The translations under genes and the position numbers were made by a program. The notes beneath the pieces are model-generated. The model was given only the letters and a program-made list of their open reading frames with translations. It did no database searches and was not told the origin of the DNA. A DNA stretch of 33,407 nucleotides from an uncultured Candidatus Saccharibacteria bacterium (GTDB taxonomy: Bacteria; Patescibacteriota; Minisyncoccia; UBA6257; UBA9933), in NCBI GenBank assembly GCA_964362385.1, contig CAYIEH010000004.1, positions 1 to 33,407 on the forward strand. The letters run 5' to 3'. Below are positions 1 to 33,407 of the stretch, piece after piece (within the stretch, counting starts at the first letter, position 1; each line of letters starts with the position of its first letter).

Positions 1-108
1 GATAAATAAAGAAATCCCCCTTAATTTTAAGATATCCATTATAATAAATTTTACATTTTTTATTAAAAAATAAAAGAGGCTTGTTCTTCAAATAATAAAA
101 AACAAGCC

Positions 109-1011
109 TTAGGTTAATTTTTTGATAATCACCTTCATGTCGCCCGAAATCCAAGCCGCGCAACACGGAATACCTCCGCTATAAACCTGGGTAAACGGGG
201 GGAAAGTAATTGCTTCCACGCCAACAATATGAAAACAATCGCAATTTAAAGATTTTATCTTATTTATAACCTCTGGAGGTGGGCCGGGATATGCTTCATT
301 GAGAATAATATCTCCTTCCCGCAACGCATCCAAATAAAGTCCGATTGTATTGTGCCTCGCCACATTAATTATCATCTTTCTTATTTCTCTTTTCGGCCAT
401 TTGTCATTGCGTCCGGTTAAATCAACGACATAAATATCGGACTTATAAACTGATTTTAATTTATCAACTACCATCTTTCCGATAAATCCCCTACCTCCCA
501 GAACCACGATTGGAATTTTTTCACCAACTCCGATTTTTTTCTTTACCAACTCAACCGCCTCAACAACAATTGAAGCTGTTATATCCGCCTCCGGACTTTT
601 ATCTATTATTTTTCTCTTTGATAATAGCCCGGGTAAAATTCCGGCAAATGTTTTTTCATCTGCGCGAATTAATCGGCGAATTTTTTCCATATGCCGAACC
701 ACTTCTTCCAGTTTTTCCTTATTATCCCTTTTCAAAAATTCTTTTTCTTCCACCACAAAAATAGAGAACATTATTATAATTTTTCCATTTTGCCGCAGAA
801 AACCCGTTAACCTGATTTTCCAACTCCCTATTCTAAACTTGTACGCGTATTCTCTTGCGTACGCGTAATTGGCCGGATAAGACAAAAAAACCGATTTTAT
901 CCATTTTCTTTCATTAAATTTCCCGATTAGCCAAAAAAACCAATTATGGTTAATTAAAAAATTTAATATCTCAAACAACCACAAAAATCTTAAAAAATTA
1001 TTTCCTGCCAT
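109..1011 (-). CDS. Rossmann-fold NAD(P)-binding oxidoreductase-like protein, function unclear
   Basis: 300-aa ORF. Glycine-rich dinucleotide loop VVLGGRGFIGKMV followed by YVVDL. The layout loosely recalls shikimate-DH/acyl-ACP-reductase-like proteins. N-terminus is hydrophobic and the true start is uncertain. Confidence 0.5.
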   Translation of the reverse strand: MAGNNFLRFLWLFEILNFLINHNWFFWLIGKFNERKWIKSVFLSYPANYAYAREYAYKFRIGSWKIRLTGFLRQNGKIIIMFSIFVVEEKEFLKRDNKEKLEEVVRHMEKIRRLIRADEKTFAGILPGLLSKRKIIDKSPEADITASIVVEAVELVKKKIGVGEKIPIVVLGGRGFIGKMVVDKLKSVYKSDIYVVDLTGRNDKWPKREIRKMIINVARHNTIGLYLDALREGDIILNEAYPGPPPEVINKIKSLNCDCFHIVGVEAITFPPFTQVYSGGIPCCAAWISGDMKVIIKKLT

Positions 1012-1185
1012 TTATTTCTCCTCCTTATTAAATTAAAAATGAACTGTAAATTAATAAATTATTTTTGACAGAATAATTTATTTTTTATTTTAATTATTGA
1101 TATTATATGGTATAAATTAAAATATGTCATCTTGCCGCGGCTAAACAAAATAAACAAATCGGCAAGCAGACGATAATTTTTGGCC

Positions 1186-1305
1186 ATGAATAAAATAATT
1201 TTAGAAATCCGCGCTGGAGCGGGCCGCCTTCATAGAATTATGGCGAGCCTCGCCCCTGCCTCTTTATTAATTTATTATTTAACTAAACATCATGGAAAAT
1301 ATTAA
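1186..1305 (+). pseudogene. 39-codon upstream ORF whose first 13 residues ([13 protein letters not shown]) duplicate the N-terminus of the downstream prfA
   Basis: Translated by hand. The peptide matches prfA residues 5-17 ([12 protein letters not shown]) but uses different synonymous codons. It diverges at a GC-rich palindrome (1242-1256) and overlaps the prfA ATG out of frame. Confidence 0.4.
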
Positions 1306-2029
1306 TAAAGTTATTCTTGAAATAAGGGCAGGGGCGGGCGGAGACGAAGCTTCTATTTTTGCCGGAGATTTGGCGCGGATGTACCAAAAATACGCCGCCA
1401 AGCGCGGATGGAAATTCAATATCGTTGACTTCAATCAAACTTCTCTTGAGGGATATAAAACTTTAATAGCCGAACTTGAAGGCGAAAGCGTTTATGAAGA
1501 TTTAAAACAGGAATTCGGCGTTCACAGAATCCAAAGAATTCCCAAAACAGAAAAATCCGGCAGAATCCACACTTCCACCACTTCAGTCGCCGTTATCCCG
1601 GAAGTTGAAGCGAAAGAAATCCAAATAAACCCAAGCGATTTGGAAATTTCTTTTTTCCGTTCTTCCGGAGCCGGCGGCCAAAACGTCAACAAGGTTGAAA
1701 CCGCCGTCAGAATCGTCCATAAGCCGACCGGAGTCATTGCCGCTTCCCAGGCAGGCCGCTCGCAATACGCCAACCGCGAAACCGCGATGAATATGCTTCG
1801 CGCCAGATTATATGAACAAAAACAACTGGAAGAACAAATAAAAATCGGCGCCTTAAGAAAAGAACAAATCGGCACCGCGGACCGCTCCGAAAAAATCAGA
1901 ACTTACAATTTTCCGGATGATAGAATCACCGACCACCGCCTAGGTAAAAAATTTCATAATATTGAACGTATTCTTGACGGGGATCTGGATCCGATAATTA
2001 AATCTTTTAAAAACAGCGATAAAAAATAG
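1292..2029 (+). CDS. prfA: peptide chain release factor 1, N-terminally short form (domains 2-4 only)
   Basis: GGQ motif ([23 protein letters not shown]). RF1-type PxT tripeptide in [17 protein letters not shown]. Starts at the [12 protein letters not shown] block, which lies about 105 residues into E. coli RF1. Confidence 0.85.
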
Positions 2030-2030
2030 T

Positions 2031-2058
2031 CCCATAATTTATATGGGGGCTATTTTTT
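2031..2058 (+). terminator. hairpin plus T-tract after prfA
   Basis: CCCATA/TATGGG stem (2031-2036 / 2042-2047) followed by TATTTTTT. Confidence 0.45.
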
Positions 2059-3535
2059 AAGCGTTTAAAGTAGCTATGTCATCCAAAAAGTCCTGCGCTT
2101 TGGCGATAACAGCCGCGCCATAGCTTGAAAGATATCTGCTCCAGCGCGAACCGGCGTAATATTTTGCGGCCGCAACTTTCGCGCTATAACCCAAACTGTT
2201 AGTAGCTCCGGCATCCTTCAAATAAAGCGCGGTGGCGACAAAAGCGTCTAAATTATTCCAAGGAGACGCGGGGTTATTGCCAGTCAAAAACGCAATCCTT
2301 TCTTGGTACTTCACCCAGGTTGACGGTATAAATTGAGCAGGGCCCAAGCCTCCGCCGTAAGCTCCGTCCTGAGGGATCGGGCATGAAACCGTCACGCTGT
2401 CGGAACTCATATTTAACGACTGGACGATTTGCAGAAATATCGGAATATCTCTTGTCGGATGCATAGTCGTGGGATTGGACGCCTTATCGGGATAATAAGG
2501 ATTTTTATTGTACGCGCATCTGCCTACGTTTTTTCCCAAAGCCGATTCCCTGTCCAACACGGCTAAAATCAAAGCGGGATTCACTCCTGTTTTTTCGGAA
2601 GCGAACTGCGCCAATTTGTACGCGTCTTCAAATTTTATTTCTCCTCCTCCGAGAAGTTCAAAAATTCTGCTTCTGATTTGGGCCGCGGTTTTCTTGGTTT
2701 CCGCCAAAACATTCTGAAATTCCGATTCTTTCCCTTTGGTGATTTTAAGCAAATCATTTTTTTCCTCTTTAGTTTTTTTAATCGCCGTTCTCTGAGACTC
2801 TTGATAAGCCTTTAAACTTATAATGTCTTCTTTCTCCGACGCTAAAATTTCTTTCTGGTCTGAAAGCTGATTTTGAAAATCTTGAAGCTGTTCTAAATTA
2901 ATTCGCAGGCGATCCTGAATATTCGTTAAATTATTAAGTTCGCTGAAAAAATCGGAAATTTTATAATGGGTGAGCAAAATTATCAGAGTTCCCTTACGTT
3001 CATTCTCGTAAATACTTTGGAGAATTCCGGAAATTATAATTTTTTTATCGTTAATCTGATTTCCTGTTAAAACGATTCTTGACTGGGTGGTATCAATATC
3101 ATTATTCACTTTCCCCAGACTTATATTAATTGCCTTGATTTGAAGATTGAGTTTGGCAACTTTATTGTTCAGCAGATTAATTTCCGACTGCAATGTTTTG
3201 CCTTGTTTTTTATACTCGGAAACCTTAACTTCGTACTGACCAATCTGTTTTTCCAGTTCTCCAAGTTGGGCTTCCAAAGATTTCCTTTCTTCGGAAGAAA
3301 GGGTGTTAGCGGCCTGAACGCCGGTGTCTATCGGCGCTAAAACTAAATTAAAGAAAAAAGAGGTGATAAAAAACAAAACTAAAAAAGCGCTTACGAATAA
3401 TTTAATGGGAATTCTTATTAAGCGAGTATAGTTAAGATTAACCTGGGGGGATAGCTTATTAAAGGAGCCGCCTTTCTTTTTTATGTCTATGAGAACTTTT
3501 GGTCTCATATATTTATACAACGAAAAAGTTCGCAA
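2057..3535 (-). CDS. membrane-anchored coiled-coil protein with C-terminal lytic-transglycosylase-like domain
   Basis: N-terminal TM segment and long heptad-like Q/K/E/L-rich region. C-terminus has LAVLDRESALG (E-S catalytic-type motif) and GLGPAQFIPSTW, typical of SLT/MltB-like muramidases. Confidence 0.6.
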   Translation of the reverse strand: MRTFSLYKYMRPKVLIDIKKKGGSFNKLSPQVNLNYTRLIRIPIKLFVSAFLVLFFITSFFFNLVLAPIDTGVQAANTLSSEERKSLEAQLGELEKQIGQYEVKVSEYKKQGKTLQSEINLLNNKVAKLNLQIKAINISLGKVNNDIDTTQSRIVLTGNQINDKKIIISGILQSIYENERKGTLIILLTHYKISDFFSELNNLTNIQDRLRINLEQLQDFQNQLSDQKEILASEKEDIISLKAYQESQRTAIKKTKEEKNDLLKITKGKESEFQNVLAETKKTAAQIRSRIFELLGGGEIKFEDAYKLAQFASEKTGVNPALILAVLDRESALGKNVGRCAYNKNPYYPDKASNPTTMHPTRDIPIFLQIVQSLNMSSDSVTVSCPIPQDGAYGGGLGPAQFIPSTWVKYQERIAFLTGNNPASPWNNLDAFVATALYLKDAGATNSLGYSAKVAAAKYYAGSRWSRYLSSYGAAVIAKAQDFLDDIATLNA

Positions 3536-3546
3536 CTTGCGACATT

Positions 3547-4191
3547 CTATATTTCCGCGCCTTCTTTTTCTTCTTCTTTTGCTTTCTTCTTTTCTTCCGC
3601 TTCAACTTTTACATCTTCAACGCTTACCGGCTTTTCTTCAACCACTTCCTTAACCGGCTCTATGATGGTGGCGACTACGGTTTCAAGGCCTACAAAAATT
3701 TTTACTTTATCGCTGATTTTAAGGTCTCTAACGTAGATATTACTGTGAATTTCTTCAAGTTTGGACAAGTCAACTTCAATATGAGACGGCAGGTCTTTAG
3801 GCAAAGCTTCAACTTCTATTTCTTTCATTGATTTAACCAAAACTCCTCCTTTCTTAACCGCAGGCGATTCGCCGAAAAATTCCAAAGGCGCTTTGGTTTT
3901 AATTTTCTCATCCATCCTGACCGCATAAAAATCTATATTTAAAAATTCGTCAGCCAAAGAATCTTTGGAAACGTCATGAATCAGGGCCGGAATTTTTTCG
4001 CTGTCCAAAACTAAATTAATTACCGTGCTTTCGCCGGCTGTTTTATATAATTTGGAAAAATCCTTTGCCGCAACGGATAAATGAAAATTTTCTTTTCCGT
4101 GTCCGTAAAGCTCGGCAGGAATTAACCCGTTTTTTCTGAGGGTTTTTACTTTTTTACCGAGTATTTCCCGTTGTTGAACAATTAATTCCAT
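3547..4191 (-). CDS. rplY: 50S ribosomal protein L25/Ctc
   Basis: REILGKKVKTLRKNGLIPAELYGHGKENFHLSV N-terminus and acidic/lysine-rich C-terminal tail typical of the Ctc form. Confidence 0.85.
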   Translation of the reverse strand: MELIVQQREILGKKVKTLRKNGLIPAELYGHGKENFHLSVAAKDFSKLYKTAGESTVINLVLDSEKIPALIHDVSKDSLADEFLNIDFYAVRMDEKIKTKAPLEFFGESPAVKKGGVLVKSMKEIEVEALPKDLPSHIEVDLSKLEEIHSNIYVRDLKISDKVKIFVGLETVVATIIEPVKEVVEEKPVSVEDVKVEAEEKKKAKEEEKEGAEI

Positions 4192-4196
4192 AATTT

Positions 4197-4353
4197 ATAC
4201 GAACAGCGAATAAACGCCAATATTACCGAACGTTATTTACGAATATACGAATTTAAGCGTTCGGATACGAAAAGTTTTTATTCGTATCCAAAACCGCCAT
4301 TCAGATATTCGTATTACGGTTTTGGTAATATTCGTCAAATTCGTTGTTCGTAT
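4197..4353. repeat. 157-nt imperfect palindrome filling the fba-rplY intergenic region
   Basis: Outer arms ATACGAACAGCGAAT (4197-4211) and ATTCGTTGTTCGTAT (4339-4353). Central 9-bp hairpin GGATACGAA/TTCGTATCC (4263-4289). Both share the same symmetry centre at about 4275. Confidence 0.7.
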
Positions 4354-4354
4354 A

Positions 4355-5251
4355 TTATATCAGCTTATTAAACAATTTCAAGCGCTTTGACACAACTTTT
4401 TTAACTTCTTCAACCGCGACCGGCAATAATTTATAGGGCACGATTTCTTCGGGATTTTCTTTCAGAGCTTTTTCCAAACCTTGCCGCCACGCCAAACGAA
4501 TTTCAGTATTGATATGAATGATTGAAATTCCGGCGTCAATCGCTTTTGTAAAATCGCTGTCAGTAATGCCGGAGCCGCCGTGCAGAACCAAAGGAATACC
4601 CGAGGCTCTGCGAAGTTCTCCGATACGTTCTATATCCAAAGCGGGATTTGGCGCGTTCTTAAACATCCCGTGAATATTACCCACTGCCGGCGCCAATAAA
4701 TCAATTCCTGTTTCTTCAACAAATTTCTTCGCCTCTTCCGGCTTGGTTAAATCCTCTTTTTTGATAGCCGCGTCTTTGGGAATTTCTTTTAATATAACAG
4801 AGCTGGCGCCGAGATAACCGAGTTCCGCTTCAACTAAAACATCCGGATTTATGCTTTTTGCCAATTCAACCGCCTCTTTGGTTCTTTTAATATTTTCTTC
4901 AAGTGGCAGTTTTCCGGCGTCAAACAGAACCGCGTCAAATCCAGCTTCAACGGCTTCTTTTATTTTTTCCAACGATTTCGTGTGGTCGGAATTCAAAAAT
5001 ATCGGATAATTATATTGTTCTCTTAAACTTTTCACTAAAACCGCAGCTTGTTTATATCCAATAAATCCTGCTTCGCCTTCGGAAACCCCGATAATTACAG
5101 GAATTATGAATCCTGAATTATGAATTATGAAAGAAAGTTCGCGAGCCGCCTCAAAAATTGCTTTCAATCCGGCCAAATCGGAAATATTAAAATGCCCGAT
5201 GGCAACCTTATTTTCTTCCGCTTTTATAATCAGTTGTTTTAAAGATTCCAT
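4355..5251 (-). CDS. fba: class II fructose/ketose-bisphosphate aldolase
   Basis: GHFNISDL, PVIIGVSEG, NSDHTKS and VLHGGSGI motifs of class II aldolases. Confidence 0.85.
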   Translation of the reverse strand: MESLKQLIIKAEENKVAIGHFNISDLAGLKAIFEAARELSFIIHNSGFIIPVIIGVSEGEAGFIGYKQAAVLVKSLREQYNYPIFLNSDHTKSLEKIKEAVEAGFDAVLFDAGKLPLEENIKRTKEAVELAKSINPDVLVEAELGYLGASSVILKEIPKDAAIKKEDLTKPEEAKKFVEETGIDLLAPAVGNIHGMFKNAPNPALDIERIGELRRASGIPLVLHGGSGITDSDFTKAIDAGISIIHINTEIRLAWRQGLEKALKENPEEIVPYKLLPVAVEEVKKVVSKRLKLFNKLI

Positions 5252-5334
5252 TTAAATTTAATTATAACGTATATTCTTGATAAAAATAAGGAGCAGCTCC
5301 CCGCTCCTTATTATTGTCTTATCATCCCGCGAAT

Positions 5335-5604
5335 TTATTGCCTGCCAAAAGGCAGATAACTTTCCATCACCGAGTTTGTTATAAAAGAAATAAAATCGCA
5401 GAGATTGCGAACCAGAAATATCGTTGCCGCAATTACAATTGTGAATGGGACGCTAACAATCATCCAGATCGCCAGAAGGTAAAGCGTTTTTTCCTCTACG
5501 GGTATATAACTAACAACAGTCAGCCCCGCAACAAAACAAAGCGCTACCAGTATGCCTATTACCTTAATAACTGACATATTATTAGTAGCCCTTCTTTCTT
5601 TCAT
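5335..5604 (-). CDS. small two-TM membrane protein, hypothetical
   Basis: 89-aa ORF with two hydrophobic spans. Strong SD AAAGGAGGGAG 5-6 nt upstream of the ATG. Confidence 0.45.
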   Translation of the reverse strand: MKERRATNNMSVIKVIGILVALCFVAGLTVVSYIPVEEKTLYLLAIWMIVSVPFTIVIAATIFLVRNLCDFISFITNSVMESYLPFGRQ

Positions 5605-5713
5605 TTCTCCCTCCTTTCTTAATAAGATATGCCAAAAACCCCAACGGGAAATAACACAGATCGCATATTACATGCCCATCCGGATGCTTCTTGCTACATT
5701 TCGGATATTCCAT
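5582..5713 (-). CDS. 43-aa Cys/His-rich small ORF (MEYPKCSKKHPDGHVICDLCYFPLGFLAYLIKKGGRNERKKGY), hypothetical
   Basis: Hand-translated. Strong SD TAAGGAGGGAAAAAG-ATG. The 3' end overlaps the start of the 89-aa ORF. Below the ORF-track length cutoff. Confidence 0.3.
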   Translation of the reverse strand: MEYPKCSKKHPDGHVICDLCYFPLGFLAYLIKKGGRNERKKGY

Positions 5714-5838
5714 CTTTTTCCCTCCTTATTCACGCTGAACTTTACTGATATTAATCTACCGTATAAAACGTCTTCTGTCAAAATAAAGCACTATAGTTTA
5801 CTATAGTTAAATTTTTTTATATTACAATTAGTTATTTT

Positions 5839-5896
5839 CTCGCCTCACTGAAGCTTCCCGCCAAAGGCGAGACGAGCCATAGGCGGCGGCGAAGCG
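5839..5896. repeat. GC-rich repeat family B copy (CTCGCCTCRCTGAA ... TAGGCGG(CG)GCGAAGCG)
   Basis: Both ends match the copy at 16939-16990. Related sequence lies at 31270-31347. Confidence 0.6.
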
Positions 5897-6149
5897 AACG
5901 ATTTGCCATCAGCTATGCCTAATAACCATCACCCCGCACTAAAATCCCGAAGAAGAATAAATTTTCTACGGGGCAGGCAAGTTTAGTACGAGGCAAGCCC
6001 CGTAGAGCAACGGTGATTAGCATTCATACGAAGCCGTTGTTTTACCTAAGTCGCTTTGTTTTGTGTTTAATCATCGTCAATTTAAATAACATTGGAATGC
6101 GAGTGCTTCGCTATCGCCGTTGTCATACGGGGCAAGCATTTCCCTCTTT

Positions 6150-7208
6150 TTATCCATGTCTTATAACCACAACATCGCCATCCTGAACTTCGTAATCTTT
6201 GCCTTCGGTGCGGATAAAACCTTTTTGTTTTGCCGCGTTCCATGAACCCGCATCCCGCCCCTTTGGGGCGAGGCTCGCCTCTCCAGAGGCGGCAAGTAAT
6301 TTTTCCCAGTTTATCGTTTCCGCGCGGATGAATTTTTTCTCAAAATCGGTATGGATTGTTCCAGCCGCCTCCGGCGCTTTAGCGCCTTTTTTAATGGTCC
6401 ATGCCCGGGTCTCGTCTTCGCCCGTAGTCAAAAAACTTATAAGCCCTAAAACCTGATATGCTTTCTTTACCAAAACATCTACATTATCTAATAACGCAAG
6501 GTCAACAATAATATAATCCGCGCCCAGTTGCTTGGTCTTATCAATAAGATCATTATTTATATCTTCTTCGCTCCCGTTAAAAAGATAAATCTGCGGCTTA
6601 TCAGTTAAAAGATTTAATTCTTTTAACAACGCGGCTTCACGCAGATCAGACGTTGATTCACGCAGAATTTCTGAAACTAATTTTCCATTATTTAATCCTT
6701 CTTTTAATTTTTCGGCAATTTCCAAATCTTTTATTTTATTCTTATCTCCGGTTCTCGCCTCGCCCTCCAATTTCGCCAAACGCTTTTCCACGATGTCCAA
6801 ATCCTTCATTATCAATTCCATATTTATGGTATCAATATCCCTTATCGGATCCACGCCTTGCTCCACGTGAATAATTTCCGATGATTTAAAACACCTCACC
6901 ACTTCCACGATAGCGTCAACTTCCCTGATATGCGACAGGAATTGATTGCCTAATCCTTCGCCTTTATGCGCATTCTTAACCAAGCCCGCGATGTCGTAAA
7001 ATTCCACGACAGCGGGAACGATTTTTTTGGAAGCGCTTAGTTTCGCCAATTTTTCCAGCCGCTCGTCAGGCACGCTAACCACGCCCACATTCGGGTCAAT
7101 GGTGGCAAAAGGGTAATTTGCGATATTAACTTCCTGTTTGGTTAAAATTTTAAAAAGAGTGGACTTGCCCACATTAGGTAAGCCCACAATGCCGATACTT
7201 AATTTCAT
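6150..7208 (-). CDS. ychF: ribosome-binding ATPase YchF
   Basis: GIVGLPNVGKSTLF P-loop, NYPFATIDPNVG, C-terminal TGS-like IHTDFEKKFIRAE ... EGKDYEVQDGDVV. Confidence 0.9.
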   Translation of the reverse strand: MKLSIGIVGLPNVGKSTLFKILTKQEVNIANYPFATIDPNVGVVSVPDERLEKLAKLSASKKIVPAVVEFYDIAGLVKNAHKGEGLGNQFLSHIREVDAIVEVVRCFKSSEIIHVEQGVDPIRDIDTINMELIMKDLDIVEKRLAKLEGEARTGDKNKIKDLEIAEKLKEGLNNGKLVSEILRESTSDLREAALLKELNLLTDKPQIYLFNGSEEDINNDLIDKTKQLGADYIIVDLALLDNVDVLVKKAYQVLGLISFLTTGEDETRAWTIKKGAKAPEAAGTIHTDFEKKFIRAETINWEKLLAASGEASLAPKGRDAGSWNAAKQKGFIRTEGKDYEVQDGDVVVIRHG

Positions 7209-7217
7209 AATTTATTT

Positions 7218-7245
7218 ATTCTATCGCCTTATCAGGCATTGTCAA
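7218..7245 (-). promoter_or_regulatory. sigma70-like promoter abutting the ychF start (TTGACA-16-TAGAAT, 9 nt to ATG)
   Basis: Read on the minus strand: -35 at 7245-7240, -10 at 7223-7218, ATG at 7208. No SD. Confidence 0.4.
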
Positions 7246-7282
7246 AATAAAAATGGCAGGGATGGTTTTCCGTCCCTGCCAT
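7240..7282 (-). terminator. intrinsic terminator after the PRTase gene
   Basis: 10-bp stem ATGGCAGGGA/TCCCTGCCAT (7253-7262 / 7273-7282), followed on the minus strand by TTTTATTTT. Confidence 0.6.
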
Positions 7283-7321
7283 TAACGAAAATACTTATTA
7301 ACTTTTGTCCGGCACTGCCAA

Positions 7322-8089
7322 TTAAATCTGCATCATCACTTTCTTGATCCGATCCCAATCGTGTTTCGGCTTCCAGGAAACATTCCCGGCCTCGACATCC
7401 TTGGCAACAAACGGGTCGTCTTGCTTGTATTCCGGCAACGTTTTATTCCCCAAAGTGATAATGGGAATACCATCACCTCCGTCAAGAGGATACGCATCTC
7501 TGTACTTAACCGAGCGGTTATACCATCCCGCCAAACCGACGACCTTTGCTCCACATTTCCAGGCTAATTCCAGAAGGGACATAGTGGTTGCAAAGTTGTT
7601 CATCAGATCTTCACAAATGACCACCTTCTCGTCAGGGAGAATATGTCCGTCGTGTCGTCCCCATTTCCAGGATGACTTTTCACGAGCTGTGACGGTTTTG
7701 AGAACATGTATTTCTTTTTCAGGATACACATACCTTGCGCCGCTCACATATGCAAGCATTTCCGCCACTGGCTTTCCGCCTTCGGGAGCAGCCATAAATA
7801 CATTTACTCTCCCCACCTTCTTGATAATTTCAGCCCCAAGCAATCTGGCGAAATGGCAGGTGAGTTTGGGATAGTGTTCCATCTTGGCGAAGTTAAGATA
7901 CGCGTCTCCAACCCAGTGAAGACCTTCTCCATAGGTAGCGGTGTAGCCAACTAACGGGCCCAGTCTATTACCCTCAGCGTCTTTAGGACATTCGTAATAC
8001 CCATCAACTCCGTCGAGCACCTTAAGAATATCTTTGTCATAATTGTTTAAAAGATCTGAAACCTGAGACGGCATTAATATTTTCTGCAT
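7322..8089 (-). CDS. type I phosphoribosyltransferase-fold protein, OPRTase-like with a divergent PRPP loop
   Basis: EKVVICEDLMNNFATTMS matches the acidic-hydrophobic PRPP-binding loop position. Paired with pyrF 11 nt upstream. I prefer the second ATG (8089), which follows SD AAAGGAGAAAGA; the ORF-track start is 8104. Confidence 0.55.
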   Translation of the reverse strand: MQKILMPSQVSDLLNNYDKDILKVLDGVDGYYECPKDAEGNRLGPLVGYTATYGEGLHWVGDAYLNFAKMEHYPKLTCHFARLLGAEIIKKVGRVNVFMAAPEGGKPVAEMLAYVSGARYVYPEKEIHVLKTVTAREKSSWKWGRHDGHILPDEKVVICEDLMNNFATTMSLLELAWKCGAKVVGLAGWYNRSVKYRDAYPLDGGDGIPIITLGNKTLPEYKQDDPFVAKDVEAGNVSWKPKHDWDRIKKVMMQI

Positions 8090-8100
8090 TCTTTCTCCTT

Positions 8101-8997
8101 TCATTCCAAATCGTTAATATCCAGTACTGCTTTCCGTATCTGCTCCTTAAGCTCTAATGCCGCCCGGCCCGCTGCTTCGGCGAAATCCATTCCCATACTG
8201 GCAAACGTAATTCCTGACGAAGAGTTAATCGCTATAGAACTCGGTCCTCTGTATGAAGCCTTCACGGTTTCTTTTACGAACCCTTCCTGGGTTCCAATCC
8301 CAGGAATCAGAAACCACAGCTTGTCACCGACAATTTCTCTGACGCGCGATAAATGCCAAGAAAAAATTTCTCCCGAGCCCTTTTTGATCTCGTAGGCTGC
8401 TGCCATAACAAGACCAGTGTTTTCAACAACGCCAAGCTCTTCTGCCCAGCGCAGTATAGTTTCAGCCATGAATTCCCAGTAGAATCTTCCGTCCGCGAGC
8501 TTTACATCCTGAGTTTCTCTGGCCGATTTGTTGCTTGTGTGACACAATCCAACAATGGCTCTGCCGAGATTGTCTTTATCAATAAGCTGTTCCATACAAT
8601 CCTTACCCATGTAAGGGCTGAAGTTCATGCCATCAACGCCATCAATATCAAAATGGGCAATGCGATAGCGTTGCTGGGTTCTGTCGATATCACCGCGTTT
8701 GCAATCGAGAAACACCGGAATATCCGGGTGTTTACGATGAATGTGATTGACAATAGCCTGAAGCGCTTTTTGTCCTTCCAAGATGGCTTCGTAGTGAGCC
8801 TTCTGCGGTTTGAACATTGACGCATATGGTGCTGTCGCATCCACGATCTCAATCATCTGAGTCGCAACCTGACCCCATAAAGAGCCTTTCTTGTTGATAC
8901 AATCAGGAACTTTTTCCGGAAGCGGATCAAGTCCTACACACAGTTCTGTTTTTTGTGTCGCCTGCCTTGCCTTAAGCTTTTCTCTGAAACTCTTCAT
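8101..8997 (-). CDS. pyrF: orotidine 5'-phosphate decarboxylase, long (type 2) form
   Basis: LCVGLDP and FLDCKRGDIDRT (D-x-K-x-x-D-I) motifs, ~298 aa. SD AAAGGAGAAAAGA precedes the ATG. Confidence 0.8.
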   Translation of the reverse strand: MKSFREKLKARQATQKTELCVGLDPLPEKVPDCINKKGSLWGQVATQMIEIVDATAPYASMFKPQKAHYEAILEGQKALQAIVNHIHRKHPDIPVFLDCKRGDIDRTQQRYRIAHFDIDGVDGMNFSPYMGKDCMEQLIDKDNLGRAIVGLCHTSNKSARETQDVKLADGRFYWEFMAETILRWAEELGVVENTGLVMAAAYEIKKGSGEIFSWHLSRVREIVGDKLWFLIPGIGTQEGFVKETVKASYRGPSSIAINSSSGITFASMGMDFAEAAGRAALELKEQIRKAVLDINDLE

Positions 8998-9194
8998 TCT
9001 TTTCTCCTTTCTGCTCCTGTTAGATAGTTAATAAGATATTTTATCTTGAAACTTGTAAAAAAATCTACCCCTAAATTATCATTAATAATATAATTTGTCC
9101 AGTAAATTATTCTTCTACAGAAAACATTGATACTCGAGGATTATTCCCGAACCATTCAGTATTTAGCAGCTGTATCTTAAAACCAAAAGGCGCC

Positions 9195-9232
9195 AATAAA
9201 AAATCCCTGCTAGCCTAAAAAGGCAAGCAGGG
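9195..9232 (-). terminator. intrinsic terminator after the DnaB-like gene
   Basis: Stem CCCTGCTAGCC/GGCAAGCAGGG (9205-9215 / 9222-9232, one mismatch), followed on the minus strand by ATTTTTTATT. Confidence 0.6.
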
Positions 9233-9250
9233 TTATTATAAAACTCAATT

Positions 9251-10555
9251 TCAGTTGTCCCTCCAATTACACAAATGTCCGTAGAACTTCGCATCCACTA
9301 TGACTGCCGGTCCGCCTTTGGCAATTATAATCTTGCCATTTTGAGGCGCTCCATTGGCAGAAGTCTTTTCATGATAATCTTCCCGGTGAAGCAGAAAAAC
9401 CATGTCAGCCAAATCTTCTATATTGCCGCTGTCTTTAAGATCGGATAAACGCGGCAAGCTGTCTTTTTCTTCTTCAGAAGTGCGATTAATTTGGCTTGAT
9501 GCCGACGTCGGCGTTTTAACTTCATTAACGCACCCGCGCAAGGCCTCGAGAATTTTATCCATGCTCTCTTTTTTCGTACGGCACTTTTCCGGCCAATTCA
9601 AATCCTGAAGATTCTCAATTACTATTAATCCCAGCTCTCCGATTTTGCCGCGTAGCGCTTTTATTCCGGAAATTATTGAAAACACATTCATAGAACTCTC
9701 AAATTTCACATGGAGTTTGGATTCATTGATTTTCTGGTGGGCTTTTCTGACTTTTTCCATTTCCTTTGCCGACACCTTTCCCCGTTTAAGGTCGTTGAAA
9801 TCAATTTCGCACATGGCTGAGAGTAATCTGAGAAAAATAGTTTCTTTAGTATGATTAGATGATCCGAAATAAACCGCCGGAAAACCGTCTTCAATGCAAA
9901 TTTTTCTCAAAAAGCTCAACTGCATTGCCGTCTTACCCATACCGGCTCTTCCGCCGATTATGGTTAAGTTTTTGGCAGGAAAACCCGCAATATATTTATT
10001 CAAACACTCTAATGGAGTTTCCTTGAAATAGGCAATGTGATCCGTCAAATTCTCTTCGCTCACTGACATACGGCCAACTTCTTCAGAACCGCACCGGCTT
10101 GAAATTTGCCTTAGCGCTTCTTGGCTTTTAAAAAGCAAAAGAGGTAAATCTTCGGCTTCTTCATAAACCATTTGCGCTATCTTGATTGAATTTTGAAGTA
10201 ATTTCCTGAGAAGCGATTTTTCTTTAACGATCTTCGCGTGGTATTTTACATTAGCTGACGTGGGAATGGTCTCGGCGAGCATACTAACATACTGTTCTCC
10301 TCCGATCATTTCCAAATCTCCGTTATTAATCAGTTTATCCGCTAAAGTAATAATGTCGGCTTCCTTTCCTTCTGCTGCGAGTTCCAAAATCGCGGCATAA
10401 ATCTTTCGGTGGTTTTCACGGTAAAAATCATCAGTCACCAAAATTTCTTTAGCAACCTGAATCGCGACTCCATCCAAAATCATAGCTCCTAAGACCGACT
10501 GCTCTGCTTCAAGATTTTGGGGCGGCAGCTTTTCCAAATGTTCTATTTTTTTCAT
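9251..10555 (-). CDS. DnaB-family helicase homolog with degenerate catalytic motifs, RT-associated
   Basis: N-terminal LPPQNLEAEQSVLGAMILD, Walker A GGRAGMGKT, SQINR, LSDLKDSGNIEDLAD. However FSLEM is FGSSN, IDYLQL is IENLQD, and KQRNGP is K-GGP. I start it at the ATG at 10555, which has SD AAAGGAGA and overlaps the RT stop as ATGA; the ORF-track start is 10609. Confidence 0.8.
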   Translation of the reverse strand: MKKIEHLEKLPPQNLEAEQSVLGAMILDGVAIQVAKEILVTDDFYRENHRKIYAAILELAAEGKEADIITLADKLINNGDLEMIGGEQYVSMLAETIPTSANVKYHAKIVKEKSLLRKLLQNSIKIAQMVYEEAEDLPLLLFKSQEALRQISSRCGSEEVGRMSVSEENLTDHIAYFKETPLECLNKYIAGFPAKNLTIIGGRAGMGKTAMQLSFLRKICIEDGFPAVYFGSSNHTKETIFLRLLSAMCEIDFNDLKRGKVSAKEMEKVRKAHQKINESKLHVKFESSMNVFSIISGIKALRGKIGELGLIVIENLQDLNWPEKCRTKKESMDKILEALRGCVNEVKTPTSASSQINRTSEEEKDSLPRLSDLKDSGNIEDLADMVFLLHREDYHEKTSANGAPQNGKIIIAKGGPAVIVDAKFYGHLCNWRDN

Positions 10556-11559
10556 CTCGTCTCCTTTGCCTGATATTCCAGCCATGGCTGCAAAAGCCAC
10601 TTCGGCCAATTGTTTTCATTGCCATAGATGCATCTTATGGCATTAACTCTTCCCAGTACTTCGCCACGAGAATACGTTCCATATCTGATTGCCGCATACA
10701 TTATTCTCCTATATTCTTTTTTCTTGCGGCGGCAAATATGAATTTTATCATTGACCACAGTTAACCCAAGCGCGTGGGGAATCGTTTTCCCTAAATTATC
10801 CTTGGTTTTTTCTGATTTAATGCTGAAACCGAACTTGGCCGGAATACTCAACAGCTCTTGTTTTACTTCAGAAACAATTATTTCTCCGGCGAAATTAAAG
10901 TCATCAACATAAACCGCCCAAAAAATATTATTTTTCCTGCACACAACATCAATCTCTTCACACATTGGTCTGTAAACCAGATTCAGCAGGATAGGACTCG
11001 CAGATGCGCCTTGGGGCAATCTTCGCTGGCCGTGGTAATAATAAGTCAAAAACCAGGCCAATGATTTTGCCACAGATTCATCAATCCCCAATCTCGCCAA
11101 AGTTTTCTCCACGTATTCTTCTTTAATACTGGGAAAAGCTTGGGCAATGTCAAAAGCAAAAAAATGCTTCTTGCCTAAAAGTCTTTGTATGGCTTTTTTT
11201 GAATTCCTCTCCCTTACGAAACCGTACGCATTATCGTGAGCTGAAAACTTTGAGTCCAACCAATCTTTAACGGCGCGATAAACTTTTTGCACTTCGGGAT
11301 GCGGTTGTAGAATTTCCCGTTCTTTGTTTTTTTCCCGCAAAAAGAAAATTCTAAAGCCGTAATAAAAAGTCGCTTTCACGGTTTTGCCTTTTTTAAAAAG
11401 CTCTGCCGTTGTTTTTGCAGATTTCAAAATCCTGAAAGCTTTGCGGATTTGCTTTTTAGGCAGTCCGATTAATCCTGAAAGAACTCCCAAAGTCCAAAGA
11501 AACCGAACTTGGGGAGAAACCGCTGACAACTTTTCTGGCGCTTCAGTTTCTTTAGACAT
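10552..11559 (-). CDS. retron-type reverse transcriptase
   Basis: 335 aa. Motifs: FYYGFRIFFLREKNKEREILQPHPEVQKV, AYGFVRERN, FAFDIAQAFPSI, LPQGASASPILLNL, YVDDFNFAG (YVDD at 10900-10911), GFSIKSEKTK, and retron-like LGLTVVNDKIHICRRKKKEYR. No maturase, endonuclease or other fused domain. SD GGAG lies 6 nt before the ATG. Confidence 0.85.
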   Translation of the reverse strand: MSKETEAPEKLSAVSPQVRFLWTLGVLSGLIGLPKKQIRKAFRILKSAKTTAELFKKGKTVKATFYYGFRIFFLREKNKEREILQPHPEVQKVYRAVKDWLDSKFSAHDNAYGFVRERNSKKAIQRLLGKKHFFAFDIAQAFPSIKEEYVEKTLARLGIDESVAKSLAWFLTYYYHGQRRLPQGASASPILLNLVYRPMCEEIDVVCRKNNIFWAVYVDDFNFAGEIIVSEVKQELLSIPAKFGFSIKSEKTKDNLGKTIPHALGLTVVNDKIHICRRKKKEYRRIMYAAIRYGTYSRGEVLGRVNAIRCIYGNENNWPKWLLQPWLEYQAKETR

Positions 11560-11600
11560 TAATGTCTCCTTTCACTTGGCATTTTGATTTTTAAAAGAAA

Positions 11601-11836
11601 TTGCAGGCAGACTTGGCTGGAATTGAAGCCCCTTTAATAAATCACCAGATTCGAGGTGCGCATCGTTAACGTAAGGAAAAGCCAATGCAACCTCGGGGGT
11701 CATTGTAGGGGGTGTCCCCCTACATTCTGTTACTGACATTTGATCCGCCGTCCGATTCAGAAAGCGGGTTTGAGACCTATTACTCGTGGCTATACCAGAG
11801 TCTTTTAGTCTCTCCTTACTGCCAGTCTGCCTGCAA
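11601..11836 (-). ncRNA. candidate retron-like ncRNA (msr-msd-like) closed by terminal inverted repeats
   Basis: TTGCAGGCAGACT(T)GGC at 11601-11617 is the reverse complement of 11821-11836. Internal perfect GC hairpin TGTAGGGG-GTGT-CCCCTACA (11704-11724). Second stem GAGGTGC/GCA(A)CCTC (11653-11696). Sits 42 nt upstream of the RT ATG and directly downstream of a promoter. Confidence 0.5.
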
Positions 11837-11848
11837 TCTTCTGCTTTT

Positions 11849-11877
11849 TTTATACAGATAAACATAAGCAATGTCAA
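11849..11877 (-). promoter_or_regulatory. sigma70-like promoter TTGACA-17-TATAAA driving the ncRNA/RT operon
   Basis: Minus strand: -35 at 11877-11872, -10 at 11854-11849, 12 nt before the first inverted-repeat arm. Confidence 0.5.
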
Positions 11878-11929
11878 TTAAAAAAACAAGCGTGTTTTTC
11901 CGCCTGTTCTTATGTATTCCACGAAATTT

Positions 11930-12388
11930 TTATATTCCTAATTTCTTTTTAACCAAATCGCTTATTGTTTTTGAATCCGCTCTGCCTTTCGTTTCTTTTG
12001 CCACCTCTCCCATTACTTTGCCTATATCTTTTGCGGTGCTTGCGCCGGTTTTTTCAATCGCCTCGCTTACGATTTTTTCAATTTCCTGTTCAGAAAGCTG
12101 TTTTGGCAAATACTCCTGAATAATTTCCAATTCTTTCAGCTCTTTTTGAGCTAAATCTTCGCGGTTGCCTTGTTTATAAAGCTCGTACGATTCTTTTCTT
12201 TTTTTCGCTTCTTTTGACAAAACGTCAACGACGTCGTCATCGGTCAAAGTTGAGTCCTGACCTTTTCCCTTTTTCTCAATTTCTTTATTGTGAAGAGCAG
12301 CAATGAGCATTCTTAATACTCCGGTCTTTTCAGCGTCTTTGCTCCTTAATGCTTCCTTTAAATTATCGGTAATTTTTTCTTTCAGCAT
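11930..12388 (-). CDS. yqeY: GatB/YqeY-domain protein
   Basis: MLKEKITDNLKEALRSKDAEKTGVLRMLIAAL ... KDIGKVMGEV, typical of the YqeY family. Confidence 0.8.
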   Translation of the reverse strand: MLKEKITDNLKEALRSKDAEKTGVLRMLIAALHNKEIEKKGKGQDSTLTDDDVVDVLSKEAKKRKESYELYKQGNREDLAQKELKELEIIQEYLPKQLSEQEIEKIVSEAIEKTGASTAKDIGKVMGEVAKETKGRADSKTISDLVKKKLGI

Positions 12389-12488
12389 CGCTTCGCTGTA
12401 TCGATACTAATATACTAATTTTACTAATAATACAAATATATTTATATTCGTATAATTAGTATTAATTCGCATATTGACATCGAGATTA

Positions 12489-12713
12489 TTACATTGAGCC
12501 CATTTTTTTAGTCTTCTCCACTTCTTTTCTTTTTCCTTCGCGATATAAAGCCGACAATCTCCTTTTATTTTTATTAACAGAACGATGTTTGTATCTTTTC
12601 TTTTTTGCTTCGCGCAAAACTCCGCTTTGCTGCATCTTTTTTGAAAAGCGGTAAAGAAAAGCGCTCATTGATTCTCCTCCTCTGCGTTTTAATTCCATTG
12701 TTTGAACCGGCAT
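12489..12713 (-). CDS. rpsU: 30S ribosomal protein S21
   Basis: 74 aa, very basic, with the ESMSAFLYRFSKKMQQSGVLREAKKKRYKHRS pattern of S21. Confidence 0.8.
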   Translation of the reverse strand: MPVQTMELKRRGGESMSAFLYRFSKKMQQSGVLREAKKKRYKHRSVNKNKRRLSALYREGKRKEVEKTKKMGSM

Positions 12714-12740
12714 AATGCAAACTGCGCGAATTTATAATAA

Positions 12741-12769
12741 CGCCGCGAATAAAATTTTAATTCGCGGCG
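12741..12769 (-). terminator. 10-bp hairpin between the HIT gene and rpsU
   Basis: CGCCGCGAAT / ATTCGCGGCG with a 9-nt AT loop. AT-rich tail on the minus strand. Confidence 0.45.
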
Positions 12770-12822
12770 CGACTCTTGCGGGAATGAGTCGAAGCTCAAA
12801 CGCATAAGTTCGCTGATCGGCA

Positions 12823-13230
12823 TTATGATTTAATAATTTTTTCTTTGATAATATCCAAACTTTCAGCCGGCGGATTGTCCACCACTGAATGAATTGACCC
12901 TCCTGAATCTCCCAGCCACCTGGGTATAATATGAATATGCAGATGGTCAATCGTCTGTCCGCTCACCTTACCATGGTTGATTCCGATTGTAAAGCCGTCT
13001 GGTAAAAGCGTTTTTTTTAACAATGCCGTCACATTTTTAACCGCTTTAAAAATTCCTTCAATTTTATCGTCTGGCAAATCTAAAATATTTTCCGCGTGAA
13101 CTTTCGGCAAAACCATCGTATGCCCCGGCGCTTTCGGATGGACATCTAAAATGGCGACGCTGTTATCGTCTTCGTAAATTATGCTGGCGCTTATTTCCTT
13201 GTTTGCGATTTTACAGAAAAGACAATCCAC
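12823..13230 (-). CDS. HIT-family (histidine triad) nucleotide hydrolase
   Basis: CLFCKI N-terminus and HLHIHIIPR histidine triad. GTG start. Confidence 0.85.
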   Translation of the reverse strand: MDCLFCKIANKEISASIIYEDDNSVAILDVHPKAPGHTMVLPKVHAENILDLPDDKIEGIFKAVKNVTALLKKTLLPDGFTIGINHGKVSGQTIDHLHIHIIPRWLGDSGGSIHSVVDNPPAESLDIIKEKIIKS

Positions 13231-13297
13231 AGATAGTAATTAGCCAATAGCGATTAGCCAATAGAATCCCTAGTGGCTAAACCCTAATAACTAGCGG

Positions 13298-14602
13298 CTA
13301 TTTTAGTTTCTTCTTCGCTTCCTCAACAACTTTTTTAAAAGACACGGTTTCCTGAACGCCGGTTCTCATATCTCTGATAATAATGCTTTCTTCAAAAACC
13401 TCTTTTTGCCCCAAAATCAAAGCCAAATCCGCTTTCTCTTTGTCGGCAATCCTTAATTGCGATTTCAGCGATTCCCTGCCGAACGATTCGCTGGTTTTTA
13501 CGCCTGACTTCCTGAATTCTTCAATTAAAGCCAGGCCCTTTTTCTTGGCCTCATCTCCGATGTGAATAAAAAATACTTTAGGGGGACTTTTAAGGGGCAT
13601 TGTTTTGCCCGTGCTTTTGATGATTTCAATAACTCTGTCAATCCCGACACTGCTTCCGACTGCAAACAATTTTCCCAATTTCAGCATCTCGGCCAAATAA
13701 TCATAGCGGCCGCCGCTGGCAATCGCAAAATTAAATCCTTCGGCAAAGATCTCAAAAACAGTTCTGTTGTAATAATCCAAACCCCTGACTAAAAAAGGAT
13801 CAACTAAATAAGGCAGTTTTAATTCGTCAAGAAATTCCAAAACTTTTTTAAAGTGGTTTTTGCAGGTCTCGCACAAAAAATCAAGGATAATCGGCGCTTC
13901 AACCCTGACAAGTAAACATTTTTCGTCTTTGCAATCAAGAAGCCTAAAAGAGTTGACGTTTAATCGGCGCTGGCAATCCTTGCAAATTTGTTTCTGATGT
14001 TTCCGGTAATAATTTTCCAGCTTCCTCTGGTAAGCGGAGCGGCACTTGGCGCAACCGATACTGTTTATATGAACGGTAAAATTCTTTAGTCTTAATTCTT
14101 CAAGCAGGCGATAGACGACGAGTATGGCTTGGGCGTCGTAAATCGGATCATTCTCGCCTCCCAGAATTTCAAAACCTGTCTGGAAAAATTGCCGAAATCT
14201 TCCGGCCTGGGGCTGTTCATATCTGAACATCAAACCTTCATAATAGAGTTTCAGCGGATGGCCAAACCGAGAAAATCCGTTTTCAAAATAAGCCCTGACA
14301 ATCGGCGCCGTGCCTTCAGGCCTCAATACCAGCCTATCGCCGCCTTTTGACTTAATAAAAAACATCTGTTTCTCCACAATGTCGGTTTCCTTTCCGACGG
14401 TCTTTTCAAAAAGTTCCGCCATTTCCACAATGGGCGTATCGATCCTTAAAAAGTTATAAAATTCGCCGATATTTTTTGCAGCCTGCCTTGCTTTATCCCA
14501 AAAGGGCTGGTCTTCGGGAACAATATCATGCATTCCTTTGGGAGACTGGAAAAGATTTTTTTTCCTTGAAGACTCTTTTGATTTTTTGGAAGTTCTTGCC
14601 AT
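13298..14602 (-). CDS. hisS: histidine--tRNA ligase
   Basis: GMHDIVPED, LRPEGTAPIVRAY, Cys-rich insertion domain, C-terminal anticodon-binding region. Confidence 0.9.
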   Translation of the reverse strand: MARTSKKSKESSRKKNLFQSPKGMHDIVPEDQPFWDKARQAAKNIGEFYNFLRIDTPIVEMAELFEKTVGKETDIVEKQMFFIKSKGGDRLVLRPEGTAPIVRAYFENGFSRFGHPLKLYYEGLMFRYEQPQAGRFRQFFQTGFEILGGENDPIYDAQAILVVYRLLEELRLKNFTVHINSIGCAKCRSAYQRKLENYYRKHQKQICKDCQRRLNVNSFRLLDCKDEKCLLVRVEAPIILDFLCETCKNHFKKVLEFLDELKLPYLVDPFLVRGLDYYNRTVFEIFAEGFNFAIASGGRYDYLAEMLKLGKLFAVGSSVGIDRVIEIIKSTGKTMPLKSPPKVFFIHIGDEAKKKGLALIEEFRKSGVKTSESFGRESLKSQLRIADKEKADLALILGQKEVFEESIIIRDMRTGVQETVSFKKVVEEAKKKLK

Positions 14603-14635
14603 TTCAAAAAAATATTTTAAGCGCTTGGAACAAAT

Positions 14636-15184
14636 TTAATAAGCCGGCCTTTCAAAAGCCATCACTTTATTTAGCGGCCAAAGTCTCAGCCAGACAACGC
14701 CTATGATATCGGATTTTCCCAATGACCCCCATTGGCGGGAATCAAAACTCGCATCCCGATTGTCGCCCAAAACGAAATACTCACTATCTTTTAACGTCGC
14801 ATCCCTGTCTCCCGTTGTTTTAAGTTTTGCGGGCAAATAACGTTCGCCGACTAAAAATCCTTTCGGATTTTGATTATTAAAAACGTAAACTTCTCCGTTT
14901 TTAATCCTTACCCTTTCTCCGGGCAAACCGATTATTCTTTTGATGAAATAAGTGCTTTTGTCTCCCGGATAGCGAAAAACCACAACATCGCCCCTTTGAG
15001 GCTCCCTGAATTGATAAGAAATTTCATTGATTAAAAGATAATCGCCAGTATGAAAATTGGGTTCCATACTGGAGCCGTTAACCAAAAACGGCTGAACCAA
15101 AAAATAGCGGACTCCAACAACCACCAACACGGCAACCAAAACGATTTCCAGTATTTCCCTTAAAGTGTACAAAAATGACTTCAT
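14636..15184 (-). CDS. lepB: signal peptidase I
   Basis: NGSSMEPNF (catalytic Ser), FIKRIIGLPGE (Lys), GDNRDASFDSRQWG. Confidence 0.9.
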   Translation of the reverse strand: MKSFLYTLREILEIVLVAVLVVVGVRYFLVQPFLVNGSSMEPNFHTGDYLLINEISYQFREPQRGDVVVFRYPGDKSTYFIKRIIGLPGERVRIKNGEVYVFNNQNPKGFLVGERYLPAKLKTTGDRDATLKDSEYFVLGDNRDASFDSRQWGSLGKSDIIGVVWLRLWPLNKVMAFERPAY

Positions 15185-15217
15185 ATGATTTGAAAATTAA
15201 ACTGTTTAATTCTAATA

Positions 15218-15802
15218 TTGAAAGATATGGATGTCAAACCCAGCCGCCAAAAAGAGAAAATTGCGAGCCGATTATGTTACTTGGATAAAACGTCTGTTTT
15301 AAAAAAATGCCCGCCTTCTTTGTGGTGCGGAATCAAACCGCGCCTAAAACTAATTTTCGGCTTGGGAAATCCAGGCGAAGAATACGAAAAAACCTTTCAT
15401 AATGTCGGCGACTTATTCGTTAAATTTTTAAAGGAAAAAATTGAGGCAAAAACGCTTCGCGCCAGCGAAACCAAAACTTTTATGAATGAAATTGGAAAAG
15501 AGGTGTTGAAGATGATGAAAAAGTCAGGAATCAAGCCCGACGAAATTTTAATAGCGCACGACGACGTTGACATAGAATTAGGTTATTACAAAATTTCTTT
15601 CGGCAAAGGAGCGGCCGGACATAAGGGCGTAGAATCAATCATCAAATCATTGGGCACAAAAAATTTCTGGCGGCTGAGAATCGGAATCGGCAAAAAAATA
15701 GCCGGCAGAAAGAAGCGGGCCGGAGAGTTTGTCTTAAAAAAAATGACAAAAAACGACCTGGAAAAAATCGGAAATGTTTTTGATCAAATACTTCAGAAAT
15801 AA
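15218..15802 (+). CDS. pth: peptidyl-tRNA hydrolase
   Basis: LIFGLGNPGEEYEKTFHNVG motif. The conserved core starts about 44 codons after the TTG used by the ORF track, so the true start is probably further downstream. Confidence 0.8.
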   Translation: MKDMDVKPSRQKEKIASRLCYLDKTSVLKKCPPSLWCGIKPRLKLIFGLGNPGEEYEKTFHNVGDLFVKFLKEKIEAKTLRASETKTFMNEIGKEVLKMMKKSGIKPDEILIAHDDVDIELGYYKISFGKGAAGHKGVESIIKSLGTKNFWRLRIGIGKKIAGRKKRAGEFVLKKMTKNDLEKIGNVFDQILQK

Positions 15803-15881
15803 TCGGAAACTTGACACTGACTAAATTTTTTGTCATTATTTAAATAGTTTCTGAAAAACTTAACTAGAGGAGGTGATCTGA

Positions 15882-16520
15882 TTGATAAAAATTATCGCGC
15901 CGGACATTGATGGAATTTTATTATTCCCTAAATTTCCCAAAATTCTGGAGAAAAGCAACGCGCCTTGGCTGTCAAAAACTTTCCCCGTCTTTAAAAAATC
16001 AGCGCTGAGAGCGGTTGAATTGGCGGAATTTATAACAGGCATCAAATACAAGGTGAATCAGCCGCTGATTGATTTTTTAAATGACCTGCGGGCTGGCAAC
16101 GGTTATCCTCATATTTTTCTCCACAGCGACCGAACCGCAATGGGCGTAAAAAACGTGTGGAAAGAACTTTCGGGTTTAAATCTCGGAGAAAAAGATTGCG
16201 TCCAAATAAGGGGAAAAAAAGACGAGCGGAAAAAGAAAAATGGCATTAAAAAATTTCTGGGAACCGAAGCGGAAATTTTGATTTCGCCTTTTATAAAACC
16301 AGATAAGGCCGCCTTATACCCCTTGATGATTCTGGCAAAAGAAAAAGGAATAAACCCAGTAGAAGTTCTGGTAATTGACGACAATCACCACTTTCTGAAA
16401 AGCGCCAGAAAGCTCGGATTTAAAATCTTTCCCAATCTTTTTATCAACAACAATCAGGAGGAGGCGCCGGATATTTTTCTCCACCTCCTCAAAAATTTTA
16501 CGAAAACCCGGGCTCTATAA
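15882..16520 (+). CDS. HAD-superfamily hydrolase-like protein
   Basis: DxDG-type motif APDIDGIL at the N-terminus and VLVIDDN near the C-terminus. TTG start preceded by strong SD GGAGGTGA. Confidence 0.5.
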   Translation: MIKIIAPDIDGILLFPKFPKILEKSNAPWLSKTFPVFKKSALRAVELAEFITGIKYKVNQPLIDFLNDLRAGNGYPHIFLHSDRTAMGVKNVWKELSGLNLGEKDCVQIRGKKDERKKKNGIKKFLGTEAEILISPFIKPDKAALYPLMILAKEKGINPVEVLVIDDNHHFLKSARKLGFKIFPNLFINNNQEEAPDIFLHLLKNFTKTRAL

Positions 16521-16538
16521 GAGGGTCCGGGCCTCTTT

Positions 16539-16904
16539 TTATAAAAACCCGAAAAAATAACCTAAATAAGGCAAAAATATAACTATTCCGATTATCGCGG
16601 CGCCGATTGAAGCAACTAAAACAATCGCCGCCGTAAGATCTTTTATTACTTTCACTTTTTCATCCGGCTGGGGGTGCAAAAAGCTCATTATTCTCTCAAC
16701 GGTGGAATTGATAAGCTCCAGCGTTAAAACGGAAAAAATCGTCAAAAGCAGCGCCACTTTTTCAATGCGTGAGGTCGGGAAATAAAACATCAAAAAAAGG
16801 ACTGCCAATGCCGCCGCTATCATTATCTTAAAATTTGTTTCTTTAATCAGGGTGTCTCTTAAGCCGCACAAAGCCGCCTTAAACCCGTTTGATAATTTTT
16901 CCAT
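16539..16904 (-). CDS. dgkA: diacylglycerol/undecaprenol kinase family membrane protein
   Basis: 121 aa, three TM spans, LELINSTVE motif. Confidence 0.8.
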   Translation of the reverse strand: MEKLSNGFKAALCGLRDTLIKETNFKIMIAAALAVLFLMFYFPTSRIEKVALLLTIFSVLTLELINSTVERIMSFLHPQPDEKVKVIKDLTAAIVLVASIGAAIIGIVIFLPYLGYFFGFL

Positions 16905-16938
16905 GCTAATTTTTGAATAAGAATTAAGTCGTAAGTCG

Positions 16939-16990
16939 CTCGCCTCGCTGAATCTTTGGCCAGCCTCGCCGAGTCTAGGCGGGCGAAGCG
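16939..16990. repeat. GC-rich repeat family B copy
   Basis: CTCGCCTCGCTGAA ... TAGGCGGGCGAAGCG. Flanked by direct GTCGTAA words (16928-16934, 16996-17002). Confidence 0.6.
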
Positions 16991-17038
16991 GGTAGGTCGT
17001 AAAAATTTTCTTATCTCTTAAAACTTATATCTTATGTC

Positions 17039-17932
17039 TTACTTCTCCAGACGGCCTTCAATGAAATTTTTTATTTCGCCGTAATTCTCCTGCCCTTTCG
17101 GAGGGATTAAAATATATTCCGTTGACGTGCCGATTATGGAAAAACTGCTTTCCAAAAGTCCTGTTTGAAAATCCAAAACCACGTCGTTAAATCTTACATT
17201 ACCAAATTTTTCTATCAAAGGCAAAAGTTCCTGAAAATTAATGTTGGTCTGCATTTTTGTAATCTCGGGAGTAATTTTAAAAAGAAACGACGCTTTTTTT
17301 ATGGAATCCAAATTTTTATATTTATCAATCAGCGCCTGAATAATCTGGTGCTGATTTTTTTCTCTGAAAAAATCCCCTTCCGGCGCGAAGCGGTTTCTTA
17401 CCAGCCAGACTGTCTGTTCGCCGTCAAGATGATGTTGTCCTTTTTCCATAGTATATCCGCTGACCCGGTCAATCGCCGATGAATTAAGTTTAATATCAAT
17501 GCCTCCCAGATCATCAACGATGTCTTTCAATAAATCCAAATCAACAACAATAAACTTGTCGGTTTTTAGTCCGGTTATTTCGGGCAATTTATCCAAAAAA
17601 TCGCCTATCTTATTGCGGCTGACCACTTCGTTTAACTTGAAAGATTCGCCGCCTAAATTCACATACAAATCCCGTGGCAAAGAAATAAGATTAACGACTC
17701 CCAGTTTCGGCCGATAATCAACCAAAACAACGGCGTCAGCCAAGTCCGGCGCCTGATTCCAGCCGATAACTTTTCCTGTTTTCCCTAAAAGCAAAAAGGT
17801 TTCCGAGTTGTTTCCCGAATTGCTTCTCTCGATATTGGAAAAAACAAAAATCTTCCTTTGATAGGTAAATATGAAAAATCCCGCGATTAGAACCGTCATC
17901 AAAATAAAAATTAAGGAAAAATTTTTATTCAT
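17039..17932 (-). CDS. LytR-CpsA-Psr (LCP) family protein
   Basis: N-terminal TM, LISLPRDLYVN and DRVSGYTMEKGQHHLDG blocks typical of LCP proteins. Confidence 0.8.
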   Translation of the reverse strand: MNKNFSLIFILMTVLIAGFFIFTYQRKIFVFSNIERSNSGNNSETFLLLGKTGKVIGWNQAPDLADAVVLVDYRPKLGVVNLISLPRDLYVNLGGESFKLNEVVSRNKIGDFLDKLPEITGLKTDKFIVVDLDLLKDIVDDLGGIDIKLNSSAIDRVSGYTMEKGQHHLDGEQTVWLVRNRFAPEGDFFREKNQHQIIQALIDKYKNLDSIKKASFLFKITPEITKMQTNINFQELLPLIEKFGNVRFNDVVLDFQTGLLESSFSIIGTSTEYILIPPKGQENYGEIKNFIEGRLEK

Positions 17933-17944
17933 CCCTCACATAAC

Positions 17945-18202
17945 TTAAACGGTAAGGGTGTTGCATAATCTTTCTTTAAGCCTACGCAATCCTTGCGCGT
18001 AAAGTTTTAATGATTTTTCTCTTTGATAAGCATCTTTTTTAGAAATATATGTTTCGCAATATATTAATTTCCAGGGGGAATATTTCTTTGTATGATAAGA
18101 TTTATTTTGATTATGCTCCAAAAGACGCTTTTTTAGATTATTTGTACAACCAATATAAAAGCTTTTATTTACTCCTGATTGTAATAGATAAACGTGATAC
18201 AT
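17945..18202 (-). CDS. stand-alone GIY-YIG nuclease-domain protein
   Basis: YHVYLL ... FYIGCTNNLKKRLLEHN ... E..YISKKDAYQREKSLK, 85 aa. Confidence 0.8.
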   Translation of the reverse strand: MYHVYLLQSGVNKSFYIGCTNNLKKRLLEHNQNKSYHTKKYSPWKLIYCETYISKKDAYQREKSLKLYAQGLRRLKERLCNTLTV

Positions 18203-18217
18203 AAATATTAATTTAAG

Positions 18218-19048
18218 TTATGTGTGGGATTCATTGTTAAGAGTGTAAAAATTCTCAAAAATTTTCGCCGCTAAAATCGGACCAGTGCCGCCGGGAGTGG
18301 GAGTGTAAAAAGATAACGAATAGCCGCTATCCATTAGGGAATTAGTGTCAAAATCGCCGGAGATTTTGCCGTTTTCGTCGGTTGAATAGCCAAAATCAAT
18401 AATGCCGGCGTTGTCTTTCAGCATTTCCGGCTTTATAAGACCGGCTTTGCCCACGCCCGAAATTACCAAGTCGGCGTTTTTTAAAATTGAAAAATCACTG
18501 CCTTTGTTCAAAAGATAAATCTCGGCACACTTGCCTTTTAGCCAAACTGATATAGGCTTGCCAATCAAAAAACCAAGGCCCACGACGGCAATTCTCAAAT
18601 TTTCAATTTTCAATTTACAATTTTCAATTATTTCCTCTACCACCGCTGCCGCTGGCGGTAGCACGAGATTTCTACCGGCATAAAATGCGCCGATTGCCCT
18701 CTCGCCCAAAACATCAACGTCTTTTTCGCGCGGAATGGCGTTTAAAACATATTGAGCGTTAATACAAGACGGCATAGGCAATTGAATCAGCACTCCGCCG
18801 ACTTTTTTAAGCGAGACGATTTTGCCGATTTCTTTTCGCAATGAATCGCCGGTCGATATTTCAGGAAATCTGTAAATTCGGAAATCAATTCCCAATTCGC
18901 CGGCAACCTTTTCTTTTTGTTTTAAAAAACTTTCGTTGACAGGATCGTTTCCGACCAGAACAGCCGCGAAGATTTTCTGCGGCATTGCCTGTTTTTTTAA
19001 TTCGCCGACAATATTTTGGGCGATATTTTTCCCGTCAATAATTTGCAT
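18218..19048 (-). CDS. folD: bifunctional methylene-THF dehydrogenase/methenyl-THF cyclohydrolase
   Basis: IIDGKNIAQ N-terminus, VVGLGFLIGKP Rossmann loop, TPGGTGPI near the C-terminus. Confidence 0.9.
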   Translation of the reverse strand: MQIIDGKNIAQNIVGELKKQAMPQKIFAAVLVGNDPVNESFLKQKEKVAGELGIDFRIYRFPEISTGDSLRKEIGKIVSLKKVGGVLIQLPMPSCINAQYVLNAIPREKDVDVLGERAIGAFYAGRNLVLPPAAAVVEEIIENCKLKIENLRIAVVGLGFLIGKPISVWLKGKCAEIYLLNKGSDFSILKNADLVISGVGKAGLIKPEMLKDNAGIIDFGYSTDENGKISGDFDTNSLMDSGYSLSFYTPTPGGTGPILAAKIFENFYTLNNESHT

Positions 19049-19050
19049 AT

Positions 19051-20826
19051 TTACATTTTCTCCAGGACTTCTATGCCCAATAAATTCAGACCTGTTTTAA
19101 GAGTTTGAGAAATTGCGCCGATTAACGCCAGCCGCGCTTCTCGTTCTCCTTTTTTGGCTTTTAAGACCGGCAGTTCATGGTAAAAAGAATTGGCAACGGC
19201 GGCGAGACTAAAAAGATATTCGGCGATATTGTGCGAGTAATAAATTTCAACAGCTCTTTTGATAATATCGGGAAATTCGTCCAAATCGCGGATTAGCTTT
19301 AATTCAATTTCTTGTGTCAGATGCTTCGTAAATTTTGAATCATATTTTTTAAATCTCGCTTTGCGCAAAATGCTTTTAAGCCGCGCGTAAGCGTATAAAA
19401 GATACGGAGCGGAATTACCTTCAAAATTAAGCATCTTTTCCCATTTGAAAGTAATATCGGATTGCCGATTCTGGGAAAGATCGTTGTATTTTAAAGCGCC
19501 GATGCCGACAATTTCAGCAATTTTATTTTTTTCTTTTTCGCTCAAACTCGGCTGTTTCTTGTTGACGATTTTTTTGGCTCTTATAATTGTCTCATTAAGC
19601 AAATCCTCCAGAGAAATATGTCTGCCGGCACGCGTTGAAAGTTTTTTCATGTCTTCGGAAAGAATCAAGCCGAATTTTACATGGATTAAATTGACATTAT
19701 TGTCGTAAGAAAGCATTTTAACTGACTTAAAAAGCTGTTCAAAATGGAGCGACTGACCATTATCCACCACGTATAAAATAGTGTCGGGTTTAAATTTTTT
19801 AACTCTGTATTTTATCGCCGCGATGTCGGTGGTGGAATAAAGATACGCTTCATCGGCTTTCTGGATGATAAAAGGCGGCTTGTCTTTGTCCGTAAAAATG
19901 ACAATGGCTTTCTGGCTTTTTTTAGCCACGCCCTTTTTCAAAGCATCCCTGATTATTTCCGGCAGCATGGGAGCGTAAAAACTTTCGCCCAGATAATAAT
20001 CAAACTTTACGCCCAAGATTTTATAAATTTTTTTGAATTCTTCAAGGCTGATGCGGTAAAATTCTTTCCAGATTTTTATGTTTTCTTTGTTCCCTTCCTG
20101 GAGTTTTTTCGTTTCTTCGCGAGCCGCATCTTCAAGTTTAGGGTCGCTTTCCATGCGCGATGTATAATCCACATACAGCTTCATTAAATCTTTAATTGTT
20201 ATTTTTTTAGTCGTTGGTCGTTGGTTGTTAGTTGTTAGTTTCTCCTTGTATGCCGTGATTAAAATCCCGAACTGTTTGCCCCAGTCCCCCAAATGATTAT
20301 CCCCGACAACTTTCCATCCACTGAATCTGAAAATATTATAGAGCGCCTGGCCGATAATCGTTGACCTTAAATGCGCTACGCTCATCGGTTTGGCGATGTT
20401 AGGATGCGAATAATCAATGACGATTATTTTCTTTTTCCCGGATGACTTGCTTTGATCAGAGCCGAAAGGCTTGCCCCGAGAAACTTCTATTAGAAGTTTT
20501 TTTCGGGGACGACCCCAATTTTTTTTCGCCTTAAAAATTTCTACAAATTCTTTTTGGATGGTTTCAGTGCTCAGCCAAAAATTAATAAATCCCGGAGACT
20601 CGACACTGGTCTTATCAATAAGACCAGTGAATCCTGTTTGTTTTCCCAATTGAGATTTTATCTCATTGGCAAGTTCCATCGGATTCTTTTTCAGAATCTT
20701 TCCCAATTTCAAAGCCACATTCGTTGAATAATGCCCGAATTTGTCGTTTTGCGGCACAAAAACTTCAATTTCAATATTTTCTTTTATCGCTTTTTTGAGC
20801 TGATTTTTGATTTGTTCTCTTAACAT
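19051..20826 (-). CDS. argS: arginine--tRNA ligase
   Basis: FGHYSTNVAL, HPNIAKPMSVAHLRSTIIGQAL, C-terminal DALR-type anticodon-binding domain. Confidence 0.9.
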   Translation of the reverse strand: MLREQIKNQLKKAIKENIEIEVFVPQNDKFGHYSTNVALKLGKILKKNPMELANEIKSQLGKQTGFTGLIDKTSVESPGFINFWLSTETIQKEFVEIFKAKKNWGRPRKKLLIEVSRGKPFGSDQSKSSGKKKIIVIDYSHPNIAKPMSVAHLRSTIIGQALYNIFRFSGWKVVGDNHLGDWGKQFGILITAYKEKLTTNNQRPTTKKITIKDLMKLYVDYTSRMESDPKLEDAAREETKKLQEGNKENIKIWKEFYRISLEEFKKIYKILGVKFDYYLGESFYAPMLPEIIRDALKKGVAKKSQKAIVIFTDKDKPPFIIQKADEAYLYSTTDIAAIKYRVKKFKPDTILYVVDNGQSLHFEQLFKSVKMLSYDNNVNLIHVKFGLILSEDMKKLSTRAGRHISLEDLLNETIIRAKKIVNKKQPSLSEKEKNKIAEIVGIGALKYNDLSQNRQSDITFKWEKMLNFEGNSAPYLLYAYARLKSILRKARFKKYDSKFTKHLTQEIELKLIRDLDEFPDIIKRAVEIYYSHNIAEYLFSLAAVANSFYHELPVLKAKKGEREARLALIGAISQTLKTGLNLLGIEVLEKM

Positions 20827-20833
20827 TGTCTTT

Positions 20834-20862
20834 ATTGTAATTGATAAAAAGCCAAAATTGAA
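20834..20862 (-). promoter_or_regulatory. promoter-like TTCAAT-17-TACAAT, 7 nt before the argS ATG
   Basis: Read on the minus strand. No SD between the -10 and the ATG. Confidence 0.3.
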
Positions 20863-20909
20863 GGTGATAAAACTTTATACTTTATATCTGATACTTTATA
20901 CTTTTGATA

Positions 20910-20957
20910 TGGAAGCCATTACCAATAAACGCGCATATTTTGACTACGCCCGGTAGT
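20910..20957 (+). pseudogene. duplicated 5' fragment of smpB (MEAITNKRAYFDYAR, then two stops)
   Basis: The peptide parallels MTIITTNKRALYDY of the real smpB 180 nt downstream, with different codons. It ends in TAG TAG inside the left arm of an inverted repeat. Confidence 0.45.
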
Positions 20958-21085
20958 AGACCGAGCACTTCAACACCTATTCGCTTTCCTTATAAAAACG
21001 TTTTTAATCTAAAATGATGCTGTCATAGGAAAAATTGAATTTTAAAGGGTGTTGTGGAAAGCGTTGTGCTCGGTTCACTACCGGG
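20949..21085. repeat. 137-nt inverted-repeat-bounded (MITE-like) element between the smpB pseudo-start and real start
   Basis: Arms CCCGGTAGTAGACCGAGCAC (20949-20968) and GTGCTCGGTTCACTACCGGG (21066-21085), 18/20 complementary. Inner arms CAACACC/GGTGTTG (20971-20977 / 21048-21054). Confidence 0.65.
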
Positions 21086-21086
21086 T

Positions 21087-21536
21087 ATGAAATATATGAC
21101 AATAATAACTACAAATAAAAGAGCATTATACGATTACATTATTTTAGAAACCTACGAGGCGGGAATTGAGCTGTCCGGACAGGAAGTAAAGTCAATTAAA
21201 AACGGCAGAATAAATCTTTCTGGATCCCACGTTATTATCAAAAACAACGAAGCTCTGCTGTTTAATGCCGACATTCCGCCCTATCAGCCGAAAAACGCTC
21301 CCGAAGATTACGGTTCAAAACGCAGCCGCCGGCTTTTACTTCATAAATCGGAAATAAAAAGCCTTATCGGCAAAACGCGGGAAAAAAGCTTGACTTTAGT
21401 GCCTTTAAAAGTTTATACTAAACACCATAAAATTAAATTAGAAATCGGACTGGTAAAAAGCAGGAAAAAGGCTGACAAAAGGGATTTGATTAAAAAAAGA
21501 GAGACAAGGAGAGAAATAAAAAAAGTGATTGGGTAG
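21087..21536 (+). CDS. smpB: SsrA-binding protein SmpB
   Basis: NKRALYDYIILETYEAGIELSGQEVKSIKNGRINL, RRLLLHKSEI, basic C-terminal tail. Start taken at ATG 21087 (or 21096) rather than the GTG at 21054, which lies inside the repeat arm. Confidence 0.9.
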   Translation: MKYMTIITTNKRALYDYIILETYEAGIELSGQEVKSIKNGRINLSGSHVIIKNNEALLFNADIPPYQPKNAPEDYGSKRSRRLLLHKSEIKSLIGKTREKSLTLVPLKVYTKHHKIKLEIGLVKSRKKADKRDLIKKRETRREIKKVIG

Positions 21537-21574
21537 CCCGCCTTTTCCGCTGTTTGACCGCAAAAAATTTTCGC

Positions 21575-21926
21575 GGGAGCGCAAGTTTCGACAATGATTT
21601 GATTAAGAAAATCGCAAGCCGAGGATGATTTCTCACCTCGTTAATCAAGGAATCAAAAACATAACTGCCAACAGAAATGTTGCTCCCGCTTTAGCTTTTG
21701 CTTAAAGCGGCATCCCATGCTAATCGCTTAAGTTAGCAGTACGGGGTGTTATACATTAAGCTTGTTTGCTAAATTGCCAAAGTTTAGCAAAGACAAAATT
21801 TTGGCAAAGATTTTTGAAGATTTTGCTTAATTCTTACTTCTTAAATCTTACATCCGAATTAAGCTAAGCTTGTAGAAATTTTCTTGAGAAATCGTTGGAC
21901 GAGGGTTCAATCCCTCCGCTTCCACC
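21575..21926 (+). ncRNA. ssrA: tmRNA
   Basis: 5' GGGAGCG pairs with 3' CGCTTCC, including the G3:U wobble. UUCGAC box. GCCGAGG...CCUCGU pseudoknot-1-type pairing. Tag reading frame 21667-21705 encodes ANRNVAPALAFA-stop. T-arm GAGGGTTCAATCCCTC, then ACC. Lies immediately downstream of smpB. Confidence 0.9.
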
Positions 21927-22027
21927 CCGTTAGAAAGCAGAAAATACTGGATTAGTTTTTAAAAAACTGATATTAAGGCATAAAATATTAATATACCCAA
22001 TTAATGAATTGTCTGTTTTCTAACGAG
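21925..22027. repeat. repeat family A-like element (CCCCGTTAGAA ... TTCTAACGAGG) abutting the ssrA 3' end
   Basis: Terminal inverted repeats CCCCGTTAGAAAGCAG / CTGTTTTCTAACGAGG. TCCACC precedes the element and TCCACCA follows it. Confidence 0.55.
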
Positions 22028-22073
22028 GTCCACCAATTAACCGATAAAAATATATTTAGAATAGACCAAAAAA

Positions 22074-22607
22074 TTGTTTAAACCATTTAGACCGCAACCG
22101 GAAAAAATAAATTACAGGGTAAATCAGCAAATAACATCGCCCGAATTAAGAGTGGTTGACGATAACGGAGAAAATTTGGGTGTTATGCCGCGCGATGCGG
22201 CATTAAAATTGGCGGAAAGCAAAGAGCTGGACTTGATAGAAATCGCGCCGATGGCAAAGCCGCCGGTCGCAAAAATAATAAGTTTTGACAAATTCCGCTA
22301 TCAGAAAGAAAAAGAATTTAAAAAACAAAGGGCGGCCCAAAAAATAAGCGAATTAAAACAAATCAGAATCAGCGGCCGAGCGGCTAAAAACGACCTGGAG
22401 ACTAAAATAAAAAAGATTGAAGAATTTCTTACGGAAGGACACAAAGTGGAAATCGTCCTATTTTTAAGAGGCAGAGAAAAGGCGAATAGGGATTGGGCGC
22501 GGTATAAATTGGAAGAGTTTCTAAAAATGATGCCGTTTGAATATAAAATCCTTATGGAATCGAAATTCGGAGGAAAAGGATTAATAATGCAGATAGTCAA
22601 AAAATGA
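22074..22607 (+). CDS. infC: translation initiation factor IF-3
   Basis: INYRVNQQITSPELRVVDDNGENLGV, DLIEIAPMAKPPVAKIISFDKFRY, C-domain LFLRGRE. The start codon is uncertain, since IF-3 genes often use atypical starts. Confidence 0.85.
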   Translation: MFKPFRPQPEKINYRVNQQITSPELRVVDDNGENLGVMPRDAALKLAESKELDLIEIAPMAKPPVAKIISFDKFRYQKEKEFKKQRAAQKISELKQIRISGRAAKNDLETKIKKIEEFLTEGHKVEIVLFLRGREKANRDWARYKLEEFLKMMPFEYKILMESKFGGKGLIMQIVKK

Positions 22608-22631
22608 ATTAAGAATTAGGAATAATGAATT

Positions 22632-22802
22632 ATGAGGAAAAGTGTATCTAATCGTATTAAAATCACGAAAACAGGAAAGGTTTTAAGACGAGCAATGGGC
22701 TTGGGCCATTTTAGGGCCAAAAAAAGAAGCACCCAAGTAAAAAGACGCAAAGGCCTAAGAACAATCAAGCAGGAAGAAAAAAATATCAGAAAATATTCAT
22801 AA
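22632..22802 (+). CDS. rpmI: 50S ribosomal protein L35
   Basis: Hand-translated 56 aa: MRKSVSNRIKITKTGKVLRRAMGLGHFRAKKRSTQVKRRKGLRTIKQEEKNIRKYS. Lies between infC and rplT as expected. Below the ORF-track cutoff. Confidence 0.85.
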   Translation: MRKSVSNRIKITKTGKVLRRAMGLGHFRAKKRSTQVKRRKGLRTIKQEEKNIRKYS

Positions 22803-22805
22803 ACT

Positions 22806-23150
22806 ATGACAAGGGTAAAAAGAGGCGTAACAGCGCACAAAAAACGAGAAAAAATATTAAAATACACGAAAGGTTTTAAATGGGGAAGAAAATCAAAAGA
22901 GCGGGCCGCCAAAGAAGCCCTGCTTCACGCATGGAGCCACGCCTTCAGGGGCAGAAAAGAAAAGAAAAGAAATTATCGCGGTTTATGGCAAACGCAAATC
23001 AACGCGGCCGCCAGGAATAACAAAACGACTTACAGCAAATTAATCGCCGGCTTAAAAAAACAGGGCATTAAATTGGACAGAAAAATTTTAGCCGACATTG
23101 CAAAAAATCACCCAGTTATTTTTACAAAAATTGTTGAGAAAGTGAAGTAA
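22806..23150 (+). CDS. rplT: 50S ribosomal protein L20
   Basis: MTRVKRGVTAHKKREKILK ... RNYRGLWQTQINAAAR. Confidence 0.9.
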   Translation: MTRVKRGVTAHKKREKILKYTKGFKWGRKSKERAAKEALLHAWSHAFRGRKEKKRNYRGLWQTQINAAARNNKTTYSKLIAGLKKQGIKLDRKILADIAKNHPVIFTKIVEKVK

Positions 23151-23154
23151 ACAA

Positions 23155-23180
23155 TACCGCTATCCCATGGGATAGCGGTA
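23155..23180. terminator. perfect 26-nt palindrome between convergent rplT and the Nudix gene
   Basis: TACCGCTATCCCA/TGGGATAGCGGTA. Confidence 0.5.
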
Positions 23181-23187
23181 AGGAATT

Positions 23188-23643
23188 TTATTGACCGCTT
23201 TTAATACTTTGTCGGCGAAGAGCGTCATAAGCTTGTTTTAAAACTCTTTGGCTGTCCTTATATTTGCTTAAAATTTTCATTGCCTCGCGATATGTAAACC
23301 AGCCATAGCCATCGTGTTCTTTGGAAAGTTTAATTGCTGCTTGCTTTGTTTCGGCCAGATAGAAAATAACGATTTTGAAAATTCTGGCATTTTTATTGCC
23401 CACTCGCCGCCAAAAGGAAAATTTTTCATATGCCTTGAAATATTGACTGAACCGCAAATCGTCCTTTGTTAATCCCGTTTCTTCTTTAATTTCCCGCAAA
23501 GCGGTTTGAAAACTTTTTTCCTCGCTTTCAATCTTGCCCTTGGCAAAATTCCAGTAATTATGCCCGTGATAAAGCAATAAAAATTTCGGCCCCTCTGGGG
23601 TTTTTCTGTAAATTATTATTCCCGCTGAAATCTCGCGCGGCAT
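23188..23643 (-). CDS. NUDIX hydrolase
   Basis: Nudix box GKIESEEKSFQTALREIKEETGL. Start set at MPREISAGIIIY (23643), because the ORF-track extension runs through a terminator hairpin and a repeat array. Confidence 0.8.
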   Translation of the reverse strand: MPREISAGIIIYRKTPEGPKFLLLYHGHNYWNFAKGKIESEEKSFQTALREIKEETGLTKDDLRFSQYFKAYEKFSFWRRVGNKNARIFKIVIFYLAETKQAAIKLSKEHDGYGWFTYREAMKILSKYKDSQRVLKQAYDALRRQSIKSGQ

Positions 23644-23691
23644 TAAATAAGTATAGCTTGAAAAATAATTTATTTCAAAAACAAGGCAATC

Positions 23692-23717
23692 AAAAACCGC
23701 CCTTTCGGGCGGTTTTT
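23692..23717. terminator. hairpin AAAAACCGCCC-TTTC-GGGCGGTTTTT downstream of rpsJ
   Basis: 11-bp stem including GC core, with flanking A/T tracts on both sides (bidirectional form). Confidence 0.6.
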
Positions 23718-23722
23718 GATTC

Positions 23723-23762
23723 ATCTGCGTCAATCTGCGTCTTATCCGCGTAAATCCGCGTC
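23723..23762. repeat. four ~10-bp-phased copies of ATCYGCGTM
   Basis: ATCTGCGTC (23723), ATCTGCGTC (23733), ATCCGCGTA (23744), ATCCGCGTC (23754), between the rpsJ stop and its terminator. Confidence 0.6.
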
Positions 23763-23766
23763 TTGG

Positions 23767-24099
23767 TTATTTCATCTTAATCTCAATATCAACTCCTGAC
23801 GGCAAATTAAGGCTGCTTAATGATTCAATAATTTTTTGGCTGGGATTTAAAATATCTATCAAACGGTTATGTATTCTTAATTCAAACTGCTCGCGGGAAT
23901 CCTTGTGGACGAAAGTTGAGCGATTAACCGTATAACGCTTGAATTGAGTGGGCAAAGGTATCGGACCGACAATTTCGGCGCCGTTCCTTATTACCGTTTC
24001 AATAATTTGTTTAACGGAATTGTCAATCAACTTATGGTCGTAGGATTTTACCCGCAACCGCAATTTAGGTTGTTTTTCTTCCTTTGCCTTTTTTGCCAT
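23767..24099 (-). CDS. rpsJ: 30S ribosomal protein S10
   Basis: LRLRVKSYDHKLIDNSVKQIIETV ... PLPTQFKRYTVNRS. Confidence 0.9.
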   Translation of the reverse strand: MAKKAKEEKQPKLRLRVKSYDHKLIDNSVKQIIETVIRNGAEIVGPIPLPTQFKRYTVNRSTFVHKDSREQFELRIHNRLIDILNPSQKIIESLSSLNLPSGVDIEIKMK

Positions 24100-24122
24100 A
24101 TCAAAGAGCTGGATTAAATTAA

Positions 24123-25322
24123 TTACTTCAGAATTTTAGTAACCACGCCGGCGCCGACAGTCTTTCCTCCTTCACGGATGGCAAAACGCTGTTTTTCTTC
24201 CAAAGCTACCGGCGCTATCAATTTAATAACCAAATTTATGGTGTCTCCGGGCATAACCATTTCCATGCCCTGGGGAAGTTCAACTTCTCCGGTGACATCG
24301 GTAGTTCTGATGTAAAACTGAGGCTTGTATCCTTTAAAGGATGGGGTGTGGCGGCCGCCTTCTTCTTTGGTTAAAATGTAGACCTCGGCTTCAAATTCGG
24401 TATGAGGAGTAACGCTGCCCGGCTTGGCGATAACCTGACCCCTTTCAACGTCTTCTTTTTTAAGGCCTCTTAAAAGAATTCCCACGTTGTCGCCGGCCCG
24501 TCCTTCATCTAAAAGTTTATTGAACATTTCAATGCCGGTAACAACTGTTTTTTGGTTTGGCCGAATGCCGATAATTTCAATTTCTTCGTTGACTTTGACG
24601 ATTCCCCTCTCAACGCGTCCGGTGACAACAGTACCCCGACCTTCAATTGAAAAAATGTCTTCAACCGGCATTAAGAACGGCTTATCAATTTCTCTTACCG
24701 GTTCAATCAGATATTCATCCAAAGCTTTAATAAGATCTAAAATCGGCTTAATAGCTTCATCATCGACTGATTTCGCTTCCAATGCCTTCAGAGCCGAACC
24801 TCTGATAATAGGAGTTTCATCGCCCGGAAATTTATATTTCTTTAATAACTCTCTTACTTCCGCTTCAACCAAGTCAATAAGTTCCGGGTCGTCAACCATA
24901 TCCACTTTATTAAGAAACACGACAACGTTCGGTACGCCTACCTGACGAGCTAAAAGAATGTGCTCTCTGGTCTGAGGCATAGGACCGTCTGTCGCCGCGA
25001 CTACCAGAATTGCGCCATCCATCTGGGCAGCGCCGGTAATCATATTCTTAATATAATCGGCGTGGCCAGGAGCATCAACGTGAGCGTAATGCCGTTTTTC
25101 CGATTCGTACTCCGAATGATGGAGGGCAATGGTAATGCCGCGGGCTTTTTCTTCCGGAGCATTATCAATCATATCGACTGTTTCTTCTTTTTTAATCAAC
25201 CCTTTAAGATGAAGAACGTGAGTGATGGCCGCAGTCAAAGTTGTTTTGCCATGGTCAACATGACCGATAGTACCTACGTTTAAGTGCGGTTTAGTCCGTT
25301 CAAATTTTTCTTTTTCCGCCAT
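24123..25322 (-). CDS. tuf: elongation factor Tu
   Basis: [25 protein letters not shown], full-length 399 aa. Confidence 0.95.
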
Positions 25323-25401
25323 ACTTTTATTTAAATTTATTTTCGCCGGAAGCTAAAAACTTTTGTTGTTAGTATTCAGGCTTAATTTTAACGACTTTTT
25401 G

Positions 25402-25539
25402 CCCAGTTAGTACAACCGCGACTGCAATTTATCTTTTTAACTCGTCGCCATTGTTTCTATTTGAGCTTTTTAATATTTAATATTTTTCAGCGGACAATTT
25501 TGATAAATTGGGTTAAAATATCGCGGTTGTCCTACTGGG
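25402..25539. repeat. 138-nt inverted-repeat-bounded element upstream of tuf
   Basis: Arms CCCAGTTAGTACAACCGCGA (25402-25421) and TCGCGGTTGTCCTACTGGG (25521-25539). Arm sequence and overall length resemble the element in the smpB 5' region. Confidence 0.5.
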
Positions 25540-25569
25540 TTTGATCTTATATTATTTATTGATAATTAG

Positions 25570-25661
25570 TCAACCCCGTTAGAAGTGCGGCATAATTTTC
25601 ATAAAAAACACAAGTTTAAGGCAATAGCATAATCTCTGCAACACTTCTAACGAGGGTTTGA
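25570..25661. repeat. repeat family A copy (short form, inverted relative to the 31-kb copies)
   Basis: CCCCGTTAGAAGTGCGGCATAATTT ... GCAATAGCATAATCT..CACTTCTAACGAGG. Both sub-terminal segments match the copies at 31040-31393 in reverse complement. Confidence 0.7.
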
Positions 25662-25673
25662 TTGTCGGTTGGT

Positions 25674-26021
25674 TTATACAAATTCAATAATTGCGGTCTT
25701 ACTGCTGTCTCTTTTTTTTGTCAAACCTTTTATAATTCTTAAATATCCGCCGCGGCGATCTTTATAACGCGGGGCGATTGTATAAAATAATTTTTCCGCT
25801 GATTTTTTCGGCAATCTTGAAAAAAGCAGTCTCAAACTTGGTAAATTTTGTTTTTTGGCGAGTGTTATCAGTTTTTCAACTTGCGATTTCGTCTCTTTCG
25901 CTTTTGCTTCCGTTGTGAGTATTTTCCCTTCTAAAATCAGATTGTTTGCTAAAATTTTTAAAAGAGACTTCCTTTGCCCTTTCTTTCTATGAAATTTTCT
26001 TCCTTTTTTAAGATGGCGCAT
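25674..26021 (-). CDS. rplQ: 50S ribosomal protein L17
   Basis: MRHLKKGRKFHRKKGQRKSLL ... GGYLRIIK. Confidence 0.9.
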   Translation of the reverse strand: MRHLKKGRKFHRKKGQRKSLLKILANNLILEGKILTTEAKAKETKSQVEKLITLAKKQNLPSLRLLFSRLPKKSAEKLFYTIAPRYKDRRGGYLRIIKGLTKKRDSSKTAIIEFV

Positions 26022-26068
26022 GAAATTAGCTCGTTAGCTTATTAGCTCTTTAGCTAATAAGCTTTAAT

Positions 26069-26839
26069 TTACTTTTTTAAAGTTCTTTTCTTTTTCGCTT
26101 CTTTTTTAATTTCTTTAGTTTCCAATGATTTCTCCTCTTCCGCCGTAACTTCAACTAAAGAAATTTTTTCAAAGTGGTCCTTTAAAATATTGGCAGATTT
26201 ATGAAGAGCCGCCGACGGAGAAATGCTTCCGTCGGTTTCAAGAGTAACTGCCAGTCGGTTAAAGTCTGTTCTTTCGCCAACGCGCATATTTTCAATTATA
26301 AAATTAACCTTGGTAACCGGCGCAAAAATAGCGTCAATGGCAATGACGCCAACCGGAAGTTTTTCTGATTTGCGGCTTTCAACGGAAATATATCCCAACC
26401 CTTTCTCAACGGTCAATTCCATTTTTAGCTCCGCTTTTTTACTGGTTAAAGCGGCTATGTGGAGATCCGGATTGACGATTTCAACCTGCGCGTTGGTTTT
26501 TATATCGCCGGCTTTTACCTCTTTCTCTCCTTTAGCATCAAGAGTTAAAATTTGAGGTTCGTCGGCAAAAAATTTAAATCTAATCTTTTTTAGATTAAGG
26601 CAGATTTCAACAACATCTTCCAAAATTCCGTCAATAGTCGAGAATTCGTGCTTAACGCCGGTGATTTTTACTTGAGTAACGGCGGCGCCGGGAAGAGAAG
26701 AAAGAAGCGCGCGTCGAAGTGCGTTGCCGATAGTCAAGCCATAACCGGCAAAAAGTCCCTCAATTTCAAAAACACCTTCTGTCGGCGTTTCTGAAACTTT
26801 TTTAATTTTTACAGTTTCGCTTAATCTTGCGTATTCCAT
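26069..26839 (-). CDS. rpoA: DNA-directed RNA polymerase alpha subunit, N-terminal domain only
   Basis: GYGLTIGNALRRALLSSLPGAAVT, VTKVNFIIENMRVGERTDFNRL. The protein ends about 25 residues after the NTD in a Lys/Glu-rich tail (256 aa, against about 330 aa for typical alpha). Confidence 0.9.
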   Translation of the reverse strand: MEYARLSETVKIKKVSETPTEGVFEIEGLFAGYGLTIGNALRRALLSSLPGAAVTQVKITGVKHEFSTIDGILEDVVEICLNLKKIRFKFFADEPQILTLDAKGEKEVKAGDIKTNAQVEIVNPDLHIAALTSKKAELKMELTVEKGLGYISVESRKSEKLPVGVIAIDAIFAPVTKVNFIIENMRVGERTDFNRLAVTLETDGSISPSAALHKSANILKDHFEKISLVEVTAEEEKSLETKEIKKEAKKKRTLKK

Positions 26840-26917
26840 TGTATTCTTGAAACTTGAAACATAAATCTTAAAACATTTTATATTTATGTTCGGTGATTCA
26901 CGTTTTATGTTTTATGA

Positions 26918-27532
26918 TTACTTGCCGTAAAAATCGACGACCAAGTTTACATCAAACGGCGTTTCAATGTCTTGAGGCAAAGATTTGACCCTGCCTTCCA
27001 ATTTTTCTTTATCAATCATAAGCCAAGTCGGCGGTTCGTATTTTTTGATACTACTTGAAAGATCTTTAAAAATCAAGAGATTTAATGACGAAGGTTTAAT
27101 CGTTATTGCGTCGCCGACCTTAACCCGATAAGAAGGTATCGTTACTTTTTTTCCGTTCACCGCAATATGTCCGTGGCTTATATATTGTCTTGCGGTAATT
27201 CTTGACGGAGCAAATCCCAAACGAAATACGGCATTATCCAATCTTCTCTCCAGAAAAACAATAAGCGCGTTGGTTCCCGATTCTTTTTTAGCGGACGCTT
27301 CTTTAAAAACTTTTCTCATTTGAGTTTCGCGCAAACCATAGCTGAACATTATCTTTTGTTTCTCCAACAGCTGCTGGCCATACTCAGAAAGAGTTCCGCG
27401 CCTTTTCTTGCCGTGAATTCCCGGCCTGTAAGGACGCCTGACCATGACGCATTTCGGCGAATTACAACGCTCGCCTTTCAAAAAAAGTTTTGTGCCAAGC
27501 GATCTTTCTTTTTTTTCTAACGATTTTTTCAT
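26918..27532 (-). CDS. rpsD: 30S ribosomal protein S4
   Basis: [22 protein letters not shown]4 RNA-binding domain [34 protein letters not shown]. Confidence 0.9.
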
Positions 27533-27573
27533 AAATTTATGAGTTTAAAATGAAATAAATTTTTCTAAAAATC

Positions 27574-27622
27574 GAGCACCCCGTCTGAGTTTTTGCTTCG
27601 CAAAAATTTTGGCGGGGTGCTC
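27574..27622 (-). terminator. long hairpin plus T-tract between rpsK and rpsD (attenuator/terminator-like)
   Basis: GAGCACCCCG/CGGGGTGCTC outer stem with inner TTTTTGC/GCAAAAA stem, followed on the minus strand by GATTTTTAG. Confidence 0.45.
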
Positions 27623-27631
27623 CGCGTTTTA

Positions 27632-28087
27632 TTAAACGCGTCGAACCTTTTTGGGCCGAGGACCATTATGAGGAATCGGCGTTTCGTCTTTAATTGAAAT
27701 AATATTAAACCCTTGATTGGCAAGCGACCTAATCGCAGAATCTCTGCCTGTTCCCACTCCTTTAACGACAATTTCTATTTCATTAATGCCGTTCTTTTTC
27801 ATTTTCTCGGCTAAAGCCGCCACAGCCTTGGAAGCGGCAAAGGGAGTCGCCTTTTTGGGGCCGGAAAATCCCAGGCTTCCGGCAGAAACCCATGCGATAA
27901 CATCGCCTTTTTTATCGGCTGCGGTTATAAGCGTATTATTATAGGAAGCGTTAATATAAACCCTTCCGGATTCTGTCTTTTTTAAGGCGCTTGGCTTGGC
28001 AGCTGCCTTAGATATTGTTTTCTCCAGGGTTTCTCCTTCTTTTAAAACTTCTTCTTCAGTTTTTTGAATAACTTTTTTCTTACCCAT
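27632..28087 (-). CDS. rpsK: 30S ribosomal protein S11
   Basis: GRVYINASYNNTLITAADKKGDVIAWVSAGSLGF ... GPRPKKVRRV. Start set at MGKKK (28087). Confidence 0.9.
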   Translation of the reverse strand: MGKKKVIQKTEEEVLKEGETLEKTISKAAAKPSALKKTESGRVYINASYNNTLITAADKKGDVIAWVSAGSLGFSGPKKATPFAASKAVAALAEKMKKNGINEIEIVVKGVGTGRDSAIRSLANQGFNIISIKDETPIPHNGPRPKKVRRV

Positions 28088-28251
28088 GCCAATTTTATTT
28101 GCGAACAAAGCGAGTAATTATAAAATTGAGCACCCCGCCTTCTATGCTTGCGGCCTTTGTTATAACTTTATTTAATTGTTTAATCATTTTATTCATATTT
28201 TTGCTTTATGCCTCGCGCTTAGAAGGCGGGGTTTCGCTGAAATAATTTTAA

Positions 28252-28641
28252 TTATTTCAGCTCAACTTTTCTCTTTCCGCTTCCGACGGTTTTTCTATTT
28301 TGTCCGCTACCGCGCGCAGTCCGGGAATTTGTCTTTGTTCTCTGGCCCCTTACCGGCAATTTCCTTAAATGCCTTGCTCCTCTGTAAGATTGTATTTCTT
28401 TTAAACGGCCAATGTTTGTTCTGATTAGCTGCCGAAGTTCGCCCTCAACTTTATGATTCTTTTCAATAAAGTCCTGTATTTTCTTTAACTCTTCGGAGGT
28501 TAAATCTTTTGTTTTTTTATTTTGATCAATCTTAATTCCGGACAAAATACGACCGGCCGAAACACGGCCAATGCCGTAAACATGTGTCAAAGCAATATCT
28601 ATTCTTTTATTATCCGGAATATTTACGCCGATTAATCGCAT
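28252..28641 (-). CDS. rpsM: 30S ribosomal protein S13
   Basis: MRLIGVNIPDNKRIDIALTHVYGIGRVSA ... YRGARHLRKLPVRGQRTKTN. Confidence 0.9.
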   Translation of the reverse strand: MRLIGVNIPDNKRIDIALTHVYGIGRVSAGRILSGIKIDQNKKTKDLTSEELKKIQDFIEKNHKVEGELRQLIRTNIGRLKEIQSYRGARHLRKLPVRGQRTKTNSRTARGSGQNRKTVGSGKRKVELK

Positions 28642-28816
28642 ACTATATTAAAATTCGAAATCCGAATGTCGAAATTCGAAACAATATTAAAATCCAAATG
28701 TTTTAAATTCAAAACGTTTTGAATTTTATATTTTAGTAATTAGAAATTGTTGACCCTAACGGGGAGTTTTCAACAACGGATTTCTGATTTCGTGCTTCGG
28801 ATTTGAAGTTAGTCCT

Positions 28817-28933
28817 TTATCCTTGCCTTTGCTTATGTTTTGGATTTTTTTTGCAAATAATATAAGTTCGGCCCGTGCGGCGAACATTTTTGCAATCTTT
28901 ACAAATTTTTTTGACCACTGAACGTACTTTCAT
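28817..28933 (-). CDS. rpmJ: 50S ribosomal protein L36
   Basis: Hand-translated 38 aa: [38 protein letters not shown]. Lies between infA and rpsM as expected. Below the ORF-track cutoff. Confidence 0.85.
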
Positions 28934-28934
28934 G

Positions 28935-29049
28935 TTAAAAATTTAAAATGTAAAAGTTATTTATATTTAAAATGATTTTTTATTGATTCATTTTTAAACT
29001 TTACATTGTCATTTTGATTTTTGATTTTTTAATTTTACATTTATTCTAT
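28935..29049. repeat. cargo-less palindromic copy of the inverted repeats that flank the four-helix-bundle gene
   Basis: 28988-29016 is the exact reverse complement of 32997-33025 (29 nt, including the first codons of the four-helix-bundle ORF). 28988-29040 also parallels 33366-33407. Confidence 0.6.
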
Positions 29050-29268
29050 CTATAATCTGCGAACTATCCTTCCTCTTTTGCCGTCAGGGCTAAGTTCCAA
29101 TAAAACCGAATCTCCCGGCATAATCTTAATATAATATAATCTCATTTTGCCTGATAAATACGCTAAAATTTCTTCTCCGTTTTCAAGCCGGATTTTAAAA
29201 GTTGTCGCCGGCAACGCCTCGACAACTATTCCCTTAATAATCGGCTTCTTGGATTCTTTTCCTGACAT
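29050..29268 (-). CDS. infA: translation initiation factor IF-1
   Basis: IKGIVVEALPATTFKIRLENGEEILAYLSGKMRLYYIKIMPGDSVLLELSP. Confidence 0.9.
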   Translation of the reverse strand: MSGKESKKPIIKGIVVEALPATTFKIRLENGEEILAYLSGKMRLYYIKIMPGDSVLLELSPDGKRGRIVRRL

Positions 29269-29278
29269 GTAAGGATAT

Positions 29279-29307
29279 ATATTAAACTAAGAAAATAAAG
29301 AGGTCAA
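29279..29307 (-). promoter_or_regulatory. promoter-like TTGACC-17-TAATAT, 10 nt before the infA ATG
   Basis: Minus strand: -35 at 29307-29302, -10 at 29284-29279. No SD. Confidence 0.35.
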
Positions 29308-29611
29308 CCCCCGTCACTAAAGAAAGACGGGTATCCCCAACGAAGCCGTATTATAACCTAATCAGCTTATCCGACTAAAAATATAAAGTTGCTTAGGTAT
29401 ATCACGGAATACAAAAGCTTCGCGGTCTCTCTTTTAGTGCGGGGTCAACCCCCGTTAGGCAATTAGCGCCGCAAGAATTATAAACGTTGCCATGGCACAT
29501 GACAACGCGCAATTCTGTCCTTCAACAAACTAGGATGTTTTGAAGAATGCTGAGCAAAGTCAAAGCAAGTGAAGTCAAAAGACTAGTCCTGAGTAAAGCC
29601 GAAAGATTAGA

Positions 29612-31006
29612 TTATTCAACTTCAATTTTTACTCTTTTCGGATCCTTGGGAATGTTTGACACCCAGAAAGGCCAAAAGGATATGTCCGCTTTTTCTATGG
29701 CTGACGAGGAAAATATGAAAGTTTTTAAATCTTCGTTGGTTTTGCCTAAAATTTTATTTTTAAAATCATCCGCGTCCACCGGTTTCCAAAAATTGCCTTT
29801 AAAATTAACGGGTAAAACAGCAAGTTTGGTTTTTTGGTCAGTCCCTATCTTATCGTAAGCAAGCTCGTATTTTTTAATCTGAAAATCGGGGCCAATGACC
29901 TGTCGCGCGAGCTCAGACATCAACTTTAAAAGCTGTTCTTCTTTAAAGACCTGAGCGGAACTTTCAGCTTCTATAAATATTGAAAAATTACCAGACTCGT
30001 CGGTGTTCTTATTGATAACCTCTTTTAAAATATTAAACTGCTTTGTTTCTTCGATAACCTTAAAACTCTCCATGGCAATTTGAGAATAAAGGAAAGAGTT
30101 GATAATGTCTTTTATTTGATTTTCGGAGTTTTCCTTGGCTTTCTTGATATCGTTGTCAGTTGGATAAGCGGCTTCACCCACAAAACCGCCCGTCATCGGA
30201 TTCTGAGAGCTGCCGTAAAACTTTTCGTATTTTTTGGGCTTGTCTTTAAACCCAGGAATGGTAAATCTACTCACCGGACTGATGTTGTATGCCTCTCCCG
30301 GCTTATCGGCGATAACCTCGCCATCAATGCTTGAAGCGACTATTTTGCCGGATTCTATCGTGGCGCCGGGAACGGTAGTTGAAGCTTTTAGATGAAAAAT
30401 TTTCCCGTCAGGCGCTTCAAAACGGGTATTCGCGACCAACTTCTGCGGATCAGAACTATATTCGTTGTAAATAGTGATTTTACCCGAGGCTTTCCTTTCA
30501 ATGTATTTTTTGCCGGTTGCCGGCCAATTAAAAGTGGAATTCTTTTTTTGGGAAAATATGACAGCTGGAATTTGCCTGTTCACAACGTCAATGTCGGCAA
30601 TTTTTGAATTTATCCGCACCGGATTGCTGTAATCCCAATCCGCTTTTTTGGCGGTGATTTTTATTTCCGCTTTCGGCAAAATATTTATTGCCAAATATCC
30701 AAAACCTCCCAATAAAACAAAAATTAAAATCAGCCAAAAATAAAATTTAAAAGATTTTTTCTTTTTGGGGCGATCGCGATCTTCTTTGTGATGAACAATT
30801 TTGCTCTCTTTGTGAAGAATAGAAACCGGTTCCTGGATAATTTCTTTTTCTTCCGGAATTTCTAAAATGCGGGGTCTTTCTTTTTGCTCCGCCTTAAATA
30901 AACGTCTTTCTTTCGGTTGATCTTGATGAAGAAAGCTTTCGCGCGATTCTTCGGATTTTTTTATAATGTCAATAACTTTCTTTTTATTGGATTGCGGACC
31001 GTTCAT
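29612..31006 (-). CDS. single-pass membrane protein with large extracytoplasmic domain, hypothetical
   Basis: Charged K/E-rich N-terminus, one TM (FYFWLILIFVLLGGFGYLAINIL), ~350-aa beta-rich-looking ectodomain. From memory it vaguely resembles CPR proteins annotated as baseplate-J-like; low confidence. Confidence 0.55.
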   Translation of the reverse strand: MNGPQSNKKKVIDIIKKSEESRESFLHQDQPKERRLFKAEQKERPRILEIPEEKEIIQEPVSILHKESKIVHHKEDRDRPKKKKSFKFYFWLILIFVLLGGFGYLAINILPKAEIKITAKKADWDYSNPVRINSKIADIDVVNRQIPAVIFSQKKNSTFNWPATGKKYIERKASGKITIYNEYSSDPQKLVANTRFEAPDGKIFHLKASTTVPGATIESGKIVASSIDGEVIADKPGEAYNISPVSRFTIPGFKDKPKKYEKFYGSSQNPMTGGFVGEAAYPTDNDIKKAKENSENQIKDIINSFLYSQIAMESFKVIEETKQFNILKEVINKNTDESGNFSIFIEAESSAQVFKEEQLLKLMSELARQVIGPDFQIKKYELAYDKIGTDQKTKLAVLPVNFKGNFWKPVDADDFKNKILGKTNEDLKTFIFSSSAIEKADISFWPFWVSNIPKDPKRVKIEVE

Positions 31007-31039
31007 ATTTTATTATAATGACAGATTAACTCGGATTGT

Positions 31040-31164
31040 TCAACCCCGTTAGAAATGTTCCAAAGATTATGCTATAGCATTATTTAAAGCTGACCCGCTT
31101 CGCCAGCGAAGCGGGTCAGCTTTAAAAATTGTTTTACAAAAATTATGCCGCACTTCTAACGGGG
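31040..31164. repeat. repeat family A copy with internal perfect 18-bp hairpin
   Basis: TIRs CCCCGTTAGAAATG (31044-31057) / CACTTCTAACGGGG (31151-31164). Hairpin AAAGCTGACCCGCTTCGC..GCGAAGCGGGTCAGCTTT at 31086-31123. Confidence 0.75.
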
Positions 31165-31222
31165 CAAGTAAACTTTAATGGCGAATTTTTAAATTTTAAA
31201 TTAAAATAAAGGTGCGGTTGCG

Positions 31223-31393
31223 AACCCCGTTAGAAGTGTTCCAAAGATTATGCTATTGCATCGCATATAGCCGACCCGCTTCGCCAAAGCTCCCGCTTCG
31301 CCAGTGAAGCGAGGCGAGTCAGCGAGGCGAAGCAGGCGGCTTTCGCCTTTAAATATTGAAATATCATTAAATTATGCCGCACTTCTAACGGGG
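31223..31393. repeat. repeat family A copy carrying a nested GC-rich family B segment (31270-31347)
   Basis: TIRs CCCCGTTAGAAGTG (31225-31238) / CACTTCTAACGGGG (31380-31393). Sub-terminal sequence is near-identical to the copy at 31040-31164. Confidence 0.75.
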
Positions 31394-31431
31394 CGAATCC
31401 TTTGATAACGCTCGGAATCAAAAAATACTCC

Positions 31432-32976
31432 ATGAAAAATCAAACCATAGTTCTAATTGTTTTAGACGGATGGGGAATCGGCAAAAAGGATATGTCTAAT
31501 CCGATTAATACCGTTAATCCCCAAAATATAAATTATTTAAAAGCCAATTTCCCAAGCGGAGCTTTGCAAGCTTCGGGAATCGCCGTTGGCTTGCCCTGGG
31601 GCGAAGAAGGAAACAGCGAGGTGGGACACCTGAATATGGGCGCCGGCAGAATTATCTATCAAAATTACCCGAGAATAACCTTGTCTATCCGAGACAACAG
31701 TTTTTTCAAAAATGAGGTCTTAAAAAAAGCGTTTGACCACGCCAAGGAAAATAACTCCAGCGCCAACTTCATAGGCCTTTTAACCGAAGCCAATGTCCAC
31801 GCTTCCTTTGAACATCTGGAAGCTTTGGTTAAATTCGCCCAAAATGAAAATTTCCCGAAGGAAAAGGTTAATTTTCATCTGATAACCGACGGAAGAGACA
31901 GTCCGCCGCAATCGGCTTTAAACCTGATAAAACGCCTTCCCCATCCCGAGCAGTTGGCAAGCGTCTCGGGCAGATATTACGCCATGGACCGGGACAACCA
32001 TTGGGAACGGACAAAAGAAGCCTACAATGCGATGACGGGCCAAGGACTCATGACCGACGATTATGAAACTCATATCCAAAAAACCTACCAAAAAAAATTA
32101 AATGACGAATATGTTCTGCCTATTCTTATAGAGCCGAGCCGTCCGGTTAAAGACAACGACGCGGTTGTTTTCTTTAATTTCAGAGAAGACAGAATGAAAC
32201 AAATCGTCAAATCTTTCATTGAAAAAGATTTCAATAAATTCCCGGTTAAAAATTTTTCCAACTTGTTTATAGCCGCGATGATTCAATATGACGCGACATT
32301 TGATATTCCGGCAGTCTATCCTCCGGACAAAATTGAAAATTGCCTGAGTAAGGTCTTGACTGACAATAAAAAAACTCAGTGGCGAATCGCGGAAACGGAA
32401 AAATACGCCCACATCACTTATTTTTTCAACGGCCAGAAAGAAGCGCCTTTTGAAAACGAATACCGGGTGTTGGTGCCGTCAAAAGTGGAATTTCATTACG
32501 ACGAACACCCTGAAATGATGTCCGCTGAAATCACCGCAAGACTGACGGAAGCGATTGAAGAAAAAGCCTATGATTTTATTCTGGCAAATTACGCCAACAG
32601 CGACATCATCGCCCACACCGGTAATTTCAACGCCGCCGTTGAAGCCGTAAAAACCATTGACGAGCAAATCGGGAAAATAACAAAAGCGGTTTTGAACAAC
32701 GACGCAATTTTAATAATCACCTCGGACCACGGAAATATAGAAAGGATGTTCAATCCTCAAACCGGCGAGCCGGAAACCAAACACGACCCGAATCCGGTGC
32801 CGATTTATTTGATAGCCAACAAATTCAAAAGGCAAAGAACAGAGCAAGAAATCATAAGCTCGGAAAAAGCGCCGATAGGCGTATTGGCGGACATCAGTCC
32901 GACGATTTTAGAATTAATGGGTATTCCAAAGCCTAAAGAAATGACCGCGCAAAGCTTATTGGGACTTTTATTGTAA
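31432..32976 (+). CDS. gpmI: 2,3-bisphosphoglycerate-independent phosphoglycerate mutase
   Basis: VLIVLDGWG, GNSEVGHLNMGAGRI, ITSDHGN. Start set at the ATG at 31432 (MKNQT), not the TTG at 31402 just downstream of the repeat. Confidence 0.9.
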   Translation: MKNQTIVLIVLDGWGIGKKDMSNPINTVNPQNINYLKANFPSGALQASGIAVGLPWGEEGNSEVGHLNMGAGRIIYQNYPRITLSIRDNSFFKNEVLKKAFDHAKENNSSANFIGLLTEANVHASFEHLEALVKFAQNENFPKEKVNFHLITDGRDSPPQSALNLIKRLPHPEQLASVSGRYYAMDRDNHWERTKEAYNAMTGQGLMTDDYETHIQKTYQKKLNDEYVLPILIEPSRPVKDNDAVVFFNFREDRMKQIVKSFIEKDFNKFPVKNFSNLFIAAMIQYDATFDIPAVYPPDKIENCLSKVLTDNKKTQWRIAETEKYAHITYFFNGQKEAPFENEYRVLVPSKVEFHYDEHPEMMSAEITARLTEAIEEKAYDFILANYANSDIIAHTGNFNAAVEAVKTIDEQIGKITKAVLNNDAILIITSDHGNIERMFNPQTGEPETKHDPNPVPIYLIANKFKRQRTEQEIISSEKAPIGVLADISPTILELMGIPKPKEMTAQSLLGLLL

Positions 32977-32991
32977 AGTTGAAAAATCAAA

Positions 32992-33363
32992 ATGGAAAAT
33001 GACAATGTAAAGTTTAAAAATGAATTTAAGAAAAGACTTTATAATTGGGTTTTAAAATTAATAAAGTTTATTGACAGACTTCCGAAAAATTCAGTGTGTT
33101 CAGTTATGGGAAAACAACTTTTAAGAAGCGGCACCAGTGTTTTGGCTAATTATATTGAAGCCAATTCGGCAAGCTCCAAAAAGGATTTTATTAATTTTTT
33201 CACCCACTCGTTAAAATCGGCTAATGAATCTAAAATTTGGCTGTCTTTGTTAAAAGACACCAATAAAGGAGATCAAAACGAATTAAAATGGCTGTTAGGA
33301 GAATTAATCGAAATATCAAATATTATAGCTTCGAGTATTTTGACATTAAAAGGCAAGAAATAA
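32992..33363 (+). CDS. four-helix-bundle protein of the 23S-rRNA-intervening-sequence type
   Basis: GKQLLRSGTSVLANYIEANSASSKKDFINFFTHSLKSANESKIWLSLL, ~120 aa, characteristic of this family. Confidence 0.8.
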   Translation: MENDNVKFKNEFKKRLYNWVLKLIKFIDRLPKNSVCSVMGKQLLRSGTSVLANYIEANSASSKKDFINFFTHSLKSANESKIWLSLLKDTNKGDQNELKWLLGELIEISNIIASSILTLKGKK

Positions 33364-33407
33364 TTTCATCATTTTAAATTGTCATTTTGATTTTTGATAT
33401 TTACATT

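Follow-up and report, generated by a model that had tools for sequence, protein, structure and literature searches.

The locus described here lies on the minus strand of a small-genome groundwater bacterium of the CPR type, within a stretch of 33,407 nucleotides that was analysed as a whole (the window), and consists of a structured non-coding RNA (ncRNA), a reverse transcriptase (RT) and a DnaB look-alike. A σ70-type promoter to which expression of the cassette is assigned (11849–11877) can be read directly from the sequence, with TTGACA at 11877–11872, a 17-nt spacer and TATAAA at 11854–11849, and an alignment of homologous loci places TTGACA-N17-TAnnAT at the equivalent position, directly 5′ of the ncRNA. 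This promoter was missing from the list produced by a consensus scan because the scan accepts a −10 hexamer only if its sixth position is T. The operon ends at an intrinsic terminator (9195–9232), in which a hairpin (−20.3 kcal/mol, z = −3.35) precedes UUUUUU. Both signals, as well as every other sequence feature listed in an earlier note on this DNA, were found where that note had placed them, and the arrangement is more than a product of chance because it recurs in every related locus. A 101-aa open reading frame that overlaps the ncRNA was considered as a gene and rejected, since it is not conserved as a protein.

The ncRNA spans ~237 nt (11601–11837) and is closed by a terminal stem resembling the a1/a2 stem of retrons, of which the 5′ arm occupies 11837–11821 and the 3′ arm 11617–11601. 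The inverted repeats that the earlier note had seen at both ends are borne out, including the bulge and the three additional pairs; the perfect run is here 14 nt long (11824–11837 with 11600–11613, separated by 210 nt) and continues through a 1-nt bulge into GGC/GCC, giving a duplex of −34.4 kcal/mol. A 261-nt stretch folds at −102 kcal/mol (z = −7.5), a value that none of 200 shuffled sequences equals. Whether the terminal stem and the RT-DnaB adjacency persist in homologous loci were checks proposed in the same note. The stem does persist, with differing and covarying sequences, in ~16 of 18 loci, and cognate arms pair at −19.3 kcal/mol versus −12.8 kcal/mol for non-cognate ones (p = 7e-6). 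The 5′ half of the ncRNA is conserved and msr-like (11691–11828), and contains the P0 junction, the P3 hairpin CCGCUUUCUGAAUCGGACGGCGG (about 11767–11745) and the P4 hairpin GUAGGGGGACACCCCCUAC (11723–11705); a GC hairpin reported earlier at 11704–11724 is likewise present. A covariance model (R1) matches this half in the window with 77 bits (E = 1e-13). The common structure comprises five helices and 39 pairs, 26 of which show compensatory changes, and 86.6% of its cells are paired as compared to 76% in shuffles (0 of 500 reach the observed value) and at most 55% in slid controls, while folding each sequence independently yields the common shape in 15 of 17 cases. The model finds a single match per locus, upstream of the RT and on its strand, in all 21 loci with enough upstream DNA, four of which had been left out of model building. 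No match was obtained on a control locus, nothing was found beside a distant RT lineage in locus L043, and searches of the ncRNA region against Rfam gave no match at either gathering or permissive thresholds.

The 5′ arm carries, close to its inner end, a G (11823) that is invariant in 17 of 17 aligned ncRNAs. By analogy with retrons it is a candidate for the 2′-OH priming (branching) residue, an inference for which there are no msDNA data. The remaining, msd-like 3′ half (11618–11690) is the putative cDNA template; its sequence is not conserved between loci, its length varies from 77 to 237 nt, and in the window it forms an imperfect hairpin. Directly 3′ of the 3′ arm lies a U-rich motif, TTTCTTTTAAAAAT (11587–11600), that is conserved in homologous loci, the alignment keeping a TTCTTTAAAAAT-like motif in nearly all of them; this motif is possibly an attenuator or a 3′-end signal, for which functional data are lacking. 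The cassette thus meets the retron criterion of an ncRNA located upstream on the RT strand, with a1/a2 repeats and a conserved G at the stem end.

The RT gene (10552–11559) encodes a 335-aa protein with a YVDD active site and is preceded by an AGGAG Shine-Dalgarno sequence, in agreement with the earlier reading; the profile search suggested there identifies the Pfam RVT_1 domain (1.3e-16). Residues D137, D219 and D220 are invariant in the RT family. Among PADLOC models, the best match is the retron RT_III-A (7e-41, 138 bits), followed by other retron types (II-A, 115 bits; VI, 112 bits; XI, 99 bits), and the best 25 matches listed are all retron RTs. When the RT family profile is compared with the PDB, the retron RT Ec86 (1e-24) comes first, together with Ec83, Kva2, Ec67, Ec78 and Eco8, and group II intron RTs reach only 1e-8. 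The best matches of this RT, all retron RTs, speak for a retron-like enzyme, but none of the 13 described types fits: no type HMM stands out, the protein scores at most 138 bits on any of them, as compared to roughly 140–330 bits between known types, and it obtains 112 on the NCBIfam retron_St85 model, whose cutoff is 235. The strict retron motifs NAxxH and VTG are also absent. In an alignment with the Ec83 RT, NAKIH stands opposite AIQRL (KAxxR, with a one-residue shift) and HVTG opposite HALG, and the family consensus at these positions reads KKAxExL and LGLT. Judged from these sequence comparisons, the RT is closest to retron RTs and yet an outlier among them.

Two other classes of RT system have to be considered at this point. 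The earlier note had raised, as an alternative of its own, that RT and helicase serve as the replication machinery of an unrecognised retro-element. This notion, considered here for mobile retro-elements, group II introns and DGRs, is suggested by the presence of an RT beside a replication-type protein and by the fact that the RTs of CPR bacteria are mostly DGR RTs (review PMC8632793). It found no support. There is no Rfam intron match, the RT scores 38 bits on a group II RT model with a cutoff of 300, and the window contains neither a template/variable repeat pair nor long direct repeats; the absence of repeats and the weak group II scores lead to rejection of the DGR and intron readings, in line with the profile comparisons, where the best matches were retron RTs and not those of group II introns or DGRs. 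Moreover, the cassette is present in single copy, has flank-like composition and no integrase or tRNA nearby, and is not phage-borne, since no relatives of the RT were found in IMG/VR viral contigs. We regard this explanation as scarcely credible. A DRT-type system deserves somewhat more attention, while remaining improbable. DRT2 and DRT9 are defence systems in which a UG-class RT acts with a structured ncRNA of its own, encoded upstream, from which an effector cDNA is copied, and the cassette resembles them in pairing its RT with a dedicated structured ncRNA. In such a reading the cDNA made on the ncRNA would be long or repetitive and itself the effector, leaving the DnaB-like protein to sense or handle that DNA, a task that would suit a ring protein binding single-stranded DNA. 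The outlier position of the RT without strict NAxxH and VTG, and an ncRNA that is larger and more elaborate (five helices, 240–420 nt) than most msr/msd RNAs, speak for this possibility. However, the best matches of the cassette RT are retron RTs, no DRT, UG or Abi model appears in the best 25 PADLOC matches listed, and the a1/a2-like stem with its invariant inner-end G is a retron hallmark; to our knowledge, the RTs of DRT2 and DRT9 belong to the UG/Abi class and are not accompanied by an a1/a2 stem.

The third component (9251–10555) is a DnaB-family paralogue of 434 aa with degenerate ATPase motifs, whose start codon overlaps the TGA stop of the RT as ATGA (10555–10552). Both this overlap and a full-length DnaB-family protein are confirmed, profile searches giving the DnaB N-terminal domain at 1e-32 and DnaB_C at 1e-47, and an AlphaFold2 model (pLDDT 82.5) retrieves only replicative DnaBs as top Foldseek matches (E about 1e-31). 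With the replicative DnaB proteins of Geobacillus stearothermophilus (2R6A/4ESV), Escherichia coli and Vibrio cholerae it shares the full-length two-domain fold, the Walker A motif GxGKT, the SQxxR motif and the N-terminal PPQNxEAE domain. Walker A and the N-terminal domain, which binds primase and is conserved as well as in canonical DnaB, are retained in all 27 RT-linked partners. In contrast, the catalytic Glu of SLEM is lost in 27 of 27, with a variable residue at its position, and so is the Arg finger (KQRNG to K--GG); all 27 carry IENLQ as Walker B and have ETPxxxLN in common, whereas SLEM, DYLQLM and KQRNGP are intact in 22 canonical DnaBs aligned alongside. In terms of the G. stearothermophilus protein, E241 and R420 are missing and D320 is replaced by E. 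Further differences from replicative DnaB are the degenerate RESGxIEQDAD loop, the change of ITGxPTGFxDLD to ETPxxxLN with a deletion of roughly 7 aa in the adjacent linker, and the lack of an rplI neighbour. The protein thus has the domains and fold of a replicative DnaB without SLEM, DYLQL and KQRNG, and its TIGR00665 score of 284.5 bits lies below the equivalog cutoff of 385.25. The view of the partner as an ordinary ring helicase has to be abandoned, the catalytic Glu and the Arg finger being absent.

The association of this protein with the RT is strict. The RT family consists of ~59 clusters, and a full-length DnaB homologue follows the RT in 37 of the 37 related loci with enough downstream DNA. 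Relative to the RT stop, its start lies between −79 and +11 nt in 17 of 17 loci. The identities of RT and partner correlate with r = 0.82 (Mantel, 0 of 5000), and the DnaB-like gene therefore fulfils the retron criterion of a conserved accessory (effector) gene in the operon. The RT-type signature occurs in all 10 of the nearest database relatives of the partner; next come canonical DnaBs of phyla that are not related, Nitrospirota among them, and one of these DnaBs has rplI upstream. An exhaustive search of 1.84 billion representatives recovered the signature in only 17 clusters, which were top-ranked. On the basis of these sequences, the RT-linked DnaBs form a subfamily of their own, which is degenerate in its catalytic residues and co-evolves with the RT. 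The earlier proposal of a dedicated partner, as distinct from a chance housekeeping neighbour, is hence upheld by adjacency, subfamily and co-evolution alike. An ordinary, possibly the only, replicative helicase next to an RT and ncRNA that are there by chance or through site targeting could still account for a full-length gene that combines the two DnaB domains with a DnaB fold in a housekeeping context, and neither the window nor the 5–10-kb flanks of any locus showed a second dnaB, a search that did not extend to whole genomes. This explanation is very hard to reconcile with the invariable loss of both catalytic residues, the subthreshold TIGR00665 score, the RT-type identity of the nearest relatives ahead of canonical DnaBs, the co-evolution with the RT, and a nonsense codon at partner residue 29 in a sibling contig, which, if real, means that the partner is dispensable; we consider it very improbable. 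That the three components belong to one conserved unit, in which the DnaB paralogue is a dedicated partner without motor function, can, by comparison, be held with high confidence.

Retron-RT matches, conserved stem and conserved adjacency also support the earlier assignment of this ncRNA-RT-partner cassette to the retron type. As in known retrons (Ec86/Eco1, Ec83, Kva2; types I–XIII of Mestre et al., 2020), promoter, ncRNA, RT and partner follow each other on one strand, inverted repeats with a conserved stem-end G close an ncRNA that has a conserved 5′ and a variable 3′ half, and an RT of ~330 aa is tightly coupled to a partner gene. Unlike in these retrons, NAxxH and VTG are replaced by KAxxR/L and (A)LG, the RT falls below the NCBIfam retron cutoff and below cross-type HMM scores, the ncRNA, with its five helices, matches nothing in Rfam, a DnaB paralogue takes the place of the partner, the host belongs to the CPR and the context is housekeeping. 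PADLOC has no model matching the partner, and a DnaB-like partner class is absent there. The statement that no retron with a DnaB partner had been described needs to be qualified, since a recent preprint reports DnaB_C proteins beside a type XI-like retron lineage, TXI_noncan_h, in gut bacteria of the Bacillota and Bacteroidota (Toro, bioRxiv 10.64898/2026.05.14.725207, May 2026). In that lineage the adjacency holds in 20 of 29 loci, mostly at position +1 and sometimes with the partner upstream, and the ncRNA, with 23 pairs, forms a compact double stem-loop; neither the paper nor its supplements include Patescibacteria. Both systems combine a protease-less retron-like RT with a separate DnaB_C-containing protein and an upstream a1/a2-flanked ncRNA, and neither has an assigned function. 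They differ in that the cassette RT matches XI models worse than III-A (the sequences have not been compared directly), that adjacency is 37 of 37 in the cassette, and that its ncRNA is much larger. A retron-like system of the kind seen in this CPR-type cassette is essentially undescribed.

In Pfam-annotated contexts the cassette always resides among core genes (ribosomal operon, gyrB, ligA, hisS), its GC content equals that of the flanks, and no defence island, integrase or tRNA was found near it. In both the window and locus L015 it adjoins an S26-HisRS-HIT-S21-YqeY block, and between the two the RT is 44% and the housekeeping proteins 43% identical, which suggests long vertical inheritance, although shared flanking orthologues are too few for a real test of inheritance versus transfer. 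We propose that the cassette is vertically stable and confined to a small number of genomes of the CPR/Patescibacteria type. Carriers include the JGI contigs Ga0376277_0000063 (656 kb) and Ga0209417_1000008 (597 kb), the MAG UBA12141 (DNVQ01) and Moranbacteria GW2011_GWF2_34_56. A gene 3′ of the partner in loci L012–L014, which looked variable, was examined and discarded, being a generic SF2 helicase that is truncated in some assemblies and carries no sign of a defence function. Housekeeping context, flank-like GC and housekeeping-like RT divergence are atypical of defence systems, and a domesticated cellular role fits them equally well.

Such a role would consist of an RT-msDNA-pseudo-DnaB complex that regulates or assists chromosome replication in bacteria with reduced genomes and does not serve immunity, for example by helicase-loading control, primase titration or replication-stress signalling. 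The constant core-gene setting without island features, the matched divergence beside the common block, and the conserved primase-binding domain speak in its favour. On the other side, CPR genomes number in the thousands, and a family as rare as ~59 RT clusters and 17 partner clusters looks patchily distributed, unlike a core function; the sibling contig may carry a null allele; and we know of no characterised retron that does not act in defence. This makes domestication unlikely, but it is the alternative that we would be slowest to dismiss. A more far-reaching version, in which single-stranded DNA and an ATPase-dead ring control or replace helicase loading or primase recruitment in chromosome replication, in the extreme case as the sole DnaB homologue of the cell, is less likely still.

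The locus is best read as a new lineage of retron-like systems in which the partner is a pseudo-helicase; what role it plays, whether in defence or in the control of replication, rests on inference alone. The architecture and how it is conserved, the covariation in the RNA, the loss of motifs and the co-evolution were observed directly, and the following model is built on them. From one promoter, ncRNA, RT and DnaB paralogue would be transcribed as an operon. The ends of the ncRNA would pair in the long a1/a2-like stem, the conserved 5′ half (a three-way junction P0/P1/P2, then P3 and P4) would serve as RT-binding scaffold and the variable 3′ half as template. The RT, with its intact YVDD, would use the invariant G of the 5′ arm, at the arm's inner end, for priming, as retron RTs do, and copy the variable half into a single-stranded DNA of roughly 70–200 nt that remains attached to the RNA (msDNA). 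Retron-type msDNA synthesis by the cassette is probable, as inferred from this analogy in the absence of experiments. The partner retains the DnaB fold together with the P-loop and the collar domain at its N-terminus, and is unable to work as a replicative motor because it has lost the catalytic Glu and the Arg finger as well as most of the loop for DNA translocation; it probably binds the RT-msDNA complex, as a decoy or as a ring that binds nucleotides. Most likely, this complex would restrain the pseudo-helicase. Disturbance of the msDNA or of the replisome by a phage would then free the pseudo-helicase, which would poison replication, for instance by tying up primase or loader or by acting as an obstacle to forks, and lead to abortive infection. 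The chain as a whole, in which msDNA, RT-partner complex and phenotype are inferred, is rated somewhat below msDNA synthesis and on the favourable side of even; an anti-phage role taken by itself, likewise without experiment, is an evenly balanced proposition.

If this reading is true, a copy of the replicative helicase that has lost its catalytic activity would constitute a new partner class for retron-like systems, which points to replication as the process that is guarded or poisoned. The deep-branching RT clade, with its large and well-defined ncRNA, would offer a possible new scaffold for RT-DNA production. Seen alongside the independent RT-DnaB_C lineage of gut bacteria, the cassette suggests that a functional connection of retron RTs with DnaB-family proteins is recurrent. 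It shows that the core genome of CPR bacteria, a group in which RTs are mainly regarded as those of DGRs, also keeps a retron-like unit, and the unit's unusually stable, housekeeping-embedded inheritance raises the possibility of a retron role other than defence.

All the elements that the earlier note had read from the DNA are found on the minus strand of the window: a promoter (TTGACA-17-TATAAA; 11877-11849, read directly from the sequence), an inverted repeat of 14 perfect nucleotides (11824-11837 with 11600-11613) continued past a bulge by three further pairs, a GC hairpin inside the ncRNA (11704-11724), a Shine-Dalgarno-led RT ORF of 335 aa (11559-10552), a DnaB-family ORF of 434 aa (10555-9251) whose start overlaps the RT TGA as ATGA, and a terminator consisting of a hairpin and U6 (9232-9195). 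The central interpretation of that note, a tripartite retron-like cassette with a DnaB-family partner, is supported, and the ncRNA-RT-DnaB order recurs across loci. Among 39 loci gathered from GTDB genome scans, JGI metagenome scans and exact-protein look-ups, the gene after the RT encodes a full-length DnaB homologue in 37 of the 37 with enough downstream DNA, as the proposed co-occurrence of the two genes predicted; the partner starts -79 to +11 nt from the RT stop (17 loci examined). In three assemblies with identical RT (L012-L014; about 12670-14250), the DnaB-like gene is followed by an SF2 (ResIII/DEAD) helicase gene, with one intact copy (523 aa) and truncated or split copies in the other two assemblies, reflecting either pseudogenisation or assembly differences. 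Genes lying in two frames, as after a frameshift, occur in two further loci (the L008 RT, 6001-7009, and the L024 DnaB-like gene, 1203-2463) and are possibly pseudogenes or assembly errors.

The window RT matches Pfam RVT_1 (1.3e-16), and retron RTs account for 25/25 of the best matches listed in a PADLOC search, with III-A at the top (138 bits). Profile matches favour retron over group II intron affinity: with the RT-family profile, retron RTs come first in the PDB (Ec86 at 1e-24, then Ec83, Kva2, Ec67, Ec78 and Eco8), whereas group II intron RTs reach just 1e-8. The family is compact (about 59 clusters, 44-61% identity); all its members keep the catalytic YVDD box and the remaining catalytic Asp unchanged, and neither NAxxH nor VTG survives in strict form. 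Retron RTs of known type score 300-650 bits on the model of their own type and roughly 140-330 bits on those of other types; the window RT reaches 138 bits at most on any retron-type model and falls under the NCBIfam retron cutoff (112 vs 235). Judged by its sequence, this RT is an outlier among retron RTs.

Upstream of the RT, a conserved promoter is common to the loci, as is a terminal stem of locus-specific sequence (5' arms e.g., CAGGCAG, GAGCGGGTAA, CAGCGAGTGAC, GACAGACGA and GAGTGAG). Conservation of this stem, on which the retron proposal partly depended, is borne out at the level of pairing, since cognate arms pair better than non-cognate ones (-19.3 vs -12.8 kcal/mol, p = 7e-6) while their sequences differ. 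Close to its inner end, the 5' arm carries an invariant G, and the conserved 5' half forms a three-way junction in which P0 encloses P1 and P2, followed by the near-invariant hairpin P3 (CCGCUUUCUGAAUCGGACGGCGG) and by hairpin P4 (CCaGGGGACACCCCuGG) with ACCCC after it. The 3' half is variable in both sequence and length (77-237 nt) and leads into the 3' arm, directly after which stands a conserved U-rich motif, TTCTTTAAAAAT (window 11587-11600, minus strand; same position in L001-L031, the related loci). This motif region could act in attenuation or termination, fixing the 3' end of the ncRNA and restricting read-through to the RT gene. An additional GC-rich hairpin lies between the 3' arm and the motif in L004, L005, L010, L019, L025 and L028. 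The window RNA between the inverted repeats folds at -102 kcal/mol (z = -7.5), and independent folding gives the same shape in 15 of 17 ncRNA sequences. A 39-pair structure from a sequence-only alignment has 86.6% of its cells paired versus 76% in shuffles (0/500 reach this), with compensatory changes in 26 of the 39 pairs; slid controls have no more than 55% of cells paired. A covariance model of the conserved 5' half (R1) finds exactly one match, upstream of the RT and on its strand, in each RT locus with enough DNA (21/21), four of which had been left out of model building, and none in the control locus. An Rfam search of the ncRNA region gave no match. A 101-aa ORF overlapping the ncRNA was rejected as a coding gene, not being conserved as a protein.

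The partner carries both DnaB domains, and the top full-length structural matches of its confident AF2 model (pLDDT 82.5) are exclusively replicative DnaBs. When 17 RT-linked copies were aligned with canonical DnaBs and the G. stearothermophilus DnaB structure, all RT-linked copies were found to retain the Walker A (GxGKT), the SQxxR motif and the N-terminal PPQNxEAE domain. In all of them, the SLEM catalytic Glu is lost (the site varies among Q, G, E, M, H, N and S), Walker B reads IENLQQL in place of IDYLQLM, a deletion of two residues takes out the Arg finger (AKQRNGP to xK--GGP), the RESGxIEQDAD loop is degenerate and ETPxxxLN replaces ITGxPTGFxDLD. Assignment of the partner to the DnaB family holds for domains and fold, but by its sequence it is not a normal ring helicase, the catalytic Glu and Arg finger being lost. 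RT-linked DnaBs have also gained residues absent from canonical ones, a W-P pair after IENLQ (NLQDLNWPEK; about 321-322 in the window partner) and a C-terminal Trp (431), which are candidate contact sites for RT or nucleic acid. The ten database proteins closest to the window partner all have the degenerate signature; from the 11th onward all sampled are canonical DnaBs from unrelated phyla, one with rplI upstream. When 1.84 billion cluster representatives were searched exhaustively with HMMER, only 17 of the best 150 proved to have the signature, and these stood at the top ranks. From these comparisons the partner is classed as a distinct, catalytically degenerate DnaB subfamily.

That the DnaB gene is simply the housekeeping helicase of the genome is one alternative. 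The partner scores under the TIGR00665 equivalog cutoff, and RT and partner pairwise identities are correlated (r = 0.82, Mantel 0/5000), the partner diverging faster (mean identity 36% vs 51% for the RT). L018, a locus of the same population (Hainich groundwater, 0.1-um fraction) with an RT 100% identical to that of the window, has a premature stop in its DnaB-like gene (4811-6115; GGA to TGA at codon 29, code 11). With coverage of this contig at only about 4x, the nonsense codon is no more than a hint and could be an error; a real one would be a natural null allele of the partner. Together, the signature, the sub-cutoff score, the correlation with the RT and the nonsense codon argue strongly against a housekeeping helicase (a canonical dnaB elsewhere in the same genomes was not directly verified).

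A second, tiny RT lineage (the proteins P0060 and P0339), with 28% identity to the window RT, also precedes a DnaB-like gene (locus L043, 8001-10570; P0060); the RT-DnaB link is therefore an old one. This DnaB-like gene is even more degenerate, without IENLQ, SQxxR and Arg finger, and the RT, in which YVDN or YADN stands in place of YxDD, may therefore be inactive. An R1 search upstream of this RT gave no match.

The earlier belief that no retron with a DnaB-like partner had been described no longer quite holds. A type XI-like retron lineage of Bacillota and Bacteroidota without a protease, TXI_noncan_h, whose function is unknown, has a compact double stem-loop ncRNA and DnaB_C proteins in 20/29 loci (Toro, May 2026 preprint, 10.64898/2026.05.14.725207). 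The window lineage differs from it in RT clade, host, strictness of the RT-DnaB pairing and ncRNA, and Patescibacteria are absent from that preprint and its supplements. Full-text literature searches found neither a retron/RT-DnaB link in CPR, where DGR RTs make up about 80% of RTs (review, PMC8632793), nor DnaB-like defence effectors. As far as could be found, the degenerate-ATPase nature of the RT-linked partner is undescribed. The cassette is retron-like in its workings (msDNA synthesis being inferred). It belongs to none of the retron types described so far, and the partner does not qualify as a genuine replicative DnaB.

The cassette is built like a retron, with an a1/a2-closed ncRNA made up of a conserved half for RT binding and a variable half as template, followed by the RT and a coupled partner. 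From this it is inferred that the invariant G (window 11823) would prime the RT, which would copy the variable half of the ncRNA into single-stranded DNA, and that the pseudo-helicase would associate with the resulting RT-DNA complex. Because the partner keeps the P-loop and collar domain and lacks the residues for hydrolysis and translocation, it suits a nucleotide-binding ring for single-stranded DNA or DnaB-interacting proteins rather than a motor.

Genes flanking the cassette vary among loci and are always housekeeping (ribosomal protein operon, gyrB, ligA or hisS), as is all other gene content of the window (RF2, L25, FBA, YchF, PyrE/F, YqeY, S21, HIT, HisRS, signal peptidase, Pth, FolD, ArgRS, SmpB and tmRNA, IF3, EF-Tu, RpoA and S4). 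The SmpB gene (21054-21536, plus strand) and the tmRNA gene directly after it (21575-21927, plus strand; tag peptide ANRNVAPALAFA) are an ordinary trans-translation pair. An S26 signal peptidase-HisRS-HIT-S21-YqeY block adjoins the cassette both in the window (12489-15184, minus strand) and in the distant L015 lineage (12547-16418), on opposite sides. No tRNA, integrase or compositional break was found in the window, and no RT relatives in the IMG/VR viral contigs scanned. A domesticated role in replication control, which we consider rather unlikely, fits almost as well as defence: the housekeeping context agrees with it, as do the lack of a compositional anomaly at the cassette and an RT that has diverged about as much as the core genes around it. 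Characterised retrons are known to act in defence. By analogy with them, the most economical reading of the cassette, its function being inferred, is a toxin-antitoxin-like defence, in which the released pseudo-helicase would block replication.

What the first reader, a model, noticed from the sequence alone, without database searches (positions are those of the whole stretch)
9251..10555. DnaB homolog keeps its fold and Walker A but appears to have lost catalytic residues
Seen, by ungapped eye alignment to E. coli DnaB motifs recalled from memory:
- Walker A is intact: GRAGMGKT (9929-9943).
- Exactly 21 residues later, FSLEM (catalytic Glu) reads FGSSN (9854-9868).
- Walker B, LIMIDYLQL, reads LIVIENLQD (9602-9619).
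- SQLNR and SDLRESGSIEQDAD are kept, as SQINR and SDLKDSGNIEDLAD.
- The arginine-finger segment GKQRNGP reads AK-GGP, with no Arg (9305-9322).
- The N-terminal primase-interaction domain is present.
Inference: this is probably an ATP-binding but poorly hydrolysing or non-translocating DnaB paralog. That suits a sensor, an effector or an ssDNA (msDNA) clamp better than the replicative helicase.
Basis: partly seen in the sequence, partly recalled or inferred. Interest (0 to 1): 0.75.

Follow-up and report, generated by a model that had tools for sequence, protein, structure and literature searches.

The report
Dead DnaB helicase paired with retron
This gene is a full-length copy of the bacterial replication helicase DnaB that has kept its ATP-binding loop but lost its arginine finger and other catalytic residues; it is always fused into an operon with a retron-type reverse transcriptase and a structured RNA, so it is most likely the accessory or effector protein of a previously unclassified retron, not the cell's replication helicase.

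Summary
On the minus strand, 9251-10555 encodes a 434-aa protein with both DnaB domains and a DnaB fold. Walker A is intact. The catalytic Glu is replaced (FSLEM -> FGSSN), Walker B Asp is Glu (IENLQ), and the arginine-finger dipeptide QR is deleted (AKQRNGP -> AK--GGP).

These changes are not private to this gene. They define a small clade of about 28 sequences (roughly 18 clusters at 50% identity among 1.84 billion proteins). All 28 carry the arginine-finger deletion, and 27 of 28 carry the D->E change.

In every locus where upstream sequence is available (about 19 distinct loci), the gene sits directly after a 327-358-aa reverse transcriptase (RT), overlapping or abutting it. In the window the overlap is ATGA. 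The RT's closest structures are all retron RTs.

Upstream of the RT lies a conserved ~250-nt ncRNA. It has a promoter, a1/a2-type closing inverted repeats and covarying hairpins.

The hosts are mostly Patescibacteria (CPR); the window comes from a Parcubacteria-like groundwater genome. The flanks are housekeeping genes that differ between loci.

My best reading is a retron-type ncRNA + RT + ATPase-degenerate DnaB ring system. The exact role of the ring (replication poison, msDNA clamp or decoy) is inferred. I could not test whether a canonical dnaB exists in the same genome.

The parts
11849..11877 (-). Promoter-like site: TTGACA (11877-11872), 17-nt spacer, TATAAA (11854-11849). It sits just upstream of the ncRNA 5' arm and just downstream of a hairpin plus T-run that follows the YqeY-like gene.
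   Evidence: Read directly from the sequence. The consensus scan does not list it because it requires T at position 6 of the -10 hexamer.
11595..11842 (-). Retron-type ncRNA (candidate msr-msd), about 250 nt. Features: 5' arm a1 at 11824-11842; 3' arm a2 at 11595-11613 (14 of 14 exact, 19 bp with one mismatch, 210 nt apart); conserved hairpin CGCUUUCUGAAUCGGACGGCG at 11746-11766; conserved hairpin GUAGGGGGACACCCCCUAC at 11704-11724 followed by ACCCC; a variable 3' hairpin region.
   Evidence: Inverted repeat: with 0 of 40 shuffles reaching its score. Whole RNA folds at -101.6 kcal/mol, z = -6.97. The two sequence motifs occur once per locus, always 200-330 nt upstream of the RT on its strand, in every related locus with enough upstream sequence except L001, which carries a variant; there was one weak stray match in 335 kb. 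RNAalifold on 13 loci gave 24 pairs, 13 with compensatory changes. No Rfam family matches.
10552..11559 (-). Retron-type reverse transcriptase, 335 aa, with YVDD catalytic box and a conserved ~85-aa N-terminal extension.
   Evidence: Pfam RVT_1 61 bits. NCBIfam retron_St85_RT 112 bits, below its 235-bit cut-off. PADLOC retron RT models 72-138 bits, best RT_III-A, with no clear type. AF2 pLDDT 91.4; the top 18 Foldseek PDB hits are all retron RTs (Ec83, Ec86, Eco7, Ec78, Eco2, Eco8), ahead of group II intron RTs. The family is sharply bounded: 61 clusters at 342-558 bits, then a drop to 153 bits.
9251..10555 (-). DnaB-derived protein, 434 aa: N-terminal DnaB domain, linker, and RecA-like C-terminal domain with a degenerate active site. 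Its start codon overlaps the RT stop codon (ATGA).
9929..9952 (-). Walker A / P-loop GRAGMGKT, intact.
   Evidence: GK[TS] is kept in 27 of 28 clade members.
9854..9868 (-). H1a motif FGSSN in place of FSLEM: the catalytic Glu is absent.
   Evidence: Glu is kept in only 6 of 28 clade members; 6 have Gln and the rest have N, S, A, R, H or T.
9602..9619 (-). Walker B IENLQD in place of IDYLQL (Asp->Glu, Tyr->Asn).
   Evidence: Glu in 27 of 28 and Asn in 28 of 28 clade members.
9404..9496 (-). H3 SQINR (9482-9496) and H4 / DNA-binding-loop segment SDLKDSGNIEDLAD (9404-9445), largely kept.
9305..9322 (-). AK--GGPA: a 2-residue deletion that removes the arginine finger of AKQRNGP. The adjacent Lys (K413) is invariant.
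   Evidence: The deletion is present in 28 of 28 clade members and absent from all 8 canonical controls aligned with them; the K-x-R-x-G pattern was also found in 238 canonical sequences.

Best explanation
The region 9251-11877 (minus strand) is one transcription unit: a promoter, a structured ~250-nt ncRNA closed by a1/a2 inverted repeats, a retron-type reverse transcriptase (RT), and, translationally coupled to it, a DnaB-derived protein. It is a retron-type three-component system whose accessory or effector protein is a replicative-helicase paralog.

This paralog keeps the DnaB N-terminal collar domain, the linker, the RecA fold, the P-loop and most of the ssDNA-binding loop. It has lost the trans arginine finger, in most members the catalytic glutamate, and the canonical Walker B aspartate.

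Shown here: the anatomy, its conservation, the co-evolution of the two genes and the linkage between them.

Inferred: the protein still forms a ring and binds NTP, and probably ssDNA, but cannot couple hydrolysis around the ring. It therefore does not translocate.

Most likely mechanism (inferred by analogy with characterised retrons, from my own knowledge of Ec86/Eco1, Sen2, Ec78/Ec83 and Eco8):
1. The RT makes msDNA from the ncRNA.
2. The RT-msDNA complex holds the dead helicase ring in an inert state, plausibly with the single-stranded msDNA bound in its channel.
3. A phage-dependent disturbance of the msDNA or RT releases the ring.
4. The released ring blocks DNA replication as a dominant-negative DnaB. 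It could form mixed, stalled hexamers, or titrate primase or the helicase loader through its intact N-terminal domain. The result is growth arrest or abortive infection.

The gene is not the cell's replicative helicase.
For: - Active-site changes are real and conserved across the clade.
- The clade is discrete. In a profile search of 1.84 billion representatives, the 14 top hits (603 down to 362 bits) all carry the signature, and three or four more lie within the canonical plateau that starts near 357 bits.
- The RT lies directly upstream in every locus with upstream sequence, about 19 distinct loci. Across 12 of them the intergenic distance runs from -50 to +22 nt; in the window it is an ATGA overlap.
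- RT and DnaB-like pairwise identities co-vary (Mantel r 0.84, 0 of 5000 permutations).
- The RT is retron-type by HMM and by structure (top 18 PDB hits are retron RTs).
- The ncRNA shows conserved motifs found only upstream of the RT, 13 of 24 pairs with compensatory changes, a1/a2 arms that differ in sequence between loci but stay complementary, and a fold z-score of -6.97.
- Accessory character: detected in only 5 of 185,579 GTDB species representatives, in Parcubacteria, Patescibacteria, Moraniibacteriota, an Aminicenantes MAG and a Bdellovibrionales MAG. Flanking housekeeping genes differ between loci.
- TIGR00665 score is below its cut-off.
Against: - No msDNA, ATPase, helicase or phage-defence data exist for any member.
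- No canonical dnaB was found in the same genome, because the rest of the genome could not be read.
- The module is not in a defence island. It sits among housekeeping genes, and PADLOC has no model matching the DnaB-like protein.
- It is absent from IMG/VR viral contigs, so no phage link is documented.
- Six of 28 members keep the catalytic Glu, Walker B Glu can still bind Mg2+, and the invariant Lys next to the deletion could serve as a RecA-like trans lysine. Residual ATPase activity is therefore possible.
- The a1/a2 repeat is individually significant in only about 8 of 13 loci.
- The retron hallmark motifs NAxxH and VTG are kept only at their most conserved residues (H132, G265).
Confidence: 0.68

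Rival explanations
1. Decoy or guard model. The dead DnaB mimics the host helicase and acts as the sensor. Phage proteins that hijack or inhibit DnaB (lambda-P-like loaders, helicase inhibitors) bind it. That binding switches on the RT-msDNA part, or the ring-msDNA complex as a whole, which acts as the effector.
For: - The N-terminal domain and overall DnaB surface are strongly conserved while catalysis is dispensable. This is the pattern expected of a binding decoy.
- The fold matches DnaB in complexes with loaders and with lambda P (9oa1, 6bbm, 8a3v).
- Other retrons sense phage replication or recombination proteins. PDB titles show Retron Eco8 bound to SSB. That Ec48 guards RecBCD is from my own knowledge.
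Against: - There is no third protein in the operon to act as a toxin; only the RT and the DnaB-like gene are conserved.
- No RT-only toxic retron output is known.
- Nothing here distinguishes a sensor role from an effector role.
Confidence: 0.15
2. It is the organism's genuine, and possibly only, replicative helicase with an unusual active site. Ultra-small CPR genomes evolve fast, and the Lys next to the deletion plus the Walker B Glu could still support hydrolysis. On this view the adjacency to the RT is incidental or regulatory.
For: - Full-length DnaB architecture with an intact P-loop and a conserved N-terminal domain.
- Housekeeping neighbourhood.
- No other dnaB in the 33-kb window or in about 300 kb of related loci.
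- Six of 28 members keep the catalytic Glu.
Against: - The clade was detected in only 5 of 185,579 species representatives, scattered over unrelated lineages, while its nearest CPR relatives lack it.
- It is never found without the retron RT and ncRNA, and it co-evolves with them.
- The arginine finger is deleted in all members, and the score is below the TIGR00665 equivalog cut-off.
- Every one of the 238 canonical DnaBs recognised by pattern in the sampled set keeps the Asp and Arg. Their taxonomy was not determined.
Confidence: 0.05
3. A non-defence retroelement module. The RT plus ring protein would serve the maintenance or replication of some DNA, such as cDNA-primed replication restart or an episome, or a CPR-specific housekeeping function. 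The DnaB-like ring would act as a passive clamp or loader platform.
For: - Embedded among core genes rather than in defence islands, with no integrase or repeats bounding the module.
- Enriched in episymbiotic CPR bacteria with reduced genomes.
Against: - The anatomy (a1/a2-closed ncRNA, retron-fold RT, one downstream accessory gene) is that of retrons, all of which, where tested, act in phage defence (own knowledge).
- The patchy, HGT-like distribution argues against a core function.
Confidence: 0.1

Closest known systems
Bacterial replicative helicase DnaB (e.g. G. stearothermophilus DnaB 2r6a/4esv, E. coli DnaB 6bbm/7t20)
   Same: - Same two-domain architecture and fold. Sequence match E 1.9e-64, about 31% identity. 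The top 50 Foldseek hits are all DnaB.
- Conserved N-terminal domain signature (PPQ..EAE..LG), linker, P-loop, SQxxR, and most of the H4 loop.
   Different: - Arginine finger deleted, catalytic Glu replaced, Walker B DY changed to EN, and the linker motif changed to RETP.
- Below the TIGR00665 cut-off.
- Always co-encoded with an RT and an ncRNA.
- Rare and patchy rather than universal.
Retrons, the 13 types of Mestre et al. 2020 (PMC7736814), e.g. Ec86/Eco1, Sen2, Ec78/Ec83, Eco8
   Same: - Order is promoter, then ncRNA closed by a1/a2 inverted repeats with internal hairpins, then RT, then one accessory gene.
- The RT fold is closest to solved retron RTs.
- Retron RT HMMs are the best hits.
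   Different: - The accessory protein is a DnaB derivative. The 2020 classification never mentions DnaB or a helicase.
- The RT matches no defined type well: 138 bits at best, and below NCBIfam cut-offs.
- NAxxH and VTG are reduced to the conserved H and G.
- Hosts are mainly Patescibacteria.
- msDNA has not been demonstrated.
'TXI_noncan_h' type XI-like retron lineage with DnaB_C neighbours (bioRxiv 10.64898/2026.05.14.725207, May 2026)
   Same: - A stand-alone retron-like RT with a DnaB_C-containing protein, mostly at the +1 position.
- A candidate a1/a2-flanked ncRNA a few tens of nt upstream of the RT.
- Function stated as unknown.
   Different: - That lineage is reported from Bacillota and Bacteroidota, and the paper never mentions Patescibacteria.
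- The RTs here score higher on the PADLOC type III-A, VI and II-A models than on type XI.
- The preprint does not report loss of catalytic residues in the DnaB_C protein.
- No sequences were available to test whether the two lineages are the same.
ATPase-defective, dominant-negative DnaB mutants and catalytically inactive RecA-fold paralogs (own knowledge, not tested here)
   Same: A ring-forming RecA-fold protein with an intact P-loop but crippled hydrolysis. Such engineered DnaB mutants poison wild-type helicase in mixed hexamers.
   Different: This one is a naturally evolved, conserved lineage tied to a reverse transcriptase, not a laboratory mutant.

Membership tests
DnaB replicative helicase (TIGR00665 / PF00772 + PF03796) | N-terminal DnaB domain plus C-terminal RecA-like DnaB_C domain, DnaB fold | tested here: met
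   Pfam 112 and 163 bits. PDB phmmer E 1.9e-64. AF2 model with Foldseek top 50 hits all DnaB.
DnaB replicative helicase (TIGR00665 / PF00772 + PF03796) | Walker A P-loop GxxxxGK[TS] | tested here: met
   GRAGMGKT.
DnaB replicative helicase (TIGR00665 / PF00772 + PF03796) | Catalytic Glu of motif H1a (FSLEM) | tested here: not met
   FGSSNH in the window. Glu is kept in only 6 of 28 clade members.
DnaB replicative helicase (TIGR00665 / PF00772 + PF03796) | Walker B Asp (hhhhDYLQ) | tested here: not met
   VIENLQ. Glu in 27 of 28 clade members. Asp is present in all 238 canonical sequences recognised by pattern.
DnaB replicative helicase (TIGR00665 / PF00772 + PF03796) | Trans-acting arginine finger (K-Q-R-N-G) | tested here: not met
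   AK--GGP. The two-residue deletion is present in 28 of 28 clade members.
DnaB replicative helicase (TIGR00665 / PF00772 + PF03796) | Score at or above the curated equivalog cut-off | tested here: not met
   TIGR00665 scores 284 bits against a cut-off of 385. All other NCBIfam DnaB equivalogs are also below their cut-offs.
DnaB replicative helicase (TIGR00665 / PF00772 + PF03796) | Is the genome's replicative helicase (single essential copy; ATPase and 5'-3' unwinding) | not testable with these tools
No biochemistry is available.
Retron | RT of the retron class | tested here: met
   The best HMM hits are retron RT models. The top 18 structural hits are solved retron RTs. All scores are below type-specific cut-offs.
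Retron | Region X NAxxH and region Y VTG motifs (Mestre 2020) | tested here: inconclusive
   Only the most conserved residues are kept: H132 is invariant before RT3 (xxKH) and G265 is invariant in RT7 (LGL instead of VTG). The motifs were placed by eye.
Retron | Contiguous ncRNA (msr-msd) upstream of the RT, closed by a1/a2 inverted repeats, with msr hairpins and an msd hairpin | tested here: met
   The a1/a2 arms are individually significant in about 8 of 13 loci. Thirteen of 24 internal pairs covary.
Retron | Produces branched msDNA primed from a conserved G | not testable with these tools
   A conserved G(G/A)CA follows a1 in all loci, but branching cannot be shown in silico.
Retron | Specifically associated accessory or effector gene | tested here: met
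   The DnaB-like gene is at +1 in all of about 19 distinct loci and co-evolves with the RT.
Retron | Anti-phage or toxin-antitoxin function | not testable with these tools
   No experimental data. No PADLOC model matches the effector.
TXI_noncan_h (type XI-like RT + DnaB_C; 2026 preprint) | RT branches within the type XI-like clade | tested here: inconclusive
   PADLOC RT-Protease_XI 99 bits versus RT_III-A 138 bits. No reference sequences of the lineage were available for a tree.
TXI_noncan_h (type XI-like RT + DnaB_C; 2026 preprint) | DnaB_C protein encoded next to the RT, mostly at +1 | tested here: met
TXI_noncan_h (type XI-like RT + DnaB_C; 2026 preprint) | Hosts are Bacillota or Bacteroidota | tested here: not met
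   Hosts here are Patescibacteria, plus single Aminicenantes and Bdellovibrionales MAGs. The preprint does not mention Patescibacteria.

The most novel reading that the evidence does not exclude
This is a new retron type, found mainly in ultra-small CPR/Patescibacteria. Its effector is a domesticated, catalytically dead replicative helicase: a DnaB ring held on or by msDNA. On phage attack the ring is released to jam the replisome, or it acts as a decoy for phage helicase-hijacking proteins. It would be the first immune or toxin system built from an inactivated DnaB, and a natural example of an arginine-finger-less hexameric helicase under purifying selection.
Probability: 0.4. Interest if true: 0.8.

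Novelty: new variant of a known kind. Interest (0 to 1): 0.66.

Why it matters
If correct, this adds a new effector class to retrons: an inactivated replicative helicase. It also extends retrons into Patescibacteria, whose tiny genomes carry few recognised defence systems.

It gives helicase biochemists a naturally selected DnaB lineage in which the arginine finger is deleted in all members and the catalytic glutamate has been lost repeatedly. This separates ring assembly, NTP binding and DNA binding from translocation.

It makes one question directly testable: whether msDNA can act as a ligand threaded through a helicase ring.

The compact, well-defined ncRNA-RT pair, with strongly conserved RNA motifs, could also interest retron-based genome-editing work.

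A May 2026 preprint noted an RT-DnaB_C association in other phyla and called its significance unclear. The active-site degeneration documented here offers a concrete hypothesis for it.

Tried and rejected
- **Second dnaB in the same genome.** I could not test this. The first GTDB scan, with narrow clade patterns, found nothing. The metagenome scan found a member on a 597-kb contig, but only +/-8 kb is readable. tblastn with a canonical DnaB found no second copy in the window or in about 300 kb of fetched loci, which says little.
- **Empty-site test.** I looked at the closest ArgRS relative on a 134-kb contig. Gene order there is not conserved, so no empty site could be scored.
- **Rfam.** No family matches the upstream RNA.
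- **PADLOC.** No defence model matches the DnaB-like protein, the 101-aa ORF or the 260-aa neighbour.
- **Viral contigs.** No member in IMG/VR, so a phage-borne module is not supported.
- **Cluster names.** Clade proteins carry no informative names.
- **Preprint supplements.** They gave no sequences or accessions that would let me test identity with TXI_noncan_h.
- **Nearest outgroup RTs.** P0452 and P0454, at 26-28% identity, have other or unknown downstream genes. The DnaB link therefore appears confined to this RT family.
- **The 101-aa ORF 11572-11877.** Rejected as a gene, because it lies inside the conserved ncRNA.
- **The TTG start at 10609.** Rejected in favour of ATG 10555, which has an SD sequence, the ATGA coupling, and matches homolog N-termini.
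- **Consensus promoter scan.** It missed the TTGACA-17-TATAAA site because of its T6 rule.
Full report
**1. What is at the coordinates.** The minus strand of 9251-10609 holds one long ORF. Its real start is the ATG at 10555. That ATG is preceded by AAAGGAG and overlaps the stop codon of the upstream gene as ATGA. The N-termini of homologs also begin there.

The 434-aa product has the following matches:
- Pfam DnaB N-terminal domain (112 bits) and DnaB_C (163 bits).
- Best solved-structure match by sequence: G. stearothermophilus DnaB 2r6a, E 1.9e-64.
- AlphaFold2 model with mean pLDDT 82.5; its 50 best Foldseek matches in the PDB are all DnaB helicases.

It scores 284 bits on the NCBIfam equivalog TIGR00665, whose cut-off is 385, and it is below the cut-off of every other DnaB equivalog.

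| Motif | Canonical | Window | Coordinates |
|---|---|---|---|
| Walker A | ARPSVGKT-type | GRAGMGKT, intact | 9929-9952 |
| H1a (catalytic Glu) | FSLEMS | FGSSNH, no acidic residue at or beside the Glu | 9854-9868 |
| Walker B | IDYLQL | IENLQD | 9602-9619 |
| H3 | SQLNR | SQINR | 9482-9496 |
| H4 / DNA loop | DLRESGAIEQDAD | DLKDSGNIEDLAD | 9404-9445 |
| Arg finger | AKQRNGP | AK--GGP, 2-residue deletion | 9305-9322 |

The only nuance is that Asp->Glu at Walker B is chemically conservative.

**3. It is a clade, not a one-off.**
- The first homolog search gave ten relatives at 38-54% identity, followed by a plateau of canonical DnaBs at about 35%.
- A profile of the clade searched against 1.84 billion representatives gave a top block from 603 down to 362 bits, ahead of the canonical plateau near 355 bits.
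- Simple motif classification of all 270 fetched DnaB-family proteins separated 27 sequences, plus two variants, with (I/V)EN(L/I)Q and no Arg. The remaining 238 have D-[YFHW]-x-[QGTS] and K-x-R-x-G.

In the 28-sequence motif table:
- the QR deletion is present in 28 of 28;
- Walker B Glu in 27 of 28, and the following Asn in 28 of 28;
- GK[TS] of the P-loop is kept in 27 of 28;
- the catalytic Glu is kept in only 6 of 28, with 6 having Gln and the rest N, S, A, R, H or T;
- SQxxR is mostly kept;
- the DNA-loop RESG reads K-x-(S/T)-G in most.

The pattern is an intact nucleotide-binding loop, an arginine-finger deletion shared by every member, and a catalytic base lost repeatedly. That fits a protein selected to bind nucleotide, and possibly DNA, but not to hydrolyse cooperatively. 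The Lys just before the deletion (K413) is invariant. It could in principle act in trans as the lysines of RecA do (my own knowledge), so 'inactive' remains an inference.

**4. The neighbourhood gives the explanation.** The gene immediately upstream (10552-11559, minus strand) is a 335-aa reverse transcriptase (RT).
- Pfam RVT_1.
- Best NCBIfam hit retron_St85_RT at 112 bits, below its cut-off.
- PADLOC retron RT models at 72-138 bits, best RT_III-A, with no clear type.
- AF2 model pLDDT 91.4. Its 18 best PDB matches are all retron RTs (Ec83, Ec86, Eco7, Ec78, Eco2, Eco8), ahead of group II intron RTs and DRTs.

I looked up the contigs of eight different clade members and then scanned GTDB genomes and JGI metagenomes. 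tblastn shows the RT directly upstream of the DnaB-like gene in every locus that has upstream sequence, about 19 distinct loci. The intergenic distance ranges from -50 to +22 nt.

The RT is better conserved than the helicase-like protein: mean pairwise identity 50% against 38%. The two identity matrices are strongly correlated (Mantel r = 0.84, 0 of 5000 permutations).

The RT family is sharply bounded. Sixty-one 90%-identity clusters score 342-558 bits, after which the scores drop to 153 bits. The nearest outgroup RTs have other or unknown downstream genes.

**5. The RNA.** Every locus has 450-650 nt of non-coding DNA upstream of the RT. In the window this contains, in order:
- a TTGACA-17 nt-TATAAA promoter-like site (11877-11849);
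- a 5' arm AGAAGAUUGCAGGCAGACU (11842-11824);
- 210 nt further on, its complement (11613-11595), ending 35 nt before the RT start codon.

No shuffle of the region reaches this helix score (0 of 40). The 252-nt RNA folds at -101.6 kcal/mol, z = -6.97, with the two arms closing the structure.

Equivalent arms occur in the other loci with different sequences but preserved complementarity, for example AUUGCAGGUAGA, UUGCGGGUAGA, AGCGGGUAAAU, UAAUCAGCGAGUGACU and AGAAGAGCGCGGGC. They are individually significant in about 8 of 13 loci.

Inside the arms, two sequence elements are nearly invariant between loci whose proteins are only 30-55% identical: CGCUUUCUGAnnCGGACGGCG, and a C(N)GGGGACACCCC(N)G hairpin followed by ACCCC. 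They occur once per locus, always 200-330 nt upstream of the RT on its strand, with one weak stray match in 335 kb.

RNAalifold on 13 loci predicts 24 pairs, of which 13 show compensatory double changes. Rfam has no matching family.

This is the anatomy of a retron msr-msd transcript as defined by Mestre et al. 2020. The RT keeps the most conserved residues of the retron NAxxH and VTG motifs (H132, G265) but not the full motifs. The 101-aa ORF at 11572-11877 lies inside this RNA and is spurious.

**6. Host and distribution.**
- The window is a chromosomal fragment full of core genes: EF-Tu, ArgRS, HisRS, LepB, Pth, FolD, YchF, fructose-bisphosphate aldolase, L25, a tmRNA and others.
- Its ArgRS is closest to Patescibacteria sequences named Wolfebacteria, Harrisonbacteria or 'Patescibacteria group', at 52-64% identity.
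- A contig from Hainich groundwater (well H43, 0.1 µm fraction) carries the same module, with an RT identical in protein sequence and a DnaB-like protein 99.5% identical.
- Among 185,579 GTDB species representatives, the clade-specific pattern was confirmed in only five: Parcubacteria group, Patescibacteria group, Moraniibacteriota, and single Aminicenantes and Bdellovibrionales MAGs. Named RT relatives are from Moranbacteria and Aminicenantes.
- None was found on IMG/VR viral contigs.
- The flanking genes are housekeeping genes and differ from locus to locus. No integrase or bounding repeats are consistently present.

The module is therefore rare, patchy, and probably horizontally transferred. 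That is hard to reconcile with it being the essential helicase of its hosts.

**7. Mechanism.**

Shown: an operon of ncRNA, retron-type RT and a DnaB-fold protein with an intact P-loop and a degenerate catalytic site. The parts are strictly linked and co-evolving.

Inferred:
- The protein still assembles like DnaB, because the N-terminal collar domain and linker are conserved.
- It binds NTP and probably ssDNA.
- It cannot run the sequential hydrolysis that drives translocation.

By analogy with characterised retrons (my own knowledge), RT-msDNA keeps an effector inactive until a phage disturbs it. The most economical model has msDNA-RT sequestering the ring, possibly with the single-stranded msDNA lying in its channel. 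Release would then let the ring poison replication as a dominant-negative DnaB, either through mixed hexamers or by titrating primase or the loader. The outcome would be growth arrest or abortive infection.

Rival readings:
- Decoy or sensor for phage proteins that target DnaB. This is attractive because binding surfaces are conserved while catalysis is not, but it leaves the system without an obvious toxin.
- A non-defence, CPR-specific role.
- The genuine replicative helicase with an odd active site. This is unlikely given the distribution, the linkage, and the deletion being present in all members.

**8. Relation to what is known.**
- The 2020 retron classification and the UG/Abi and RT reviews never mention DnaB.
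- PADLOC 2023 has no model for the protein.
- A May 2026 preprint (10.64898/2026.05.14.725207) describes 29 'TXI_noncan_h' loci in Bacillota and Bacteroidota. There a protease-less type XI-like RT has a DnaB_C protein, mostly at +1, and a candidate upstream ncRNA. The authors call the significance of the association unclear.
- The present family shares that gene order. It differs in host phylum, since the preprint never mentions Patescibacteria, and in HMM affinity, since types III-A, VI and II-A score above XI.
- The preprint reports nothing about the catalytic residues.
- Whether the two are one lineage or two independent captures of DnaB could not be tested, because no sequences were available.

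I therefore class the finding as a new variant of a known kind: a retron with a new, DnaB-derived, catalytically degenerate effector.

**9. Limits.**
- No experiment supports msDNA synthesis, ATPase loss, toxicity or defence.
- The clade census depends on short peptide patterns and is a lower bound.
- The two non-CPR MAG assignments may be binning errors.

Noticed in passing
window 11572-11877 (-): A 101-aa ORF with no Pfam or PADLOC hit lies entirely inside the conserved retron-type ncRNA. It is almost certainly not a gene, and annotation pipelines may call it as one.
   Followed up: yes
window 21575-21926 (+): tmRNA gene with tag peptide ANRNVAPALAFA (ARAGORN).
   Followed up: no
window 1187-2029 (+): The release-factor ORF (1292-2029) is only 245 aa and starts at position 100 of the PCRF profile. 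A short upstream reading frame at 1187-1235 repeats its first residues ([13 protein letters not shown]...) and then stops. This could be a truncated or duplicated 5' end, or an unusual short RF.
   Followed up: partly
window 10552-11559 (-), RT residues 1-85: The RT carries a conserved N-terminal extension (invariant W22, K35, K36; AF2 predicts two helices and a four-stranded sheet) ahead of the fingers. Its function is unknown; it could bind the ncRNA or the DnaB-like protein.
   Followed up: no
L014 (JADHWO010000107.1) and L016 (CAYTIK010000019.1): The same ncRNA-RT-DnaB-like module occurs in MAGs labelled Candidatus Aminicenantes and Bdellovibrionales, outside Patescibacteria. This is either horizontal transfer or mis-binning.
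   Followed up: no
L001 2624-2941: This locus has a second a1-like copy (ATTGCAGGGAGATC at 2762) inside the ncRNA. It can also pair with the a2 arm, so there are alternative closing helices. Its CGCTTTCTGA motif is a variant (CGCTTGCTGAAACAGCTGGCG).
   Followed up: no
contig of P0452 (ENA ERZ1426824, no DNA held): The nearest outgroup RT (28% identity) also sits among CPR-like housekeeping genes. It is followed by a 404-aa ORF with no Pfam record, possibly a still more divergent partner protein.
   Followed up: partly
window 8998-9250: A 253-nt non-coding gap lies between the DnaB-like stop codon and the start of the downstream OMP-decarboxylase-like gene. No terminator-like site was called on the minus strand there.
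   Followed up: no
L025 (Ga0209417_1000008, 597 kb) and contig of P0447 (656 kb): The module lies on very long contigs that are probably near-complete CPR genomes. These are the best places to look for a second, canonical dnaB.
   Followed up: no

What the first reader, a model, noticed from the sequence alone, without database searches (positions are those of the whole stretch)
11601..11836. IR-closed structured non-coding region upstream of the RT (candidate msr-msd)
Seen: TTGCAGGCAGACTTGGC (11601-11617) pairs with GCCAGTCTGCCTGCAA (11821-11836). On the RT strand the 5' arm is followed immediately by AGUAAGG, so a G sits directly 3' of the stem, where retrons place the branching guanosine. 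Internal elements are TGTAGGGG-loop-CCCCTACA (11704-11724) and GAGGTGC/GCA(A)CCTC (11653-11696). The 101-aa ORF called here (11572-11877) starts inside the -35 box, has no SD, and spans all these stems.
Inference: the region is RNA, not protein. Which half would be msr and which msd cannot be decided from one sequence.
Basis: partly seen in the sequence, partly recalled or inferred. Interest (0 to 1): 0.75.

Follow-up and report, generated by a model that had tools for sequence, protein, structure and literature searches.

The report
Retron-like RNA with DnaB-like partner
The inverted repeat closes a real, conserved structured RNA that sits upstream of a retron-type reverse transcriptase and a degenerate DnaB-like protein, forming a three-part cassette found in candidate-phyla-radiation bacteria and not yet described for that group.

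Summary
A 14-nt perfect inverted repeat, about 17 bp with one bulge, closes a 253-nt region on the RT strand that folds far better than shuffles (z = -7.5). The same arrangement lies upstream of every related RT with enough sequence: 21 distinct RNAs of 253-468 nt. The terminal stem covaries: cognate arms give -21.4 kcal/mol against -11.8 for non-cognate arms (p = 1e-10). So do internal helices P2, P3 and P4. The 101-aa ORF is open only in this window, so the region is RNA.

The 5' half is conserved and msr-like. The 3' half is fast-diverging and msd-like. An invariant G lies four bases earlier, inside the stem.

The RT is closest to solved retron RTs but lacks the NAXXH histidine. In every locus with downstream sequence it is directly followed, in this window translationally coupled, by a DnaB-family protein. 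That protein keeps the P-loop but has lost the Walker-B Asp, the catalytic Glu and the Arg finger.

Best reading: a retron-like ncRNA-RT-effector cassette of Patescibacteria. msDNA synthesis is inferred, not shown. It is a new variant of a known kind. A 2026 preprint reports an analogous RT-DnaB_C pairing in other phyla.

The parts
11849..11877 (-). Promoter of the ncRNA: -35 TTGACA (11877-11872), 17-nt spacer, extended -10 TG-n-TATAAA (TG 11856-11855, -10 at 11854-11849). The predicted start is about 11842, 4-5 nt before the stem.
   Evidence: Read from the sequence. A TTGACA, a spacer of about 17 nt and a TGnTAnnAn -10 lie at the same place before the 5' arm in the related loci where enough upstream DNA was read. 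The consensus scan missed it because the -10 ends in A, not T.
11586..11838 (-). The whole structured ncRNA (253 nt). It is the shortest member of a family of 253-468 nt.
11821..11837 (-). P1 5' arm (a1-like), AUUGCAGGCAGACUGGC. It contains the invariant G at 11823.
   Evidence: G in 21 of 21.
11600..11617 (-). P1 3' arm (a2-like), GCCAAGUCUGCCUGCAAU, with one bulged A.
11772..11812 (-). P2 (GAGACU 11812-11807 / AGGUCUC 11778-11772), enclosing hairpin P2a (11802-11782). The second hairpin P2b of the other family members is absent here.
   Evidence: RNAalifold gives 4 P2 pairs with compensatory changes in 2, 6, 8 and 5 sequences. Single-sequence folds give the same three-way junction.
11745..11767 (-). 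P3 hairpin CCGCUUUCUGAAUCGGACGGCGG, the most conserved element.
   Evidence: 9 pairs, 99.5% of cells paired, 3 pairs with changes on both sides. CM hit.
11725..11744 (-). J3/4 linker. In relatives it pairs with the P2a loop (candidate pseudoknot). This pairing is weak in the window.
11704..11724 (-). P4 hairpin UGUAGGGGG-ACA-CCCCCUACA.
   Evidence: 4 of 6 pairs with compensatory changes.
11695..11701 (-). Conserved GACCCC(C) motif 3' of P4.
   Evidence: CCC invariant.
11618..11694 (-). Variable, msd-like domain.
   Evidence: 86-243 nt and one to five hairpins across the family; 68% identity against 94% for the 5' domain in the closest pair.
11586..11599 (-). Conserved tail UUCUUUUAAAAAUC directly after the 3' arm.
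   Evidence: A UUCUUUAAAAAUU-like motif is present in all 21 sequences.
10552..11559 (-). Retron-type reverse transcriptase, 335 aa. YVDD is intact and it has its own GGAG ribosome-binding site.
9251..10555 (-). DnaB-like protein, 434 aa. Its ATG overlaps the RT stop codon (ATGA), with an AAGGAG ribosome-binding site inside the RT 3' end. The P-loop is intact and the other catalytic motifs are degenerate.

Best explanation
The region encodes the non-coding RNA of a retron-like three-part cassette: own promoter, structured ncRNA, retron-clade RT, DnaB-like protein. A sigma-70-type promoter starts transcription a few bases before the 5' arm. The RNA folds so that a 14-17-bp terminal stem (a1/a2-like) brings its two ends together. 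The conserved 5' domain comprises P2 with P2a (and P2b in relatives), P3, P4 and a GACCCC motif, with a loop-linker pseudoknot in relatives. It is the likely RT-recognition, msr-like part. The fast-evolving 3' domain next to the 3' arm is the likely template, msd-like part.

By analogy with retrons, the RT would prime on a 2'-OH at the inner end of the terminal stem. The invariant G at window 11823 is the best candidate. The RT would then copy the variable domain into single-stranded DNA. The co-translated DnaB-like protein has an intact P-loop and N-domain but lacks the catalytic Glu, the Walker-B Asp and the Arg finger. It is the third component. It is probably a ring-shaped, non-hydrolysing DNA-binding effector or partner held by, or loaded on, the RT-RNA-cDNA complex. 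It is probably not the housekeeping helicase.

Shown: the RNA structure and its conservation, the strand, the promoter, the non-coding status, the RT class, the strict RT-DnaB-like linkage, and the degenerate motifs. Inferred: reverse transcription, the branch point, the role of the DnaB-like protein, and any anti-phage function.
For: Structure beyond chance: z = -7.5. One family: about 59 RT homologues at 43-61% identity, mostly from Patescibacteria records.

The RNA sits upstream of the RT in all 21 distinct loci with enough upstream DNA. A covariance model of P3-P4 hits once per locus, on the RT strand, upstream of the RT, at 51-80 bits, with only four weak opposite-strand matches overlapping the same sites (12-19 bits) and nothing at any other site in 256 kb.

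Covariation:
- P1 cognate against non-cognate arms: -21.4 against -11.8 kcal/mol, p = 1e-10.
- P2: compensatory changes in 2-8 sequences per pair.
- P3 and P4: 98.8% of cells paired against 87.9% in shuffles. 8 pairs and 32 cells have changes on both sides, 0 of 500 shuffles reach this, and slid controls give about 50%.
- Pseudoknot: cognate against non-cognate -8.9 against -6.6 kcal/mol, p = 0.003.

G-U pairs in P3 and the better fold fix the strand. No conserved ORF. The 5' domain and the arm plus tail are conserved while the middle is variable.

The best matches among solved structures are all retron RTs: Ec86 at 1e-23, then Ec83, Kva2, Ec67, Ec78, Eco8. The 25 best PADLOC matches listed (of 49) are all RT models of the retron set, most of them named by retron type. 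The catalytic Y-x-DD is invariant.

The DnaB-like gene directly follows the RT in 22 of 22 loci analysed, plus 5 further loci. It has an ATGA overlap with the RT stop in the window. The reverse look-up also finds an RT upstream of a DnaB-like protein.

Between L033 and L034, similarity covers only the stretch from promoter to DnaB-like gene, and the flanks are unrelated.

The DnaB-like family is about as rare as the RT family. About 19-20 of the best 150 representatives carry the ENLQ / no-RESG signature, out of 36,191 DnaB-family representatives.
Against: No msDNA, transcript ends or branch can be observed from sequence.

The NAXXH histidine, a signature of retron RTs, is absent. RT scores are below the family cut-offs: retron_St85_RT 112 bits against a cut-off of 235, and a best PADLOC score of 138 bits.

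The invariant G is base-paired two pairs inside the stem rather than being the first unpaired base. The two pairs beyond it covary (and reading).

The variable domain is usually multi-hairpin (two to five in 20 of 21), not the single or double long hairpin of classical msd.

The cassette sits among housekeeping genes with no defence genes nearby. I could not check whether these genomes hold a second, canonical dnaB.

The pseudoknot is weak in the window itself (-5 kcal/mol).
Confidence: 0.6

Rival explanations
1. The RNA is a dedicated partner of the RT-DnaB-like pair but is not reverse-transcribed in the retron manner. It would act as a scaffold or regulatory RNA, or as a template used with different priming (as in some defence-associated RTs), and no 2'-5' branched msDNA would be made.
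For: The 5' domain is unusually large and elaborate for an msr: a three-way junction, a pseudoknot, and near-invariant P3 and P4 sequences. The NAXXH histidine, thought to be important for initiation, is missing (PMC7736814). The invariant G lies inside the helix. The variable domain is not one long hairpin.
Against: The RT's nearest relatives by sequence are all msDNA-making retron RTs. The hallmark end-to-end a1/a2-type stem is conserved. The split into a conserved half and a hypervariable half matches msr/msd.
Confidence: 0.25
2. The region is a cis-regulatory leader (attenuator or riboswitch-like 5' UTR) that controls a housekeeping dnaB operon. The terminal stem plus the U-rich tail would act as a terminator, and the RT would be a passenger.
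For: A long G+C-rich stem is followed directly by UUUCUUUU. In 8 loci an extra hairpin precedes the same tail. The neighbours are housekeeping genes. The DnaB-like protein is full length with an N-domain.
Against: In this data set the RNA occurs only with the RT. The RT, the RNA and the DnaB-like gene move together as one block between unrelated flanks. The DnaB-like protein lacks the catalytic Glu, the Walker-B Asp and the Arg finger and scores below the TIGR00665 cut-off. Its family is as rare as the RT family. A hypervariable 86-243-nt insert is not expected in a riboswitch.
Confidence: 0.07
3. The cassette is a member of the 'TXI_noncan_h' lineage described in bioRxiv 10.64898/2026.05.14.725207: type-XI-like retron RTs without a protease and with a DnaB_C protein at +1. 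On that reading it is already described.
For: The gene order is the same (RT, then a DnaB_C protein immediately downstream). That lineage also has a conserved ncRNA with a1/a2-like repeats upstream of the RT.
Against: That lineage is reported only from Bacillota and Bacteroidota, and the paper's tables hold no Patescibacteria. Its ncRNA is a compact double stem-loop of 23 bp lying 22-104 bp from the start codon, not a 253-468-nt multi-helix RNA. The window RT scores higher on type III-A, II-A and VI models (138, 115, 112 bits) than on type XI models (99 bits). No sequences were available for a direct comparison.
Confidence: 0.12
4. The 101-aa ORF (11572-11877) is a real gene, and the inverted repeat is incidental.
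For: The frame is open across the whole region in this window.
Against: The ORF has a TTG start inside the -35 box and no Shine-Dalgarno sequence. It has no Pfam or PADLOC hit. Every sense frame is interrupted in all 20 homologous regions. Substitutions preserve base pairs rather than codons.
Confidence: 0.01

Closest known systems
Classical retrons (msr-msd ncRNA + RT + effector; e.g. Ec86/Eco1, Ec83, Ec67, Ec78)
   Same: The RT is closest to these in sequence, through the thumb region. The ncRNA gene lies immediately upstream on the same strand. An end-to-end inverted repeat (a1/a2) closes the RNA. One half is conserved and the other variable. A third gene is co-transcribed. The layout is a compact cassette of about 2.7 kb.
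   Different: There is no NAXXH histidine, and VTG is replaced by xLG. The RNA is 253-468 nt, with a three-way junction, a candidate pseudoknot and near-invariant hairpin sequences. The candidate branch G is paired inside the stem. The variable domain is usually multi-hairpin. The partner is a DnaB-family protein, which is not among the effectors of the 13 types in PMC7736814 (neither 'helicase' nor 'DnaB' occurs in that text). The hosts are Patescibacteria.
TXI_noncan_h, type-XI-like retron lineage with DnaB_C neighbours (bioRxiv 10.64898/2026.05.14.725207, computational only)
   Same: A stand-alone retron-like RT is followed at +1 by a DnaB_C-domain protein. A conserved upstream ncRNA has a1/a2-like repeats. 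The function is unknown.
   Different: It is reported in Bacillota and Bacteroidota, not Patescibacteria. Its ncRNA is a compact 23-bp double stem-loop. Association with DnaB_C is 69% there, against 100% here. Some of its loci lie next to CRISPR-Cas, and none do here. The window RT is not preferentially type-XI-like by HMM score. Relatedness could not be tested.
Type III-A retrons (best PADLOC model RT_III-A; e.g. Retron-Eco11, PMC12746101)
   Same: This is the highest-scoring RT model (138 bits, 7e-41).
   Different: The score is modest and close to those of several other types. The PRTase-type effector of type III-A is not part of the cassette. The pyrE-like ORF at 7322-8104 pairs with pyrF and is not conserved next to the RT in other loci.
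Replicative helicase DnaB (TIGR00665; PF00772 + PF03796)
   Same: The architecture is full length: N-terminal domain, linker, RecA-like domain, Walker A GxGKT and the SQxNR motif.
   Different: It scores 284 bits against a cut-off of 385. Walker B DYLQ becomes ENLQ. The catalytic Glu of SLEM is replaced by S, Q, G, A or H in most members. The Arg finger of RESGxIEQDAD is replaced by K or lost. There are two 2-residue deletions and a shortened C-terminus. All these changes are shared by the RT-linked proteins only.

Membership tests
Retron (features as listed in Mestre et al. 2020, PMC7736814) | RT belongs to the retron/retron-like clade | tested here: met
   The 25 PADLOC hits shown (of 49) are all RT models of the retron set, most named by retron type. 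The best solved-structure matches are all retron RTs, Ec86 at 1e-23. The best NCBIfam hit is retron_St85_RT, though below its cut-off (112 against 235 bits).
Retron (features as listed in Mestre et al. 2020, PMC7736814) | Region X NAXXH motif between RT2 and RT3 (H the most conserved residue) | tested here: not met
   In the profile alignment to Ec86, N-A-T-P-H aligns with A123-x-x-x-L127. Shifting the alignment by one residue gives no His either.
Retron (features as listed in Mestre et al. 2020, PMC7736814) | Region Y VTG triplet in RT7 (G the most conserved residue) | tested here: inconclusive
   VTG aligns with x-L264-G265. The G is invariant in the family, but V and T are not kept.
Retron (features as listed in Mestre et al. 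2020, PMC7736814) | Contiguous ncRNA upstream of the RT on the same strand, closed by a1/a2 inverted repeats | tested here: met
   A terminal helix is present in 21 of 21 family RNAs and covaries. The strand is fixed by the promoter, G-U pairs and fold energy.
Retron (features as listed in Mestre et al. 2020, PMC7736814) | Conserved branching G at the 3' end of a1 | tested here: inconclusive
An invariant G (window 11823, 21 of 21) lies 4 nt earlier but is paired, and two further covarying pairs follow it.
Retron (features as listed in Mestre et al. 2020, PMC7736814) | msd folds into a single or double long hairpin of variable sequence | tested here: inconclusive
   A hypervariable domain lies next to the 3' arm. 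It is 86-243 nt and mostly has 2-5 hairpins.
Retron (features as listed in Mestre et al. 2020, PMC7736814) | Produces msDNA joined by a 2'-5' bond | not testable with these tools
   This needs nucleic-acid extraction and mapping.
Retron (features as listed in Mestre et al. 2020, PMC7736814) | Specifically associated accessory or effector gene | tested here: met
   The DnaB-like gene is at +1 in every locus with downstream DNA. It co-moves with the RT. Effector activity was not tested.
TXI_noncan_h (bioRxiv 10.64898/2026.05.14.725207) | Type-XI-like RT without a protease; DnaB_C protein at +1; compact a1/a2 double stem-loop 22-104 bp upstream; Bacillota or Bacteroidota host | tested here: inconclusive
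   The gene order matches. The host phylum, the size of the RNA and the HMM preference (XI 99 bits, below III-A 138 bits) do not match. No sequences were available to compare.
Replicative DNA helicase DnaB (TIGR00665 equivalog) | Score above the curated cut-off; Walker B Asp, catalytic Glu and Arg finger present | tested here: not met
   284 bits against a cut-off of 385. The motifs are ENLQ, GSSN/GAQM and DLK/DIFGK instead of DYLQ, SLEM and DLRESG.
Any Rfam 15 RNA family (including retron msr) | Match to a curated covariance model | tested here: not met
   There is no hit in 11500-11950 even at E <= 10 beyond three chance-level matches outside the RNA (11526-11588, 11878-11946).

The most novel reading that the evidence does not exclude
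The RT-linked DnaB-like protein is the only DnaB of these reduced genomes. On that reading the cassette is not a defence retron but part of chromosome replication. An RT and its pseudoknotted RNA would make a cDNA or RNP that loads, primes or regulates the replicative helicase in a subset of candidate-phyla-radiation bacteria.
Probability: 0.08. Interest if true: 0.92.

Novelty: new variant of a known kind. Interest (0 to 1): 0.62.

Why it matters
This would extend retron-type systems into Patescibacteria, where the review read here (PMC8632793) reports that about 80% of known RTs belong to diversity-generating retroelements.

It adds a partner class not listed among the 13 retron types: a DnaB-family protein whose hydrolysis motifs are degenerate. 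That points to a link between RT-made DNA and the replication machinery, or mimicry of it.

The RNA is a well-supported new structured RNA family that is absent from Rfam. Its terminal stem, three-way junction and candidate pseudoknot are supported by covariation, so it is a good target for structural work.

Practically, a 335-aa RT that may copy a naturally variable insert of 86-243 nt would be of interest for retron-based DNA production, provided msDNA synthesis is confirmed.

Tried and rejected
- Rfam, at gathering thresholds and at E <= 10: nothing relevant.
- Consensus promoter scan: 0 sites. This is a false negative, because the -10 is TATAAA with A at position 6. The promoter was read by eye and is conserved in position across loci.
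- Viral contigs: no relative of the RT, so there is no sign of a phage origin.
- Cluster look-up for organism names: no names returned.
- Column-wise helix detection on the MAFFT alignment failed for the length-variable P2a, P2b and pseudoknot. I replaced it with single-sequence folds, cognate/non-cognate duplex tests and a model-guided alignment.
- The pseudoknot is convincing in L029, L031, L003, L001, L011, L010 and L002 but weak in the window (-5 kcal/mol). I report it as a family feature only.
- A helix between a G-run in J3/4 and the ACCCC motif, and a closing helix for the variable domain, were seen by eye in many sequences but not tested formally. I do not claim them.
- Type III-A membership is rejected. 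The PRTase-like ORF at 7322-8104 is a pyrE-like gene next to pyrF and is not conserved beside the RT.
- The preprint's supplementary tables hold no Patescibacteria entries and no sequences.

Full report
OBSERVATION. The perfect part is 11600-11613 / 11824-11837 (14 nt). With one bulged A it extends to about 17 bp, 11600-11617 / 11821-11837. The internal hairpin at 11704-11724 (9 bp) and the GAGGTGC/GCAACCTC stem (11653-11694) are also present. On the RT (-) strand the 261-nt stretch folds at -102 kcal/mol against -67.0 +/- 4.7 for dinucleotide shuffles (z = -7.5). The opposite strand folds less well (z = -4.75).

SURROUNDINGS. Directly downstream on the same strand lies a 335-aa reverse transcriptase (10552-11559). 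It matches Pfam RVT_1, and the 25 PADLOC hits shown (of 49) are all RT models of the retron set, most named by retron type, the best being RT_III-A at 138 bits. Its stop codon overlaps (ATGA) the start of a 434-aa DnaB-family protein (9251-10555), and an AAGGAG ribosome-binding site lies inside the RT 3' end. Upstream of the RNA is a TTGACA, a 17-nt spacer and a TG-n-TATAAA promoter (11877-11849). The TTG 'start' of the 101-aa ORF is the TTG of the -35 box. The wider window is housekeeping: YqeY, HIT, HisRS, pyrF, YchF and tmRNA.

THE FAMILY. The RT has about 59 homologues at 43-61% identity. Loci came from species-representative genomes (8 loci; most records are titled Moraniibacteriota, Parcubacteria, Patescibacteria or Saccharibacteria), from metagenomes (20 loci) and from protein look-ups. 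None came from viral contigs. In all 22 loci analysed, and in 5 more fetched later, the RT is immediately followed by the same DnaB-like gene, while the flanking genes differ. Starting from a DnaB-like protein (P0079) also leads back to an RT of the family directly upstream. Between the close pair L033 and L034, nucleotide similarity (74%) begins about 30 nt before the RNA, so it includes the promoter. It ends about 90 nt after the DnaB-like stop, and the flanks are unrelated and encode different genes. The unit is therefore promoter, ncRNA, RT, DnaB-like gene.

THE RNA. I delimited 21 non-redundant RNAs of 253-468 nt. The window's is the shortest (alignment A2). All 21 form a terminal helix between the 5' end and a 3' segment. 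The arm sequences differ between subgroups (for example CAGGCAGACUGGC, GAGCGGGUAA..GAC, AAUCAGCGAGUGACU.GAC, UUUAGGUAU..GGG). Each 5' arm pairs far better with its own 3' arm than with those of other members: -21.4 against -11.8 kcal/mol, Mann-Whitney p = 1e-10, with the cognate arm ranked first or second in 18 of 21.

The inner end of the stem is a conserved junction, 5'-G-N-N-A / 5'-(R)CA-N'-N'-C. The G is invariant. The third pair flips between C-G and G-C, and the second varies among G-C, G-U and A-U.

Inside the stem, the 5' domain has the following parts:
- P2 closes a three-way junction with hairpins P2a and P2b. The window lacks P2b. Evidence: with P2 compensatory changes in 2, 6, 8 and 5 sequences.
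- P3 is the near-invariant hairpin CCGCUUUCUGAaUCGGACGGCGG.
- P4 is the hairpin CCAGGGG-ACA-CCCCUGG, followed by ACCCC.

On a model-guided alignment, P3 and P4 have 98.8% of cells paired against 87.9% in shuffles. 8 pairs and 32 cells have changes on both sides, a level that 0 of 500 shuffles reach, and partners slid by 1-3 columns give about 50%. The caveat is that the alignment was fitted to the model.

In many members the P2a loop is complementary to the P3-P4 linker: CUGCCA/UGGCAG, GCUCUCA/UGAGAGC, AAAUGUC/GACAUUU, UCCCG/CGGGA, UCACC/GGUGA. Cognate against non-cognate energies are -8.9 against -6.6 kcal/mol (p = 0.003). This candidate pseudoknot is weak in the window.

The 3' domain is 86-243 nt, mostly with 2-5 hairpins, and evolves fast. 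In the closest pair it is 68% identical, against 94% for the 5' domain and 93% for the 3' arm plus tail. A UUCUUUAAAAAUU-like tail follows the 3' arm in all members. In 8 loci an extra hairpin is inserted before it.

A covariance model of P3-P4 hits exactly once per locus, on the RT strand and upstream of the RT. It finds no other site in 256 kb, only four weak opposite-strand matches (12-19 bits) overlapping the same hits. Those sequences trained the model, so the test shows specificity, not independence. Rfam has no matching family.

NOT A PROTEIN. The sense frame is stop-free only in the window. In all 20 other RNAs every sense frame has at least one stop. No ORF in this region clusters across loci. 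Substitutions conserve base pairs.

THE BRANCH-G CLAIM. The G that follows the stem in the window (11819) is U in 17 other members, C in 2 and A in 1, so it is not a conserved feature. The invariant G (11823) is the only plausible conserved candidate. It is paired, and two covarying pairs follow it. That differs from the textbook picture of an unpaired G at the helix end. The point stays open.

THE RT. A profile of the family finds retron RTs as its best solved relatives (Ec86 at 1e-23, Ec83, Kva2, Ec67, Ec78, Eco8) and group II intron RTs only after them. The catalytic Y-x-DD is invariant. Two retron signatures named by Mestre et al. (PMC7736814) are only partly present. NAXXH aligns with A-x-x-x-L, with no His. 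VTG aligns with x-L-G, with the G kept. Scores on curated retron models are below their cut-offs. It is a divergent retron-like RT and does not clearly belong to any one of the 13 types.

THE DnaB-LIKE PROTEIN. It is full length (PF00772 + PF03796) but below the TIGR00665 cut-off, at 284 against 385 bits. I aligned 19 RT-linked proteins with 6 canonical DnaBs. The RT-linked proteins keep Walker A (GxGKT), SQxNR and the N-domain. They share these derived changes:
- Walker B DYLQ becomes ENLQ.
- The catalytic Glu of SLEM is S, Q, G, A or H in most.
- The Arg finger of DLRESGxIEQDAD is K (the window subgroup) or lost.
- There are two 2-residue deletions and a shortened C-terminus.

The window protein's closest relatives (49-54%) sit on the same contigs as RT homologues. 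Identity then drops to about 35% with ordinary DnaBs of other phyla. A profile search of 1.84 billion representatives finds 36,191 DnaB-family proteins at E <= 1e-30. Only about 19-20 of the best 150 carry the ENLQ / no-RESG signature, and all the others are canonical. The family is therefore about as rare as the RT family. From this, from the relocating cassette and from the lost hydrolysis residues, I infer with roughly 80% confidence that it is a specialised paralogue and not the housekeeping helicase. I could not check the genomes for a second dnaB.

MECHANISM (inferred beyond the points above). The promoter drives the RNA and, by read-through, the RT and the translationally coupled DnaB-like protein. 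The terminal stem juxtaposes the RNA ends. The conserved 5' domain is the RT's recognition platform. By analogy with retrons, the RT primes at the inner end of the stem and copies the variable domain into single-stranded DNA. The DnaB-like ring binds ATP and probably ssDNA but is unlikely to hydrolyse ATP efficiently. It would be the effector or sensor partner, for example sequestered by or loaded on the RT-RNA-DNA complex and able to interfere with replication when released. An anti-phage role is plausible by analogy only. There are no defence neighbours, but these genomes are small and the contexts vary.

COMPARISON AND NOVELTY. The system works like a retron and is best filed as retron-like. 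One defining motif fails, and two features (the branch G and the msd hairpin) are inconclusive. The 13-type classification paper mentions neither helicases nor DnaB in its text. A May 2026 preprint describes a computationally defined lineage, TXI_noncan_h, in which type-XI-like RTs are followed by DnaB_C proteins in Bacillota and Bacteroidota, with a compact 23-bp ncRNA. Its tables hold no Patescibacteria. That is the closest described analogue, so the RT-DnaB idea is not entirely new. The Patescibacteria family, its large covarying RNA and the degenerate nature of the DnaB-like partner appear to be undescribed (literature searches). I rate it a new variant of a known kind, with interest 0.62.

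LIMITS. All functional steps are inference. The P3/P4 pair counts rest on an alignment fitted to the model. The P1 and pseudoknot tests use energies of cognate against non-cognate pairs among related sequences. Taxonomy rests on record titles of related loci, and the window itself was not placed.

Noticed in passing
window 10552-10555: The RT stop codon and the DnaB-like start codon overlap as ATGA, with an AAGGAG ribosome-binding site inside the RT 3' end. This suggests translational coupling of the two proteins.
   Followed up: yes
window 9251-10555, and the +1 gene in L001-L035: The RT-linked DnaB-family proteins share derived losses: Walker-B Asp becomes Glu (ENLQ), the catalytic Glu is lost, and the Arg finger is lost. 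Two small deletions are also shared. The P-loop and N-domain are kept, so they look like pseudo-helicases.
   Followed up: yes
window 21575-21927 (+): A tmRNA gene (Rfam RF00023, 146.8 bits; ARAGORN tag peptide ANRNVAPALAFA). This agrees with a chromosomal rather than a mobile-element context.
   Followed up: partly
window 7322-8997 (-): An OMP-decarboxylase gene (8101-8997) is followed by a 260-aa ORF with only a weak pyrE-type phosphoribosyltransferase match (35 bits). I considered it as a possible type-III-A-like PRTase effector, but it is not conserved next to the RT in other loci.
   Followed up: partly
L003, L004, L010, L017, L018, L006, L008, L022 (between the 3' arm and the tail; e.g. 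L004:2280-2336): Eight family members carry an extra G+C-rich hairpin (e.g. GUCCUUGCGUCAGA...UCUGACGCAGGGC) between the 3' arm of the terminal stem and the conserved UUCUUUAAAAA tail. It may be a terminator or a protein-binding site.
   Followed up: no
window 11586-11599 and the equivalent in all 21 RNAs: A conserved A/U-rich tail motif, UUCUUUAAAAAUU, lies immediately after the terminal stem. Its function is unknown (U-tract of a terminator, RT-binding site, or other).
   Followed up: no
L033:7759-7776 and 7818-7835: The variable domain of one relative contains an exact 18-nt direct repeat (GGTTGCAAATCGACACGC) 59 nt apart. This hints that the variable domain grows by internal duplication.
   Followed up: no
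window 11930-15184 versus L022 about 8500-12400: The window and the most distant family member L022 share a gene block (182/215-aa protein, HisRS, HIT, small ORF, YqeY). It lies upstream of the RNA in the window and downstream of the DnaB-like gene in L022, so the cassette or the block has moved.
   Followed up: partly
window 11782-11812: The window's RNA lacks hairpin P2b (GUUUCGG...CCGAAAU), which all 20 other members have. It also has the shortest variable domain, so it is a natural minimal version of the family RNA.
   Followed up: partly
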